A DNA stretch of 64,000 nucleotides from an uncultured Fenollaria sp. (GCF_946221515.1 NZ_CAMJVK010000001.1:7174-71173); one strand, 5' to 3'. Counted from the stretch's first letter, positions 1-64,000 are shown. The notes: generated by a model from the sequence alone, not told the origin. Numbers and translations: made by a program.

Positions 1-2
1 AG

Positions 3-56
3 CTTGATAGAAGTGAAGTAGTTGAAGAACTCATAAAAGAAATCGAAAGAATGTGA
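3..56 (+). CDS. 3' end of an unidentified upstream CDS (partial; ...LDRSEVVEELIKEIERM*)
   Basis: Frame-3 ORF runs off the window start and stops at TGA 54-56 just before polC. Too short to identify. Confidence 0.3.
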   Translation, partial: LDRSEVVEELIKEIERM

Positions 57-60
57 AGTA

Positions 61-3000
61 ATGATAAAATTATTTAAACCTGAAGAACTGAATATTGATA
101 TAGACTTTCTTTCAAATGAAGATAAGATATTTTTTGAAAGTCCTGTGCTTAAGGATAAGACACTTAAAATAACTTATTATTATAATTTAAAAGATCAAAG
201 TCTAAGCCAAAAAGTAGACGAAGTAATTAAGTCTACTTTTTTAAAATTCTCTTTATCAGATGTAAATATTAATGCAGTAGCATATACAAAATGCAATGAA
301 TATTTTGAATCGATAAGAAGTGAGTTTACTGATATTGATGATAATTCATTTGACTGTGAAGAGCTTGACGATCTATATACATTTACATTTGATAATCAGC
401 TTTTGCTTGATAGTTTCAATGCAAATCCATATTTAGAATTGATGAGATATTTATGCTCAAGCTTTGAAAATAAAGCTATAAAAACTAAATGCAAAGAGAT
501 TATTATAAATAAGGAAGAATTTATTGATCAATTAAAGAGCAATGCTGAACAAATAAGTGAAAACTTCAAAATTGTTAAAGAAGAAAAGAGAAAGAGCGAG
601 CCAAGCGCTGAAGCGAGCGGAAAGAAATCATTCTTCAGAAAGAAAAAAGAAATTGATAAGAAGAAATGCATTAAAATAAAAGACATTAGCTCGGATATGG
701 ACTTTATTACTATACAAGGAGAAGTGTTTGAGTATGAATTTGTTGATAGAAATGAATACGCTTTACTTAAGTTTGCCGTTGATGATGGTGAAGAGGCTAT
801 AAGAGTTAGTAAATTCATTAGAAAGAATAAAGAAGGTCAATATGACTATGACTATGATATAGAAAATGGAGTAAAGCTATACCTTAGCGGCAATGTTAAT
901 CTCTTCCAAAATATAATGAGCATAAAGATATATAGCTATGAAATTATTAATGAAGAAAAATTAGATGAAGCTGAAGAAGATATTAAAAGGGTAGAGATCG
1001 GTCTTCACACTAAAATGTCAAGTCAAGAAGGTTTCATATCAGCAAAAGAATACTTTAAAGAAGCTAAAAAGAGAGGCTACGAGTCCATTGGTTTTATGGA
1101 CAAATATGTTGTACAAAGCTATCCAGAAATCATGGATGCAGCTATAGAAACAGGTATTAAACCTCTATATGGCGTTGAAGCAAATCTATTTGACGATACA
1201 AAATCACTAGTTAATAATTACAAAGGCGATAATAAGAATACCTTTGTCGTTTTTGATGTGGAGACAACTGGATTTTCAGCTATTGATGATAGAATTATTG
1301 AAATGGGTGCCGTGAAGATACAAGATGGTAAGGTCATAGATAATTTCTCTGAATTCACTAATCCAGGCTTTCACATACCATATAGAATAACTGAGTTAAC
1401 AACTATTGATGATGCGACCGTAGCAGGCTGTCCATCTTTCGATGAACTGCTAGAAAAGTTTATGGAATTTTGTAAAGACTCAGTTCTTGTAGCTCATAAC
1501 GCTGAGTTCGATATTTCATTTATTAAAAGCTCCATGCATAGAAAAGGCGTTAAATTTGATTTTGAATATATCGATACACTTGAACTATCGAGATACTTAC
1601 TTCCAGATTTGAAAAAGCATAAACTTGACACATTAACATCTTTATTCAACATAACTCTAGAAAATCATCACAGAGCCATTGATGATGCTACAGCAACTGG
1701 CTTTGTCTTCTTAAAGCTTTTAGATCTATTAAAAGAACAAGGCTGCAATGACCTTGAAGCTATCTCGAAAATAAAGTCAAGCAACTATTACAATGTTTAT
1801 AAAATATCAATATTTGCTACAAATCTAGTGGGCTTAAAAAATCTATATAGACTTATTTCACTATCACATATCGATAATTATAATAGGCAGCCAATAGTGT
1901 ATAAGAGTCAAATAGATGCGAACAGAGAAGGGCTTTTAATCGGTAGCGGCACTTATAATGGCCCTATATATAATGCTTGTATTAGATGTGAAGAAAACGA
2001 TAAATTAAAAGAGATGATGAAGTATTTTGACTTTATCGAACTTCAGCCAATAGATCAATATCTATATTTGATTGAAGATGAAAGTCTTCATGAAATGGAT
2101 GCTATTAAAAACATCAATAGAAGACTATATGATAATGCAAAAGAACTTGACATACCTGTCCTTGCTAATGGTGATGTATACTATATAGATCAAAGCGACA
2201 GTGTATATAGATCTGTTCTGGTATTTAATAGAAAAAACTTTGTAGGAAGCAGAAAAGAGTGTAATAATACAGATCATTATTTTAAAACTACTAAAGAACT
2301 TTTAAAGAATTTTCCATATTTAAGCGAAGAAGAAGCTAAGGAAATTGTTATTGATAATACTCTTGCATTTGCTGAAAAATTTGAAAATTTCAGACCAATT
2401 CCTAAGGATACCTTCCCGCCATTTATCGAAAATTCTGATAAAGACTTAAGGGACTGCTGCTATAACAAAGCTACGAGCATATATGGAGATCCTCTTCCTG
2501 AGATTGTCAAGAAGAGGCTTGATAAAGAACTTGATTCAATAATTGGTAATGGTTATGCCGTTTTATACATCATAGCAAGAAAACTTATTTTGCAGTCAAA
2601 TGCCGATGGCTACGTAGTTGGCTCAAGAGGCTCTGTTGGATCATCATTTGCGGCAACAATGAGTGATATAACTGAGGTTAATCCACTTATACCTCACTAC
2701 GTTTGTCCAAATTGTAAACATAGTGAATTTGTTGATGATCCGAAATATGACTCCGGCTTTGACCTTCCTCGTAAAATCTGTCCTGTATGTTCACACGAGA
2801 TGAATAGGGATGGACAAAAGATACCATTCGAGGTTTTCCTAGGCTTTAACGGTGACAAAGAGCCAGATATAGATCTAAACTTTGCTGGCGATTATCAACT
2901 TACAGCTCATAAAAATACTGAAAAGATATTCGGAGAAAATTTTGTATTTAGAGCAGGAACTATTGGTACACTAGCTGATAAGACTGCTGCCGCTTGTATC

Positions 3001-4314
3001 TTAGACTATCTTGAAAAGAAAAATAAAAGCATTTCATATTTGCATGCAATGTTCTTAAGCAAAAGAATAAAAGGCTCTAAGAGAACTACCGGCCAACACG
3101 CTGGTGGGGTAATGGTAGTTCCTAAAAATAAGAGCATACTAGACTTTACTCCTGTTCAAAAACCTGCTGACGATATGAGAACTGATATAATAACAACTCA
3201 TTTTGATTATCATTCGATAAGCGGTAAGATACTAAAACTTGACCTACTTGGTCATGATGTTCCAAACATAATCAAAAATCTTGAAGACTTAACTAATACC
3301 AAAATTGAAGATATACCTTTTGACGATGAAAAAGTACTATCACTCTTCTCATCAACAGAGGCCTTAGGTATTAATAGCGATGATTTAAAGTTTGGTGTTG
3401 GCACTATTGCCATACCTGAATTTGGTACAAACTTCGTTAGAGGCATGCTTAAAGATACCAAGCCAAAAACATTCTCAGACTTAGTAAGAATAAGTGGTCT
3501 TTCACATGGTACAAACGTGTGGAACAGTAACGCGGAAAAGCTTGTAAATGAGATGAACGTACCGATGTCTGAAGTTATTTCTACAAGAGACGACATCATG
3601 AACCAATTGATTGATGCTGGTATGGATAAATCTACTGCATTTAAAATTATGGAGTTCGTTAGAAAAGGAAAACCATTAATACAAAAGAAAATAGTTGACA
3701 ATGAAACTATAATTATAAATTATGAGGATGAGATTAAAAAGTATCCACTTCCTGAGTGGTATCTTGACAGCTGTCATAAGATATCTTATCTATTCCCAAA
3801 GGCGCATGCAGCGGCCTATGTTATGATGAGCTATAGACTTGCTTGGTATAAGGTATATTACCCACAAGCGTTTTATGCAACATACTTTACACAAAAGATA
3901 AATGACTTTGATTATGATGCTCTTGTCCATAGACTTGAAAATTTGGATGCCTTAGTAAGAGAGATTACCCAAAATCCTCATCCAAAGAAAAAAGATGAGG
4001 ACCTATTGTCGCTTGCTGAAGTAGTTAAAGAGATGGAGCTTAGAAATATAAAGATATCGCCAATTGATCTAGATAGATCACTAGCTACAAAGTTTACCGT
4101 AATCGATGGGGAAATCATTCCGCCATTTACAGTTATAGCTGGACTTGGCAAGGACCCTGCTAATAACATTATAAGGGAAAGGGAGCTTAAAGAGTTTAAC
4201 TCTATTGAGGACTTCCAAAAGAGGACTCAAGTAAATGCTACGGTAATCGCATATTTAAAATCAATTAACTTTTTTAAAGACATGCATGATACCAATCAGA
4301 TAAGCTTATTTTAA
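61..4314 (+). CDS. polC: DNA polymerase III, PolC-type (gram-positive replicative polymerase with intrinsic 3'-5' exonuclease)
   Basis: 1417-aa ORF. It has a DEDDh exonuclease motif (FVVFDVETTGFS ... HNAEFD ... HRAIDDA) embedded in PHP and polymerase domains, and a zinc-finger cysteine cluster (CPNC...CPVC). Size and architecture are typical of PolC. Confidence 0.95.
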   Translation: MIKLFKPEELNIDIDFLSNEDKIFFESPVLKDKTLKITYYYNLKDQSLSQKVDEVIKSTFLKFSLSDVNINAVAYTKCNEYFESIRSEFTDIDDNSFDCEELDDLYTFTFDNQLLLDSFNANPYLELMRYLCSSFENKAIKTKCKEIIINKEEFIDQLKSNAEQISENFKIVKEEKRKSEPSAEASGKKSFFRKKKEIDKKKCIKIKDISSDMDFITIQGEVFEYEFVDRNEYALLKFAVDDGEEAIRVSKFIRKNKEGQYDYDYDIENGVKLYLSGNVNLFQNIMSIKIYSYEIINEEKLDEAEEDIKRVEIGLHTKMSSQEGFISAKEYFKEAKKRGYESIGFMDKYVVQSYPEIMDAAIETGIKPLYGVEANLFDDTKSLVNNYKGDNKNTFVVFDVETTGFSAIDDRIIEMGAVKIQDGKVIDNFSEFTNPGFHIPYRITELTTIDDATVAGCPSFDELLEKFMEFCKDSVLVAHNAEFDISFIKSSMHRKGVKFDFEYIDTLELSRYLLPDLKKHKLDTLTSLFNITLENHHRAIDDATATGFVFLKLLDLLKEQGCNDLEAISKIKSSNYYNVYKISIFATNLVGLKNLYRLISLSHIDNYNRQPIVYKSQIDANREGLLIGSGTYNGPIYNACIRCEENDKLKEMMKYFDFIELQPIDQYLYLIEDESLHEMDAIKNINRRLYDNAKELDIPVLANGDVYYIDQSDSVYRSVLVFNRKNFVGSRKECNNTDHYFKTTKELLKNFPYLSEEEAKEIVIDNTLAFAEKFENFRPIPKDTFPPFIENSDKDLRDCCYNKATSIYGDPLPEIVKKRLDKELDSIIGNGYAVLYIIARKLILQSNADGYVVGSRGSVGSSFAATMSDITEVNPLIPHYVCPNCKHSEFVDDPKYDSGFDLPRKICPVCSHEMNRDGQKIPFEVFLGFNGDKEPDIDLNFAGDYQLTAHKNTEKIFGENFVFRAGTIGTLADKTAAACILDYLEKKNKSISYLHAMFLSKRIKGSKRTTGQHAGGVMVVPKNKSILDFTPVQKPADDMRTDIITTHFDYHSISGKILKLDLLGHDVPNIIKNLEDLTNTKIEDIPFDDEKVLSLFSSTEALGINSDDLKFGVGTIAIPEFGTNFVRGMLKDTKPKTFSDLVRISGLSHGTNVWNSNAEKLVNEMNVPMSEVISTRDDIMNQLIDAGMDKSTAFKIMEFVRKGKPLIQKKIVDNETIIINYEDEIKKYPLPEWYLDSCHKISYLFPKAHAAAYVMMSYRLAWYKVYYPQAFYATYFTQKINDFDYDALVHRLENLDALVREITQNPHPKKKDEDLLSLAEVVKEMELRNIKISPIDLDRSLATKFTVIDGEIIPPFTVIAGLGKDPANNIIRERELKEFNSIEDFQKRTQVNATVIAYLKSINFFKDMHDTNQISLF

Positions 4315-4343
4315 TTGACAAAATACATCTATTATAGTATAAT
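4315..4343 (+). promoter_or_regulatory. Consensus sigma-A promoter (TTGACA-17 nt-TATAAT) driving the downstream structured RNA
   Basis: TTGACA at 4315-4320, an exact 17-nt spacer, then TATAAT at 4338-4343. Both hexamers are perfect, read directly from the sequence. Confidence 0.7.
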
Positions 4344-4349
4344 TATCAT

Positions 4350-4921
4350 AGTGGTGTAGTATTCTAGTCAGTATTCTATATCATGAAGGCGGGGCTAAAA
4401 ATCCGCCAAAGAGCGTATCGATGAAGTTCTTGATTTGTGCTTGTGACGCCCAGTCATGGGCATTCTTTGAGAGTAAGGCAGATGGGGCGATCTACAACGG
4501 CATGTAGGCGTTGACCCTGCTGTCGCGGAGGCGTAAGATTTATCTTATGTAGACCTATTTTTTTAAATAGTGTAGCTTGCCTTGAGTGATCTAGTGCGGA
4601 TGATAAGGTCTTTTTATTGAACTTGTGGCCAAAGATCAATAAGAAAAGTTATCGAAACCTAAATTGCAAAAGAGGCTAAGGATATAAAATACTGTTTGGG
4701 AAAACTTCTAGACTAAATCGTAAGATGACTAAAAAGGGATTACAGTGCGGACTAAGTGGCAATCCAGTATTATATTTGGCGACAATATAATTACTAAATT
4801 AATGGGAAACCGCTATGATTGGTGACATATAGCCTTAGTAAGGGAAAACCAACTGGACCTAAGCCGTAATATTTACTTTTTTAGTTTCCACTAAGCTGAT
4901 AGATTACTATCAGCTTTTTTT
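4350..4921 (+). ncRNA. ole: Large structured non-coding RNA; candidate OLE (ornate, large, extremophilic) RNA
   Basis: A roughly 570-nt region with no credible ORF. Its 5' half (4380-4640) is clearly GC-enriched against an AT-rich genome and contains many short complementary segments. It has a perfect upstream promoter, a 3' intrinsic terminator, and a small polytopic membrane protein immediately downstream. The downstream synteny (tlyA, recN) matches the described OLE locus. Assignment to OLE rests on synteny and size, not on recalled primary-sequence motifs. Confidence 0.5.
4893..4921 (+). terminator. Rho-independent terminator ending the ncRNA
   Basis: Stem AGCTGATAG (4894-4902), loop ATTA, stem CTATCAGCT (4907-4915), followed by a T7 run. 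Confidence 0.75.
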
Positions 4922-5073
4922 GTTGTATATAAGCTTTGTTTATGGTATAATAACAATGTAATTCCGATTAATTATAAGGGGTGTAAGAAATTTCAGATTT
5001 TAAAAAAAAGTATAAAGATAAAAGCATTGATAAATTAAATAAAGATAAAAAACATAAAGCTGGTAAAAGTGAT

Positions 5074-5601
5074 TTGAAATGGACGTTATCCATTACCATC
5101 TTTACTTTTGCTATGTCTATAATACTTTCTTATATAATTGATATATTATTAGCAGACGTTGGAATTTTAGTTGGAGTTATACTTCTTTTACTTGTAATAA
5201 TGATAGGTATATTGTTTGATACTGTAGGGGTAAGTGTTACAACAGCTGAAGAAAAACTATTTCATGCTATGGCATCAAATAATATTGAAGAAGGTAAAAT
5301 CGCCATAGGACTAATTAAAAATGCCGATAAAGTATCAAGTTTTTGCAATGATGTAGTTGGTGATATGGCGGGCATTATCTCAGGTGCACTAGGCGCAACA
5401 CTTTTAACAAAGATAGCTTTGCATTTTGATAATGTTAATGTTGCAATCTTAGGAACTTTAATAACTGCATCTGTTGCTGCTGCAACAGTTGGTGGCAAAT
5501 CTTTAGGCAAGTCTGTAGCAATGTTAAAGTATCGAGATATTATTTTTGCTATATCAAAAATTATTTTAAAATTTAAAAAGATATTTAAGAAGAATAAATA
5601 G
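5074..5601 (+). CDS. oapA: Small polytopic membrane protein; candidate OLE-associated protein OapA
   Basis: 175 aa with about four hydrophobic helices and a lysine-rich C-terminal tail. TTG start with a weak RBS; an internal ATG (MSIILSY...) is an alternative start. The call as OapA is by position directly after the candidate OLE RNA. Confidence 0.5.
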   Translation: MKWTLSITIFTFAMSIILSYIIDILLADVGILVGVILLLLVIMIGILFDTVGVSVTTAEEKLFHAMASNNIEEGKIAIGLIKNADKVSSFCNDVVGDMAGIISGALGATLLTKIALHFDNVNVAILGTLITASVAAATVGGKSLGKSVAMLKYRDIIFAISKIILKFKKIFKKNK

Positions 5602-5602
5602 T

Positions 5603-6385
5603 ATGAGATTAGATAAATATATAAGTGAGTTTAAAAATATTGACAGTAGAACTAAGGCTAAGAAATTAGTTTTAGCTGGCTTTGTTTTAGTTAATGGTAA
5701 AACTTTACTAGATCCAAGCTATGATGTCAAAGAAAATGATAGCATAGATATCGACGCAGATAACGACATAACAAGGTATGTATCTAGAGGTGCTCTAAAG
5801 CTAATTAAGGCTATAGAGGCTTTTAAGCTCAATATTAATGACAAGACATGTATTGATATAGGCTCATCAACAGGCGGCTTCACAGACGTTTTAGTGAAGC
5901 GTGGGGCGCGTTTAGTATATGCACTAGATGTCGGAAAAAATCAACTGCATCCATCATTAAAAAATAATGATAAAGTCATTTCATATGAATCTTTTGATGC
6001 TAGAAATATTAGCAATGAAACTTTTGATGAAGACTTTGACATAGTGACTTCTGATCTTAGCTTTATTTCACTCACATTATTGACAGATGCTTTTAATGTA
6101 CTTGTGAAAGAGAATACAAAGCTTATAGTCTTAATAAAACCTCAGTTTGAGTCAGGAAAGATAAAGAGGAAAAACGGTATATTTAATGATGCTAAATTAC
6201 ATATAAACGCAATAAATAATGTGATTCTATCTTTCAGGGAGAAAGGTATATATTTAAATGATATATGCAAGTCGCCTATAGAGGGAGGAGAAGGAAATAT
6301 TGAGTATCTTGCTCTATTTACAAGAGATGATAATCACAGTAATATCGATATAAGAAGATTGGTTAAAGAATCTTTAAGTAGGTGA
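5603..6385 (+). CDS. tlyA: TlyA-family rRNA 2'-O-methyltransferase (S4 domain plus FtsJ-like methyltransferase; 'hemolysin A')
   Basis: N-terminal S4 RNA-binding domain and a class I SAM methyltransferase core (DIGSSTGGFTDVL). Length 260 aa. Confidence 0.85.
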   Translation: MRLDKYISEFKNIDSRTKAKKLVLAGFVLVNGKTLLDPSYDVKENDSIDIDADNDITRYVSRGALKLIKAIEAFKLNINDKTCIDIGSSTGGFTDVLVKRGARLVYALDVGKNQLHPSLKNNDKVISYESFDARNISNETFDEDFDIVTSDLSFISLTLLTDAFNVLVKENTKLIVLIKPQFESGKIKRKNGIFNDAKLHINAINNVILSFREKGIYLNDICKSPIEGGEGNIEYLALFTRDDNHSNIDIRRLVKESLSR

Positions 6386-6389
6386 AGAA

Positions 6390-8057
6390 ATGCTTAGTAA
6401 ATTATATATAAAAGATTTTGCTATAATTGATTCATTAAATCTTGATTTCAACGATGGATTCTCAGCTATTTCTGGAGAAACAGGTAGTGGTAAATCCATC
6501 ATAGTAGATGCCTTAGCTGTAGTTCTAGGCGCCAAGGCTAGTAAAAATCAAATAAGAGACGGCTTTGATTCGTCAAGCATAGAAGCGCATATTGATATAG
6601 ATAATAAAAAACTAGCTAAAGTAAATTCTATTTTAAATGCTAAAATTAAGAGTCCACTTATTTTAAAGAGAATTATATATAGAGATAAGCCTAGTGAAAA
6701 CTATATCAACGATATAAGCGTAAGTCTGAAGGATTTAAGTGAAATAAGTGCTTTAAGTATCAATATATTAGGACAGAAAGAACAATTTACACTGCTTGAC
6801 AAAAATGAGCACATAAACATACTTGATTATTTTGGGGATAATGCGTACAAGACCTTGCTCAAAGAAATAAATGAATTATATTTAAAGATAGAAAAAAGCA
6901 ATAAGCGTTTAAAAGAGCTTCCTAAGGATCAAAAAGATATCGATAATCAAATAGATTTTATAGAATTTCAAAAAAATGAAATAGATGAAGCTGAAATTTT
7001 AGATGGAGAAGATGAAGAATTAGAGACTGAGATAAAAAGACTTAATTCTAGTGAAGACATCAAAAAGACTGCCTATAGCATTAATCAAATGCTTAGAGAT
7101 AGTGATAATTACAGTGTAGATTCAATCTTATCCGACGCGAGTAATTTAGTCGATGACTTAAAAGAGTATTCAAAAGACGCTGAAGCTTGGTATGAAAAAC
7201 TCATGGACTATCAAGAGCTTATTAAGGATATAAATGAAGAGATAAAATACTTTTCAGACTCTATTGACTATGATCAAGAACGGCTATATGAACTAAGTAA
7301 GAGGCTTGACGAGATAAATAAAATAAAGTATAAGTATGGCAATAGTATTGCTGAAATAAATGCATATAGAGAAGACTTAAATAATAAGTTAAATGAAATA
7401 AGAAATATTGAACAAGAAAAAGCAGCTTTAGAAAAGTCACTTATCGAAGATAAAAAATCTTATGATGAAAAAGCGAGTGATTTAAGTCTCAAAAGAAAAG
7501 CACTTGCTAAAACAATCGCAAAAATGCTTGAAGATGAGTTAAGAACTTTAAATATGAGCAATATTCAAGTTGAGATTTCGGTAGAAGCAAAGAAGGCCAT
7601 GAAAGATTATGGCTATGATGACGTAGAAATTTTAATGAGTGCAAATAAAGGTCAATCAGTTAAACCTATAAGCGAAATTATTTCTGGTGGTGAAATGTCA
7701 AGACTAATGCTTGCAATTAAAAATTTAGGCGCTGATTTTGACAATATCGACACAATCATCTTTGACGAGATAGACGCAGGGCTTAGCGGCTACACTGCTA
7801 GCTGCCTTGCGAATAAACTTAGAGAATTAGCAAATAAATATCAAATAATATCAATATCACACTTACCACAGATATTAGCTAAAGCTGAGGAACACTACCT
7901 TGTAGAAAAAGCTAGCGATAGCGAGGCAACTATAAGTCATGTTAAAAAACTAGATTACGACGGAAGAGTGATAGAGTTAGCAAGGCTACTAAGCTCAGGT
8001 AAGATAAGTGATATAGCAATAAAAAATGCAAAAGAATTATTAAAAAGTGAGGACTAG
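6390..8057 (+). CDS. recN: DNA repair protein RecN
   Basis: Walker A (SGETGSGKS) at the N-terminus, a long coiled-coil middle, and a C-terminal signature/Walker B region. 555 aa. Confidence 0.93.
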   Translation: MLSKLYIKDFAIIDSLNLDFNDGFSAISGETGSGKSIIVDALAVVLGAKASKNQIRDGFDSSSIEAHIDIDNKKLAKVNSILNAKIKSPLILKRIIYRDKPSENYINDISVSLKDLSEISALSINILGQKEQFTLLDKNEHINILDYFGDNAYKTLLKEINELYLKIEKSNKRLKELPKDQKDIDNQIDFIEFQKNEIDEAEILDGEDEELETEIKRLNSSEDIKKTAYSINQMLRDSDNYSVDSILSDASNLVDDLKEYSKDAEAWYEKLMDYQELIKDINEEIKYFSDSIDYDQERLYELSKRLDEINKIKYKYGNSIAEINAYREDLNNKLNEIRNIEQEKAALEKSLIEDKKSYDEKASDLSLKRKALAKTIAKMLEDELRTLNMSNIQVEISVEAKKAMKDYGYDDVEILMSANKGQSVKPISEIISGGEMSRLMLAIKNLGADFDNIDTIIFDEIDAGLSGYTASCLANKLRELANKYQIISISHLPQILAKAEEHYLVEKASDSEATISHVKKLDYDGRVIELARLLSSGKISDIAIKNAKELLKSED

Positions 8058-8613
8058 AATGGAAAATATTGAAGTAGAAAAAACATTAAAAAGCGAAAAA
8101 ATTTATCAAGGTAAAATATTAAGTTTACGTATTGATACTATTGAAATGCCTAATAAAAAGTATTCAAAGAGAGAGATAGTAGAGCATAAGCCTGCTGTTG
8201 TTATTATTGCAATAAAGGGCACAAAACTTTTAATGGTAAGACAATTTAGAAAAGCTGTAGAAAAAACTTTGTTAGAAGTACCAGCTGGATTAGTTGAAAT
8301 TCAAGAAACTCCAGTACAAGCTGCAAGTAGAGAGCTTGAAGAAGAAACAGGATACTTATGTGAAAATCCAAAATACATTATGGAGTTCTATACATCACCA
8401 GGATATTCTGACGAAAAGATAGATTTGTTTTTAGCTGAAGACTTAGTTAAGACAGAACAAAATCTTGATGATGGCGAATTTTTAGAAGTAGAAGAAATCG
8501 AAATTGAAGAGCTTAGAAAAAAAGTATTGTATGGTGAAGTTCAAAACGCAAGCTCAATCATTGCAATTAATTATGCATACGACTATATAAAGAGTAAAAA
8601 TGAACATAATTAA
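8047..8613 (+). CDS. Nudix hydrolase, ADP-ribose pyrophosphatase-like
   Basis: Nudix box GLVEIQETPVQAASRELEEETGY. 188 aa. Overlaps the recN stop. Confidence 0.85.
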   Translation: MRTRMENIEVEKTLKSEKIYQGKILSLRIDTIEMPNKKYSKREIVEHKPAVVIIAIKGTKLLMVRQFRKAVEKTLLEVPAGLVEIQETPVQAASRELEEETGYLCENPKYIMEFYTSPGYSDEKIDLFLAEDLVKTEQNLDDGEFLEVEEIEIEELRKKVLYGEVQNASSIIAINYAYDYIKSKNEHN

Positions 8614-9901
8614 CATCATTGAGAAAAAGAGAGATAAAAAATTATTAAATAAAAATGAAATTGACTTCTTTATAAGAGGCATATTGGACGAATCTATTGC
8701 TGATTATCAAACATCAAGTCTACTTATGGCAATATTTTTAAATGGACTTAACGACGAAGAAACTTATTACTTAACAAAAGCAATAATTGATAACGGAGAA
8801 TATATAGATTTCGATGGAGTAGACTCTAAAATTCTTGATAAACATTCAACCGGTGGAGTAGGCGACAAGATAAGCTTAATACTTGGTCCAATACTTGCGT
8901 CTATGGGATATAAATTTTTAAAGATGAGCGGCAGAAGTCTTGGCTTTACAGGCGGCACTCTTGATAAATTAGAATCTATTCCTGGATTTAAGGTCAATCA
9001 AAGCGATGAGTGGATAGAAAAAACTGCTAATGACTTAGGTTTTTTCATAGTTAGTCAATCAGAAAATATTGCAAAGGCAGATAGAATTTTATATGCACTA
9101 AGAGATGTTTGCGCAAGTGTCGACTCAATTCCGCTTATAGCCTCATCTATACTTAGTAAAAAATTCAGCTTTAGAAATGATTCCTTACTTATTGATGTTA
9201 AGTGTGGTACGGGAGCCTTTATGGAAAGTTTTGATAAGGCAAAAGAGCTTTGTGACGCTATGCTTAATATATCCAAAGCATTCAATAGAAAAACTACTTG
9301 TATAATAAGCTCAATGAACAAAGCTCTTGGCAAGAGAGTTGGTAATAATCTAGAGATTATAGAAGTAGTCGACTTTTTAAAAGGTAATTATAAAGCTTAT
9401 GATGATATATATGATGAGATAAATCATATTGTATATGAACTCTTACTAAACCTTGAAGATGTAGATTATAAAGAAGTAAAAGATAAGATAAAAAGAGTTT
9501 TAGATAGCGGAGAAGCCTTTGAAATGTTTTTAAAATTTGTTCACAATCAAGGCGGAGATATATCATATATTGAAGATATCAATAAGTTTGATAAGGCTAG
9601 ATACGAGACTGAGATTTTGGCAGATGCTAGTGGCTATTTAAGCAAATATAAGCTTAAAGACATAGCAAAGACACTCAACGAATTAGGCGCAGGTAGATTA
9701 AAGAAAGAAGACAAGATTGATTACACAGTTGGCTTAATAAATGAAAAATGTATTGGCGATAAGATTGATAAAGGTGACTTATTATTTACAATAAGATCAA
9801 ATGAAGAATTAAGTTCCAATCAATTGGATGCTTTAAAAGCTAGCGTCATCTATGGCGACAAGGCTGTAAAAGAAAAGCACATTTTAGAGGTGATTAGATA
9901 A
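8600..9901 (+). CDS. pdp: Pyrimidine-nucleoside (thymidine) phosphorylase
   Basis: 433 aa. STGGVGDK phosphate-binding motif and glycosyltransferase family 3 architecture. Confidence 0.9.
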   Translation: MNIINIIEKKRDKKLLNKNEIDFFIRGILDESIADYQTSSLLMAIFLNGLNDEETYYLTKAIIDNGEYIDFDGVDSKILDKHSTGGVGDKISLILGPILASMGYKFLKMSGRSLGFTGGTLDKLESIPGFKVNQSDEWIEKTANDLGFFIVSQSENIAKADRILYALRDVCASVDSIPLIASSILSKKFSFRNDSLLIDVKCGTGAFMESFDKAKELCDAMLNISKAFNRKTTCIISSMNKALGKRVGNNLEIIEVVDFLKGNYKAYDDIYDEINHIVYELLLNLEDVDYKEVKDKIKRVLDSGEAFEMFLKFVHNQGGDISYIEDINKFDKARYETEILADASGYLSKYKLKDIAKTLNELGAGRLKKEDKIDYTVGLINEKCIGDKIDKGDLLFTIRSNEELSSNQLDALKASVIYGDKAVKEKHILEVIR

Positions 9902-10503
9902 TGTTTGGCAATATTAATTTACAAGATATTATTATAAGAACAATAGCTGTGCTTGTGGCAATAATACCTCATGAGATGGCACACGGATACGCAGCATACC
10001 TTTGTGGTGATGAAACAGCAAAAAACGATGGTAGATTATCATTAAACCCACTTCATCATCTTGATCCTATTGGTACTATTTGCTTGATATTTTTTAAATT
10101 TGGTTGGGCAAAACCAGTTATGATTAACCCAAATAACTTTAGAGACAGGAAAAAAGGTACTTTCTTCGTCTCTATTGCTGGGGTTTTGACTAACTTTATC
10201 TTGGCTATCATTGCAGTTATTATTATGAAGTATATAAGGCTAAGTGACTTTGTATTTGAGCTATTTATGAATATATTCTGGTTTAACATAATCTTAGGTG
10301 TATTTAACCTTATTCCTATTCCACCACTAGATGGATCAAAGCTGTTGTTTTCATTTCTACCACCAAAGTATGAGTATTATCTAATAAAGTACGAAAAATA
10401 TGGCTATATACTACTCTTATTATTAATAATGACTGATAATCTTGATAAAATACTTATACCAATGGTTAATTTTATGATTAATCTTATAGGAAAGATAGTC
10501 TGA
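9901..10503 (+). CDS. Site-2 protease family (M50) zinc metalloprotease, small membrane form
   Basis: HEMAHG (HExxH) in a transmembrane helix plus NLIPIPPLDG (NxxPxxxLDG) second motif. 200 aa. Confidence 0.75.
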   Translation: MFGNINLQDIIIRTIAVLVAIIPHEMAHGYAAYLCGDETAKNDGRLSLNPLHHLDPIGTICLIFFKFGWAKPVMINPNNFRDRKKGTFFVSIAGVLTNFILAIIAVIIMKYIRLSDFVFELFMNIFWFNIILGVFNLIPIPPLDGSKLLFSFLPPKYEYYLIKYEKYGYILLLLLIMTDNLDKILIPMVNFMINLIGKIV

Positions 10504-11216
10504 TGTATAACGTTGAAATAAGCAGCTACAAAGGTCCTTTTGATGTACTATTAGAACTCATAGATAAGGACAAGATGGATATATTCGATATACCCATCAA
10601 TGAAATAACAGAAAAATTTCTTGACTATATTAATACTTCTCAAGAGATAGATGTCGAAATGAGTAGTGACTTTTTAGTTATGGCATCGAGATTACTGGAG
10701 ATAAAATCAAAAATGCTTATACCAGTAGAAAAGGATAATATTGAGGAAGATCCACGTCTAGAACTTAGTAAAAATATTCTTGAATACAAGATATTTAAAG
10801 ATGTATCTTTGTACTTAAACACAATGTATGAAGAGTCGAATAACTTTGTTTTTAAGCCAATGGATGAGATTGATGAAAAAGATGAAGCACTTGACCTTAA
10901 CTTTGACTTAAACAATCTATCTAAAGTACTCGTATCGCTTCTAACAAATAAAAGAACAATTATCAAAGAAGAACCTAGCAGCATACGTAGAGAAAAATAT
11001 AGTGTCAAAAAGATGACAAATGACATTGTTAAAAAGTTTAAGAAAAATAAAAAAGTAAAACTAAGTGAGTTTATTCCTGAAATAGTGGACGTAGCTTATG
11101 TAATTACCTTGTTTATTAGCGTTTTAGAGCTTATACAAAACAAAGTTATTAGCTACGAACAAGAAGCAACATTCTCAGATATAGATTTTACATACTTGGG
11201 TGATAATCATGAATGA
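10503..11216 (+). CDS. scpA: Segregation and condensation protein A
   Basis: 237 aa kleisin-like ScpA sequence, adjacent to and overlapping scpB. Confidence 0.88.
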   Translation: MYNVEISSYKGPFDVLLELIDKDKMDIFDIPINEITEKFLDYINTSQEIDVEMSSDFLVMASRLLEIKSKMLIPVEKDNIEEDPRLELSKNILEYKIFKDVSLYLNTMYEESNNFVFKPMDEIDEKDEALDLNFDLNNLSKVLVSLLTNKRTIIKEEPSSIRREKYSVKKMTNDIVKKFKKNKKVKLSEFIPEIVDVAYVITLFISVLELIQNKVISYEQEATFSDIDFTYLGDNHE

Positions 11217-11757
11217 TATAAAAGAAATAATTAAAGCATTGCTATTTGCATGGGGAGATCCTCTCGATATCAAATCTATTAGCGATATATGCGAAGTAGA
11301 TATTGAAGAAATTGAAAGAGCTATAGAAGAACTAAGAAGTGAAATGGATTCATCAAAGGATGGTCTAAAGATCATCAGAATGAATAGCTCTTATCAGCTT
11401 ATTAGCAGAGATATATACTTTGATTACGTTAAAAAACTACTGAGTGAAAAGCCAAAAAATAATCTAAGCAATGCATCTATCGAAACGCTATCAATAATTG
11501 CTTATAAACAACCAGTTACTAAGATGCAAATAGAAAAAATAAGATCTGTAAAGTCAGATGGTCCTGTTAACACACTGCTTGACAGAGGCTTAATAGAAGA
11601 AGTAGGCAGACTTGATACACCAGGCAAACCAATACTTTATGGGACAAGCGATATCTTTTTAAGAAGCTTTGGCATAGAAGATTTATCTGAGCTTCCAGAT
11701 ATAAACATGGATATAAATATAGAAAGGCAAGACAATGGAAAAAGTGAGACTGAATAA
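11200..11757 (+). CDS. scpB: Segregation and condensation protein B
   Basis: 185 aa with two winged-helix repeats; typical ScpB partner directly after scpA. Confidence 0.88.
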   Translation: MIIMNDIKEIIKALLFAWGDPLDIKSISDICEVDIEEIERAIEELRSEMDSSKDGLKIIRMNSSYQLISRDIYFDYVKKLLSEKPKNNLSNASIETLSIIAYKQPVTKMQIEKIRSVKSDGPVNTLLDRGLIEEVGRLDTPGKPILYGTSDIFLRSFGIEDLSELPDINMDINIERQDNGKSETE

Positions 11758-12451
11758 GTTTGTAGCTGAAAATGCAGAAGTGTCTCGAAGAAGGGCAGAC
11801 GAACTTATTGAAAAAAAGAGAGTAAGAGTAAATAATAAAGTGGTTGAGAAGATGCCGTTCTTCGTCGATCCAGAAAGTGATGTAGTAAAGTTAAACGGTG
11901 AAGTAGTCTCCGTGGATAAAGATAAAAAAATATACATTGCACTAAACAAACCACTTGGCTATGTAACAACGCTAAAAGATAAATATGCTAAAAACATTAT
12001 ATCTGATTTATATGATTACAAGATAAAAAAGAGGATTTATCCAGTGGGTAGGCTAGACGCAAACACTACAGGATTGTTACTACTTACAAACGATGGTCAA
12101 TGGTCCAATGGCATCATGCATCCAAAAAACGAAATATATAAAGAATATATAGCTAAACTAGATAAGGCTCCCAATAAGAATGATCTTAACAAATTAAGAA
12201 ACGGCGTCTATCTAGACGGAGTTAAGACAGCTCCAAGCATAGTAAAAGTGCTAAATGTATATGATGACAGCTCCTTAGTATCTATATCAATATGCGAAGG
12301 AAGAAACCATCAAGTTAGAAATATGTTTAAAGTCTTAGGATATAAGGTCCTTATGCTTAAAAGAGTTAAGATAGGCACTCTAGAATTAGGCCAACTAAAG
12401 GTCGGAGAATTCAGAAGATTATCAAAGGAAGAAGTTGAATCTTTTAGATGA
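11735..12451 (+). CDS. rluB: rRNA pseudouridine synthase (RsuA/RluB family, S4 domain)
   Basis: N-terminal S4 domain and catalytic motif YPVGRLDANTTGLLLLTNDG. 238 aa. Confidence 0.85.
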   Translation: MEKVRLNKFVAENAEVSRRRADELIEKKRVRVNNKVVEKMPFFVDPESDVVKLNGEVVSVDKDKKIYIALNKPLGYVTTLKDKYAKNIISDLYDYKIKKRIYPVGRLDANTTGLLLLTNDGQWSNGIMHPKNEIYKEYIAKLDKAPNKNDLNKLRNGVYLDGVKTAPSIVKVLNVYDDSSLVSISICEGRNHQVRNMFKVLGYKVLMLKRVKIGTLELGQLKVGEFRRLSKEEVESFR

Positions 12452-13041
12452 AATATAAATTCTTAAATAACACTAATCATTTTATTGATTACTTATTAAA
12501 AACTTTTCTTAAAGAAAAGAAGATACTTGTTGACATGACTTGTGGCAATGGTTACGACAGCTTAAGAGTTTTGAAAAACGCGCCAAATTATGAAAAGCTA
12601 TATCTTTATGATATACAAACAAAAGCTATGGAAAATACAAGATCTCTATTAGAGTCTTACTCATATAAGAATTGTATCTATTTAAATAAAAGCCATGATG
12701 ATTTATCGGATATAAGAGAAAATATTGACTTTGCTATATATAACCTAGGTTATTTACCTGGAGCTGATAAAAATCTAGTAACGAGACTATATACTACTAT
12801 GAGTTCTATAAAGCAGCTATTAGTAAGACTTAACTATGGCGCAATCATTATGATAACTACATATCCTGGCCACGAAGAAGGTAGCTTAGAAGATGGTAAA
12901 ATTTATAATTATTTAAAAAGTTTAGATCAAAAAATATTTAATGTTATCAAATTAGAGTTTATTAACCAAAAGAATAAACCATGTAAAACATATATTTTAG
13001 AGAAGAGGAGTGAAGATGATGGAGAAAAATCTAATTTATAG
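12448..13041 (+). CDS. Class I SAM-dependent methyltransferase (putative rRNA methylase, YtqB-like)
   Basis: 197 aa with a DMTCGNGYD SAM-binding motif. The family assignment is tentative. Confidence 0.6.
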   Translation: MKYKFLNNTNHFIDYLLKTFLKEKKILVDMTCGNGYDSLRVLKNAPNYEKLYLYDIQTKAMENTRSLLESYSYKNCIYLNKSHDDLSDIRENIDFAIYNLGYLPGADKNLVTRLYTTMSSIKQLLVRLNYGAIIMITTYPGHEEGSLEDGKIYNYLKSLDQKIFNVIKLEFINQKNKPCKTYILEKRSEDDGEKSNL

Positions 13042-13885
13042 AATTGAACAAAACAAAAAGCAATTTAGTAAGGGTCAAAGGTTAATTGCTGACTATATTC
13101 TCAACAATTTTCACAAATCGACCTTTCAAACAGCTCAAAAACTTGCTATGGAACTTGGCTTAAGTGAGTCAACAGTAGTAAGATTCGCAACATTACTTGG
13201 TTACGATGGATACAAAGAATTGAAAGATGATATACACGAGCTAGCCAAAATAAGTCTTTCAAACATTGACAGAATTAAGCTTAGAGAGATAACAACTATG
13301 GATGAGCTAGTTGAATCGTGTTTAGCAACTGACGCTCATGACGTAAAGAGATTAAAAAATGATCTTGACAAAGAAAAGCTATATGAAGGTATAGATATTT
13401 TAAATAATAGTAGAAAAATTTTTGTACTAGGCTTAAGAACCTCTTCATTTTTAGCAAATTATTTTTGCTTTTATTTGAAATTAATGGGCAAAGATGCGAT
13501 TATCATTAATTCTGACGATGATATAGTATTTGAGAGCATGCTACACATGAATGAAGAAGATACATTCTTTTGTATAAGCTATCCAAGATATTCTAAAAAA
13601 TCGGTAAGTATATTGAAATACGCAAAATCAAAGGGAAGTAAGGTTATATCTCTTACAGACAACACAAACACTACCATTGCTAAGAACAGCGACCTAGTTT
13701 TGATTGCCAAAAACGATATAATTCTATTTATCGACTCCTTTGTTGCTCCACTATCTTTGATAAATATCATTATAGCTGGACTTAGCTTTAAAAATTTAGA
13801 TTCAACACAAGATTATCTAACAGAAATGGAAAGGATTTATAAGTCATACGACATATACGATTTTGATCCTTATGAAGATAAATAA
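13010..13885 (+). CDS. MurR/RpiR-family transcriptional regulator (HTH plus SIS domain)
   Basis: N-terminal HTH (QKLAMELGLSESTVVRF) and a C-terminal SIS sugar-phosphate-binding domain. 291 aa. Confidence 0.85.
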   Translation: MKMMEKNLIYRIEQNKKQFSKGQRLIADYILNNFHKSTFQTAQKLAMELGLSESTVVRFATLLGYDGYKELKDDIHELAKISLSNIDRIKLREITTMDELVESCLATDAHDVKRLKNDLDKEKLYEGIDILNNSRKIFVLGLRTSSFLANYFCFYLKLMGKDAIIINSDDDIVFESMLHMNEEDTFFCISYPRYSKKSVSILKYAKSKGSKVISLTDNTNTTIAKNSDLVLIAKNDIILFIDSFVAPLSLINIIIAGLSFKNLDSTQDYLTEMERIYKSYDIYDFDPYEDK

Positions 13886-15117
13886 TGAATAAAGTATATG
13901 ATGTAGCTATAGTTGGCGCAGGAGCTGCAGGTCTTTTTACTGCTGTTCACTGTGCTAAACGCGGCAAAAGCGTAATATTATATGATAAAAATAAATACCC
14001 TGGAAGAAAGCTAAGAATAACTGGCAAGGGCAGATGCAATATTTGTAATTACTCTGACAATGACAATATACTTAAAAATATTGTACACAACGAAAAATTT
14101 ATGTATAGCTCATTAAATAATTATTCGGCTAATGATCTTATTAAATTTTTTAATGATAATGGCGTAAAAACTAAAGTTGAAAGAGGCAATAGAGTATTCC
14201 CTCAGTCAGATGACGCCATGGAAATAATTGAATTGTTTAAGAAGCTTATAAAGGACTTGAATATAGAATTTAAAAATGAAAGCACAGTTAAAGATTTAGA
14301 AAAAAATGAAGATTTATTTAAAATAGTCTCTAATTCTGGAGTAGATTATGCAAAAAACCTTGTAATTGCATGTGGAGGAATGAGCTATAAAGTAACTGGT
14401 TCTAATGGCGATGGCTATAAACTAGCGCAAAAGTTTGGACATAGCATAAAGCCAATAAAAGCCTCACTTGTTGCAATGAATACAAGTTTAAGTAAAGAGG
14501 ATAGACTTGAGCTTATGGGACTATCACTTAGAAATGTAGAAGTAATATTCATAAATCAAAAGAAAAAGACTATATTTACTGAATTTGGAGAGATGCTCTT
14601 TACTCACTTTGGTATATCTGGCCCAATAATACTGAGCGCTTCGTCATATATGAAAGATGATGAAGATTATACTATCTATTTAGATTTAAAACCTGCACTA
14701 AGTGAAGAACAGCTCGATAATAAGCTTCTAATGCTATTTGAAGAAGAACATCTTAAATCCATTGGCAAGGTACTAGAGAATCTTCTTCCAAAAAAGTTAA
14801 TAAATATATTTCTAAAAGCTATTGACTTAGACTATTATAAAAAGGCATGCGATATTACAAAACTTGAAAGAACTGCTATTATCAATAATCTTAAACACTT
14901 CAATCTTAAGTATGACTCTTTAAGAGATATAGATGAAGCGATAATCACTGCAGGCGGAGTTAATGTAAAAGAAATTGATCCTAAGACTATGGAGTCAAAA
15001 TTAGTAAATAAGCTATATATAGTTGGTGAAGTTTTAGATATAGACGCCTTAACTGGTGGATATAACTTACAAATAGCATTTTCAACAGCTTATCAAGCAG
15101 CAATGAGCATTGAGTAG
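13885..15117 (+). CDS. NAD(P)/FAD-dependent oxidoreductase, HI0933/BaiN-like flavoprotein
   Basis: GAGAAG dinucleotide-binding motif at the N-terminus. 410 aa. This family is commonly paired with an RpiR regulator. Confidence 0.85.
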   Translation: MNKVYDVAIVGAGAAGLFTAVHCAKRGKSVILYDKNKYPGRKLRITGKGRCNICNYSDNDNILKNIVHNEKFMYSSLNNYSANDLIKFFNDNGVKTKVERGNRVFPQSDDAMEIIELFKKLIKDLNIEFKNESTVKDLEKNEDLFKIVSNSGVDYAKNLVIACGGMSYKVTGSNGDGYKLAQKFGHSIKPIKASLVAMNTSLSKEDRLELMGLSLRNVEVIFINQKKKTIFTEFGEMLFTHFGISGPIILSASSYMKDDEDYTIYLDLKPALSEEQLDNKLLMLFEEEHLKSIGKVLENLLPKKLINIFLKAIDLDYYKKACDITKLERTAIINNLKHFNLKYDSLRDIDEAIITAGGVNVKEIDPKTMESKLVNKLYIVGEVLDIDALTGGYNLQIAFSTAYQAAMSIE

Positions 15118-15125
15118 GTGATGTT

Positions 15126-16124
15126 GTGGTAGTAATTAGAGGAGCAGTAGATGCTCAAAATACGGCAAGTTCAATAATTAATCAAAGCAAAATTTTATTA
15201 GAAGAGATAATAAACGTAAATAATTTAGATAAAAAAGAGATTAAATGCGTTTTATTTACTGTAACTCAAGACTTAGACAAGGCATATCCAGCTCTTGCAG
15301 CTAGATATATTGGCCTAAATGATACAGCTTTGATATGTATAAACGAAATGCTTGTAGAAGGACAGATGCTAGGTGTTATTAGACTAAGCGTATTTTATAA
15401 TGATGACATTGAAAAAAAAGATGTATATATAGGTAAAACGCAAAGCTTAAGAAAGGATAAATATATGAGTAATAATATAAAAGTGGCTATAGATGGACCA
15501 ACAAGTGCTGGCAAAAGCACTATAGCTAAGCTATTAGCAGAAAAACTTAAGATTAATTATGTAGATACTGGTTCAATGTATAGAGCACTAACACTAAAGG
15601 TTTTAAACAATAATATTGATCCTAAATCTGAAGAAGATGTTGTGGCCTTAGCTGAAAAAACTAAGATAGATTATTTTGAAAACCATATCTTCCTAGATGG
15701 GCTTTGTGTTGATGACAAGATAAGAAACGAGCGTATCGATAAAAACGTTTCCTACGTTTGTCAGTATAGAGATGTAAGAAAAAGACTAGTAAGTTTGCAA
15801 CGAGAGATAGCTTCTAAATCATCTGTGATTATGGATGGACGTGATATAGGCACAGTTGTTTTAAAGGATGCCGACTACAAGTTCTTTTTAACAGCTTCGG
15901 CAGACGTAAGAGCCAAAAGAAGATACAAAGAATACTTGGAAAAAGGTTTAGACGTTAATTTTGATGACATCAAAAAGGACCTTATCCTTAGAGATGACTA
16001 CGACTCACATAGGGAAGTAGATCCACTTGTAAAAGCAAGTGACGCTATAGAAGTAAATACAGATGATAAAAACATCGAAGAAACAGTTGAGCTTATGCTT
16101 TCTTATATAAATGGAGATAAATAA
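15126..16124 (+). CDS. cmk: In-frame fusion of AroH-type chorismate mutase (N-terminal, about 110 aa) and cytidylate kinase (C-terminal, about 220 aa)
   Basis: N-terminus VVIRGAVDAQNT...VLFTVTQDLDKAYPA aligns to the B. subtilis AroH class. After ...QSLRKDKY the frame continues without a stop into MSNNIKVAIDGPTSAGKSTIAKL, a canonical Cmk start and P-loop. GTG start at 15126. An internal ATG at 15466 with an upstream AAAGGA could also give free Cmk. Confidence 0.8.
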   Translation: MVVIRGAVDAQNTASSIINQSKILLEEIINVNNLDKKEIKCVLFTVTQDLDKAYPALAARYIGLNDTALICINEMLVEGQMLGVIRLSVFYNDDIEKKDVYIGKTQSLRKDKYMSNNIKVAIDGPTSAGKSTIAKLLAEKLKINYVDTGSMYRALTLKVLNNNIDPKSEEDVVALAEKTKIDYFENHIFLDGLCVDDKIRNERIDKNVSYVCQYRDVRKRLVSLQREIASKSSVIMDGRDIGTVVLKDADYKFFLTASADVRAKRRYKEYLEKGLDVNFDDIKKDLILRDDYDSHREVDPLVKASDAIEVNTDDKNIEETVELMLSYINGDK

Positions 16125-16672
16125 TGTATAGAGTCATTAGATTTGTTGGAATAATAATTTGCAGAATATTATTCAGATTTGAAATAAAAGGCAAGGAAAA
16201 TTTAAAACAAGATATAAATTTTATAGTCGCAGGCAATCATAGATCAAACTGGGACCCCATATTTGTAGCGATGAATTTAGGTACAAACGTAGCTTTCTTC
16301 GCAAAAAAAGAACTTTACGAAAACCCATTTACAAGGTTTATACTTAATAAATCGAACGCTATAAAAGTAGATAGGGAAAAAGCAGATATCAAAGCCATAA
16401 AAGATGTTATGAGAACACTTAAGAATGGCAATAATTTAATTTTCTTTCCAGAAGGCACTAGAAATGTAGATGGAACAGCAAAGGCAAAAGATGGCATACA
16501 CTTGATTGCAAAAAGAACTGGCACAAACATAGTACCTTGCCATATTGAATCGAGCTACAAAATTTTTTCTAAAGTTAAAATGACTTTTGGCGAAATAATT
16601 GATGTAGACGAATTTGAGAAGCTAGAAGGAGATTTCTCCGAAAACTTAATGGATAGGATAGCGTCATTATAA
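16124..16672 (+). CDS. plsC: 1-acyl-sn-glycerol-3-phosphate acyltransferase
   Basis: HxxxxD motif (NHRSNWDP) and FPEGTR motif. 182 aa. Confidence 0.85.
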   Translation: MYRVIRFVGIIICRILFRFEIKGKENLKQDINFIVAGNHRSNWDPIFVAMNLGTNVAFFAKKELYENPFTRFILNKSNAIKVDREKADIKAIKDVMRTLKNGNNLIFFPEGTRNVDGTAKAKDGIHLIAKRTGTNIVPCHIESSYKIFSKVKMTFGEIIDVDEFEKLEGDFSENLMDRIASL

Positions 16673-18789
16673 TGAAGATATATTTAGCAAAGTACTACGG
16701 CTTTTGTTCAGGTGTTAGATTGGCCGTAAAAAAAGCAAATGAGTTTTTAGAAGAAAACAAAGAAGCGGAAATAGTTGGTGACTTAATTCACAATCAAACA
16801 GTTATCGATGATTTTACTAGACGTGGGCTAAAAAAAATTGATGATTATAAAAAAATATTTTCAAATAATATAATCATACGCGCGCATGGTGAAACCATTG
16901 AAAACACTAAGCTCCTAGAGGATAATCATAAAAATATTTGCGATACAACTTGTATAAAAGTAAAAAATATTCACGAATTAGTGGAAAAATATTCAAATAT
17001 AGGTTATAATGTTATTATAGCGGGTGATAAAGAACATCCAGAAGTAAAAGCTATAGTTTCTCATTCTAAAACAGAAGCAATCGTCATTAAGGATTTAGAT
17101 GAAGCTAAAAAAATTATTGGCTTAAATCATGTTGCATTCTTTGCACAATCAACATTCATTCATGATAAATTTGATAAGATGTCAAAGTGCTTAGAAGAAC
17201 ATAATGAGGATGTGCTTGTATTTAACACTATATGCAATGCTACTGAAAACAGACAGAAGGCTGTTAGGGAGCTTGCAAATAAAGTAGATATGGTTTTAGT
17301 CTTTGGATCAAATTTCAGTTCAAATACTAAAAAATTGTATGAGATTTCGAAAACTATTAATCCTAAAACATATTTACTTGAAAATATTCATGAGCTGGAC
17401 ATGAGTTTAATAAAACCAGATTATAATATTGGTATTACAGCAGGTGCTTCGGTGCCTGATGATATAATTAAGGAGGCAATTAAAGTAATGGAAAATTTAA
17501 ACCACGATGAAACAATGAAAAAGGAGGATGCTAAAGAAACAAAAAAAGATGAAATGATTAAAGCTATTGATGATTCTTTCAAGAGAATATCAAGAGGCGA
17601 AATCATTGAAGGTGAAGTTCTTTATGTAACTGACAACGATGTTAGTGTTAACATCAACTTTAGAAGCGACGGTATAATCAAAAAAGAAGACCTAGCTGAA
17701 GAAGATGTTAATCCAAAGGATCTATATAAACAAGGCGATAAGATCAAAGTTTATGTAGTTAAGATTGACGATGGAGAAGGTAACGTAGTTCTATCAACTA
17801 AGAAGTTGAAAGAAATGGAAGTTTGGGAAAAGATTGAAGAAGTTAAGGAAAATGACGAAGTAGTTTCTGTAAAAGTTAAATCTGTCACTAAAGGTGGCTT
17901 GATTGTTAACTATAGCGGAATCCAAGGATTTATACCAGCTTCATTAGTATCAGTTAGATATAAAGAAAACCTTGAAGAATTTGTTGGACAAAATCTAGAC
18001 GTTGTAATTATCGATGTTGATATAAATAAAAGAAGATTAGTATTCTCTAGAAAAGCTGTTGAAAAGAAAGAGCTTGATAAGAAGAGAGAAGAAGCTTGGG
18101 AAAACATCAAAGAAGGAGAAATAGTCAAAGGTATAGTAGCTAGAATCGTTGATTATGGTGCTTTCATTGACCTAGGCGGAATCGATGGCTTAGTTCACAT
18201 CACAGACCTTACATGGGGCAGAATTAGAAATCCTAAGGAAGTTTTAAAACAAGGTGAAGAAATTGAAGTTAAAGTTTTATCAGTAGATAAAGAAAGAAAT
18301 AGAATTTCACTTGGATTAAAACAAACAGTGCCTGAACCATGGACATTATTTACAGAAAAATACCACGAAGGCGATGTTGTTGAAGTAGAAGTTGTTAATA
18401 TTGAATCATACGGTGCTTTCGTTAGAATTATGGAAGGCGTAGATGCTTTACTACACGTTTCACAAATTTCTCATAAGAGAGTTAATGATCCAAAGGACGT
18501 ATTAAAAGTTGGCGATCGCTTCGAAGTTATGATTACTGAAATTCATGAAGACAAGAAGGTTAGCGTATCTAAGAGAAGACTTGAAGAACCAGTAGAAGAA
18601 GAACAAGAATACGAAGAAGAAGCTCCAGCAGCTGAAGAAGTTCATGAAGAAGAAAAACCTGAAGTTGAAGAAAAAGAAGTAAAGGAAGCTGAAGTAAAAG
18701 AATTACCTGTACAAAATGATGACTTATCAGAAGATATGGGTGCGTTATTTAAAAATGCAATAGAAAATTCTGAATCAGAAGAACAATAA
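16672..18789 (+). CDS. ispH: Bifunctional 4-hydroxy-3-methylbut-2-enyl diphosphate reductase (IspH/LytB) / 30S ribosomal protein S1
   Basis: N-terminal 280 aa is IspH-like with conserved Cys residues. The C-terminal part has four S1 domains and an acidic tail. This is a fusion arrangement known in Clostridia. Confidence 0.9.
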   Translation: MKIYLAKYYGFCSGVRLAVKKANEFLEENKEAEIVGDLIHNQTVIDDFTRRGLKKIDDYKKIFSNNIIIRAHGETIENTKLLEDNHKNICDTTCIKVKNIHELVEKYSNIGYNVIIAGDKEHPEVKAIVSHSKTEAIVIKDLDEAKKIIGLNHVAFFAQSTFIHDKFDKMSKCLEEHNEDVLVFNTICNATENRQKAVRELANKVDMVLVFGSNFSSNTKKLYEISKTINPKTYLLENIHELDMSLIKPDYNIGITAGASVPDDIIKEAIKVMENLNHDETMKKEDAKETKKDEMIKAIDDSFKRISRGEIIEGEVLYVTDNDVSVNINFRSDGIIKKEDLAEEDVNPKDLYKQGDKIKVYVVKIDDGEGNVVLSTKKLKEMEVWEKIEEVKENDEVVSVKVKSVTKGGLIVNYSGIQGFIPASLVSVRYKENLEEFVGQNLDVVIIDVDINKRRLVFSRKAVEKKELDKKREEAWENIKEGEIVKGIVARIVDYGAFIDLGGIDGLVHITDLTWGRIRNPKEVLKQGEEIEVKVLSVDKERNRISLGLKQTVPEPWTLFTEKYHEGDVVEVEVVNIESYGAFVRIMEGVDALLHVSQISHKRVNDPKDVLKVGDRFEVMITEIHEDKKVSVSKRRLEEPVEEEQEYEEEAPAAEEVHEEEKPEVEEKEVKEAEVKELPVQNDDLSEDMGALFKNAIENSESEEQ

Positions 18790-18801
18790 TAATTGATTTT
18801 T

Positions 18802-18825
18802 AAAGGCACGCCTAGGCGTGCCTTT
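18802..18825 (+). terminator. Hairpin after ispH-rpsA (putative terminator, weak U-tract)
   Basis: Perfect palindrome AAAGGCACGC-CTAG-GCGTGCCTTT. Confidence 0.5.
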
Positions 18826-18849
18826 AATTAGTTAGGAGTAAGACATATA

Positions 18850-20226
18850 TTGAATAGTATAAAAAAATATATCGATGATTATCAAAGTAAATATAAAAAA
18901 TCACCAAGCTTTATGATTAAAACCTATGGCTGTCAGATGAACGAGCGTGACAGCGAGTCTATAAGCTGGATACTATCTAATCTTGGCTTTGTAGAGACAG
19001 ATGATATGATTGAATCTGACATAGTTATATTCAATACATGCGCTGTAAGGCAAAATGCAGAGAATAAACTATTAGGCAACTTAGGCGACTTAAAACACCT
19101 AATGGAAGCAAATAATTTAAAAAAGATCATTATGGTTTGCGGCTGTGTTATGGAGATTGATTCTTCAAGAGAATTTCTAGAGGAAAAATTCAAACACGTA
19201 GATATCATATTTGGAACTAATTCCATTGCCATTTTAGAAGATTTGCTTGAAGAACATCTATCTACAAAAAAACAGGTTATCAATATTGATAAAATCAATC
19301 TAAAGACAAGAGAAAAGATTGGTCAAAACAGAAGATATAATTTCAAATCTTATGTCAATATTATGTATGGCTGCGATAATTTTTGTACATATTGCATTGT
19401 ACCATACACTAGAGGCAGGGAAGTATCAAGAGAGGCAAAGGATATAATAGCAGAGATTAAGCATCTTGTTGATGGCGGCGTAAAAGAAGTGACGCTACTT
19501 GGTCAAAATGTTAACTCATATGGAAAAACATTAGAGCCTCAAATTTCATTTACTGAGCTTATCTATAAGATTGCTGATATCGATGGACTTGAGAGAATTA
19601 GGTTTATGACATCTCATCCTAAGGATATATCCAAAGAGCTTATATATGCTTTTGATGAGATAGATAAACTTATGCCGTTCTTGCACATACCAGTGCAATC
19701 AGGTTCAAATAGAATACTTAAGCTTATGAATAGAAAATACACTAGAGAAGATTATCTAGAAAAGATAGAGCTTATTAAATCCTTAAAACGTGATATTGCC
19801 TTATCTACAGACCTCATAGTAGGCTTTCCAGACGAAAGTGATAGGGATTTTGAAGATACGATTGATCTAGTTAAAACAGTTGGATATGATCAAGCGTTTA
19901 CCTTTATATATTCAATAAGACCAGGTACTCTTGCTGCTAAGATGCAAAATCAAATTCCTGATGATATTAAAAACGCTAGATTACAAAAACTTATTGATGT
20001 ACAAAACGATATTAGCTTAGAAAAGAACAAGAAATACCTAGGTAAAACACTAAATGTATTAGTAGAAGGAAAATCTTCAAAAGATGAAAATTTCTACTCA
20101 GGTAGATCCGAAGAGTTTAAATTAGTAAACTTTAAAGCAAATGAAGAAGACATTGGCAATATTGTTAAAGTAAAAATAAATGATGTTAAATCATTTTCTA
20201 TGAATGGTGAGAAAGTTGAAGATTGA
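18850..20226 (+). CDS. miaB: tRNA (N6-isopentenyladenosine-37) methylthiotransferase MiaB
   Basis: N-terminal MTTase domain (TYGCQMN), radical-SAM CxxxCxxC (CDNFCTYC), and a C-terminal TRAM domain. TTG start at 18850 after an AGGAG RBS; the ATG at 18910 is an alternative start. Confidence 0.9.
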   Translation: MNSIKKYIDDYQSKYKKSPSFMIKTYGCQMNERDSESISWILSNLGFVETDDMIESDIVIFNTCAVRQNAENKLLGNLGDLKHLMEANNLKKIIMVCGCVMEIDSSREFLEEKFKHVDIIFGTNSIAILEDLLEEHLSTKKQVINIDKINLKTREKIGQNRRYNFKSYVNIMYGCDNFCTYCIVPYTRGREVSREAKDIIAEIKHLVDGGVKEVTLLGQNVNSYGKTLEPQISFTELIYKIADIDGLERIRFMTSHPKDISKELIYAFDEIDKLMPFLHIPVQSGSNRILKLMNRKYTREDYLEKIELIKSLKRDIALSTDLIVGFPDESDRDFEDTIDLVKTVGYDQAFTFIYSIRPGTLAAKMQNQIPDDIKNARLQKLIDVQNDISLEKNKKYLGKTLNVLVEGKSSKDENFYSGRSEEFKLVNFKANEEDIGNIVKVKINDVKSFSMNGEKVED

Positions 20227-22756
20227 TAAAGATAAATTATCTCCTATGATGAAGGAGTATGTAGAACTTAAAGAAAAGAATCAAGATGCTATAGTCATGT
20301 ATAGGATTGGCGACTTCTTCGAAATGTTTTTCGACGATGCTATTGAAGCGAGCGAGATACTTGATTTAGTCTTAACAGGACGCGACTGCGGTCTAGATGA
20401 AAGAGCGCCTATGTGCGGCGTGCCCGCTAAAGCTGTTGACGTCTACATCAATAAGCTTGGTCAAAACAATAAAAAAGTTATAATTGTCGATCAAGTAGAA
20501 GACCCAAGACTAGCCCAAGGCCTTGTTAAAAGAGACATAGTAAAGATAGTTACGCCAGGAACAACATCAAGCGAAGAAGAGCTAAATAAGTATATCATCT
20601 ACCTATATATAGACGATATGGGTGCATCAATCGTCAAGTGCGACTACCTAACAGGTGATATCGATGCTCATGACTACATTCTTAATGGCAGTATATATGA
20701 CATTGTTGACAGCATTTTTAAATACAATGTTGCAGAAGTCTTTATAAATGATGATTATGCTAATTTTGATGCTCTTATCAAATACTTCGAGAAAAAATCA
20801 CTAGAGTATGTAAAGTCTTATAAAGTAGATAAAAAACTTGATGATATCATAGTCATTTTAAAAAATAGTCATAATATTAGCCTAAAGAAAAATGAATATA
20901 GAAAAGCTATTGCTATCTATTATCTTATAAATTATCTTGAATACACTCAAAAGAATGATTTGAAGCACTTTAAGTTTGAAAATATCAATGATGATGTAAA
21001 GACAATGGTCTTAGATGATCAAACTAGATTAAATCTTGAGATAGACTCATCTTATAATACTAAGTCAAAAACTTTATTTGATATACTTAACGATACAAAA
21101 ACAGCCATGGGCTTAAGATACCTTAAAAATGCTATGCTAAAGCCGCTTATCAATGCTAGTGATATTAATGAAAGGCTTGATTTAGTCGAATATTTTTATA
21201 AAAATGAGATGGAAATGACAGGTATCAGAAACTATCTTAAGAATATTCGCGACATAGACAGAATTTCCAACAGAATCAATGAGATGACAGTTACAAAGCA
21301 AGATATGCTAAGGCTTAAGGACTATATTATCTACGCTGAAAACTCTGTAGCTCTTATAAAAGATGAAAACATTAAAGAGAATTTCAAATTTTATGACTTA
21401 AATGACTTAGTAAAGCTAATCGATATAGCGATAGATTCAATGGATAGCGAATATATAATTAAACTTAATTACAACGAGGAGCTTGATAAATACAGAAGCC
21501 TACAAAATGATTCTTTAAAAGAAATACTTCTGCTTGAGGATAAAGATAGAAAAAATACCAAGATTAAAAATCTGAAAATAAAGTATAATAAGATACTTGG
21601 TTATTTCTATGAGGTTACTAAATCTAACTTAAATATGGTTCCTGAGTACTTTATTAAAAGAGCTACTCTTGTTAATAGTGAAAGGTTCGTAACTGAAGAG
21701 CTTAAGGCTCTTGAAACAGAGATACTTACAGCAAAAGATAGATTTGAATCCCTTGAAAAAGAACTATTTAACGATATAAAAAATAAATTACTTGATAGCT
21801 TATCGCGTATAAAGAACTTAAGCGAAAAGATTGCATATCTTGACTTTATAGTTAATCTTGCATATATTGCTAGAAAGAATAAATATGTAAGGGCAAGTAT
21901 AAGCGATGAAGATCTTGTATTAAAAAATTCAAGACATCCAGTTATTGAGAAGAATCTCAAAGATACTGCCTTTATTGAGAACGATGCATACTTTGATAGC
22001 AATAAGTATATAAAAGTCATCACAGGGCCAAATATGAGCGGTAAATCGACTTATATGAGACAGATAGCTATATCCTTATACTTAAATCAAATAGGCTCCT
22101 TCGTTCCAGCGAGCGAAGCAAAATTACCTATAGTAGATAGGATTTTTACTAGAATAGGCGCATCAGATGATATTTCTAGAGGCAATTCGACATTTATGGT
22201 CGAGATGAAAGAAGTAAATGAGATACTTAAATTTGCTAGCAAAGATAGCTTCATCGTTTTAGACGAAGTAGGCAGAGGCACTAGCACTAACGATGGCTTA
22301 TCCATTGCCTTTGCTATACTTGAATATATTTCAAAGAAGATTAAGGCTAAGACCATATTCAGTACACACTATCACGAAATACCTCATTTAACTGAAAAAT
22401 TTAAGAATGTTGAGCAAATATCTATGGATATATTGGAAGATGGCGAAGATCTTATATTTTTAAGAAAGATTAAAAACGAAGCGCAAGACAAGAGCTACGG
22501 CATATACGTAGCAAAGCTTAGTGGTATCAATGATAATGTTATATCAAGCGCTCAAGAGATGATGGATAGGCTTGAATACCAAGATCTTAGCGTTAGAAAA
22601 AAAGAGAAAGAAACTACAAACATTAGCCTAGATGAATACAAGTATAGATCGTATGTAGATTCAATCAAGGACATAAACATAAATGCAATGACCCCAATGG
22701 ATGCTCTAAACGAGCTAAATAAGATTATAGAAAGAGCAAAAAAATTAGGTGATTAG
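20204..22756 (+). CDS. mutS: DNA mismatch repair protein MutS
   Basis: 850 aa. N-terminal mismatch-binding domain (GDFFEMFFDDA), Walker A (GPNMSGKST), and a C-terminal HTH region. Confidence 0.95.
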   Translation: MVRKLKIDKDKLSPMMKEYVELKEKNQDAIVMYRIGDFFEMFFDDAIEASEILDLVLTGRDCGLDERAPMCGVPAKAVDVYINKLGQNNKKVIIVDQVEDPRLAQGLVKRDIVKIVTPGTTSSEEELNKYIIYLYIDDMGASIVKCDYLTGDIDAHDYILNGSIYDIVDSIFKYNVAEVFINDDYANFDALIKYFEKKSLEYVKSYKVDKKLDDIIVILKNSHNISLKKNEYRKAIAIYYLINYLEYTQKNDLKHFKFENINDDVKTMVLDDQTRLNLEIDSSYNTKSKTLFDILNDTKTAMGLRYLKNAMLKPLINASDINERLDLVEYFYKNEMEMTGIRNYLKNIRDIDRISNRINEMTVTKQDMLRLKDYIIYAENSVALIKDENIKENFKFYDLNDLVKLIDIAIDSMDSEYIIKLNYNEELDKYRSLQNDSLKEILLLEDKDRKNTKIKNLKIKYNKILGYFYEVTKSNLNMVPEYFIKRATLVNSERFVTEELKALETEILTAKDRFESLEKELFNDIKNKLLDSLSRIKNLSEKIAYLDFIVNLAYIARKNKYVRASISDEDLVLKNSRHPVIEKNLKDTAFIENDAYFDSNKYIKVITGPNMSGKSTYMRQIAISLYLNQIGSFVPASEAKLPIVDRIFTRIGASDDISRGNSTFMVEMKEVNEILKFASKDSFIVLDEVGRGTSTNDGLSIAFAILEYISKKIKAKTIFSTHYHEIPHLTEKFKNVEQISMDILEDGEDLIFLRKIKNEAQDKSYGIYVAKLSGINDNVISSAQEMMDRLEYQDLSVRKKEKETTNISLDEYKYRSYVDSIKDININAMTPMDALNELNKIIERAKKLGD

Positions 22757-24706
22757 ATGATAAAAGTACTATCAAAAGAAACAGTTGAAAAGATAGCTGC
22801 AGGCGAGGTTATAGAGAGACCGGTATCAGTTGTCAAAGAACTTGTAGAAAATTCAATAGATGCAGGCGCTACAAATATCATTATCAAGATATATGATGGC
22901 GGCAAAAGAAAGATATCCATTTCTGATAATGGCAGTGGTATTAACAGAGAAGACGTTAATCTTGCCTTTATTAAGCACTCTACGAGCAAAATTGAGAATG
23001 TTGATGATTTATATAGGATACACACTATGGGCTTCAGAGGCGAGGCATTGGCAAGCATCAAGGCCATAAGCAATGTTACACTTATAAGTAAGACTGAAGA
23101 TGAAGAGATTGGCTCTAAAATAAGCTTTTTTAATGGCAATAAAAGGATAGAGAATATTTCCACTAATAAAGGTACGTCCATAATAGTCGAAGATATCTTC
23201 TATAATATTCCAGCAAGAAAGAAATTCTTAAAGAAAGATACTTATGAGTCAAATCTTATAAATGATCTATTATATAGGCTCGCTATAGCTAATCCTAATA
23301 TCGGCTTTAAATACATGAATAATGATAAAGTCATCTTTGATTTATTTAGCAATCAAAGCTTATATGAAAGGATTAACAGCCTTTATGGTTATGATACAGC
23401 CATAAATATGAAGGAAGTCAATATCGAAAGCGATAAGTTTAAGATTAGAGGCTATATATCAAATAATCTTCTATATAGAAGCAATAAAAAGAATCAGCTT
23501 TTATATATAAATAATAGAACTGTTAAAAATGACGCTATAAATAAAGTAATAAATGAAGCTTACAAGTCTACTATACCTTTAAATAGATTCCCTGTATTCT
23601 TCTTATTTATAGATATAGACCCTAGTATGCTTGATGTTAACATACATCCAGCTAAGACTGAGGTTAAGATACAAGACATGGATGAACTTCTTGTTTTGCT
23701 TAACTCTAATCTAAAGCGCATAATAAACAATGATGTTGAGCTTAAAATAGCATTTTCTGATAAAAAAGATGAGAGGGAAGAGGAGACTAAGCTTAATATA
23801 GTAGAAAAAGATGAAGAAGCTAGTGATGCTGCAGTAAGAATTACTTATGAAGATAATACGAGTACCCAAGATAAGGCAGTTTATGCTAAATCTAATGATA
23901 CTGAGTACGATGATGAATTTATAAGTAAGGAAGATAGTGATAGAGATGAAAATAATGCAGATATACCAGTTTTTAATGATGACGAGTTCATAAATGACAT
24001 AAATTTATTACAAGATAGAAATGAAGATGTTAAGAAAACTTCACAAAAATATGAAGAGATGTTAATATTTGATGATGAAACGAATGATGATAAAAATAGA
24101 ATAGTGATGGATGATATTAATATCCTTGATGCTTATAAGATAGAAGGCGTTTTATTCAATACCTTTATACTGCTTTATGACTACAATAACGACTTCGTAG
24201 TTATAATAGACCAACATGCGGCACATGAAAGGATTCTTTACGAAGAATTTTCAGAAAAATTCAAGAATTCTAAAGTAAATTCACAATATATAGAAGGCGT
24301 AAGTCCTATAAAGCTTACAGTTAATGAAGAAGAAACTATAAAAGAAAACATGGATCTACTTAATAAGTTTGGCTTTACTATAGACATATATCCTGATCAT
24401 AACGTAGTTGTAAGAAGCATACCAATAATATTTGGTGGTAATTACAGCTTAGACTTAATTAAAGATATCATTGGTATATTAGACGAAGAAAAGACTAACA
24501 TCTATGACTATAAAATCGAAAAGATTATGAAATACGCTTGTAAAAACGCTATCAAGGCTGGAGATAAAATCTCTAATATCGAAATTGACAAGCTTATAGA
24601 AGACCTTAAGAAGTGCAAGTATCCAACTACTTGTCCACATGGCAGACCAAGTATGATTATACTTAAGAAGAACATGATTGAGAAGATGTTCTTTAGGATA
24701 CAATAA
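22757..24706 (+). CDS. mutL: DNA mismatch repair protein MutL
   Basis: GHKL ATPase N-terminus (IAAGEVIERP, ENSIDAG) and a C-terminal dimerisation domain. 649 aa. Confidence 0.95.
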   Translation: MIKVLSKETVEKIAAGEVIERPVSVVKELVENSIDAGATNIIIKIYDGGKRKISISDNGSGINREDVNLAFIKHSTSKIENVDDLYRIHTMGFRGEALASIKAISNVTLISKTEDEEIGSKISFFNGNKRIENISTNKGTSIIVEDIFYNIPARKKFLKKDTYESNLINDLLYRLAIANPNIGFKYMNNDKVIFDLFSNQSLYERINSLYGYDTAINMKEVNIESDKFKIRGYISNNLLYRSNKKNQLLYINNRTVKNDAINKVINEAYKSTIPLNRFPVFFLFIDIDPSMLDVNIHPAKTEVKIQDMDELLVLLNSNLKRIINNDVELKIAFSDKKDEREEETKLNIVEKDEEASDAAVRITYEDNTSTQDKAVYAKSNDTEYDDEFISKEDSDRDENNADIPVFNDDEFINDINLLQDRNEDVKKTSQKYEEMLIFDDETNDDKNRIVMDDINILDAYKIEGVLFNTFILLYDYNNDFVVIIDQHAAHERILYEEFSEKFKNSKVNSQYIEGVSPIKLTVNEEETIKENMDLLNKFGFTIDIYPDHNVVVRSIPIIFGGNYSLDLIKDIIGILDEEKTNIYDYKIEKIMKYACKNAIKAGDKISNIEIDKLIEDLKKCKYPTTCPHGRPSMIILKKNMIEKMFFRIQ

Positions 24707-25659
24707 TGAAAGAAAAAATAATAGTTATATCAGGACCAACTGGTATTGGAAAATCAAAGGTCGCTGTTGAGCTCGCTAAAAAGCTTGGAAACGCTGAGAT
24801 AATCTCATCTGATTCAATGCAGATATATAAAGAAATGAGCATTGGGACTGCAAAAGTCACTGACGAAGAAATGTCTGGTATTAAGCATCATATGATAGAC
24901 GAAGTGAGTATTCATGATAATTTCTCTGTCTACGATTATCAAAAGAAGACAAAAAAGCTAATAAGCGATATGAATAAGCGTGGCACAATCCCTATAATCA
25001 TAGGTGGAACCGGATTATATATCAATTCCTTATTATATAAGCTAGACTTTAGTAGTGAAGCTGAAGATAAAGAGCTTAGAGAAAAGCTAAATAAAGAAGA
25101 AGAACTATATGGCAAAGACTATTTATATAATAAATTAAAAAAGCTTGATCCAGAATATGCTGAAAAGCTTAGTGTGAATGATACTTTCAGGATAATTAGA
25201 GCTTTAGAGGTTATATACAAAAGCGGCAATAAATACAGCGAAGAAAATAAAAATTTCAGAGAATACAATGATGAATATGATAAGCTAATCTATATACTTC
25301 AAACAGATAGAGAGCTTTTATATGATAGAATCAATAAAAGAATTGACAAGATGATTGCAGCTGGTCTCTTAGATGAAGTTAAAGACATTATAAAGGATAT
25401 GAGTAGTGAGGAAATTGCTTCAAATAGAGCTCTGCTTGCTATTGGATATAAAGAGCTTATAAGTTATCTGCAAGGTGAAATTACTTATGAAAGAGCTGTA
25501 GATCTAATCAAGCAAAAATCTAGGAACTACGCAAAAAGACAATTGACATGGTTTAGACGTGAGAGTGAAGCAAATTTCATTGACGTAAACTTTGAAGATA
25601 TAGACCAAACATTAAATACAATATACAATGACATAATGAAAAGGTGGAAGAATGAATAA
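24706..25659 (+). CDS. miaA: tRNA dimethylallyltransferase
   Basis: P-loop GPTGIGKS. 317 aa. Canonical position after mutL. Confidence 0.9.
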   Translation: MKEKIIVISGPTGIGKSKVAVELAKKLGNAEIISSDSMQIYKEMSIGTAKVTDEEMSGIKHHMIDEVSIHDNFSVYDYQKKTKKLISDMNKRGTIPIIIGGTGLYINSLLYKLDFSSEAEDKELREKLNKEEELYGKDYLYNKLKKLDPEYAEKLSVNDTFRIIRALEVIYKSGNKYSEENKNFREYNDEYDKLIYILQTDRELLYDRINKRIDKMIAAGLLDEVKDIIKDMSSEEIASNRALLAIGYKELISYLQGEITYERAVDLIKQKSRNYAKRQLTWFRRESEANFIDVNFEDIDQTLNTIYNDIMKRWKNE

Positions 25660-26926
25660 TATTTACAAAAAATACGATTTATCAGATGCTGTCATAAATT
25701 TAGTTAATGACGCAAGTGATGAATTAAGCGAAACATACAAAGAGTATGAAAAAAATAAAGAGATTAATCAAATAAAAGTTATACATGCTATGCAAAAAAA
25801 TAACTTAGCTGCATCAGACTTTTATTATGCAAGCGGTTATGGATATGGCGATATTGGTAGAGACAAAATTGAAGAAATTTTCAAAGACATCTTCAATGCA
25901 GAGGATGCTTTAGTAAGAACTTCTATAGTTTCAGGTACTCATGCTATATATATAATGCTTTCTTCGATTCTTGATCATGGAGATGAATTTATATACGTAA
26001 CTGGCACTCCTTATGACACTATACAAAAAAGTATAGGCCTAATTGGCGATTTAAGGGACTCATTAATGAAAAAAGGTATAATGTATAGCCAAGTGGAGCT
26101 AAAAGCTGCTACGATCGATTTTGAGGCCTTAGAAGCGAAAATCGCAAAAAACACCAAAGCTATAGTCGTGCAAAGGTCAATTGGCTACGAATTTAGAAAG
26201 GCAATCAATCTTCACGCAATAAAAGATGATATGCTTAAGTTTAAAGAGAAGCATCCAGACATTGTTATAATGTATGACAATTGCTATGGTGAATTTACCG
26301 ACAGTATCGAGCCGACAGATATTGGTGCAGATATTATAGCTGGATCACTACTTAAAAATCTTGGTGCTGGTATAAGTTTAGGTGGCGGTTACTTAGTAGG
26401 AAGAAAAGATCTTATAGAGCTAGCTGCAGATCGTTTATATGCACCAGGCCTTGGTAAAGAGCTAGGCTTATCTTACGGCACGCTTAGAACGACATTACAA
26501 GGCTTATACATGTCGCCACGAGTAGTATGTGAAGCTCTTAAGACACAAAGCTTATTCTCATATGTGTTCACAAAGCTTGGCTTTGAGTGCACGCCAGAAT
26601 TTAACGAGCACAAATCAGATATAGTTTGTGCAATAAAGTTCAAAGATCCAGATATACTTATTAAGTTCTGTAAATCGATACAAAAGGCAGCTTGCGTTGA
26701 TTCATTCTTAACGCCAGAACCTTGGGACATGCCAGGCTACGAGAATAAAATAATTATGGCGTCAGGCAGCTTTATAGATGGCTCATCCATAGAAATATCT
26801 GCTGATGGTCCTATAAGAGAGCCATATATAGCTTATTTCCAAGGATCTATGTCATTAGAGCAAGGTAAATTAGGCTTAATGATAGCCTTACAAGACCTAG
26901 TAGACGCAGGGAAGATATCATTATAA
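25652..26926 (+). CDS. PLP-dependent Cys/Met-metabolism family protein (YnbB / 'aluminium resistance protein' family, methionine gamma-lyase-like)
   Basis: 424 aa with a fold-type I PLP enzyme signature. This family usually follows miaA/hfq in Firmicutes. Confidence 0.75.
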   Translation: MNNIYKKYDLSDAVINLVNDASDELSETYKEYEKNKEINQIKVIHAMQKNNLAASDFYYASGYGYGDIGRDKIEEIFKDIFNAEDALVRTSIVSGTHAIYIMLSSILDHGDEFIYVTGTPYDTIQKSIGLIGDLRDSLMKKGIMYSQVELKAATIDFEALEAKIAKNTKAIVVQRSIGYEFRKAINLHAIKDDMLKFKEKHPDIVIMYDNCYGEFTDSIEPTDIGADIIAGSLLKNLGAGISLGGGYLVGRKDLIELAADRLYAPGLGKELGLSYGTLRTTLQGLYMSPRVVCEALKTQSLFSYVFTKLGFECTPEFNEHKSDIVCAIKFKDPDILIKFCKSIQKAACVDSFLTPEPWDMPGYENKIIMASGSFIDGSSIEISADGPIREPYIAYFQGSMSLEQGKLGLMIALQDLVDAGKISL

Positions 26927-26944
26927 TAAAATATAAGCAAAATA

Positions 26945-26975
26945 AAAGTATTAGAGCGAATCTAATACTTTTTTC
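26945..26975. terminator. Bidirectional intrinsic terminator between the convergent ynbB-like and recombinase genes
   Basis: Stem AAAGTATTAG (26945-54), loop AGCGAAT, stem CTAATACTTT (26962-71), followed by a T-run. An A-rich tract lies on the other side. It overlaps the recombinase stop codon. Confidence 0.65.
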
Positions 26976-27936
26976 TATTGGCTAATGGATTATTTTCAAT
27001 TGATTTTTTAAGGGTGCTATTATCAAGATGGGTATATATCTGTGTTGTAGCAACTGATGTGTGACCAAGTATCTCTTGCAAGGACCTTATATCTACTGAG
27101 CCATATTTATACATAAGGGTAGCGGCAGTATGTCTTAATTTGTGGACTGTAAACTTGTTTTTGTCAAGGCCAGCCTCAAGTAAGTACTTATCAAACATGT
27201 ACTGAACAGCGCGGTTTGACATACGAACCTTCTTTTGAGAGATGAATAGGGCGTGTTTATCAATTTCTTTAACATCTTTTGGTCTTACTTCAATATAGTC
27301 CTTTATTGCACTAAATGTAGCATCGTTTAAATATATTTGTCTTTCTTTATTGCCTTTACCAACGACATTGATGTATCTATCCTCATTAATAGAGTCTAAA
27401 TTAAGGCTAGTAAGCTCAGATATACGTAGACCACAGTTTAAAAACAGCATAATTATAGCATAGTCACGATTGCGCATTTCGTTATTTTCGTTCTTCATAA
27501 TGGTATTTAATAGCGTTTCGCATTGATTAAGACTTAAGTATATTGGTAGACGCTGATCAATTTTAGGCATTTCTAATTCATTTGCAACGTTATTATCAAT
27601 TAGATTAACCTTCATTAGGTAAGCATATAGAGCATGAACTACAGCAGCTTTTCTATATTTGCCATAGTTAGTATTGTCAAGATCTTCATCAGCGTAGGAT
27701 ATAAAAGCATATAGGTCATTAATTTGAAGCTTTTTAATGTCATCAATAGTAACAGCTGTATAATAATATTCATCGTTTTCATCTAAAATTTCTAAACGAA
27801 TAGCGACAAAGTTAAGGAAAGATTTTAAGTCGTAGTAATAACTTTGAATAGTATTAGGAGACAAACCCTTAACTGATTTTAAATATCCTAAAAAGTCTTT
27901 TATGTAGTTAGGATCGTTTTTTTGTGTAATTGCCAT
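26962..27936 (-). CDS. Site-specific tyrosine recombinase, XerC/XerD family
   Basis: C-terminal catalytic signature HKLRHTAATLMY...LGHTSVATTQIYTHL with R, HxxR and a Tyr nucleophile. 324 aa. Flanked by housekeeping genes, not phage genes. Confidence 0.85.
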   Translation of the reverse strand: MAITQKNDPNYIKDFLGYLKSVKGLSPNTIQSYYYDLKSFLNFVAIRLEILDENDEYYYTAVTIDDIKKLQINDLYAFISYADEDLDNTNYGKYRKAAVVHALYAYLMKVNLIDNNVANELEMPKIDQRLPIYLSLNQCETLLNTIMKNENNEMRNRDYAIIMLFLNCGLRISELTSLNLDSINEDRYINVVGKGNKERQIYLNDATFSAIKDYIEVRPKDVKEIDKHALFISQKKVRMSNRAVQYMFDKYLLEAGLDKNKFTVHKLRHTAATLMYKYGSVDIRSLQEILGHTSVATTQIYTHLDNSTLKKSIENNPLANRKKY

Positions 27937-27968
27937 ATATTTGAAGCCCCTTTCGATATTATGTATTT

Positions 27969-27996
27969 ATGTCACTAAATTTATATTTAGCGACAT
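27969..27996. promoter_or_regulatory. 28-bp near-perfect palindrome (12-4-12) directly upstream of the recombinase gene; candidate recombinase site or operator
   Basis: ATGTCACTAAAT-TTAT-ATTTAGCGACAT, with 11 of 12 arm positions complementary. It lies 33 bp upstream of the recombinase start. An ATATTATGTA 10-mer identical to part of the B. subtilis dif site, as I recall it, lies just 5' at 27955-27964. Confidence 0.35.
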
Positions 27997-28130
27997 TTTA
28001 TCTAAATCTATTATACCACCCTTTTATATAAATGTCAAAGCTTTTTTCTAATATTTATTGTTTAATTAAACTAAATCACTTTTATCATTATACAAATTTC
28101 ATTTATAAAAATTGCTTATAAGATTGTATA

Positions 28131-28170
28131 CAAATAAAAAATGTGTAGACTTTTTATCTACACATTTTAT
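28131..28170 (-). terminator. Intrinsic terminator of rny
   Basis: Hairpin ATGTGTAG/CTACACAT with flanking A and T runs, immediately downstream of the rny stop on the minus strand. Confidence 0.7.
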
Positions 28171-28177
28171 TTAAATA

Positions 28178-29728
28178 CTATTTTGCATAATCAGTACTTC
28201 TTGTTTCTCTAATGACAGTAACTTTTATTTGACCTGGATATTCCAAATTTTCTTCAATTTGCTTAGCAATATCGCGGCTCATTAAAAGCATTTTATCTTC
28301 ATCTATAACTTCAGGTTTAACCATTATTCTGATTTCTCTACCAGCTTGTATAGCAAATGATTTTTCAATACCCTCAAATGAGTTTGCTATACCCTCTAGT
28401 GTTTCTAGCCTCTTGATGTACGATTCTAATGTTTCTCTTCTAGCACCTGGTCTTGCAGCAGATATTGCGTCTGCAGCTTGAACGATAACAGCTTCAACTG
28501 TTGTTGGCTCTTCGTCACCATGGTGTGATGCGATGATGTTTAGAATTTCTTTATTCTCCTTATATCTCTTGCAAGTATTTACACCTATCTCGATATGGCT
28601 TCCTTCCATTTGTTGATCAATGGATTTACCTATATCGTGTAGTAAACCTCCTCTTCTGGCAAGCCTTATGTCTGCGCCTAGCTCTTCAGCTATAGTTGCT
28701 GATAGTTTAGCTACCTCTATAGAGTGCTCTAGGACATTTTGACCATAGCTTGTTCTAAATTTAAGTCTACCTAATAGTTTTACTAGCTCAGGATGTAAGT
28801 TACGTACGCCGGCTTCGATAACGGCTCTTTCACCTTCTTCTTTTATAACTGTCTCTACCTCGACCTTAGCTTTGTTGACCATCTCTTCAATCCTAGCTGG
28901 ATGAATTCTTCCGTCAGCTATAAGTTTTTCTAAAGCAATTTTGCAAATCTCTCTTCTAATTGGGTCAAAACTTGATAATACTACTGCTTCCGGTGTATCG
29001 TCTATGATTAGATCTACTCCGGTTAAAGTTTCTAGTGTTCTTATATTTCTACCTTCTCTACCGATGATTCTTCCCTTCATCTCGTCATTTGGTAGGTTAA
29101 CAACATTAACACTAACTTCAGTTACATAGTCAGATGCATTCTTTTGAATAGCGTCAGCTATGATTTCTCTAGCATTCTTTTGTGCTTCTTCTTTAGCTTC
29201 ATATGTAGCTTGTCTGATATAAGTAGCACACTCATGAGTCATTTCCTTTTTAACTTCATCCAAGATAATGTCTTTTGCTTCTTGAGTACTCATTTTGGAA
29301 ACGCGCTCAATTTCTTTTCTTCTTTCTTCAATTAATTGTTCAACTTCTTCTTCTTTCTTGCTTAGAGAGTTCATCTTATTCTTAAGTTGTTCTTCCTTCT
29401 TTTCGTAAGATTGTGTTCTCTTGTCAAGATTTTCTTCTTTGTTGATCAATCTTTTTTCCGATTTTTTCAGTTCGATTTCTTTTTCTTTTGCTTCTTTGTC
29501 GAGGTCATTTCTTAGTTTGTGAATTTCTTCTTTGGCTGATAGTATCTTCTCTTTAGCTTCTTGACTTGCTTTGTTCTTTGCATCTTCGATAATTCTACTT
29601 GATTCAATTTCAGCACTTTTAATCTTCTTCTCGCCTAGAATCTTTCTAATTATATATCCTATGATAAAGCCTAGAACTATAGCAATTAAAGCTGTAATCA
29701 GTACTTCGCCTGTTAAAAACTTATCCAA
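28178..29728 (-). CDS. rny: Ribonuclease Y
   Basis: N-terminal transmembrane helix, coiled coil, KH domain ([13 protein letters not shown]) and HD domain (LLHDIGK). 516 aa. Confidence 0.95.
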
Positions 29729-29861
29729 ACTTAAAACACCTCCTATTAAATTTTATTGGTTTTAAGCATCACGCTTAAAGTTATTATAACACATTTTTGA
29801 TTTATTAGCAAGTTTTTAGTATGATTAATATAGATATTTTTTATAGCACTTCCATATCAAT

Positions 29862-29893
29862 GCGAAAAAATAAGACTAAACATCGTGTTTAGC
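29862..29893 (-). terminator. Intrinsic terminator of cls
   Basis: Stem CTAAACA, loop TCG, stem TGTTTAG, with an A6 run upstream on the plus strand (a U-run on the minus-strand transcript). Confidence 0.6.
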
Positions 29894-29912
29894 CTTATAC
29901 AGTATATATTTA

Positions 29913-31340
29913 TTATAGCATTGGTGAAAACAATCTAGTTATTGACTCTTTAATCTTGGCAACTCTTGATCTTTGATTGAATCTATCAAGAGTAAGTTCT
30001 TTCGACTCTTCCATATCCCTCAAAAATTGTTCACTTAATAATGCGTTTGTATCTTTATCATAAAAAATTAAATTCGCTTCAAAGTTTAAAGAGAAGCTTC
30101 TAATATCAAAGTTAGCTGTTCCTACCGTGCATATATCATCATCTTTAACAACTTGTTTAGCGTGTAAAAAGCCTTTTCCATACTCATAAACCTTAACCCC
30201 GTCTTCAAGCAGCTGGCCTACATAGCTTTGTGTTGCCCAATATACAGAGAAGTGGTCTGGTTTATCAGGTATCATGATTCTAACATCAACACCTGATAAA
30301 GCAGCTATCCTAACTGCTTCAAAGATAGATTCATCAGGAACAAAGTACGGACTTTGTATCCATAGCCTATTTTTAGCTGAGCTTATCATTTTCAGATAAA
30401 CATTCTTTATACTTTCATACATTGAGTCTGGACCTGATGTTACTAGCTGCATTCTGCTTAAAGTCTTAATGTCATGATCTTTATAATATTCACCTTTTGT
30501 TTTAATCTTAGTAGCAAATCTATAATCAAAGTTAAATCTTCTTAGGTACTCTTCTACTATGTCCCCTTCTAATCTAAAATGAGTATCTCTCCAAAATCCA
30601 AATTTTTTATCATTGTTAATATACTCATTACCAACATTAAAACCGCCGCTATATGCAATTTTACCATCAATAACAACTATCTTTCTATGATTTCTATAGT
30701 TAAATCTTGTAGTAAATTTAGAGAAAAATAATGGGAAGAACGAGTCTACTTCGCCGCCTAATCTTTTAAACTCAATAAAATGTCTTTTTCTTATGCTTCT
30801 AGAGCCAACTGCGTCGACAAGTATCCTTACCTCTACCCCTTCTTTTAACTTTTGATTAAGAAGGCTTATAAGCTCCCTTCCTAGTTCATCTGTTTTAAAG
30901 ATGTAGTACTCTATATAAATGTATTCTTTTGCATTCTTGATGTCTTCAAATAAGTCCTTAAACTTATCTTTTCCATCAAAGTAAAATTTAATGTCGTTAT
31001 AATCGGTAAAAGCAGAATCACTTGTTGCTAAACATAAATTTATTAAATCTTTTTGATCTGCATTTAGGCTATCTGAATTACATAGAGCTATATACTTTTT
31101 TTGATGTTCAATAAGTCTTTTCTCTTGCTCATCTAGCATCATCTTTTCATCAAAAGTTTTTCTCTTTCTGTAATTAAGTCCAAAGAACATATAAAGTATA
31201 AAGCCAACAAATGGCAAATAAAGTAGTATCATTAACCATAGCCATGTTGACTTTATATTCTTTCTTTCTTTAAAAACTATAAATAGGCCTAATAGCAAGT
31301 TTAATAAATAACCAATTAAAACTTGTAATGAGACATCCAT
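29913..31340 (-). CDS. cls: Cardiolipin synthase
   Basis: Two transmembrane helices followed by two PLD HKD motifs (HRKIVVIDG; HAKQVVKDD). 475 aa. Confidence 0.9.
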   Translation of the reverse strand: MDVSLQVLIGYLLNLLLGLFIVFKERKNIKSTWLWLMILLYLPFVGFILYMFFGLNYRKRKTFDEKMMLDEQEKRLIEHQKKYIALCNSDSLNADQKDLINLCLATSDSAFTDYNDIKFYFDGKDKFKDLFEDIKNAKEYIYIEYYIFKTDELGRELISLLNQKLKEGVEVRILVDAVGSRSIRKRHFIEFKRLGGEVDSFFPLFFSKFTTRFNYRNHRKIVVIDGKIAYSGGFNVGNEYINNDKKFGFWRDTHFRLEGDIVEEYLRRFNFDYRFATKIKTKGEYYKDHDIKTLSRMQLVTSGPDSMYESIKNVYLKMISSAKNRLWIQSPYFVPDESIFEAVRIAALSGVDVRIMIPDKPDHFSVYWATQSYVGQLLEDGVKVYEYGKGFLHAKQVVKDDDICTVGTANFDIRSFSLNFEANLIFYDKDTNALLSEQFLRDMEESKELTLDRFNQRSRVAKIKESITRLFSPML

Positions 31341-31351
31341 CGCATTATCTC

Positions 31352-33196
31352 CTATTTCTTAGTATTTTTTGATTTATACCTCTTGTTTGTATCCAATATT
31401 TTCTTTCTAATTCTAATAGATTTTGGTGTTACTTCTATTAGTTCATCGTCTTCAATGAATTCAAGTGCTTCCTCAAGCGATAATACTCTTGGTGGGCTAA
31501 GTCTGATGGCGTCGTCAGAGCCCGCTGCTCTTGTATTAGTCATTTGTTTCTTCTTAGTAACGTTAACCTCTATATCAAGGCCCTTTGGATTTTCTCCAAC
31601 AACCATGCCTTCATAAACTTCAGTTTGTGGTCCTATGAATAATATACCTCTGCCTTGAGCGATATTTAATCCATAGCTTGATGCTACGCCTGTTTCAAAG
31701 GCAATTAGTGATCCGGTAGTTCTTGTAGGTATCTCTCCTTTATATGGCTCATAGCCTAAGAAGCTCGAGTTTATAATACCTTCGCCGTGTGTATCAGTCA
31801 TAAACTCGCCTCTGTATCCAATTAAGCCTCTTGCAGGCATCTTAAATACTAGTCTCGAGTAACCAGCTGAGTTTTCTTTCATCTCTTGTAATTCAGCTTT
31901 TCTTCTTGATAATTTATCTATAACCGCTCCAACAAATTGTTCTGAAACGTCTACTGTAACCTTTTCCATAGGTTCAAGCTTTTTGCCGTTCTCATCAGTT
32001 TTGAATAGTACTTGTGGTTTTGATAATTGAAGTTCATAGTCTTCCCTTCTCATTGTTTCAACTAAAACTGATAAGTGAAGCTCCCCTCTACCTGAAACCT
32101 TAAATGCGTCAGTTGAATCAGTTTCTTCAACTCTCAATGATACATTTGATTGTAATTCCTTTTCTAGTCTTGTTCTTATTTGTCTAGATGTTACAAATTT
32201 ACCTTCTCTTCCTGCAAATGGTGAGTCATTAACAATGAAGTTCATAGAGATGGTTGGTTCAGATATCTTAACGAAGTCTAGTGCCTCTGGACATTCAGAA
32301 TCAGCTATAGTATCGCCAATGGATATGTCTTCAATACCTGTAACGGCAACTATTGCCCCGCCCTTTTGTTCATTTGTCTCAACTTTGTCAAGACCAATGA
32401 ATTCATAAAGTTTACCTATCTTAACTTTTCTTTGCATTTCTGGATGAAGCTTATTAACTAAGACAGCTTCTTGGCCATTCTTTATAGTACCTCTTTCAAT
32501 CTTGCCTATACCAATTCTACCAACATAGTCATTGTAGTCAATTGTTGATATAAGTAATTGTAGCGGCTCGTCTTCGTTTGATTCAGGAGCTGGTATATGC
32601 TCGACGATGGCGTCAAATAAGTCGTCCATATTATCTTTTTCGATAGTTGCTTGATTTGATGCGTAGCCTTTCTTAGCAGATGCAAAGATAAATGGAGCTT
32701 CTAGAGCTTCATCTTCAGCACCTAGTTCTATGAATAAGTCTAAAACTTCGTCGACTACTTGAACAGGTCTTGCTTCTGGTCTGTCAATCTTATTTATACA
32801 TACAATAACTGGTAGGTTTAAATCGAATGCCTTCTTCAATACGAATTTTGTTTGTGGCATAGGTCCTTCAAAGGCATCTACGACCAAAACTACACCATTA
32901 ACCATCTTTAGAACTCTCTCTACTTCACCACCGAAGTCAGCATGGCCGGGCGTATCAATGATATTAATCTTTTTACCGTTGTGTATAACGGCTGTATTTT
33001 TTGAAAGTATAGTAATACCACGCTCTTTTTCAAGATCTCCAGAGTCCATAACCCTGTCTTGAACAACTTGGTTTTCTCTGAAAGTTCCTGATTGTCTAAG
33101 CATTTGGTCGACTAAGGTTGTCTTTCCATGGTCAACGTGCGCTATGATTGCTATATTTCTTAAATCTTCTCTTAACATATTATTCCTCCTAAACAC
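31352..33196 (-). CDS. typA: Translational GTPase TypA/BipA
   Basis: G1 AHVDHGKTT, G3 DTPGHADF, G4 NKID, and an EF-G-like domain organisation. 614 aa. Confidence 0.95.
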   Translation of the reverse strand: MFRRNNMLREDLRNIAIIAHVDHGKTTLVDQMLRQSGTFRENQVVQDRVMDSGDLEKERGITILSKNTAVIHNGKKINIIDTPGHADFGGEVERVLKMVNGVVLVVDAFEGPMPQTKFVLKKAFDLNLPVIVCINKIDRPEARPVQVVDEVLDLFIELGAEDEALEAPFIFASAKKGYASNQATIEKDNMDDLFDAIVEHIPAPESNEDEPLQLLISTIDYNDYVGRIGIGKIERGTIKNGQEAVLVNKLHPEMQRKVKIGKLYEFIGLDKVETNEQKGGAIVAVTGIEDISIGDTIADSECPEALDFVKISEPTISMNFIVNDSPFAGREGKFVTSRQIRTRLEKELQSNVSLRVEETDSTDAFKVSGRGELHLSVLVETMRREDYELQLSKPQVLFKTDENGKKLEPMEKVTVDVSEQFVGAVIDKLSRRKAELQEMKENSAGYSRLVFKMPARGLIGYRGEFMTDTHGEGIINSSFLGYEPYKGEIPTRTTGSLIAFETGVASSYGLNIAQGRGILFIGPQTEVYEGMVVGENPKGLDIEVNVTKKKQMTNTRAAGSDDAIRLSPPRVLSLEEALEFIEDDELIEVTPKSIRIRKKILDTNKRYKSKNTKK

Positions 33197-33238
33197 TACC
33201 TTTTATTATAATACTTTTTTATAATAATTACAAGTATT

Positions 33239-33634
33239 TTACTCTCTATCATCAATAAAGCTTGAAAAAATAGTGCATTTTATACCATGTTCCAATCTAG
33301 CAACGCTGTCTGTCAAGGCTTCAACTATCTTTAGTCCCCTTCCACCAAGGTCACAGGCAGCATTATTCGAGCATATGCTAAGAGTCCCGACCCCTTCATC
33401 TTCAACTCTAAGTTTTATTGACTCATTGCATATAGATATGTATAGCTTTACTTTTTTATCCTTGCTATATTGGTTGCCATGTGATGCGGAATTAAGCATA
33501 AGCTCATTAAGAACAAGCCTAATATTAAATATCATCTCATTAGGCAAATATTCATATAGATTTTCTACTATTCTATCTACAAATATCTCGACACTTTCAA
33601 TATTTGAAGATACTGTTCCATAAAATTTATACAT
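33239..33634 (-). CDS. GHKL/HATPase_c-domain protein, anti-sigma-factor-type serine kinase-like (orphan)
   Basis: 131 aa. N-box-like NELMLNSASHG and G-box-like DEGVG...GGRGLKIV motifs. No adjacent STAS/anti-anti-sigma gene. Confidence 0.55.
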   Translation of the reverse strand: MYKFYGTVSSNIESVEIFVDRIVENLYEYLPNEMIFNIRLVLNELMLNSASHGNQYSKDKKVKLYISICNESIKLRVEDEGVGTLSICSNNAACDLGGRGLKIVEALTDSVARLEHGIKCTIFSSFIDDRE

Positions 33635-33689
33635 TATATCCTTCCCCTACTAATCTATTTATACCCGTGATAAAAAATTATTAAGCAAA

Positions 33690-33719
33690 TTGTTACAAAT
33701 TATCTGTTTTGGGTATAAA
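33690..33719 (+). promoter_or_regulatory. Putative promoter of the rubredoxin gene
   Basis: TTGTTA-18 nt-TATAAA about 25 nt upstream of the GGAGG RBS. Confidence 0.45.
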
Positions 33720-33745
33720 TAAATCGAAAGGAAGGAGGTTGCATT

Positions 33746-33904
33746 ATGGACAAATATGAATGCGATGCATGCGGTTATGTTTATGATCCTGAAATAGGTG
33801 ATCCAGACGGAGGTATAGCTCCAGGAACAGCTTTTGAAGACATCCCTGATGATTGGGTTTGCCCAGTTTGTGGTGTTGGTAAGGACATGTTTTCTAAAAT
33901 GTAA
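33746..33904 (+). CDS. Rubredoxin
   Basis: 52-aa ORF, below the ORF-track length cut-off. Sequence [49 protein letters not shown] has the two CxxCG iron-binding knuckles. A strong GGAGG RBS lies 7 nt upstream, and a terminator follows immediately. Confidence 0.85.
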
Positions 33905-33916
33905 CTAAGTAAATTA

Positions 33917-33940
33917 AAAGCCGAAGTGATTCGGCTTTTT
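33917..33940. terminator. Bidirectional intrinsic terminator (rubredoxin on +, engB operon on -)
   Basis: AAAGCCGAA-GTGA-TTCGGCTTT, flanked by A-rich sequence 5' and T-rich sequence 3'. Confidence 0.7.
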
Positions 33941-34005
33941 CATTTATGATATAGTTAAAGGCGCTCTTATCAGTAGTGATATAAGCGCCTTTCTTCTTAA
34001 TATTA

Positions 34006-34602
34006 TTAAATTATCTCTTCGAACTTATTTAGTACTTCTTTAACTCCTCTTTTGTCTTGCGAGGAAAATGGTATTAGTAAATCCTTATCCAAGTCGTGAA
34101 GTGTTTTATTTATTATGCTTACTTGTTTTAGTACTTGTGATGATTTTAACTTATCTAGCTTATTAGCTATGATGAGATAATCCGTTCCAGTTGATCGAAT
34201 GTAATCATACATCATTAAGTCTAGCTTTGTTGGCTCGTGCCTAATATCAATTATTTGACAGATAAGAGCAATGTTTTGAGACTTAACAAGGTATTCTTCT
34301 ATAATCTTCTTCCACTTCTCTCTTTCCTTCATGGATATTTTTGCATATCCATAGCCAGGAAGGTCAACTATTCTAAACTTATTATCCATATTATAAAAGT
34401 TAATAGTTCTAGTCTTTCCAGGTGAAGACGATGTATAAGCAAGTTTCTTTCTGTTAGTAAGCGCATTTATAAATGAGCTCTTACCAACATTACTTCTACC
34501 GACTAAGACTATCTCTTTAAGACCATCTTTTGGGTAACTTTTCTCGTCGACTGCCATCCTCTCTAAGAAGGGTTCATTAATCTTAAGCATCTTTATCACC
34601 AT
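34006..34602 (-). CDS. engB: Ribosome biogenesis GTP-binding protein YsxC/EngB
   Basis: GRSNVGKSS P-loop and DLPGYG motif. 198 aa. Canonical position after lon. Confidence 0.9.
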   Translation of the reverse strand: MVIKMLKINEPFLERMAVDEKSYPKDGLKEIVLVGRSNVGKSSFINALTNRKKLAYTSSSPGKTRTINFYNMDNKFRIVDLPGYGYAKISMKEREKWKKIIEEYLVKSQNIALICQIIDIRHEPTKLDLMMYDYIRSTGTDYLIIANKLDKLKSSQVLKQVSIINKTLHDLDKDLLIPFSSQDKRGVKEVLNKFEEII

Positions 34603-36967
34603 CTATGAAAATAATTTTGCTAAGCTCTTTAAAATTATTAACGTAGTGTACATTAAGACTTTCTTTAATATTTTTTGGAAGCTTTTCAAAATCTTTCTTA
34701 TTTTCCATAGGAAGTATTAAATCCCTAATCTTCATTCTCTTAGCAGCAAGCGCCTTCTCTTTAAGACCGCCAATAGCAAGGACATTGCCTAATAAAGTAA
34801 TCTCGCCTGTCATGGCAAAGTATCTGTTAATCTTTTGATCTGTTAGAGCCGATAGTATAGCTGTTGTTATTGTAATACCAGCACTTGGACCGTCTTTTGG
34901 TATAGCGCCTTCTGGTACGTGAACGTGTATGTCGTAATCTTTGAACTTCTTTTTGTCAATATTAAAGTACTCGTAGTTAGCCTTTAAGTAGCTTATCGCT
35001 AATTGACAAGACTCTTGCATAACTTTACCAAGATTACCAGTTATATTAAGTTTGCCATCACCTGGCATCAATTGAGCTTCAACGTTTATGGTATCGCCAC
35101 CTACCCTTGTCCACGCAAGTCCTACAGCCTTACCAACGCTGTCCTCTTTATCAACTAAGTTGTATTCAAAAATAGGTCCTTCTAGCAATTTATCAACAGT
35201 TTTTACATCAACTTTTTTAACTAGCTCATCATCCATATATTTTTTATAAACTAATTTTCTGATTATTGATTGTATCTTTCTTTCAAGCTCTCTTACACCC
35301 GACTCTCTTGTGTAATTATCAATGAGTCTATAAAGAGCCTCATCGTCAAATTTTATTGCATCTTTACTTAAACCAGCATTTTCTAAAGACTTTGGTACTA
35401 GGTACTTCTTTGCTATATTAAGTTTTTCTTCGTCAGTGTAGCCCTCTATCCTTATAATTTCAAGCCTATCAAGTAAAGCTTCCGGTATTGTATCTAACGA
35501 GTTTGCTGTAGTTATAAATAATACTTCTGACAAATCATATGGAAGTTCTAAGTATCTATCAGTAAAGTCACTATTTTGAGAGCTGTCAAGCACTTCTAGT
35601 AGTGCACTCGATGGGTCTCCTCTAAAATCTTGACCTATCTTATCTATCTCGTCAAATAAAAATACTGGGTTTTTTGACTTAGCCTTCTTCATTAAAGAAA
35701 TAATTCTTCCTGGCATTGATCCAACATATGTCCTCATGTGACCTCTAATATCAGCTTCGTCCTTGATACCGCCTAGTGACATCCTAACAAAATTTCTGTT
35801 CGTAGCATTGGCTATAGAGTTAGCGATAGATGTCTTACCAACCCCTGGAGGTCCAACAAAGCATATGATAGAGCCTTTTATAGCTTTCTTATTATTAAGT
35901 ATAGCAAGGTATTCAAGTATCCTGTCCTTAACATCTTTTAAGCCGTAATGATCCCTATCAAGTATCTCCTTAGCTAACTTTAAATCCTTTGTATCCTTAG
36001 TTCTAGTATTCCAAGGAAGGTCCTTAATTAACTCGATATATTGAAGTGTGGAAGGATAATCAGGTGATGTCACTGGCGTTTGCTCAAGCTTCTCTATCTC
36101 CTTAAAAGCCTTCTCCTCTACTTCTTTTGGAGCTTTTAATTTTTTAATATCACTTCTATATGCATCAAAAATATTTTTAGCTCCAGATTTATCCGCATTA
36201 AGTTCATTTTTTATAATCTTTAATTGTTCATGAAGGATGTAGTCTCTTTGATTTTTGTCCATGGCATCTTTTGTTTTATCTTGAAGTGTTTGTAAAACCT
36301 CAATTGTAACTATGGATTTATTGATAGTATCAATAACTATCTTAGTTCTTTCCTTCTTGTCAAGTGCATTATTATAATCTTGAGTAATTTTTTTATCAAT
36401 ATCTAGCCTTGAGAATATACTATCCAAAAACACATTGTAGTCAACAGCACTTGGAATTATCCTGTCCTTACTTGATTGACTCTCCATAATGAGTGCATTT
36501 AACTTATCGAGTGAACTCTTAACTACCTCAGAGTATGTAATATTCTCAGGATTGTCAAATGAATAGTCATTCTCATCATTTAATTTTATAAGATCACCAT
36601 AAATAATGCCGTCGTTCTTAAAAACATTAGTCAAATAAACCTTAGATAGAGTTCTAAAATTCATCTTCATGTACTTATTGTTAGGAACTATGGATTCAAT
36701 CTCAGCAAGTATGCCTATCTCGTGAACTGATTTTTCGCTTGATATAGACTTTCTATTTGTTTTTAATTGAAAAACAGCAAAGATACCATTAGTCTTAGAT
36801 GCCTTCGCTATAGAAGTAACCAAGTCTTCATTATCTAGATTGATACTGTAAAAATTATTACTAACAAGGTTTAAATCTTGAATTGAAACGATAGGCACTT
36901 TGATGCCATCTTCACCATAGTCATCATCTAATGAAAAATTATCGATTATTTCTTCATAATTATCCAT
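34583..36967 (-). CDS. lon: ATP-dependent Lon protease
   Basis: AAA+ Walker A GPPGVGKTS, a C-terminal protease domain with the Ser-Lys dyad region (PKDGPSAG), and an N-terminal LON domain. 794 aa. Confidence 0.95.
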   Translation of the reverse strand: MDNYEEIIDNFSLDDDYGEDGIKVPIVSIQDLNLVSNNFYSINLDNEDLVTSIAKASKTNGIFAVFQLKTNRKSISSEKSVHEIGILAEIESIVPNNKYMKMNFRTLSKVYLTNVFKNDGIIYGDLIKLNDENDYSFDNPENITYSEVVKSSLDKLNALIMESQSSKDRIIPSAVDYNVFLDSIFSRLDIDKKITQDYNNALDKKERTKIVIDTINKSIVTIEVLQTLQDKTKDAMDKNQRDYILHEQLKIIKNELNADKSGAKNIFDAYRSDIKKLKAPKEVEEKAFKEIEKLEQTPVTSPDYPSTLQYIELIKDLPWNTRTKDTKDLKLAKEILDRDHYGLKDVKDRILEYLAILNNKKAIKGSIICFVGPPGVGKTSIANSIANATNRNFVRMSLGGIKDEADIRGHMRTYVGSMPGRIISLMKKAKSKNPVFLFDEIDKIGQDFRGDPSSALLEVLDSSQNSDFTDRYLELPYDLSEVLFITTANSLDTIPEALLDRLEIIRIEGYTDEEKLNIAKKYLVPKSLENAGLSKDAIKFDDEALYRLIDNYTRESGVRELERKIQSIIRKLVYKKYMDDELVKKVDVKTVDKLLEGPIFEYNLVDKEDSVGKAVGLAWTRVGGDTINVEAQLMPGDGKLNITGNLGKVMQESCQLAISYLKANYEYFNIDKKKFKDYDIHVHVPEGAIPKDGPSAGITITTAILSALTDQKINRYFAMTGEITLLGNVLAIGGLKEKALAAKRMKIRDLILPMENKKDFEKLPKNIKESLNVHYVNNFKELSKIIFIDGDKDA

Positions 36968-36985
36968 ATCTTTCTCCTTTAATAA

Positions 36986-37012
36986 AAGGCCGAAACATAT
37001 CTGTCCGGCCTT
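36986..37012 (-). terminator. Intrinsic terminator downstream of clpX
   Basis: AAGGCCG...CGGCCTT hairpin preceded by AATAAAA on the plus strand. Confidence 0.6.
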
Positions 37013-37043
37013 ATTGAGCTTCTAAATAAGCAATCTGCTTAAT

Positions 37044-38297
37044 CTATGAAACGATTTTTTCTTCTTTATCCTTATCGTCACTATGATAAGTAAGCTTCTT
37101 CTTTCCATCTATAACAGAACTATCTATCTTTAATGTTCCATCGTACTTCTTAGATGGAAGTTCATACATTATGTCAAGCATTACTTTTTCAATAATACTT
37201 CTTAGTCCTCTAGCTCCAGTTTTCATTTCAATAGCTTTTTGAGCTATCCTTCTAACTGCATCGTCAGTAAACTCAAGCTCTGCGCCATCCATCCTAATAA
37301 GCTCTTGATATTGCTTAATAAGTGCGTTCTTTGGCTCTGTTAGTATCTTAACTAAATCAACTTCCTTAAGCTCGTTAAGTGTTACTGTAACTGGAAGTCT
37401 ACCTATTAGTTCTGGTATTAAACCAAACTTCATTAAGTCTTCGCTCTCAACATGCTTTAAAGCTTCTGACTTTTGTTTAGATTTATCGAAAATTTCTGAT
37501 CCAAAGCCGTAAGACTTTTTATTAGTTCTCTTTGCAATGATGTCATCTAGTCCTTGGAAGGCTCCGCCAACTATGAAGAGTATATTACTTGTATCAACTT
37601 GAATAAACTCCTCTTGTGGATGCTTTCTTCCGCCTTGTGGAGGAACATTAGCTATAGTTCCCTCTAAGATCTTTAGAAGCGCTTGTTGAACGCCTTCACC
37701 GCTAACATCTCTTGTTATGGAAACGTTTTCGCTTTTCTTAGCAATCTTATCAATCTCATCTACATATATAATGCCTCTTTCGGCTCTATCTACATCGTAG
37801 TTCGCATTTTGGATAAGCTTAAGAATGATGTTTTCAACATCTTCACCAACGTAGCCTGCTTCAGTAAGAGTAGTTGCATCACATATTGCAAATGGAACGT
37901 TAAGTATCCTTGCTAATGTCTCAGCAAGAAGTGTTTTACCGCTTCCTGTTGGGCCAAGTAAAAGTATGTTGCTTTTTTTTATTTCTACATCTTTATCAGT
38001 AGTATCCTTTGTGATTCTCTTATAATGGTTATATACAGCAACAGATAAAGTCTTCTTAGCGTCATCTTGTCCGATGACATATTCGTCTAAAGACTTCTTT
38101 ATCTCCATTGGTGTAGGTAAAACCATATCTTCGAAGTCATAATTTTCTTCATTTAGTAGATGGTCTTCCTCTAATATATCCATACAAACGTTAATACATT
38201 CATCACAGATGTATACATTTGGTCCAGATATCAATCTTTTGACTTCGTTTTGAGTTTTTCCACAAAAGGAACATCTTATTTCATCATATTTCGACAT
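37044..38297 (-). CDS. clpX: ATP-dependent Clp protease ATP-binding subunit ClpX
   Basis: N-terminal C4 zinc finger (CSFCGK...CDEC), Walker [12 protein letters not shown]-loop region. 417 aa. Confidence 0.95.
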
Positions 38298-38300
38298 TTA

Positions 38301-38882
38301 TTAATGTTTCTCCATAACTTTATCTATAAGACCGTACTTAACTGCTTCTTCTGCATTTAAGTAGTAGTCTCTGTCAGTATCTCTATTGATTATCTCAATA
38401 TCTTGTCCAGTTTTTTCTGACAGTATCTTATTTATTCTCTTTCTAATTTCAAGAATCTTTTCTGCTTGAATACGAATGTCTTCAGCTTGTCCTTGAGTTC
38501 CACCAAGTGGTTGATGTATCATAATATCTGCATTTGGTAGAGCATATCTCTTTCCTTTAGTGCCTGATGCTAATAGAAAGGCGCCCATTGACGCAGCTAA
38601 ACCAACGCATATAGTTGATACATCAGGCTTTATATATTGCATTGTATCATATATAGCAAAGCCAGCTGATACTGAGCCTCCTGGTGAATTTATATAAATT
38701 TGTATATCTTTATCAGGATCTTCTGCTTCTAGAAATAACAATTGAGCTACAATTAAGTCAGCCATCTCATTGTTTATTTCGCCTGACAAGAAAATAATTC
38801 TTTCTTTTAAAAGCCTTGAGTAGATATCATATGACCTTTCTCCTCTGGAACTTTGTTCTACAACCATAGGAATTAATGCCAT
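38301..38882 (-). CDS. clpP: ATP-dependent Clp protease proteolytic subunit ClpP
   Basis: Catalytic Ser context GLAASMGAF and His region MIHQPLGG. 193 aa. Confidence 0.95.
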
Positions 38883-38894
38883 TTTATCACCCCA

Positions 38895-40184
38895 TTAAAT
38901 ATATTTTACTTTTTTCTTTATATCGTCTATTGCTTTTGAGTTTAATATACCTCTATCTAAGAATTCTAGAGATCCTTCACTCATTGTCTTTTTAAATTCT
39001 TCTTTATCTTCTGCTTTATACATTTCAGCTAATTTATCAAGTTCTTTGTCATAATCTCTCTTTGTTGCTTTTAATTTATTTTCTTGAGCATATTTTTCAA
39101 GAATTAAACCAAGTTTAACTCTCTTTTCAGCAGGTTCTTTGAATGTTTCCTTGATTTCTTCGTCTGTATTTCCAGTATACTTCTTGTAATCTTCATAGTT
39201 CAAGCCTTGAGCTTGTAGTCTATATTGGAAGTTTCTTAATTCGTTTTCTACTTCGTCTTCAATCATTCTATTTGGAACATCAAATTTTGTTTCTTCAATA
39301 ACTTTATCAAGTACTTTGTTTTCTCTTTGAGCGTCAATCATTTCATTGAATTGAGCTTTTAATTTCTTTCTTAAATCTGCTTTAAATTCTTTTAATGTAT
39401 CAAATTCAGAAACATCTGATGCAAAGTTATCATCAAGTTCAGGCAATTCTTTAACTTTAATTTCATTTATAGTGCAGATAAATTTAACGTCTTTACCTTT
39501 TAGATCTTCTGCATGATATTCTTCAGGGAATTTAACATTTACATCAAATTCTTCGCCTATAGCTCTATCTACTAATTGATCCTCAAAGCCTGGTATAAAT
39601 GAATTAGAACCAATTTCTAGTTCATAATCTTTTGCTTCTCCTCCTTGGAAAGCTTCGTTATCTACATAGCCTTTGAAATCAAGCTTAACTATATCACCTT
39701 TTTTAGTCTTTCTATCTTCGATAATAGTGTATCTAGCATTTTCGTTTCTTAATCTTTCGATTTCATTTGTAACTACTTCTTTATCGAATTCTTCTTTAAC
39801 GTCTTCAACTTCTATCTCTTCAAAGTTTGGTAATTCAAACTCAGGAACTACTTCTACTACAAATGTAAAGTTAATATTTTCATTTTCTTTGAAGTCTTTA
39901 ACGTCAACATCTGGTTGGTCAACAACTTTTAAATCTAATTCTTCTAATGCCTTTGGATAGATTTCTTGAAGCATGATGTTTATAGCTTCATCGTAAAATA
40001 CTTGAACGCCATAGTTTTGTTCAATAATCATCTTAGGTACTTTACCTTTTCTAAATCCAGGAATATTGAATTTTGATCTAATCTTCTTATAAGCTTCGTC
40101 TATCTTAGGTTCAAAATCCTTCCAATCTACGTCTACATTGAAGTAAACTTTATTTTTTTCTCTTTTGTCAAAATTAACTTTCAC
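38895..40184 (-). CDS. tig: Trigger factor
   Basis: N-terminal ribosome-binding signature GFRKGKVP and a PPIase middle domain. 429 aa. Confidence 0.93.
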   Translation of the reverse strand: MKVNFDKREKNKVYFNVDVDWKDFEPKIDEAYKKIRSKFNIPGFRKGKVPKMIIEQNYGVQVFYDEAINIMLQEIYPKALEELDLKVVDQPDVDVKDFKENENINFTFVVEVVPEFELPNFEEIEVEDVKEEFDKEVVTNEIERLRNENARYTIIEDRKTKKGDIVKLDFKGYVDNEAFQGGEAKDYELEIGSNSFIPGFEDQLVDRAIGEEFDVNVKFPEEYHAEDLKGKDVKFICTINEIKVKELPELDDNFASDVSEFDTLKEFKADLRKKLKAQFNEMIDAQRENKVLDKVIEETKFDVPNRMIEDEVENELRNFQYRLQAQGLNYEDYKKYTGNTDEEIKETFKEPAEKRVKLGLILEKYAQENKLKATKRDYDKELDKLAEMYKAEDKEEFKKTMSEGSLEFLDRGILNSKAIDDIKKKVKYI

Positions 40185-40270
40185 TTAATTCACTCCTTAA
40201 AATTACTTATGTTGTTATTATATCACTAATATTGCTATAAGTAAATAAATATTTTACTTAATTACACAAG

Positions 40271-40303
40271 AAAAAGTCAAACAAGATCAAAGTTTGACTT
40301 TTT
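40271..40303 (-). terminator. Intrinsic terminator of lemA; the palindrome also overlaps the tig promoter region
   Basis: AGTCAAAC (40275-82), a 9-nt loop, GTTTGACT (40292-99), flanked by an A5 and a T5 run. Confidence 0.6.
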
Positions 40304-40310
40304 AATTAAA

Positions 40311-40889
40311 TTATTTACCGAAATCAACACTTGGTGCGTTCTCTGCTCCATCTTGAGCTTTAAATGTTTCAAATTTATCAAAGCCTAGCATCGATGCAAA
40401 GATATTGTTAGGGAATGTCCTAACTGATTTATTGAATTCAGTTGCTTCGTTATTAAAGTCACGTCTTGCAACTGCTATCCTGTTTTCAGTTCCTGCTAAT
40501 TCATCTTGTAAACTTAAGAAGTTTTCATTAGCTTTTAAATCTGGATAGTTTTCTACAACTATGTTAATGTTTTTAGCTAGTTCTGTATCAAGCTTTTCAT
40601 AGTCTTCAGGTGTTTTTGCATCTGTGTATCCACTTCTAAGTTTAGCAATGTTTTCAAGTGTTTCTTCTTCGTGTTGAGCGTAACCCTTTACTGTTTCAAC
40701 TAAGTTTGGTATTAGGTCAGCTCTTCTTTGATATTGTGTTTGAACTTCTGCCCATGTCTTATTAACATTCTCTTGTCTGTTAACTAGGCCATTGTACTTA
40801 GATGCTACTAGTGCACCTAAAGCAATTACTATTACTAGTATTATTAAAAGTGGTGAAAACCTACCTCTTTTTTGTCTTTTTTCTTCCAT
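40311..40889 (-). CDS. lemA: LemA family membrane protein
   Basis: Single N-terminal transmembrane helix and a LemA domain. 192 aa. Paired with a TPM-domain gene as usual. Confidence 0.85.
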   Translation of the reverse strand: MEEKRQKRGRFSPLLIILVIVIALGALVASKYNGLVNRQENVNKTWAEVQTQYQRRADLIPNLVETVKGYAQHEEETLENIAKLRSGYTDAKTPEDYEKLDTELAKNINIVVENYPDLKANENFLSLQDELAGTENRIAVARRDFNNEATEFNKSVRTFPNNIFASMLGFDKFETFKAQDGAENAPSVDFGK

Positions 40890-40917
40890 TTCCTATTCTC
40901 CTTTATTTAAAATTTAT

Positions 40918-41730
40918 TTACCAAGATCCTGATGCTCCGCCGCCGCCAGATGAACCGCCGCCAAATGAGCCGCCACCTGATCCGCCGAAGCCACCAAATC
41001 CGCCTGAACCACCAGAGCCTCCGAAAAAGCCACCGAATGGATCATCGTCATCGAAAAATATATTTCTACGTCTTCGTCTATACATTCTTCCTCTTCTGCC
41101 GTAGATATATCTTGATCTATTAAGTCTAGATGTAAATATTATAAATAAAAATATAATTAGTATTATCATCGCTGGGCTTATCGAAAAATCATCTTCAAGT
41201 CCTAGCTTATCTACATCTATATCCTGAATCTTTACATTGTACTCTTCGCCAATATAATAAATTATACTATCGAATGCATCTCTAATGCCTTTATCATAAT
41301 CTTCTGCTTGAAAATTTGGTTTTATTACATTTCTTATAATTCTTCCAGCTTTAGCGTCATTTATCGCGCCTTCGAGCCCATAACCAACTTCTATTCTTAC
41401 TTGTCTATCATTAAGGCTTACTAATAAAAGCACTCCGTTGTTCTTTTTCTTATCGCCTACGCCCCAGTCTCTAAAAACTTTATTAGAAAATGATTCTATA
41501 TCCGTTCCTCCTAGGTCGTTGACAGTAAGTACAGCGACTTGGCTTCCGTATTCTTTCATCTTTTTATTTGTTTCATTAATATAATCTACAGTGTCCTGTG
41601 AGATAATATTTGCTTTATCAAGTACAAATCCATAATCAGGCTTTGAGATTGCTTTTGCAGTAAAGCCTTGTAGGAAAAGTATTTGAACTATATATATTAT
41701 TATAAATTTTTTAAGAAAGCTCTTTTTCAT
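40918..41730 (-). CDS. TPM-domain (YgcG-like) protein with C-terminal transmembrane helix and Gly-rich tail
   Basis: Signal peptide, TPM phosphatase-like domain, a transmembrane helix, an RR-rich segment, and a GGSGGFGGFGG low-complexity tail. 270 aa. Confidence 0.8.
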   Translation of the reverse strand: MKKSFLKKFIIIYIVQILFLQGFTAKAISKPDYGFVLDKANIISQDTVDYINETNKKMKEYGSQVAVLTVNDLGGTDIESFSNKVFRDWGVGDKKKNNGVLLLVSLNDRQVRIEVGYGLEGAINDAKAGRIIRNVIKPNFQAEDYDKGIRDAFDSIIYYIGEEYNVKIQDIDVDKLGLEDDFSISPAMIILIIFLFIIFTSRLNRSRYIYGRRGRMYRRRRRNIFFDDDDPFGGFFGGSGGSGGFGGFGGSGGGSFGGGSSGGGGASGSW

Positions 41731-41779
41731 ACTTACCTCCGTATATAAAATATACCCGAAATGTCATGCTTTTAATCAA

Positions 41780-44617
41780 TTAAAGCTTTCCTTCCTTTTC
41801 AAATATTTCTCTCAAAAACTTTCCTGTATATGATTTTTTATTCTTAGCTACTTCTATAGGCGTACCTGTGGCAACTATGGTTCCGCCCATGTCTCCGCCT
41901 TCTGGACCAAGGTCTATAATGTAGTCTGATTGTTTAATAACATCAAGATTGTGTTCTATGACTAAGACTGAATTGTTTTGATCAACAAGTGTGTTTAGTA
42001 CCTTTATAAGCTTAGCAACGTCATGTGAGTGAAGTCCAGTAGTTGGCTCATCAAGTATATATATAGTTCTTCCAGTTGACTTTTTAGAAAGTTCTGTGGC
42101 AAGCTTAACTCTTTGTGCCTCCCCACCAGATAGCTCTGTTGAGCTTTGACCGATCTTTATATATCCAAGACCTACATCATAAAGCGTTTGTAATTTTCTT
42201 GCTATACGCGGTTGATTTTCAAAAAACTTTAGTCCTTCTTCAACTGTCATATCAAGCACATCTGCAATAGTTTTATCTTTAAATTTAACTTCAAGCGTCT
42301 CTCTATTATATCTCTTACCCTTACATACCTCGCATGGTACGTATACATCTGGCAAGAAGTGCATTTCTACCTTTAATATACCATCACCCTTACATGCTTC
42401 GCAGCGACCGCCCTTAACATTGAAAGAGAATCTTCCTTTTTGATAGCCTCTCATCTTAGCCTCTTGTGTCATGGCAAAGACATCTCTGATTAGATCAAAT
42501 GTGCCAGTGTATGTCGCTGGATTTGATCTAGGCGTTCTACCTATTGGGCTTTGATCAATTACTACTACCTTGTCAATATTTTCAATGCCTTCAACAGCTT
42601 TTCTTTTGCCAGGTTTATATTTTGATTTATTAATCTTTTGTGCTAGTGATTTATAAATAATTTCATTTACAAGTGTTGACTTGCCTGAGCCAGAAACGCC
42701 TGTTACTGTTACAAATTCACTTAGAGGCACTTCTACGTCTATGTTTTTAAGATTGTTTTCGCTAGCTCCTATTACCTTCAATACATTATCTTTATCAGTT
42801 TTTCTATACTCATCCTTAAGAGGAATTTTCTTTCTTCCAGATAAATAGTCGCCTGTGATGGACTTTTTGCATTTCATAACCTTATTAATATTGCCTTGAA
42901 CAACAAGGTGGCCACCATGTATACCCGCTCCAGGACCAATATCTATGATTTCGTCACAATGGTGCATAATCTCTTCGTCATGTTCTACTACAAGTAAAGT
43001 GTTGCCTGCGTCTGTTAGCTCTCTAAGCGCTTGTATTAGCTTTAAATTGTCTCTTTGATGTAAGCCTATGGATGGCTCGTCTAAAACGTATATAACGCCC
43101 ACTAGAGCAGAGCCTATCTGTGTAGCAAGCCTAATTCTTTGCGCTTCACCACCTGAAAGTGTCTTCGCCATTCTAGATAGATTTAAGTAATCAAGTCCTA
43201 CAGTTATTAAGAATGATAATCTCTTCTTTATCTCAATCAAGATTTGTTCAGCAATCTTTTCTTCTGTTTTATTTAGCTTTAAATTATTTATATAATCAAG
43301 TTCGTCTTTTATACTTAACTGAGTAAATTCATAAATATTTAAATCGCCTACCCTAACAGCAAGCGCTTCCTTTTTTAGTCTTGCACCGTGACACTCAGGG
43401 CATTCAATCTCTTCAACGTACTCCTCAGTGTTGTCTCTAACCGCTTGGGACATAGAGCTTGTAAGCCTATCCATCATTACCGATAGTATACCTGGCCACT
43501 TTTTATTAAATTCTTTTGATCTTTTTGTGAATAATGAGTTGTATTTAAATTTTACATTATAGTCAGTGCCATTAAGTAAATCATCTATCATTTTCTTAGG
43601 TGCCTCTGTGAATGGCTGGTCTTCTTTAAAGTCATATTTATCTAATATAAATTTAAATATCTTATAATAATAAGTGCCCTTCTTAGAATTTTTAAATGGC
43701 TCTATAACTCCTTCTTCAAGTGAAAGTGAATAGTCGGGTATAACTAAATCCTTGTCAATGCTTCTAAAGTAGCCTAGTCCGTTACATCTCTCACACATGC
43801 CAAAAGGACTGTTAAATGAAAACAATCTTGTAGATAGCTCATCAAATGATATACCGCAATCAATACAAGCATACTTCGTAGAATAAGATTTTTCATATAA
43901 GTCTAAATAATTTATCTTAACAAGTCCATTCGAATAATGAATTGCAGTCTCAAGTGAGCCAGTAAGTCTTGATAATATGCCATCTTTAATCACAAGCCTA
44001 TCGATAACGATATCTATATCGTGTTTCTTGTTCTTGTCTATATCTACTTTATCTGTAATATCATGCATTTCGCCATCTAATATATATCTAACAAAGCCAT
44101 CTTTTTGGATTTGCTCAAGAACTTTTTTGTGCTGACCCTTTTGTCCCCTGACAATAGGTGCTAAGACATAAATCTTTTGTCCTTCATCGTGGCTCATGAT
44201 TATATCAGCTATCTGATCAATGGTTTGTGATGTAATCTTCTTACCGCAGCTTGGGCAATAGATTTGGCCAATTCTTGCATATAAAAGTCTTAGATAATCA
44301 TAAACTTCTGTAACTGTTCCTACTGTCGATCTTGGGTTATTGCTTGTAGTCTTTTGGTCTATAGATATAGATGGACTCAGGCCGCTAATAAACTCAACAT
44401 TTGGCTTAGTAGTGTTGCCTAAGAACATTCTAGCATAGCTCGAAAGACTCTCCACATATCTTCTTTGACCTTCAGCATATATTGTGTCAAAAGCAAGTGA
44501 AGACTTCCCTGAACCCGAAAGTCCAGTTATAACCACAAATTTATTTCTAGGTATATCTATATCTAAGTTTTTTAAATTATTTTCATTGGCACCTCTAATA
44601 ACTATTTTATTCTCCAA
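41780..44617 (-). CDS. uvrA: Excinuclease ABC subunit A
   Basis: Two ABC ATPase modules (GLSGSGKSS; GVSGSGKST), zinc-finger Cys clusters, and LSGGE signatures. 945 aa. Confidence 0.95.
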
Positions 44618-46574
44618 TGAATAATTCCTCCTTCTTCAATTCTTCTATCATATCTCTATATTTAGCAGCTTCTTCGAAACTTAAATCCTTTGCCGCCTTA
44701 TTCATCTTTGTCGTAAGTTTCTTAATCTTATCTTGAACGCCCTTTGCGCTATAAGTGTACTTTTCTCCCTCGTCCATCGCCTTAGTTACTTCAATAACAT
44801 CTCTAATGGATTTTTTTATAGTCATAGGCGTTATATTATTATCTTCATTGTACTTCATCTGTATCTTTCTTCTTCTAGCTGTTTCATTAATTGCGCTCTC
44901 CATAGATTTAGTTATAGTATCTGCGTACATAATGACTAGTCCGTTAGAGTTTCTGGCTGTTCTACCAGCTGTTTGAACTAAAGATGTTTCACTACGTAAA
45001 AAGCCTTCCTTATCCGCGTCTAGTATTGCTACTAAAGATACTTCCGGTAGGTCAAGACCTTCTCTTAGAAGATTTATTCCGACCAAACAGTCAAACTTTT
45101 TCTCTCTTAAATCCTTTATAATCTGCATTCTATCAATTGCAGTGACATCTGAGTGCATATAAGTAACATTGATACCTAATTGATCAAGATACTTAGTTAA
45201 GTCCTCAGCCATCTTCTTAGTAAGTGTTGTGATTAAGACTCTCTCATCTTTTTTAGCTCTGATTCTAATTTCCTTAATCAAGTCATCTATTTGACCCTTA
45301 GTAGGTCTTACTTCAATCACTGGGTCTAGTAGGCCCGTTGGTCTAATAACTTGCTCTACAGTGTTTTTAGAGCGTTCTAGCTCATATTGAGCAGGTGTCG
45401 CGCTCACATATATAACTTGATTCATCATAGCTTCAAACTCAGCAAATTTCAATGGCCTATTGTCAAGAGCGCTTGGTAGTCTAAAGCCATAGTCTACAAG
45501 CGATGTCTTTCTAGACCTATCGCCCTCATACATTGCTCTGATTTGAGGTACACTTACATGTGACTCATCTATAAAGGTTATAAAGTCCTTTGGGAAGTAG
45601 TCAATCAAGGTATATGGCCTTGATCCTGGTTGTCTTTGTGATAAGTGTCTAGAATAGTTTTCTATACCCGAACAAAAACCTATCTCATTAAGCATTTCCA
45701 AATCATAGTTAGTTCTCTCTTTAAGTCTTTGTTCTTCAACAAGTTTACCATGCTCATGAAGCCACTTAAGCCTATCATCGAGCTCAAGCTTAATGCTTTC
45801 AATAGCTTTTTTAACTTTGTCATCAGTTGTCGCATAGTGAGACGCCGGGAAGATGGATACATGCACTCTAGTGCCTATAATCTCGCCAGTTAATGAATCA
45901 ATTTCAAGTATCTTATCAATCTCGTCGCCAAAGAACTCAATTCTAAAGGCATTTGTCTTTTCAGATGCTGGGAATATATCGAGTATATCTCCTCTAACTC
46001 TAAATGTTCCTCTGATAAAGTTTATATCATTTCTGACATATTGTATGCTAATTAATTTTTTAATTACATCATCTCTTGAGATTTGCATCTCAGGTCTAAG
46101 TGATACCATCAGCTTTTCATAATCAATTGGGTCACCTAAGCCATATATACATGAAACAGACGCAACAATGATTACATCTTTTCTTTCAAATAAAGCTGCC
46201 GTTGCAGAGTGCCTTAGCTCATCTATGTCGTCATTGATCTGACTGTCCTTAGCAATGTAAGTATCAGTTGCAGCTACATAAGCCTCTGGTTGATAGTAGT
46301 CGTAGTAGCTTATAAAGAACTCAACAGAGTTTTCTGGAAAGAATTCCTTAAACTCGCTATATAACTGATACGCAAGAGTCTTGTTGTGTGCGATGACTAA
46401 AGCTGGTCTTTGCGTCTGTTTAATTATATTTGCCATAGTGAAAGTTTTACCAGAGCCTGTTACGCCTAGCAAAACTTGATCCCTATAGCCTTTATTAATC
46501 CCTTCAGATAGTGATTCTATTGCCTTTGGTTGATCTCCAGTAGGAGTATAATCAGACTTTAATTTGAATTTCAC
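44607..46574 (-). CDS. uvrB: Excinuclease ABC subunit B
   Basis: Helicase motifs ([12 protein letters not shown]), a beta-hairpin region, and a C-terminal UVR domain (FEEAAKYRD). 655 aa. Confidence 0.95.
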
Positions 46575-48175
46575 TATGCATCACCTTTACTAATATCTAT
46601 CTCATAAATAATGTTCTTCGTATAATTCTTATCAATAACCTTTGTACTTTTATATAGCCTCTTTAAATCATTAGTCAAATATAAACTTAAGTTATCTACA
46701 TTTTCAAAAAGAACTTCCTCTTTAAGATTATTATCCATTTTGCATAATAATAAATCATATGACTCAAGATTTATGTCTTTTTTTGCTAAAACATATGCTT
46801 CATCAATCTTTTTGATGTAAGAGTAGTCGCCCTTAATTATCATTTTATAAAATCTTTCACTTAAGTTATAAGTATATAGACTTGTACCTTCAATCTTATT
46901 ATCGCTTCTATATACAAAGGAATTATCATCAGCATAATAATAGTTTTCTACTTCATCAATGAAGTCATAATCTTCAAAGTCTCTCGTGATATATAGCATT
47001 TGATTAATATCATACTTTGATAAGTATACATAGAAGCCGTTGATGTAAGAGGCTCTGATTATATTATCCTCAGCACTGAATAAGTCTATATAGCTATCGT
47101 CATTTATATCCACTTCGTATAGAGTAGTCATATTAGCCTCGCCTCTACTTATTGCAAGTAGTGAATCGTCGCTCTTAAAGTTTGCGTCAATTATGTTTAA
47201 ATCATCTCTATAATCTATAAACTTTATTTCATCTTTTTCTTCATTGTATATAGCACTGCTTAAAGCCGATGACTTGTCTTTAAAGTTGATAATTATGTCA
47301 TCATTTTCATTCCTCTTGTATATAGACTTAATATCGCCACTAAAAGACGATATCTTCTTAGAGTTTCTGCTAGCTATATCATAGATATAAATATTGTTAA
47401 GTTCATCGTCTTTCTTATTATAGTATATAGCTTTATCTGTATTAAGCTTAAAGACATTACCATTGTCGACAAACTTCGAAATAATTTCTTCATCAAGTGA
47501 AAGAACTTTACCCTCATTTGCATCAAAATTTATTTTTAAATTTTTTATAGGATGCTCATGATCATCCTTTTCATAAACAAATTTATATTTAATCTGCCAA
47601 ATGGGCCTATCTGTATAAATCAATTCAGCTGAATCAGGTAAGTTCGCAATAAGCTTATATTTTTGTTTGACATAGTTTATTGCATTGTCCTTAGTGTACT
47701 TTATATCAATATTTTTGATGCCACTTTTGTCAATAACAAAATCATCCGCTTCTATATCATCAGGAAGTTTATTAAGCAGCTTAATACTTATATATGGAGT
47801 GCAAACATTGTTCGAGTCATTCTTAGAATTAAGTAATATATGAAACTTTCCGTTCTTGTATACTAGAGACGAAAGCTCTATATCATCAGTTAAGCATGGC
47901 TTAATAACCATGCTTAATAATGAACTATCGATTTTATCAATTTCTACTCTATCATTTTGCACTTCAAGATCCTTTAAATAATTAATCTTTCTTAGCACAA
48001 AAGGAATTTCTTTATTTTCACTTAATTCAATCTCTTCTCCTTCATCTATAGGAGCGTCAAGCTCGTCAAAACCATAGCGCTTATCACTATCCTTGATGAA
48101 TAGTGGTCCGTTAGTGCAAGCGCTTAGTGCAAGTATCGAGATAAATATAAGTAATAAAGATATATTTTTTCTCAT
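46574..48175 (-). CDS. Hypothetical lipoprotein (533 aa), translationally coupled to uvrB
   Basis: Signal peptide with a lipobox (LALSAC). The mature part is Asp/Asn/Tyr-rich with repeated beta-strand-like segments. No recognisable catalytic motif. Its stop overlaps the uvrB start by 1 nt. Confidence 0.7.
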
Positions 48176-48184
48176 CTAAACAAA

Positions 48185-48445
48185 TTATATTTCTTCGTCT
48201 TCATTAGATTCATCATCTGAACCTAAGTCTATATCGTTTAATAAATCTCTTAACTTTCTTGCTTCAGCATGTGTTAGGGATATGCCCTTACCCATCCTGC
48301 TGTGGTCTTCTCTCCAGTTTCTAATGTCAACTTTACCATCGGCACCGTTCCATGAAATAACGTTTACCTCTTTAACCATGCCTCTGCCATTGTTAGAAAA
48401 TTCTCCTAATTGTTCTAATATTTCGTATTCAAAATCTTTTGCCAT
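48185..48445 (-). CDS. YdbC-like PC4-family ssDNA-binding protein with acidic tail
   Basis: 86 aa. VNVISWNGADGKVDIRNWREDHSRMGKGISLTHAEARKL aligns with the B. subtilis YdbC core (ISWNG...DLR.W..DH..MGKGI.L), as I recall it. Confidence 0.7.
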   Translation of the reverse strand: MAKDFEYEILEQLGEFSNNGRGMVKEVNVISWNGADGKVDIRNWREDHSRMGKGISLTHAEARKLRDLLNDIDLGSDDESNEDEEI

Positions 48446-48455
48446 TTTAATTCTC

Positions 48456-49688
48456 CTATTTATTTAATATTTCTATAGCTTTTTGTATTTGATTATCTTT
48501 GTCAAGATTATCTATAGATATAGTTTTTACTTCTTCATTTAATTCTACTTTTACATCTGGCGCTATGCCCTTGCCGTGTATATTAACTCCGCTAGGTGTG
48601 TAATAAGCGCTTGTTGTAAGTTTTAGGCCTTCACCATCTGGCATATTGTATACAGTTTGTACTATGCCCTTACCAAAGGTTTGTGTACCAACTATAGTTG
48701 CTCTCTTTCTATCTTTAAGCGCGCCAGCAACTATTTCTGAAGCTGATGCAGAGCCCTTATTAACAAGAACAACTATCTTGATATCGTCTGCGCCTTTAGT
48801 AGCGTTTATTGTTTCTTTATTGTTTTGCTTATCAAGCGTATACATGATTAGTCCGCCATCAAGAAAAGTGTTAACTACTTGTGTTGATGTTGTCAACAGT
48901 CCGCCTGGATTGTTTCTTAAATCTAGTATTAGCTTAGTCATGCCTTGCTTCTTAAGCTCTTTATATTGCTTGTTGAAGTCATTATATGTTGGTGTATCAA
49001 AACCTGATATGCTTATATAACCAATATTATCTTTTAAAAGCTTTGATGAAACAGTTTGCACTTTGATTATTTCTCTAACTATATCAAAGTCTAAGAATTG
49101 TGCCTTACCGTTTTTATCTCTTCTTAATATAGTGATTTTAACCTTTTCACCAGGTTTACCTCTCATAATCTTTACAGCGTCATCCATCTTATCAGCAGTA
49201 AAGTCTTCTCCGTTAATCTTTATGATCTTATCATCTGTTTTTAAACCCGCTCTATCGGCTGGTGTACCCTTCATTGGTGAAACTATAGTAATTAAGTTGT
49301 CATCAATTGACCCACTTACGTATATACCAAGGCCAGCGAACTCGCCGTCGGTCTCTTCATTAAACTTTTTATATTCATCTTCAGTCATGTAGTATGAGTA
49401 TGGATCGTTTAAGCTACTTACAGCGCCTTTAAGCATGCCCATAAGAACGTCGTAATCATCGGCCTTCTTATAGTAATTTTTGTCAATCATACTCTTTACT
49501 TCATTTATTCTTTCTAAAACATATTCGTCATCAAGTTTTTTATCCGTCTTTTCGTTATCTTCTTTTTTGGCAATGATAGTCGAATCAACACCTTTACTCT
49601 TTGAATTGCCAATATTATACGAAATAAGATTGCTTGTAAAGAATAAAGCTAGGACCAATATTGTTATTAATACCTTCTTTAATTTCAT
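48456..49688 (-). CDS. ctpA: C-terminal processing peptidase (S41 family, PDZ domain)
   Basis: Signal anchor, PDZ domain, and S41 catalytic region with GSASASEIVAGAL. 410 aa. Confidence 0.9.
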   Translation of the reverse strand: MKLKKVLITILVLALFFTSNLISYNIGNSKSKGVDSTIIAKKEDNEKTDKKLDDEYVLERINEVKSMIDKNYYKKADDYDVLMGMLKGAVSSLNDPYSYYMTEDEYKKFNEETDGEFAGLGIYVSGSIDDNLITIVSPMKGTPADRAGLKTDDKIIKINGEDFTADKMDDAVKIMRGKPGEKVKITILRRDKNGKAQFLDFDIVREIIKVQTVSSKLLKDNIGYISISGFDTPTYNDFNKQYKELKKQGMTKLILDLRNNPGGLLTTSTQVVNTFLDGGLIMYTLDKQNNKETINATKGADDIKIVVLVNKGSASASEIVAGALKDRKRATIVGTQTFGKGIVQTVYNMPDGEGLKLTTSAYYTPSGVNIHGKGIAPDVKVELNEEVKTISIDNLDKDNQIQKAIEILNK

Positions 49689-49699
49689 TTTATCCTCCG

Positions 49700-50818
49700 T
49701 TATCTAAGCCAATTTATTGGGTTTGTGAAATTCCCGTTCTTTCTTACTTCAAAATGTAAGTGCGGACCAGTTGAGAAGCCGGTTGATCCAACTTTGGCTA
49801 TTGCTTGACCTTTTTTAACTTTCGCTCCCTTGCTCTTTAATAATCTCGAGCAGTGTCCGTAGCCAGTAACTATCTTTCCTCCGTGGTCAACTAGTACTAG
49901 GTTGCCATAGCCAGCATATTTGCCAGAGAAAATTACTGTGCCATCTGCTGCTGCAACGATATTTGTTCCTGTTGGAGCAGGTATGTCTATGCCGGTGTGT
50001 AATCTTTTTATCTTAAATATAGGATGATTTCTATAGCCATAGCCTGAACTAATTCTAGTATGACCAGGTAGTGGCCATCCAAGCTTACCGCCTACAAACT
50101 TCCGAGAATTAGATTGAAGCTTAAGTATTTGTGCTCCTAAGTTCTTAGAGTCTTGCTCGAGTTTTGCCAGACTCTTCTTTGCCTTTTCTATATCATTTTT
50201 TAATATTGAAAATTGTTTTTCTTGTTCTGATTTTAACTTGGATACTTCATCTTTTTGACTAGCTAGTTTGTTTTTATTCTCGACTTGAGTGTTCTTTAAG
50301 CTTTCTAGTGAAGATTTTATCTTGACAATGTTATCAACTTCGCCTTCAATGCTTGCGATTAGGTCCTGGTCTCTCTTGGCCATCTTTTGAACCATGTTTT
50401 TCTTAGAAAGATAATCGTCCAAAGATTTAGATGAAAGAAGTACTGTAACATAGTTATCATCACTATTCATATACATGCTTCTTAGTCTCTTTCTAAACAA
50501 AGCATCATTTTCTTTTAGTCTTTTTTGAGCATCATCAAGCTCAATAGTCTTTTGAGCTATCTTATTGTCAGTATCTTTAATAGCGTTATTAAGACTATCT
50601 ATACTCGAGTTTAAAGATGAAATACTATTTCCATACTTAACTATATTGTTATAAACGTTTGTAGATTCTTTTTGTTTCGTGTTTATCTCAGTTTTAGTGT
50701 CCTTTATCTTCTTGTCAACATTTTTCTTCTTGTTTTTTAGCTTACCAGCTGCAAAGACAGTTTGAAAAGTTAAAGCTAATATTAATAAAACAATTATGAA
50801 TCTCTTCTTCTTAAACAA
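49700..50818 (-). CDS. M23-family peptidoglycan endopeptidase with N-terminal coiled coil (EnvC/PcsB-like FtsEX partner)
   Basis: Signal peptide, about 220 aa of coiled coil, and an M23 LytM domain (HTGIDI...HGGKIVTGYGHCS...GPHLHFEV). 372 aa. Confidence 0.88.
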   Translation of the reverse strand: MFKKKRFIIVLLILALTFQTVFAAGKLKNKKKNVDKKIKDTKTEINTKQKESTNVYNNIVKYGNSISSLNSSIDSLNNAIKDTDNKIAQKTIELDDAQKRLKENDALFRKRLRSMYMNSDDNYVTVLLSSKSLDDYLSKKNMVQKMAKRDQDLIASIEGEVDNIVKIKSSLESLKNTQVENKNKLASQKDEVSKLKSEQEKQFSILKNDIEKAKKSLAKLEQDSKNLGAQILKLQSNSRKFVGGKLGWPLPGHTRISSGYGYRNHPIFKIKRLHTGIDIPAPTGTNIVAAADGTVIFSGKYAGYGNLVLVDHGGKIVTGYGHCSRLLKSKGAKVKKGQAIAKVGSTGFSTGPHLHFEVRKNGNFTNPINWLR

Positions 50819-50826
50819 ATAATCAC

Positions 50827-51753
50827 CTATACCTTTAATAACTTCTTAAGTGAACTGATGCTACCAAGCATCCCAATTCCAACGCCTAATGTCACAAATA
50901 TAATACTAAAGTCTGTAATAATATTCTCTGGGCTAACTAAGGCATCACTAAGCATTCCATTTTTTGATCCAGCTAGATAATCATATACATATGAGTAGCC
51001 AAATTTTACACATAGTATAGCGATAAGCGCTGCAATTAGGCCTATCATTATACCCTCAAATACATATGGACCAGTGATGTAGCCGTTAGTTGCACCAACA
51101 TACTTCATAATCTCTATTTCTTTCTTTCTTGAGCTTATGGATAATCTTATAGTATTTGATATCAAGAATATTGAGATGAATATTAAGGCTATGATTAAGC
51201 CAAAACCGCCTATCTGCATGTACTTAGATATCTTAAGTAAATGTATTACTTCATCAGATAAATACCTTACATCTTCAACGCCTGGCATCATCTTGATCTC
51301 TCCAGCAACATCATTTATCTTTTCTATATCATTAACATGAATCTTGAACGCATTTGGTAGTGGATTATCTTCCTTGTATTCTTCAAGTAAGTAGCTCTTA
51401 TTTTCCCATTGCTCAAACATGCTTTCTAGGCCTTCATCTTTGGAGATAAATTTAACTTCTTTAACTCCATCTATATCCTTGAGCTTCTCTTCCATGTCCT
51501 TAATACCTTCATCATCAACACCATCTAATAAGAAGACCTTTACTTCATTTATCTTTTCTTTAGTATCTCCAACAACTTTATTAACGCTTAAAACTATAAT
51601 CAATACGGTTGAAAGTATTAACAAAACCGAAAGTATCGATACTATTGCTGCTAAGGCCATGTTGAAGTGCCTTGCTATCCCTTTAAATCCGTCTTTAATT
51701 ATATTTATTATCTCTCTAAATTTCACAGTAGTACCCACCTTCATAAACATCAC
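50827..51753 (-). CDS. ftsX: Cell division permease FtsX
   Basis: Four transmembrane helices with a large first extracellular loop. 308 aa. Downstream of ftsE. Confidence 0.9.
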   Translation of the reverse strand: MMFMKVGTTVKFREIINIIKDGFKGIARHFNMALAAIVSILSVLLILSTVLIIVLSVNKVVGDTKEKINEVKVFLLDGVDDEGIKDMEEKLKDIDGVKEVKFISKDEGLESMFEQWENKSYLLEEYKEDNPLPNAFKIHVNDIEKINDVAGEIKMMPGVEDVRYLSDEVIHLLKISKYMQIGGFGLIIALIFISIFLISNTIRLSISSRKKEIEIMKYVGATNGYITGPYVFEGIMIGLIAALIAILCVKFGYSYVYDYLAGSKNGMLSDALVSPENIITDFSIIFVTLGVGIGMLGSISSLKKLLKV

Positions 51754-52420
51754 TTATAACATTACCGTGGTTTAAAGTGATTACTCTCTTTTTCATCTCG
51801 TCAACGATGTTCTTCGCATGCGTTGCCATGACTATAGTTGTGCCTCTGTTGTTGATATCTTGCAATAGGTTCATTATTTCCCATGCAGTATCTGAGTCGA
51901 GGTTACCTGTTGGCTCGTCCGCAATGATAACATCTGGCTTATTTACTAAAGCTCTGGCAATAGCAGTCCTTTGGCACTCGCCTCCTGAAAGTTGATGGGG
52001 ATAAGACTTTGCCTTATCACTTAGACCAACCATGCTTAGTATAATTGGCACACTTCTTCTAATCTCTCTAGGCTTCTTGCCGATAATCTCCATAGCAAAA
52101 GCAACATTTTCATAAACAGTCTTATTAGGTAAAAGCCTAAAGTCTTGAAAAACAACTCCTATATACCTTCTAATATATGGAATCTTTCTGTTGCTAACAT
52201 CAGTTATGTCTTCATTGTTCAAATATATCTTGCCGCTAGTGGGCCTAATTTCTTTCAATATTAATTTTGTCAAAGTTGACTTGCCTGCCCCAGATGGTCC
52301 TATCAAAAATACAAACTCACCCAGTTTGATGTGTATGTTTATATCATTAAGAGCAAGAACTTCGCCATATTTTTTACTTACGTTTTCTAATCTAATCAAA
52401 AATATAACACCTCTTGTCAT
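51716..52420 (-). CDS. ftsE: Cell division ATP-binding protein FtsE
   Basis: ABC ATPase (GPSGAGKST, LSGGECQR). The canonical MIRLENVSKKY N-terminus suggests the true start is the TTG at 52399, 8 nt after an AGAGGTG RBS, rather than the ATG at 52420. Confidence 0.9.
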   Translation of the reverse strand: MTRGVIFLIRLENVSKKYGEVLALNDINIHIKLGEFVFLIGPSGAGKSTLTKLILKEIRPTSGKIYLNNEDITDVSNRKIPYIRRYIGVVFQDFRLLPNKTVYENVAFAMEIIGKKPREIRRSVPIILSMVGLSDKAKSYPHQLSGGECQRTAIARALVNKPDVIIADEPTGNLDSDTAWEIMNLLQDINNRGTTIVMATHAKNIVDEMKKRVITLNHGNVISDVYEGGYYCEI

Positions 52421-52494
52421 TTATAATCGTTTTGTGGTAGAATATACATATATATTATAATACAAAACGCTTAAAAAATAAAGGGGGAATTTCT

Positions 52495-53070
52495 TTGAAC
52501 AAGAAAACACTAAGATCTCAGCTCTTAGAAACAAGAAAAAATATCTCCGAAGAAGACAGACTTAATAAGTCAAAGATAATAATCGATAAGCTGATGGCGA
52601 CTCACGAGTATAAGAACGCTACTAATATCATGGCCTTTGCTAGCTTTGGTACCGAGGTTAATACTCACGATTTTATCAAGACTTCACTTGCTAATGGCAA
52701 AAGAATCATCTTACCTATATCAATCAAAGAAGACAGAAGTCTTTTTTTGCAAGAAATTACAAATTTTGATGAACTAAAACCATCTACTTATGGTATACTA
52801 GAACCAGAGAAGAAAGAAAATTTTGATAGAAATAAACTTGACCTAGTCATAGTTCCCGGTGTTGCCTTTGACCACAGAGGCTTCAGGTTGGGCTACGGCG
52901 GCGGTTACTACGACAGATTCTTAGCCTCACTTGATAAGAGAACTAAGATTGTCGCTATCAATTTTGAGGAGCTATATGTATATAGAGTTATTATTAGCAG
53001 GTATGATATGAAAGTTCCTGTCCTTATAACAGATAGAAAAATAAGAAATTTCCAAAGGAGATCAAGATGA
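52495..53070 (+). CDS. 5-formyltetrahydrofolate cyclo-ligase
   Basis: 191 aa typical of the 5-FTHF cyclo-ligase family; P-loop-like GYGGGYYDR C-terminal motif. Confidence 0.85.
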   Translation: MNKKTLRSQLLETRKNISEEDRLNKSKIIIDKLMATHEYKNATNIMAFASFGTEVNTHDFIKTSLANGKRIILPISIKEDRSLFLQEITNFDELKPSTYGILEPEKKENFDRNKLDLVIVPGVAFDHRGFRLGYGGGYYDRFLASLDKRTKIVAINFEELYVYRVIISRYDMKVPVLITDRKIRNFQRRSR

Positions 53071-54260
53071 AAAGATATATTGGTACAAATGTAATGGGCT
53101 TGAGATGCCCTATAATAAAAGCTGGCGATGATATAGTTGACATCACTGTTGACACTATATTAAAAGCAAGCGAAGCCGGTAATTTTAAAATTAATGACAG
53201 AGACGTCGTTGGCTTAACTGAATCAATAGTTGCTAAGTCTATGAATAACTTTGCAACAGTAGATGACATAACTCATGACGTAAAAAACAAATTTAACTGC
53301 GATGAAGTTGCTCTAATCCACCCTATCATGAGTAGAAACAGATTTGCAATTTGCTTAAAAGGTATTGCTAAAGCGTTCAAAAAAGTATATGTCTTATTTA
53401 GTTACCCTCATGACGAAGTTGGTAACCACCTATGCGACCCAGATGAGCTAGATAACTTTGATATCAACCCTTATGGTGAGATAGTAGAAGAAAAAGAATT
53501 CAAAAAATGCTTCCCAAATACAAAGCACATATTTACTAATGTTGACTACATTGAATATTACAAAGAAATAATCGAAGAAGCAGGCGCTGAAGCAGTTATG
53601 TTGTTTGGCAATAACGAAAGAAATGTACTTAAATACACCAAAAACATCTTAGTATGCAGTATACACACTCGCGTTAGAACTAAAGAAAAGCTTAAAAAAG
53701 CAGGCGCAGAAAAGATATTCTGTCTATCTGAAATACTTGATACATCCATTGACGGTTCAGGCTTTAACGAAAAATATGGTCTACTTGGCTCAAACAAGTC
53801 TACTGAAAACAAGATAAAACTATTCCCAAGAGATTGCGAAAAAATCGTTTACGCTATTCAAGATAAAATTCTAGAAAAAACCGGCAAAAAGATTGAAGTC
53901 CTTGTTTATGGTGATGGTGCTTTCAAAGATCCAGTTGGTAAGATATGGGAACTAGCTGACCCAGTTGTCTCCCCTGCTTTTACAGATGGCTTAAAAGGTA
54001 CACCAAACGAAATAAAACTTAAGTACATCGCTGACAATAGCTTTGCGGAATTAAAAGGAGAAGAGCTAGAAGAAGCCATTAAGGAAAAGATTCACAACAA
54101 AGACAGTAATCTAGTTGGCTCGATGGAGTCACAAGGAACAACACCAAGACAATTAACAGACCTTATAGGCTCACTATGCGACTTAACAAGCGGTAGCGGC
54201 GATAAAGGTACTCCAATAGTATACATCAAAGGCTACTTTGATAATTTTTCAGAAGAATAA
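53067..54260 (+). CDS. CofE-like (F420-0:gamma-glutamyl ligase family) protein with a C-terminal extension; probable glutamate ligase of unknown substrate
   Basis: N-terminus PIIKAGDDIVDIT...DRDVVGLTESIVAKS resembles the CofE/FbiB start (KPGDDL...GDVvvvaeKvVSKAEGR), as I recall it. 397 aa versus about 250 for CofE. Translationally coupled to the 5-FTHF cyclo-ligase. Confidence 0.45.
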   Translation: MKRYIGTNVMGLRCPIIKAGDDIVDITVDTILKASEAGNFKINDRDVVGLTESIVAKSMNNFATVDDITHDVKNKFNCDEVALIHPIMSRNRFAICLKGIAKAFKKVYVLFSYPHDEVGNHLCDPDELDNFDINPYGEIVEEKEFKKCFPNTKHIFTNVDYIEYYKEIIEEAGAEAVMLFGNNERNVLKYTKNILVCSIHTRVRTKEKLKKAGAEKIFCLSEILDTSIDGSGFNEKYGLLGSNKSTENKIKLFPRDCEKIVYAIQDKILEKTGKKIEVLVYGDGAFKDPVGKIWELADPVVSPAFTDGLKGTPNEIKLKYIADNSFAELKGEELEEAIKEKIHNKDSNLVGSMESQGTTPRQLTDLIGSLCDLTSGSGDKGTPIVYIKGYFDNFSEE

Positions 54261-54275
54261 TATTAAGATATTTTA

Positions 54276-54318
54276 AAAGGCGACTAGAAATAATTCTAAT
54301 CGCCTTTAAAATGTTTTC
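54276..54318. terminator. Bidirectional intrinsic terminator
   Basis: AAAGGCGA-loop-TCGCCTTT hairpin with A and T runs on both sides, between convergent genes. Confidence 0.65.
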
Positions 54319-54338
54319 CGATCATATTTGAGCAAAAA

Positions 54339-54863
54339 CTAATTTGTAAGTTTTTCCTCTGCTTTTATTACTTTACCATCCTTTGTTTCAACAATATAAA
54401 TTCTATTTGCTAAATCCTCGTTTGTTTTAAATAAGGAAGCAAAATCTTTAAAACTTTCAAAAGTATATTTCCTATCTTCACCTATATCCTTTGAATATTT
54501 CTCTGCGTTATCAATAATCGTTATTTTTGTATTTTCATCAACTTTTAGCATATCCTTATTATCTAATTCTTTATAATAAAAACCTCCAGGATATTCATCT
54601 TCAGGTATTTCTAACCTTTCTAGTTCCTTTTTATCTTCTTCTAAGAAGTAATTTAAAAGTATAACTTCTTGTGCTTCTATCTCCGTTTCATTTACTTTAA
54701 GGAATTTGTAAGTTTTAACTAAACTTTCCTTAGAGTCCCCATTATCATTATTTGATACATCTTTATTGCAAGCAAATAATGAAAGTGTAAAAATTAACAA
54801 TGTTGTTAATAATAATATTTTTTTCTTGTTCATAATAATCCTCCTTTTTAAACAAGCTAACAA
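54339..54863 (-). CDS. Hypothetical lipoprotein (174 aa)
   Basis: Signal peptide and lipobox (LSLFAC), then an acidic Lys/Glu-rich mature domain. Last gene of the blaI/blaR1-like unit. Confidence 0.65.
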   Translation of the reverse strand: MLACLKRRIIMNKKKILLLTTLLIFTLSLFACNKDVSNNDNGDSKESLVKTYKFLKVNETEIEAQEVILLNYFLEEDKKELERLEIPEDEYPGGFYYKELDNKDMLKVDENTKITIIDNAEKYSKDIGEDRKYTFESFKDFASLFKTNEDLANRIYIVETKDGKVIKAEEKLTN

Positions 54864-54943
54864 AAATTTTATATAAATTTGATTATTATAAGTCTATCAC
54901 CTCCATATCATGGTATTATTTTAATTTTAACAATATGTAAAAA

Positions 54944-56347
54944 CTATTGTTTATATGCATTTATGTTTATATCCCCAGTTAATTTCCGATTGTTAAAATT
55001 AAATATATAAATCGTATATTTACTACCTGGATTTGCTTTTACCTTTAGTATCTTATCTGAAGAAAATTTGTTTTCATAAATCTCATCACCATCTTCAACT
55101 ACAATAAGCAAATATTCAATTTTAGAACTAGACTTTAAATCTAATAATTTAGAACTAGACTTTAAATCTAATAATTTTATTATAAATCCATCATTTTTGC
55201 TTCCAGTCCATAAACTTGTATCAAATTTATAAGTTAATTTATCATATTCATTAATTGTCTTTATTTCACTCATATCTATAAATCTTAGTTGAGGTGCATA
55301 TATATCTTTTAGATTTAGTTTACTATATTCTTCTTCACTTATAATATGAATTCTTCCATCAGAATTGTCAACACTTTGAAACTCTACTTCAGTTCCAATA
55401 ACTTCTATTCTATCTTTCTCTAATTTAACTACACTAGCAAAAACTGGAATACTAAAAAGAAATGTCAAAACGAAAATAAATGTGCCTAGTATTGTTTTTT
55501 TATAATTTTTCATTATAATCATCCTTTCTAAATTTGGATTAAGTTTTAAACTTACTTCATCTCTTTTTACTGAATTGCTCATAAGTTGAAACATTGACTT
55601 ACAGTAATCTTTTCTCGTTTCTATAGTATCTCCCAATTTTGAAATAACCTGTTTGTCTGTATATATTTCAATATCTTGTTCTAAATATTTTAAACTTATA
55701 ATAAGTAGTGGATTACACCAGAATACACAAGCTACTAGATTTACTATATGATTAAATAAAATATGAAATTTTTTTATATGTGTTAGCTCATGCATCATAA
55801 CATACTTTAATAACTCTTCATCATCTAGTATATATGGCTGCAGAATAATTTTAGGTCTTAACAAGCCATACGTCACTGGAGTTTTTAAATTATTATTTAT
55901 ATAAATACTGACTGTCCTTTTTAATTTAAAAGACTTTATATAATCTATGCACTTATTGTCATGTATTATTTGTGAGTCCTTCATAATTTTATCAAATTTT
56001 ATATATTTATATAGAACATAGCACAAAATAATCAGTGTTACTATATAGCGGTTTCTCGGATATAAAACATAACTTACTTTTTTTGATACTAGCCTTAAAA
56101 TTGAGTCTATATAACTTAATATGTATAGTATAAAATTAAATACATTATTTGAGTTAAATTCTTCAATTTTGATTAAAATTTGATATGGACATATTAAGTA
56201 TATAAATAAGAATGCCCATAAAATAATACTTGCTGATTTAAAAGCATTTTTGTTTAAAAATTTTCTTACAAGTAATATTAATATTATTAGTAAGAAACTT
56301 TTAAAACTTTTTAGCAAAGCATATTCATTATATATGTCTACTATCAC
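54944..56347 (-). CDS. M56-family BlaR1/MecR1-like signal-transducing metalloprotease with a non-PBP C-terminal sensor domain
   Basis: Four N-terminal transmembrane helices, HELTHIKKFH zinc motif, a further transmembrane helix, then a roughly 180-aa extracytoplasmic domain with no SxxK, SxN or KTG penicillin-binding motifs. Very AT-rich. Contains a 27-bp tandem duplication. Confidence 0.8.
   Translation of the reverse strand: MIVDIYNEYALLKSFKSFLLIILILLVRKFLNKNAFKSASIILWAFLFIYLICPYQILIKIEEFNSNNVFNFILYILSYIDSILRLVSKKVSYVLYPRNRYIVTLIILCYVLYKYIKFDKIMKDSQIIHDNKCIDYIKSFKLKRTVSIYINNNLKTPVTYGLLRPKIILQPYILDDEELLKYVMMHELTHIKKFHILFNHIVNLVACVFWCNPLLIISLKYLEQDIEIYTDKQVISKLGDTIETRKDYCKSMFQLMSNSVKRDEVSLKLNPNLERMIIMKNYKKTILGTFIFVLTFLFSIPVFASVVKLEKDRIEVIGTEVEFQSVDNSDGRIHIISEEEYSKLNLKDIYAPQLRFIDMSEIKTINEYDKLTYKFDTSLWTGSKNDGFIIKLLDLKSSSKLLDLKSSSKIEYLLIVVEDGDEIYENKFSSDKILKVKANPGSKYTIYIFNFNNRKLTGDININAYKQ
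55124..55177. repeat. Perfect 27-bp direct tandem duplication (2 copies) inside the blaR1-like sensor domain
   Basis: AGAACTAGACTTTAAATCTAATAATTT occurs twice back to back. On the coding (minus) strand this gives SKLLDLKSS twice, in frame. Confidence 0.9.
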
Positions 56348-56732
56348 CTTTACTATCCTCTACCTCAAAATTTTCTAATAAGTTTTTCATTTCTTCAAGT
56401 TCTTCTTCTGAAACTTTTTCTGTGCTTAAAAATGTTTTACACATATTTACAAGAGATCCTTTAAATAATTTTTGAAACGCTTCTTTTTGCTTGCTAAGCA
56501 AAGCTTCCTCGCGTGACATAATAACACTAATCGTATATTTTGGATAACGCCTATCCAAGACTCCCTTTTCTATTAATCTGCCGATGAATGTATAAGCAGA
56601 AGTTTTACTAATTCCATATTTTTCTTTTAAAATTTTGGACAATTCTAAAGCTTGTATTTCTCCGTTCTCATCTAAAACATCTCCTTGCCACAGAAGCTCC
56701 ATAACTTGTAATTCGCCATTTGATAAATCCAT
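56328..56732 (-). CDS. BlaI/MecI/CopY-family transcriptional repressor
   Basis: 134 aa winged-helix penicillinase-repressor family (ELQVMELLWQ...SKTSAYTFIGRLIEKGVL). Overlaps the start of the M56 gene. Confidence 0.85.
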   Translation of the reverse strand: MDLSNGELQVMELLWQGDVLDENGEIQALELSKILKEKYGISKTSAYTFIGRLIEKGVLDRRYPKYTISVIMSREEALLSKQKEAFQKLFKGSLVNMCKTFLSTEKVSEEELEEMKNLLENFEVEDSKGDSRHI

Positions 56733-56842
56733 ATTATACCTCCTATTTCATTTTCATTTATTTTAATATTTTCACTTCGAATATATCATATTTCATAAGA
56801 AAAGTCAAGTACTTTCTATTAATTATTAATTGTTTTTAAGCA

Positions 56843-56879
56843 TAAAAATACCCTCTCTACTCGTAATGAGTAAAGAGGG
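56843..56879 (-). terminator. Intrinsic terminator of tkt
   Basis: CCCTCTCTACTC...GAGTAAAGAGGG hairpin with an A-run upstream on the plus strand. Confidence 0.7.
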
Positions 56880-56893
56880 TTTTATAATTTTAA

Positions 56894-58873
56894 CTATTTT
56901 TCTATAAGTTTAATTACTTCTTCTTCAACGTGTTCCTTTGTAATGCCGTATTTTTCGAATAATACTTTTCCTGGCGCAGATGAACCGAATCTATCAATAC
57001 CAATCGCAGTACCTTCTAAGCCGACAAACTTGCCCCACGGCATAGTTGAAAGTGCTTCTACTGATACTCTTCTCTTAACATTTGATGGAAGTATCTTTTC
57101 GATGTATTCTTTGTCTTGATTTAAGAATATCTCTTGTGATGGCATACTAACAACTCTTATCGATTTGCCTTTTGCTTCTAAATCCTTAGCTGCTTCTATT
57201 GACAAAGCTACTTCTGATCCTGTAGCTATGATTATAGCGTCGATTGCATCCTTTGCTTCTTTATGAACAATGTATCCGCCCTTTAAAGCTTCTTCAGATG
57301 AATTATCAAGCAGTTTTAGACCTTGTCTTGATAGTATCAAGCATGTTGGTGTTTCTTTGCTCATGAGTGCGCTTTGCCAAGCGTAAATTACTTCTCTTGA
57401 GTCAGCAGGTCTAATTACGTTTATATTTGGTATGCTTCTAAGCATAGCTAAGTGCTCTATAGGTTGATGAGTTGGTCCGTCTTCGCCAACGCCGATGCTA
57501 TCGTGAGTTAATATATATATCGCAGGTAAATTCATTAGTGATGCTAGTCTTATTGATGGCTTCATATAGTCTGAGAAAACTAAGAATGTTGCCGCATATG
57601 ATCTTAGACCACCGTGTAATAAGATACCATTGCAAATAGCTGCCATTGCATGTTCCCTAACGCCAAAGTGAATGTTTCTTCCTTCTGGGCATTCGCTTGA
57701 GAAGTACTTTTCATCATTCATCACTGATTTGTTTGATGGACCTAAGTCTGCTGAACCACCAATTATATTTTCTAATACAGGGCTAACTTTGTTAAGAACT
57801 TTGCCTGATGAGGCTCTTGATGCATCGTCTTTAAGCTCTATATCAGTACAAGCTTTTAGTACTTCTTCACTTACTTCTTTATCATAGAAACTCATAAGCT
57901 TGTCATAATCAGCTTTGTACTTTGCTTTATAAGCTTCTAATTGCTTGTACCAATCTTCTTCATGTTTATCAAGCTCTTCGCACTTTTCTTTCATATAATC
58001 AAGAACGTCTTGGCTCACATTAAAGCCTTCTTCTTCATATTGAAGATTCTTTCTAAGTGCTGCAAGTGATTCTGCTCCTAGAGGTGCGCCATGAGCACCC
58101 GCAGTACCTTCCTTGCCAGTTGCGCCATAACCTATCTTAGTCTTGATTTCGATTAGTGTTGGCTTGTCACTGCTCTTCTTTGCTTCAGCTATAGCCTTTG
58201 ATATGGCCTCGATATCATTACCATCTTCAACGTATAAAGTGTTCCAGCCAAGTGCTTCATATCTTGCTCTGACATTTTCAGTGAAAGCTACTTCTGTATC
58301 TCCTTCTATGGTAATGTTGTTTGAGTCATATAGAACAACTAATTTATTTAACTTAAGTGTTCCTGCTAAGGATGATGCTTCGTTTGAGATACCTTCTTGA
58401 AGACAGCCATCGCCGCAAAGTATATAGGTCATGTGGTCAATAAGCTTATTGTCATCTTTGTTAAATAATGCTGCTAAATGCCTTTCAGCAATCGCCATAC
58501 CAACACCCATAGCAATACCTTGGCCAAGTGGTCCAGTGCTTGCTTCAACGCCTTTTGTGTGCATGTACTCAGGGTGACCTGGTGTAAGCGAGTCAAATTG
58601 TCTGAAATTTTCTAAGTCTTCGATCTTCAAGCCATAGCCATATAAATTAAGTAGTGAGTATAAAAGCATTGATCCATGTCCTGCAGATAAGATAAATCTG
58701 TCTCTGTTTATCCAATCGGGATTCTTTGGATTATGTTTTAAGTGCTCATTAAATAATGTAAATGCTGCTGGCGCTGCTCCTAGTGGCAAGCCAGGGTGGC
58801 CTGAATTTGCCTTCTCTATCGCCTCAGCTGATAGAACTCTAATTGTGTTTATCACCTTTTGTTTAACGTCCAT
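56894..58873 (-). CDS. tkt: Transketolase
   Basis: 659 aa. TPP-binding region (GHPG...GPLGQG, GDGCLQEG) and the transketolase pyrimidine and C-terminal domains. Confidence 0.95.
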   Translation of the reverse strand: MDVKQKVINTIRVLSAEAIEKANSGHPGLPLGAAPAAFTLFNEHLKHNPKNPDWINRDRFILSAGHGSMLLYSLLNLYGYGLKIEDLENFRQFDSLTPGHPEYMHTKGVEASTGPLGQGIAMGVGMAIAERHLAALFNKDDNKLIDHMTYILCGDGCLQEGISNEASSLAGTLKLNKLVVLYDSNNITIEGDTEVAFTENVRARYEALGWNTLYVEDGNDIEAISKAIAEAKKSSDKPTLIEIKTKIGYGATGKEGTAGAHGAPLGAESLAALRKNLQYEEEGFNVSQDVLDYMKEKCEELDKHEEDWYKQLEAYKAKYKADYDKLMSFYDKEVSEEVLKACTDIELKDDASRASSGKVLNKVSPVLENIIGGSADLGPSNKSVMNDEKYFSSECPEGRNIHFGVREHAMAAICNGILLHGGLRSYAATFLVFSDYMKPSIRLASLMNLPAIYILTHDSIGVGEDGPTHQPIEHLAMLRSIPNINVIRPADSREVIYAWQSALMSKETPTCLILSRQGLKLLDNSSEEALKGGYIVHKEAKDAIDAIIIATGSEVALSIEAAKDLEAKGKSIRVVSMPSQEIFLNQDKEYIEKILPSNVKRRVSVEALSTMPWGKFVGLEGTAIGIDRFGSSAPGKVLFEKYGITKEHVEEEVIKLIEK

Positions 58874-58882
58874 ATTAACCTC

Positions 58883-59662
58883 CTATTTTTCTTTATCTAT
58901 ATACTCTACTGCGTTTTTTGTAAATATTATCTTCATTAAAAATTTTGGTATATCTAATTGTCTTTTAAATCGTTTTGGCTCTTTGATTAACCTATATAGC
59001 CACTCCATCCCTATCTTTCTTATAAAAGCTGGCGCTATCTTGACATTGCCTGCCAATACATCTATGACACCGCCATTAGCAATAGCTAGTTTGCTCTTTA
59101 ACTTATCTTTATTATAATAGATAAATTTTTCTTGGTAGCCAGCTCCCATACCTACGAAGATGGCGTCTGCCTTTGAATCATTTATCTTTTGTATTAAAGC
59201 TTCTTCTTCATCAGATGAAGCGTGACCGTTATGGCTACCATTGAAATATCCGTTATTGTAGCCTGCTATGACAATGTTTGGATAATCATGATTGATTCTT
59301 TCAATAGCTTTTTCAGCTATGCCAGGCTTAGCACCTAATAAGAATAGTGAGAGGCCTTTCTCATTCATTAGCTCTAAGATTTTAATCGATGTGTCGTAGC
59401 CGGTTACTCTTGATTTAAGTGGCTTCTTTTTTAGTTTTGATGCAATCATTAATCCAATTCCGTCACATAAGTTTAGTGAGGCTGAGTTAATAATTTTCTT
59501 AAACTCCTCATCTCTTCCTGCTCTCATAACTATCTCTGGATTTGGCGTATATATATAATTTAGTTCATCGCTAGCAAAAAATCCATCTATCTTCTTCATG
59601 GCTTCGTCCATGTCAATATTATTTATTCTAACGCCTAATATTTTAATGTCCATTAGCATCAT
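58883..59662 (-). CDS. tagA: WecB/TagA/CpsF-family glycosyltransferase (N-acetylmannosaminyltransferase-like)
   Basis: 259 aa with typical TagA family sequence (ILGVRINNIDMDEA...TPNPEIVM). Confidence 0.85.
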   Translation of the reverse strand: MMLMDIKILGVRINNIDMDEAMKKIDGFFASDELNYIYTPNPEIVMRAGRDEEFKKIINSASLNLCDGIGLMIASKLKKKPLKSRVTGYDTSIKILELMNEKGLSLFLLGAKPGIAEKAIERINHDYPNIVIAGYNNGYFNGSHNGHASSDEEEALIQKINDSKADAIFVGMGAGYQEKFIYYNKDKLKSKLAIANGGVIDVLAGNVKIAPAFIRKIGMEWLYRLIKEPKRFKRQLDIPKFLMKIIFTKNAVEYIDKEK

Positions 59663-61838
59663 CCTTTAAAAGTTCTAGCGCAAGCTTACTTGCTTCTATC
59701 GCCTTTTTCTTATTTTCTTCGTTAATAGCACTTAAATTAGAGATGAAAGCTTCTCTATTGTCTTTAATGTACTTATATGCCTTGATCAAGTCATCATAAT
59801 TAATCGCATCCACGTCGATGTTTATGCTCTCATCAAAGTCTTTTAAAAGCGTCTCTGTCTTTGGGTCATACGAAAGACCAATGAATGGCAGGTTTTGATG
59901 TATTGCGTATATCATGGCATGAAGCCTCATGGCCACGATAAAGTCAGCGTTCTTCATAAGACTCATAAGTATCTCTACTGGATACTTTTCATCTATAATC
60001 TTACTTGATTTTAAATTTGCCGCAATTTTTTCTGAAATAGTCGTATCTCTAGGCGTTTGCATTGGCATGAAGACGATGTTTTTGCCCTCATCAATAAGAT
60101 AATTTAAAAACTTACTTAGCTCAGATATAAGCTTTTCGTCATCTATCCACGATCTAATTGATACCAAAACTGTACCCTCATTTATATCGAATTTCTCACG
60201 AACACTTTCATCGCTAGCCTCTTTTAAATTGAAGACTGGATCTGATAAGACTTTTATATTTGGATTATTAACGCCGATGGACTTTATAAAATCATATGAG
60301 TCCTTGTCTCTAAGCGTAATGTAGTCAACTTTATTAAGTACTCTTCGTGTGATATTTCTATTAAATCTCTTGTTTATAGGACCAACACCATTGGAGTAGA
60401 CAAAAACTTTTTTCTTGTAACGCTTAGCAAGCTTCATTATTAACAAGTAGTACCAAATTGATCTTGAACTTGTCTTGTCTTGAAGTAAACTTCCGCCGCC
60501 ACTTATAAGCATATCTGATGCCTTTAAACTTTTTCTTACATCAAAGAATTTAAATCTATCAACGGCAGCTACGCCATATTCCCTCTCAGTTAAGTCCGGA
60601 TCTTTTGATAAAACTTTAATATTTAGATTAGGGTCCAATGATTTAAATGACTCGATAATTGATTTAAGTATAGCATCGTCGCCCGAGTTTGAAAAGCCGA
60701 AGTAGCCCGACATAATTATTTTCTTTGAGACTATCTTCTTGTAAATGTCTACATGCTTCTCAGCCATCTTGATGTGAGTGAAATTATCAATTATTCTATT
60801 ATAAAGATTCTCGCCAAGCTTTTTACGCTCATCATCATTATTTTTTAAATCAAGTATATGCGCTGCTAAGGCCTTGTAATCTTGCTTTTCAAATAAGCGT
60901 CCAGTCTCTCCATCAAGTATGATCTTTGGTATACCGCCAACTTTAGATGCAACGGTCGCCTTCTTTAATGAGCCTCCCTCCATAATAACGTATGGAAATG
61001 ACTCGCTCAAGCTGCATAAGACATTTATATCTATCGCATTAAGAAAGTCGTACGGATGAGTCTCATTACCTAAGAAATAAACATTTTGCTCTAAGCCTAG
61101 ATCTTTTCTTAAGCTTAATAAGTGCTCTTTATCTTGACCGTCTCCTGCAATTAAGAATATGAATGATTTGTCTTTATCAAGCACTTCTCTTGCCGCTCTT
61201 AAAAATGTCTCGTGGTCTTTAACCTTATCTAGTCTTGCTAAGATGCCGACTATGAACTTATCCTTATAAGCAATATTTTTTTCTTTTAAATAGCTTTCTT
61301 TGTCCTTTATAACTCTATCTTCTAAAAATATACCATTGTATATAGTAAATATTTTATCCTTATCAAAGCCTCTACTTACAAGCATGTCCTTAAAACTATC
61401 AGAAACTGCTATGTAATTATCAAATCTTTTTAAGGCAAACTTGTTAAGATTGGTAAAAACTATATTCTTATAAAAATTATCTTTAAAGTCTAATAAATAA
61501 TCGCTGTGAACTGTAGTTATGAACTTGGCCTTGACTTTCTTCTTCAAAAAGTAGCTTATAAGGTTAGCTCTTGCGCCATGTGAATGAACTATCTCATAAT
61601 TTTCACTCTCAATAAGGTCCTTGAGCTTATTAACGACAGAAAAATCAAATCTGCTTCTTTGTTCAATGACCTCAACGTCTATACCGTGCTTTTTTAAGTC
61701 TTCAGCAAAAGGTCCATCGATAAAGCAAACTAATTTTATATCTACTTTGTCTTTTAAACCGCAAAGCAAATTTATGATGTGAGTCTTTGCTCCACCTGTG
61801 TCCCCGCCACTAATTAGATGAAGTACTTTCATAATCAA
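59643..61838 (-). CDS. Fusion protein: GT4 (group 1) glycosyltransferase N-terminal domain plus CsaB-type polysaccharide pyruvyl transferase C-terminal domain
   Basis: 731 aa. The N-terminal 360 aa has a GT-B/GT4 signature (EGGSLKKATVASKVGGIPKIILDGETG). From about residue 365, MSGYFGFSNSGDDAIL begins a PS_pyruv_trans (CsaB/WcaK-like) domain. Confidence 0.8.
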   Translation of the reverse strand: MIMKVLHLISGGDTGGAKTHIINLLCGLKDKVDIKLVCFIDGPFAEDLKKHGIDVEVIEQRSRFDFSVVNKLKDLIESENYEIVHSHGARANLISYFLKKKVKAKFITTVHSDYLLDFKDNFYKNIVFTNLNKFALKRFDNYIAVSDSFKDMLVSRGFDKDKIFTIYNGIFLEDRVIKDKESYLKEKNIAYKDKFIVGILARLDKVKDHETFLRAAREVLDKDKSFIFLIAGDGQDKEHLLSLRKDLGLEQNVYFLGNETHPYDFLNAIDINVLCSLSESFPYVIMEGGSLKKATVASKVGGIPKIILDGETGRLFEKQDYKALAAHILDLKNNDDERKKLGENLYNRIIDNFTHIKMAEKHVDIYKKIVSKKIIMSGYFGFSNSGDDAILKSIIESFKSLDPNLNIKVLSKDPDLTEREYGVAAVDRFKFFDVRKSLKASDMLISGGGSLLQDKTSSRSIWYYLLIMKLAKRYKKKVFVYSNGVGPINKRFNRNITRRVLNKVDYITLRDKDSYDFIKSIGVNNPNIKVLSDPVFNLKEASDESVREKFDINEGTVLVSIRSWIDDEKLISELSKFLNYLIDEGKNIVFMPMQTPRDTTISEKIAANLKSSKIIDEKYPVEILMSLMKNADFIVAMRLHAMIYAIHQNLPFIGLSYDPKTETLLKDFDESINIDVDAINYDDLIKAYKYIKDNREAFISNLSAINEENKKKAIEASKLALELLKDDANGH

Positions 61839-63354
61839 TTCCTTTATTTCTTAGTCCCATGATAAGCGCTGCATACATAACAAAATATATGATCATAGCT
61901 GGGAACTCAAATATATTCTCAACAGAGTTTTGAATCAAAACGCCTAAAGCGCCACAGAATAGTCCGCATGCTAGTATCTTATTATCTAAGTTCTTTTGTG
62001 TAAAAACTACTTTTAATGTAGATATTAAAAAGCCGAGTATCATAAAGCCTATGGCACATATACCATAGTAACCTGTTTCGACTAAGGTCTTCAAGTAGTA
62101 GTTATCTAAGTAAAATGGCGATAAATCATTATTTAAAGCAACTGCTCCACCATATCTGCCTAGGCCAACGCCCCAAAACTTATGCTTTGACCAAACTTTT
62201 AAGCCAATTGTCCATCTATATATCCTGCCTCCACTAGCTGATTTAAACATGTATTCTGGTGTTAGCATGTATAATAATCTTGTTGATAGTGAGTTGCCCG
62301 ATACTATAAACAAAGAGCCAAGTATTACGAATGGCGTAAGCACACGCACATTTGTAAATAATATAAAGACGAAGATGGCTAGTGCAAAGGCAATCCACGC
62401 GCCTCTTGAGTATGTCAATAGTAGTCCTAATAGCATGACCATTACTTCAATGAAATATATGGCCTTTGACTTTTTATTCTTTTCAATTAAAAATAAAGCT
62501 ATTGCAAGTGGTATTATTAGTACAAATAGTACGCCAAGTATATTTGGCGAGCCTACTATCGAAAAGGCTCTTACCTTTATCGATTCACTTGAGTCAATCC
62601 AGTTGCCTGGCATTTTGACTTTGAATATGAATTGATATAAGGCGTGTAAACCAAGTAAAAATCCGCCGTGCATTATAAATTTTGAAGTTGTCTTAACAAT
62701 ATTTTCATTTGTAAAAAATTGTACAAAGATGTAGTACCATAGAATGTGTTGGAACATAGCTCTAAAGCCTTCTATAGCTATCTTAGTGTTTGGTTGCACT
62801 ACAAGTACATGTATTATACCTAGAATGAAGTATACAGCTAGCACAAAGCCAAATGAAGTGAAATTATATCTGATGCTTCCATTTGAATTCATCCTTCTCA
62901 TTGCTATATAAAAAATCATGAATAAAAAGTAAAATTCATCCCAATAGTTTGCAAATGAGCTCAGTCCGGGTATTCTTCTGATTATATAGTCAGTAAATAT
63001 ATATGCTACAATTACTAAGACAAAAATAAAGCCAAAGTAGTTTGCACCAGTAAGCTTAATAAAGCCCTTGTAAATGATTGACTCATGAAATGCAGTATTA
63101 AATTTGTCAACTATGCCACGGATAAAGCTTTCTTTGTATACTTTGTTTAGCTTTTTATAAAATTTAGACATCTTTTCATCTAGTTTAGCTAATAATTTGT
63201 ATAGATGACTGCCTTTTAAACTATCATTATAAGTTCTTAGTTTATATTGCGGTTTTGTGTAGTCAAATAGAAAGCTTGATCTAAGTAGAGAGAGTATATA
63301 GATGTATATTCTATAAAAAAGACTCTCTTTAAACAGTTTTTCCATCTTAATCAA
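61810..63354 (-). CDS. O-antigen ligase/polymerase (Wzy_C) family polytopic membrane protein
   Basis: 514 aa with ten or more transmembrane helices and an O-antigen-ligase-type loop (LTYSRGAWIAFALAI). Confidence 0.8.
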   Translation of the reverse strand: MIKMEKLFKESLFYRIYIYILSLLRSSFLFDYTKPQYKLRTYNDSLKGSHLYKLLAKLDEKMSKFYKKLNKVYKESFIRGIVDKFNTAFHESIIYKGFIKLTGANYFGFIFVLVIVAYIFTDYIIRRIPGLSSFANYWDEFYFLFMIFYIAMRRMNSNGSIRYNFTSFGFVLAVYFILGIIHVLVVQPNTKIAIEGFRAMFQHILWYYIFVQFFTNENIVKTTSKFIMHGGFLLGLHALYQFIFKVKMPGNWIDSSESIKVRAFSIVGSPNILGVLFVLIIPLAIALFLIEKNKKSKAIYFIEVMVMLLGLLLTYSRGAWIAFALAIFVFILFTNVRVLTPFVILGSLFIVSGNSLSTRLLYMLTPEYMFKSASGGRIYRWTIGLKVWSKHKFWGVGLGRYGGAVALNNDLSPFYLDNYYLKTLVETGYYGICAIGFMILGFLISTLKVVFTQKNLDNKILACGLFCGALGVLIQNSVENIFEFPAMIIYFVMYAALIMGLRNKGIDYESTSSN

Positions 63355-63841
63355 CTTTCTTCCTATCAGCTATAAGCGCACTAAGTCTATAATTATCAGA
63401 CTCTAAAAATATTGTAGAGCCAAGTCTTAGCTCTTGCTTGCCAAACTTAAGCGAGTTATTTACATGTGAAAAATCGCCTTCTATAGTAACTATAGTCTTT
63501 TCCTTAAGTGGATCAATAGCTTTTATTACTTCACCATTGTCATCAACTGTATTTACATAGAAGTCTTCTCTTTTAATATCTTTAACGAAGATATCGAAGT
63601 GATTTTTCATTTCGCCTAGTTGATCGCCTACTCTTATACAATCTGTATTGCCTTTATCTTCATATAAATATAGTGTAGCCTCATACTTTTCAGTTGTTTT
63701 GCCTAAAGTTATATCGGCTACATCTTTTCTCATTAGTTTTAGTGAAGCAAAGAAAACTAAGGCTATTACAATCAATACTGCAAGTATATCTAATAAACTT
63801 ATTTTGCCAAATAATCTTAATTTATTATCTATTATTTTCAT
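63347..63841 (-). CDS. Hypothetical membrane-anchored protein (164 aa)
   Basis: Single N-terminal transmembrane helix. Overlaps both neighbours within the cell-wall glycosylation operon. Confidence 0.6.
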   Translation of the reverse strand: MKIIDNKLRLFGKISLLDILAVLIVIALVFFASLKLMRKDVADITLGKTTEKYEATLYLYEDKGNTDCIRVGDQLGEMKNHFDIFVKDIKREDFYVNTVDDNGEVIKAIDPLKEKTIVTIEGDFSHVNNSLKFGKQELRLGSTIFLESDNYRLSALIADRKKVD

Positions 63842-64000
63842 CTACTTCCTCCACATTAGTTATATAGCCAAGATATGCGTGATCCTTTGTCTTAACGTAC
63901 ATATCAACGCCTGCTTTTATCTCTTGTCCTCCTAAAGACATGTAAGGACCAGTATAGTTGACATTTGCCTTGATCTTAACTATAGGGTTAACAAATTCTG
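63826..64000 (-). CDS. 3' end of an unidentified CDS running off the window (partial; ...YLGYITNVEEVDENNR*)
   Basis: Open minus-strand frame from the window edge to TAA (plus 63826-63828), overlapping the start of the next gene by 16 nt. Confidence 0.4.

What the first reader, a model, noticed from the sequence alone, without database searches (positions are those of the whole stretch)
4315..6385. Candidate OLE RNA with an OapA-like membrane protein between polC and tlyA-recN
The sequence shows a roughly 570-nt stretch with no plausible ORF. It begins just after a perfect TTGACA-17-TATAAT promoter and ends in a clean intrinsic terminator. Its first about 260 nt (4380-4640) are visibly GC-enriched against a roughly 30% GC background and contain many short inverted complementarities, as expected for a highly structured RNA.

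I tested and rejected tmRNA, RNase P RNA and SRP RNA. The invariant T-loop/CCA motifs, the GGAAAGUCC P4 motif and the GGAAGGAAGCAGC domain-IV motif are all absent.

The genes that follow are a small four-helix membrane protein, tlyA and recN. From established descriptions of OLE (ornate, large, extremophilic) RNA, its gene is about 600 nt, is extremely highly expressed, and is always followed by the membrane protein gene oapA. It sits in a conserved neighbourhood, ...ispA-ole-oapA-dxs-tlyA-nadK-argR-recN. This locus has the same order minus dxs, nadK and argR.

OLE ribonucleoproteins remain functionally enigmatic. The surrounding genome looks like a non-extremophilic Clostridia/Tissierellia-type anaerobe. 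If confirmed, an OLE locus here extends the known distribution of OLE and gives a compact variant of the locus.
Basis: partly seen in the sequence, partly recalled or inferred. Interest (0 to 1): 0.75.

Follow-up and report, generated by a model that had tools for sequence, protein, structure and literature searches.

The report
OLE RNA gene with its OapA partner

Summary
The observation and the main interpretation are confirmed. Rfam's OLE model (RF01071) matches window 4335-4907 (+) over its full length at 423 bits (E 5.5e-121), and it is the only Rfam hit in the 64 kb. The RNA has a perfect TTGACA-17-TATAAT promoter, which is rare by chance, and a strong intrinsic terminator.

All hallmark substructures are present. 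These are P1, P3/P3.1, the three kinds of dimerisation loop, and the P13 bulge plus GNRA site that OapB binds. Only P7 and P8 are cut down to mini-hairpins, a type of variation already published.

The downstream ORF is an OapA:
- it has four transmembrane helices;
- it carries the invariant DxxxD motif;
- its best structural match is the CNNM transporter MtCorB (7M1U), the same top match published for H. halodurans OapA;
- its homologs lie directly after an OLE gene in 23 of 28 loci.

The ORF most likely starts at ATT 4990, not TTG 5074. The host is about 95% identical to Fenollaria timonensis, a gut anaerobe. That falls inside OLE's known range (2,822 Bacillota genomes in the 2024 census), so the distribution is not extended. 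The compact ole-oapA-tlyA-recN order is shared with related Tissierellia-type loci.

Small new leads are a probable AUU start for oapA and OapA homologs that lack an adjacent OLE. Interest is low.

The parts
61..4314 (+). polC (DNA polymerase III PolC type, 1417 aa), the upstream neighbour
   Evidence: Pfam PHP, RNase_T, DNA_pol3_alpha, finger and HHH_6 domains. F. massiliensis has the same synteny, rseP-ispG-polC-ole.
4315..4343 (+). sigma-70-type promoter of ole: -35 TTGACA at 4315-4320, 17-nt spacer, -10 TATAAT at 4338-4343. The transcription start is inferred at about 4350.
   Evidence: 12/12 consensus match. Two such sites in the window against 0.02 expected. Conserved in four Fenollaria genomes. 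The transcription start is an inference.
4350..4892 (+). OLE RNA structured core, running from the 5' strand of P1 (AGUGG, 4350-4354) to the 3' strand of P1 (CCACU, 4888-4892). The Rfam match spans 4335-4907.
   Evidence: RF01071 at 423.4 bits, E 5.5e-121, full length. Of 159 model pairs, 131 are canonical, 18 are deleted and 10 are non-canonical. In the 18-sequence alignment 89.7% of cells are paired against 41-47% in slid controls, 104 of 148 pairs change on both sides, and 0 of 500 shuffles reach this. Identity to F. massiliensis is 98.2% against 72-87% for flanking genes.
4369..4382 (+). 5' strands of P3 (4369-4374) and P3.1 (4377-4382). They pair with 4689-4694 and 4681-4686, giving 6 + 6 bp. 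In the published model this helix spans the membrane.
   Evidence: Recovered by the MFE fold. Covariation: P3 91.7% and P3.1 97.2% of cells paired, with 11 of 12 pairs changing on both sides. The published typical length is 12 bp (PMC12265935).
4388..4407 (+). P4 hairpin with the A-rich loop CUAAAAAU (dimerisation centre 1)
   Evidence: alignment. The loop is conserved across loci. Its role is taken from the cryo-EM summary in PMC12265935.
4427..4524 (+). P5/P5.1 (loop GCCCA) and P6/P6.1 (loop ACGGCA), the kissing-loop partners, flanked by the conserved J4a/5 sequence AUCGAUGAAG and the J5/6 sequence that form the OapC k-turn in H. halodurans
   Evidence: The k-turn itself was not modelled here.
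4531..4573 (+). Shortened P7 (8-bp hairpin, 4531-4550) and P8 (6-8-bp hairpin, 4553-4573). The J6/7-to-P8 segment is 39 nt against 77-101 nt in typical OLE RNAs.
   Evidence: Model deletions, segment lengths and the local fold.
4579..4676 (+). Full-length P9 arm with the palindromic loop UGGCCA (4626-4631), dimerisation centre 4
4770..4790 (+). P13 hairpin: UUAUA, bulged U 4775, UUG, GCGA loop at 4779-4782, CAA, UAUAA. This matches the OapB-binding site (GNRA tetraloop plus a single-nucleotide bulge).
   Evidence: alignment read against the requirements in PMC7936274. Helix 23 is 93.8% paired and all 8 pairs change on both sides.
4893..4921 (+). Intrinsic terminator of ole: AAGCUGAUAG-AUUA-CUAUCAGCUU followed by a U run
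   Evidence: Identical in four Fenollaria genomes.
4923..4951 (+). Possible separate promoter for oapA-tlyA-recN: TTGTAT, 17 nt, TGgTATAAT (extended -10)
   Evidence: Read from the sequence and conserved in the F. timonensis group. The -35 box is weak, so this is inference only.
4976..4992 (+). Shine-Dalgarno AAGGGGTG (4976-4983), in-frame stop TAA (4984-4986), and the probable AUU start codon (4990-4992) of oapA
4990..5601 (+). oapA, coding for OLE-associated protein A (203 aa from ATT 4990; the 175-aa TTG 5074 version is probably truncated). DxxxD lies at residues 121-125.
5603..6385 (+). tlyA (rRNA cytidine-2'-O-methyltransferase family). It starts 1 nt after the oapA stop codon.
   Evidence: TIGR00478 at 200.4 bits against a cut-off of 185.8; S4 and FtsJ domains.
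6390..8057 (+). recN
   Evidence: TIGR00634 at 454 bits against a cut-off of 407.85.

Best explanation
Window 4350-4921 encodes a bona fide OLE (ornate, large, extremophilic) RNA of about 575 nt. The host is a Fenollaria (gut anaerobe, Bacillota) about 95% identical to F. timonensis.

**Shown here**
- The RNA has its own consensus promoter and a strong intrinsic terminator.
- It adopts the conserved OLE fold, with P7 and P8 reduced to mini-hairpins.
- It keeps the loops that in solved OLE structures make the RNA homodimer: the P4 A-rich loop, the P5.1/P6.1 kissing loops and the palindromic P9 loop.
- It keeps the 12-bp P3/P3.1 helix and the P13 bulge plus GNRA site.
- It evolves far more slowly than its neighbours.
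- The next gene, oapA (4990-5601), encodes a four-helix, CNNM-like membrane protein with the DxxxD motif and lysine-rich termini.

**Inferred from work on Halalkalibacterium halodurans and the clostridial cryo-EM structures**
- An OapA dimer binds the RNA and holds it at, or through, the cytoplasmic membrane.
- OapB and OapC help it fold.
- The particle helps the cell cope with stresses such as cold, short-chain alcohols, excess Mg2+ and poor carbon sources.
- Its chemistry is still unknown.

**Inferred from comparative sequence**
- In this lineage oapA is translated from an AUU codon placed 6 nt after a strong Shine-Dalgarno sequence.
- oapA-tlyA-recN and the following genes form a tightly packed operon. 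It is expressed either from a weak extended -10 promoter after the terminator or by read-through.
For: **OLE identity**
- full-length RF01071 hit at 423.4 bits, E 5.5e-121, and the only Rfam family in 64 kb.
- 131 of 159 model pairs are canonical.
- in an 18-sequence alignment 89.7% of cells are paired against 41-47% in slid controls. 104 of 148 pairs have compensatory changes. P1, P3 and P3.1 are supported although they are absent from the Rfam model.
- the promoter is perfect and statistically rare, and there is a terminator.
- the P4, P5.1, P6.1 and P9 loop motifs are present.
- OLE is 98.2-99.8% identical across Fenollaria species, while flanking genes are 72-96% identical.

**OapA identity**
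- the family is large, and DxxxD is invariant in the 28 aligned members.
- OLE lies immediately upstream of the homolog in 23 of 28 loci.

**AUU start**
- TTG 5074 reads TTA in 3 of the 4 genomes about 95% identical to the window, and in two more Fenollaria loci.
- The 28-codon Lys-rich extension stays in frame, with mostly synonymous or conservative changes.
- Relatives start at a TTG one codon after the conserved ATT. That TTG reads TCA here.
- A stop codon lies directly upstream of the ATT.

**Functions of family members** come from PMC12265935, PMC7936274, PMC9723947 and PMC10898510.
Against: - No expression data, so the transcript ends, abundance and membrane localisation are unverified.
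- P7 and P8 are much shorter than consensus. The cryo-EM summary in PMC12265935 says they make no dimer contacts, and natural variants lack them.
- Ten model pairs are non-canonical.
- The window OapA has no Pfam, NCBIfam or PDB sequence hit. Its assignment rests on context, motif, fold and homologs, not on a curated model or a direct alignment to the H. halodurans protein.
- Whether this genome encodes OapB and OapC is unknown, because only 64 kb is available.
- AUU initiation is rare in bacteria and is untested here.
Confidence: 0.95

Rival explanations
1. The RNA region is a decaying OLE relic or pseudogene. It is kept only because it lies in an operon and no longer functions.
For: P7 and P8 are heavily truncated and 10 model pairs are non-canonical. 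The score of 423 bits is lower than the 450-550 bits seen in other loci.
Against: OLE is 98.2% identical between the window and F. massiliensis, while oapA, tlyA, recN and polC are 72-87% identical. The promoter and terminator are intact. All dimerisation loops and the OapB site are intact. The few substitutions in P7 are loop changes or A-U to G-U changes. P7 and P8 are already described as dispensable variable regions (PMC11332333, PMC12265935).
Confidence: 0.02
2. The structured region is mainly a cis-acting leader of the oapA-tlyA-recN mRNA. On this view it is an attenuator or riboswitch-like 5' UTR ending in a regulated terminator, not a free-standing RNA.
For: It lies directly upstream of oapA and ends in a terminator that could be read through. 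In H. halodurans, ole is part of one polycistronic transcript (PMC12265935). The promoter proposed for oapA has a weak -35 box (sequence).
Against: The RNA belongs to a family shown to act in trans as a membrane RNP (PMC12265935). The terminator is a 10-bp stem with a U run, and no conserved alternative anti-terminator was seen. The conserved core is far larger than any known leader. The two views do not exclude each other, because read-through could still feed oapA.
Confidence: 0.05
3. The membrane protein starts at TTG 5074 (175 aa), as the first reader and gene callers assumed, and the upstream in-frame stretch is untranslated.
For: TTG is a standard start codon. Public gene calls give 175-aa (P0004, 111 member sequences) and 162-aa forms. 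AUU starts are rare.
Against: The codon reads TTA in F. timonensis GD5, UMGS110, the Hadza MAG, L024 and L025, and no Shine-Dalgarno sequence precedes it. The 28 upstream codons are in frame in all 8 genomes despite an A8 run, and their changes are mostly synonymous or conservative. All other family members have a basic N-terminal tail before the invariant Trp. A strong Shine-Dalgarno sequence lies 6 nt before ATT 4990. Starting at 5074 would remove 11 of the 12 N-terminal Lys/Arg residues.
Confidence: 0.25
4. The 203-aa protein is simply a truncated CNNM/MpfA-type Mg2+ transporter unrelated to the RNA, and its adjacency to ole is coincidental.
For: The best structural matches are CorB and CorC transporters. 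Homologs give weak PF01595 hits. One database source names a homolog a Mg2+ and Co2+ transporter.
Against: It has no CBS or CorC domains. It has four rather than three transmembrane helices and carries the OapA-specific DxxxD motif (PMC11332333). Its homologs follow an OLE gene in 23 of 28 loci from very different Bacillota.
Confidence: 0.03

Closest known systems
OLE RNA / OapA-OapB-OapC ribonucleoprotein of Halalkalibacterium (Bacillus) halodurans
   Same: Same RNA family (RF01071, full length). The ole-oapA gene pair is the same. OapA has the DxxxD motif and a four-helix CNNM-like fold. The P13 bulge plus GNRA (OapB site) and the conserved J4a/5 and J5/6 sequences are present.
   Different: The host is a mesophilic gut anaerobe rather than an alkaliphile. 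P7 and P8 are reduced to mini-hairpins. Here ole has its own consensus promoter and terminator, whereas in H. halodurans it is embedded in a long polycistronic transcript. dxs, nadK and argR are absent from the cluster, and polC replaces ispA upstream. oapA probably starts at AUU. Whether OapB and OapC are present is unknown.
OLE RNAs of Clostridium acetobutylicum and C. botulinum (cryo-EM homodimers; Kretsch 2025 and Wang 2025, as summarised in PMC12265935)
   Same: All four dimerisation elements are present: the P4 A-rich loop, the P5.1/P6.1 kissing loops and the palindromic P9 loop. The roughly 12-bp P3/P3.1 stem is conserved. The host is an anaerobic member of the Clostridia.
   Different: P7 and P8 are shorter. 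No structure or dimerisation data exist for this RNA.
Published OLE 'variant 1' (TANB77) and 'variant 2' (RF39) RNAs (PMC11332333)
   Same: Size is reduced in the J6/7-to-P8 region. The host is gut-associated with a small genome.
   Different: P9 is full length and the OapB site at the end of P13 is intact, unlike typical variant 1. P7 and P8 are shortened rather than absent, unlike variant 2. This RNA is best described as full-length OLE with minimal P7 and P8. Relatives form a graded series for the J6/7-to-P8 segment of 39, about 47, about 65 and 79 nt.
CNNM/CorB/CorC/MpfA Mg2+ transporters (PF01595; PDB 7M1U, 7CFG)
   Different: There are no cytosolic CBS or CorC domains. OapA has an extra transmembrane helix, the DxxxD motif and basic tails, and its gene is coupled to an RNA gene.

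Membership tests
OLE RNA (Rfam RF01071) | Covariance-model score above the curated gathering threshold over the full model | tested here: met
   423.4 bits against 50, E 5.5e-121, model 1-616 of 616, not truncated.
OLE RNA (Rfam RF01071) | Conserved multi-helix secondary structure supported by covariation | tested here: met
   131 of 159 model pairs are canonical. On 18 OLE sequences including the window, 89.7% of cells are paired against 41-47% when partners are slid. 104 of 148 pairs change on both sides, and 0 of 500 shuffles reach this.
OLE RNA (Rfam RF01071) | Long-range helices P1 and P3/P3.1 (about 12 bp) joining domain 1 and domain 2 | tested here: met
   P1 is 4350-4354 with 4888-4892. 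P3 is 4369-4374 with 4689-4694. P3.1 is 4377-4382 with 4681-4686. These helices are 92-100% paired across loci with compensatory changes.
OLE RNA (Rfam RF01071) | Conserved dimerisation loops (P4 A-rich loop, complementary P5.1/P6.1 loops, palindromic P9 loop) | tested here: met
   CUAAAAAU, GCCCA, ACGGCA and UGGCCA are all present. Dimer formation itself cannot be tested with these tools.
OLE RNA (Rfam RF01071) | [quoted passage not shown] | tested here: met
   At 4770-4790 the sequence is UUAUA, bulged U, UUG, [GCGA], CAA, UAUAA. The requirement comes from PMC7936274.
OLE RNA (Rfam RF01071) | OapC site: a k-turn formed from J4a/5, J5/6 and the left strand of P6 | tested here: inconclusive
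   The conserved joining sequences AUCGAUGAAGUUC and GAGU-AAGG are present and match those of related Clostridia and Tissierellia loci. The k-turn geometry was not modelled.
OLE RNA (Rfam RF01071) | Gene lies immediately upstream of oapA, in a Bacillota anaerobe or extremophile | tested here: met
   oapA is at 4990-5601. The host is about 95% identical to Fenollaria timonensis GD5.
OLE RNA (Rfam RF01071) | Full-length P7 and P8 stems (typical of the family, not defining) | tested here: not met
   18 model pairs are deleted. The segment is 39 nt against 77-101 nt. The literature treats this as common, tolerated variation (PMC11332333, PMC12265935).
OLE RNA (Rfam RF01071) | High cellular abundance, membrane localisation and stress phenotypes on deletion | not testable with these tools
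   These need RNA-seq or a Northern blot, fractionation or imaging, and genetics.
OapA (OLE-associated protein A) | Encoded directly downstream of ole, with homologs co-located with OLE | tested here: met
   The window has this arrangement. So do 23 of 28 homolog loci that have upstream sequence.
OapA (OLE-associated protein A) | DxxxD motif | tested here: met
   D121-V-V-G-D125. Both Asp residues are invariant in 28 aligned homologs.
OapA (OLE-associated protein A) | Small protein with four predicted transmembrane helices | tested here: met
   AlphaFold2 helices at 29-54, 59-85, 112-145 and 151-179, pLDDT 81. The hydropathy profile agrees.
OapA (OLE-associated protein A) | CNNM-like fold without CBS or CorC domains, with MtCorB 7M1U as the closest solved structure | tested here: met
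OapA (OLE-associated protein A) | Cluster of positively charged residues on the cytoplasmic face | tested here: met
   There are 12 K/R in residues 1-30 and 9 K/R in residues 180-203. The N-terminal cluster exists only if translation starts at ATT 4990.
OapA (OLE-associated protein A) | Direct sequence match to experimentally studied H. halodurans OapA or to a curated OapA model | not tested
   Pfam, NCBIfam and the PDB sequence search returned no OapA match.
OapA (OLE-associated protein A) | Binds OLE RNA cooperatively and recruits it to the membrane | not testable with these tools
   This needs biochemistry or imaging.

The most novel reading that the evidence does not exclude
In the F. timonensis lineage, oapA has lost its ancestral TTG start (TTG to TCA) and is now initiated at the adjacent AUU codon. 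AUU is a rare start that initiation factor 3 discriminates against. This would keep OapA scarce relative to an OLE RNA driven by a consensus promoter, and could tie assembly of the particle to the state of the translation machinery.

Separately, OapA homologs in some Christensenellales-type genomes sit in the canonical xseAB-ispA context with no OLE gene. They have lost the otherwise invariant F-H-x-M motif. That points to this loop as an RNA-dependent part of OapA.
Probability: 0.4. Interest if true: 0.35.

Novelty: already known. Interest (0 to 1): 0.2.

Why it matters
OLE is one of the largest and best conserved bacterial RNAs that still lacks a known biochemical function. Each confirmed locus is mildly useful comparative material. 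This one adds no new kind of element and does not widen the known host range.

Its practical value is threefold.

1. **A compact natural OLE.** It has minimal P7 and P8, and comes from a culturable human-gut anaerobe. It has a clean stand-alone promoter and terminator, which is convenient for expression or structural work.
2. **An annotation correction.** Database OapA entries of 175 or 162 aa in this clade are probably N-terminally truncated, because the start is a non-canonical AUU.
3. **A small comparative lead.** OLE-less OapA homologs have lost the FHxM motif. This could help map the RNA-protein interface.

Tried and rejected
- **Other RNA classes.** The whole-window Rfam scan found nothing except OLE. 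ARAGORN found no tRNA or tmRNA.
- **Pfam and NCBIfam on the membrane protein.** There were no significant hits. At relaxed thresholds only noise appeared (DUF1761 at 20.8 bits, below its cut-off) and no CNNM hit for the window protein. Homologs reach 17-26 bits on PF01595, below the 28.4 cut-off. These libraries therefore cannot confirm or refute OapA.
- **PDB sequence search with OapA.** No hit at E <= 1.
- **Published census.** Searching the supplement of PMC11332333 for Fenollaria, Peptoniphilaceae or Tissierellales found nothing, because only a 5-kb text file is held. I could not confirm that this genus is listed.
- **Literature on the neighbourhood and start codon.** I searched for polC, tlyA and recN in the OLE neighbourhood and for the oapA start codon. 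Nothing was retrievable.
- **TTG 5074 as the start.** Rejected as the most likely start.
- **GTG 4981 as the start.** Rejected. It lies inside the Shine-Dalgarno sequence and is followed at once by TAA. In L025 the 206-aa gene call from that GTG looks like a caller artefact.
- **The A8 run at 5006-5013 as a slippery or phase-variable site.** Rejected. It is interrupted in the Hadza MAG (L004) and F. massiliensis (L023), and its length is constant in the others.
- **Classification as 'variant 1' OLE.** Rejected. P9 and the OapB site are intact.
- **OapB and OapC genes.** Not searched for, because only 64 kb of the genome is available and no reference sequences were to hand.
Full report
**1. Observation**

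The region between polC (61-4314) and the next coding gene contains no plausible ORF. The only ORF of at least 50 aa is a 61-aa antisense TTG ORF at 4454-4639.

A perfect TTGACA-17-TATAAT promoter lies at 4315-4343. A 10-bp stem, 4-nt loop terminator with a T run lies at 4893-4921. The exact promoter pattern occurs twice in the 64-kb window against 0.02 expected from dinucleotide-preserving shuffles.

GC peaks at 0.47 over 4400-4599 against 0.23-0.38 in the flanks. The predicted 576-nt transcript folds more stably than shuffles (z = -3.2).

**2. Identity of the RNA**

A gathering-threshold Rfam scan of the whole window returned one hit. It is RF01071 (OLE) at 4335-4907 (+), 423.4 bits against a threshold of 50, E 5.5e-121, covering model positions 1-616 of 616. 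No tRNA or tmRNA was found.

I mapped the model's 159 base pairs onto the window. 131 are canonical, 18 are deleted and 10 are non-canonical. All the deletions fall in the two hairpins between J6/7 and P9. Locally these fold as an 8-bp P7 (4531-4550) and a 6-8-bp P8 (4553-4573).

The J6/7-to-P8 segment is 38-40 nt in Fenollaria. It is about 47 and about 65 nt in two Tissierellia-type relatives, 79 nt in Haloimpatiens, and 77-101 nt in other loci.

The rest of the architecture is complete:
- the P4 hairpin with loop CUAAAAAU;
- the P5.1 loop GCCCA and the P6.1 loop ACGGCA;
- a full-length P9 arm with the palindromic loop UGGCCA;
- P13 with a one-nucleotide bulge and a GCGA tetraloop;
- a second GNRA hairpin (GUGA) at 4812-4833.

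According to PMC12265935, the P4, P5.1/P6.1 and P9 loops are the four contacts of the OLE homodimer seen by cryo-EM, while P7 and P8 make none. According to PMC7936274, the P13 bulge plus GNRA is the OapB site.

The MFE fold also recovers P1 (4350-4354 with 4888-4892) and P3/P3.1 (6 + 6 bp). These helices are not in the Rfam model but are in the published consensus.

I aligned 18 OLE RNAs from the loci fetched here. The window's structure is 89.7% paired against 41-47% when partners are slid by 1-3 columns. 104 of 148 pairs have changes on both sides, and no shuffle out of 500 reaches the observed values.

**3. Host and conservation**

The OapA protein retrieved 22 genomic loci. The top four are Fenollaria timonensis GD5 and three uncultured gut Fenollaria or 'Clostridiales' MAGs. 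The window is 94.5-95.3% identical to them over 9.4-11.6 kb, and 82.7% identical to a contig (L023) that encodes exactly the OapA protein NCBI assigns to F. massiliensis.

F. timonensis is a strict anaerobe from human stool (PMC5310172; taxonomy).

Per-region identity shows strong constraint on the RNA. OLE is 99.8% identical to F. timonensis and 98.2% identical to F. massiliensis. For the same two comparisons, polC is 95.4% and 86.8%, oapA 95.4% and 72.3%, tlyA 92.8% and 79.2%, and recN 95.0% and 80.2%. This rules out a decaying relic.

**4. The membrane protein**

The ORF has no significant Pfam, NCBIfam or PDB sequence match. It does have 3,822 homologs in the large protein collection, most of about 200 aa.

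An alignment of 28 homologs shows invariant D121 and D125, the DxxxD motif that PMC11332333 gives as the OapA hallmark. W31, F-H-x-M and TVGGK are also conserved.

Homologs score just below threshold on PF01595, as that paper also describes. Rfam finds an OLE gene immediately upstream of the homolog in 23 of the 28 loci that have upstream sequence. The protein is therefore an OapA.

**5. Start codon of oapA**

It has no Shine-Dalgarno sequence.

The 28 codons upstream stay in frame in all eight Fenollaria-type sequences. Their substitutions are mostly synonymous or conservative. They encode the Lys-rich tail that every family member has before the invariant Trp.

F. massiliensis and L024 read ATT-TTG at the head of this frame and start at the TTG. 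The window and five relatives read ATT-TCA. A stop codon (TAA 4984-4986) lies one codon before the ATT, except in L025, where it reads TAC. A strong Shine-Dalgarno sequence (AAGGGGTG, 4976-4983) lies 6 nt before the ATT.

The most economical reading is initiation at AUU 4990, giving a 203-aa protein. Other lineages use ATG or TTG. This is an inference and needs proteomic or ribosome-profiling proof.

**6. Gene neighbourhood**

- Haloimpatiens shows the canonical order: asp23-nusB-xseA-xseB-ispA-ole-oapA-dxs-tlyA-nadK-argR-recN.
- Three Tissierellia-type loci already have ole-oapA-tlyA-recN without dxs, nadK and argR. Two of them keep xseAB-ispA upstream.
- Fenollaria has rseP-ispG-polC upstream.
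- Downstream in the window the order is nudix, pdp, an M50-like gene, scpA, scpB, an rsuA-like gene, mnmM and further genes up to an ispH-rpsA fusion and miaB.

The 'compact locus' is therefore a clade trait, not a peculiarity of this genome. Only the polC junction is specific to the genus.

**7. Mechanism**

Sequence analysis shows a stand-alone, strongly promoted and terminated OLE gene with every element needed for the published fold, dimer and OapB contact. It also shows a co-located OapA.

By homology with H. halodurans and the clostridial cryo-EM work (PMC12265935, PMC7936274, PMC9723947, PMC10898510), I infer the following:
- an OapA dimer tethers an OLE dimer at, or through, the membrane;
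- accessory proteins assist folding;
- the particle supports adaptation to stress.

The biochemical activity remains unknown for the whole family.

**8. Novelty**

OLE is described as typical of anaerobic and extremophilic Bacillota, with 2,822 GTDB hits. Shortened J6/7-P8 regions are described as common variation (PMC11332333, PMC12265935). This locus is a standard member that routine Rfam annotation detects. I rate it already known and of low interest.

Three minor leads remain: the probable AUU start, the truncated database OapA entries, and the OLE-less OapA homologs noted below.

Noticed in passing
L007 5938-6576; L018 5881-6594; L021 5995-6573; L020 282-824; L022 6001-6435: Five OapA homologs from Christensenella or Clostridia MAGs have no OLE hit, even at E <= 0.01. 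In three of them the gene directly abuts an upstream ORF of 265-291 aa. That ORF is preceded by ORFs of about 399 and about 72 aa, which by size look like xseA-xseB-ispA, so there is no room for a 600-nt RNA gene. All five keep the DVVGD motif but have lost the otherwise invariant F-H-x-M motif.
   Followed up: partly
window 4990-5601, and database proteins P0004, P0006 and P0011: Public gene calls for this clade's OapA are 175 aa (111 member sequences) or 162 aa. The likely start is a non-canonical ATT, so these entries are probably N-terminally truncated and lack the basic tail.
   Followed up: yes
window 28010-28038 (-) and 26926-26962: The only other perfect TTGACA-17-TATAAT in the window lies upstream of a tyrosine-recombinase (phage-integrase family) gene at 26962-27936 (-). 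All genes before about 26.93 kb are on the + strand and the large annotated ORFs after it are on the - strand. They therefore converge here, which may mark a replication-terminus-like region.
   Followed up: no
window 16672-18789 and 15126-16124: Two fused genes are present: ispH-rpsA (4-hydroxy-3-methylbut-2-enyl diphosphate reductase fused to ribosomal protein S1; NF000907 at 673 bits) and chorismate mutase (AroH type) fused to cytidylate kinase. An isoprenoid gene therefore remains about 11 kb downstream of ole although ispA and dxs are absent from the cluster. ispG lies just upstream of polC in F. massiliensis.
   Followed up: no
L027 1-3110: In a Tissierellaceae MAG the canonical upstream genes of ole are replaced by a group II intron (RF00029 at 1102-1178, with an RT/maturase ORF) and a DDE transposase. 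The OLE-oapA-tlyA-recN unit remains intact.
   Followed up: no
window 4335-4350: The first 16 positions or so of the Rfam OLE model align with the -10 box and the spacer down to the transcription start, not with transcribed RNA. The Rfam coordinates therefore overshoot the likely 5' end by about 15 nt.
   Followed up: partly
window 4350-4892 compared with L023: The OLE gene is by far the most conserved segment of the locus. It is 98.2% identical to F. massiliensis, while oapA is only 72.3% identical. The RNA is under much tighter constraint than its protein partner.
   Followed up: yes
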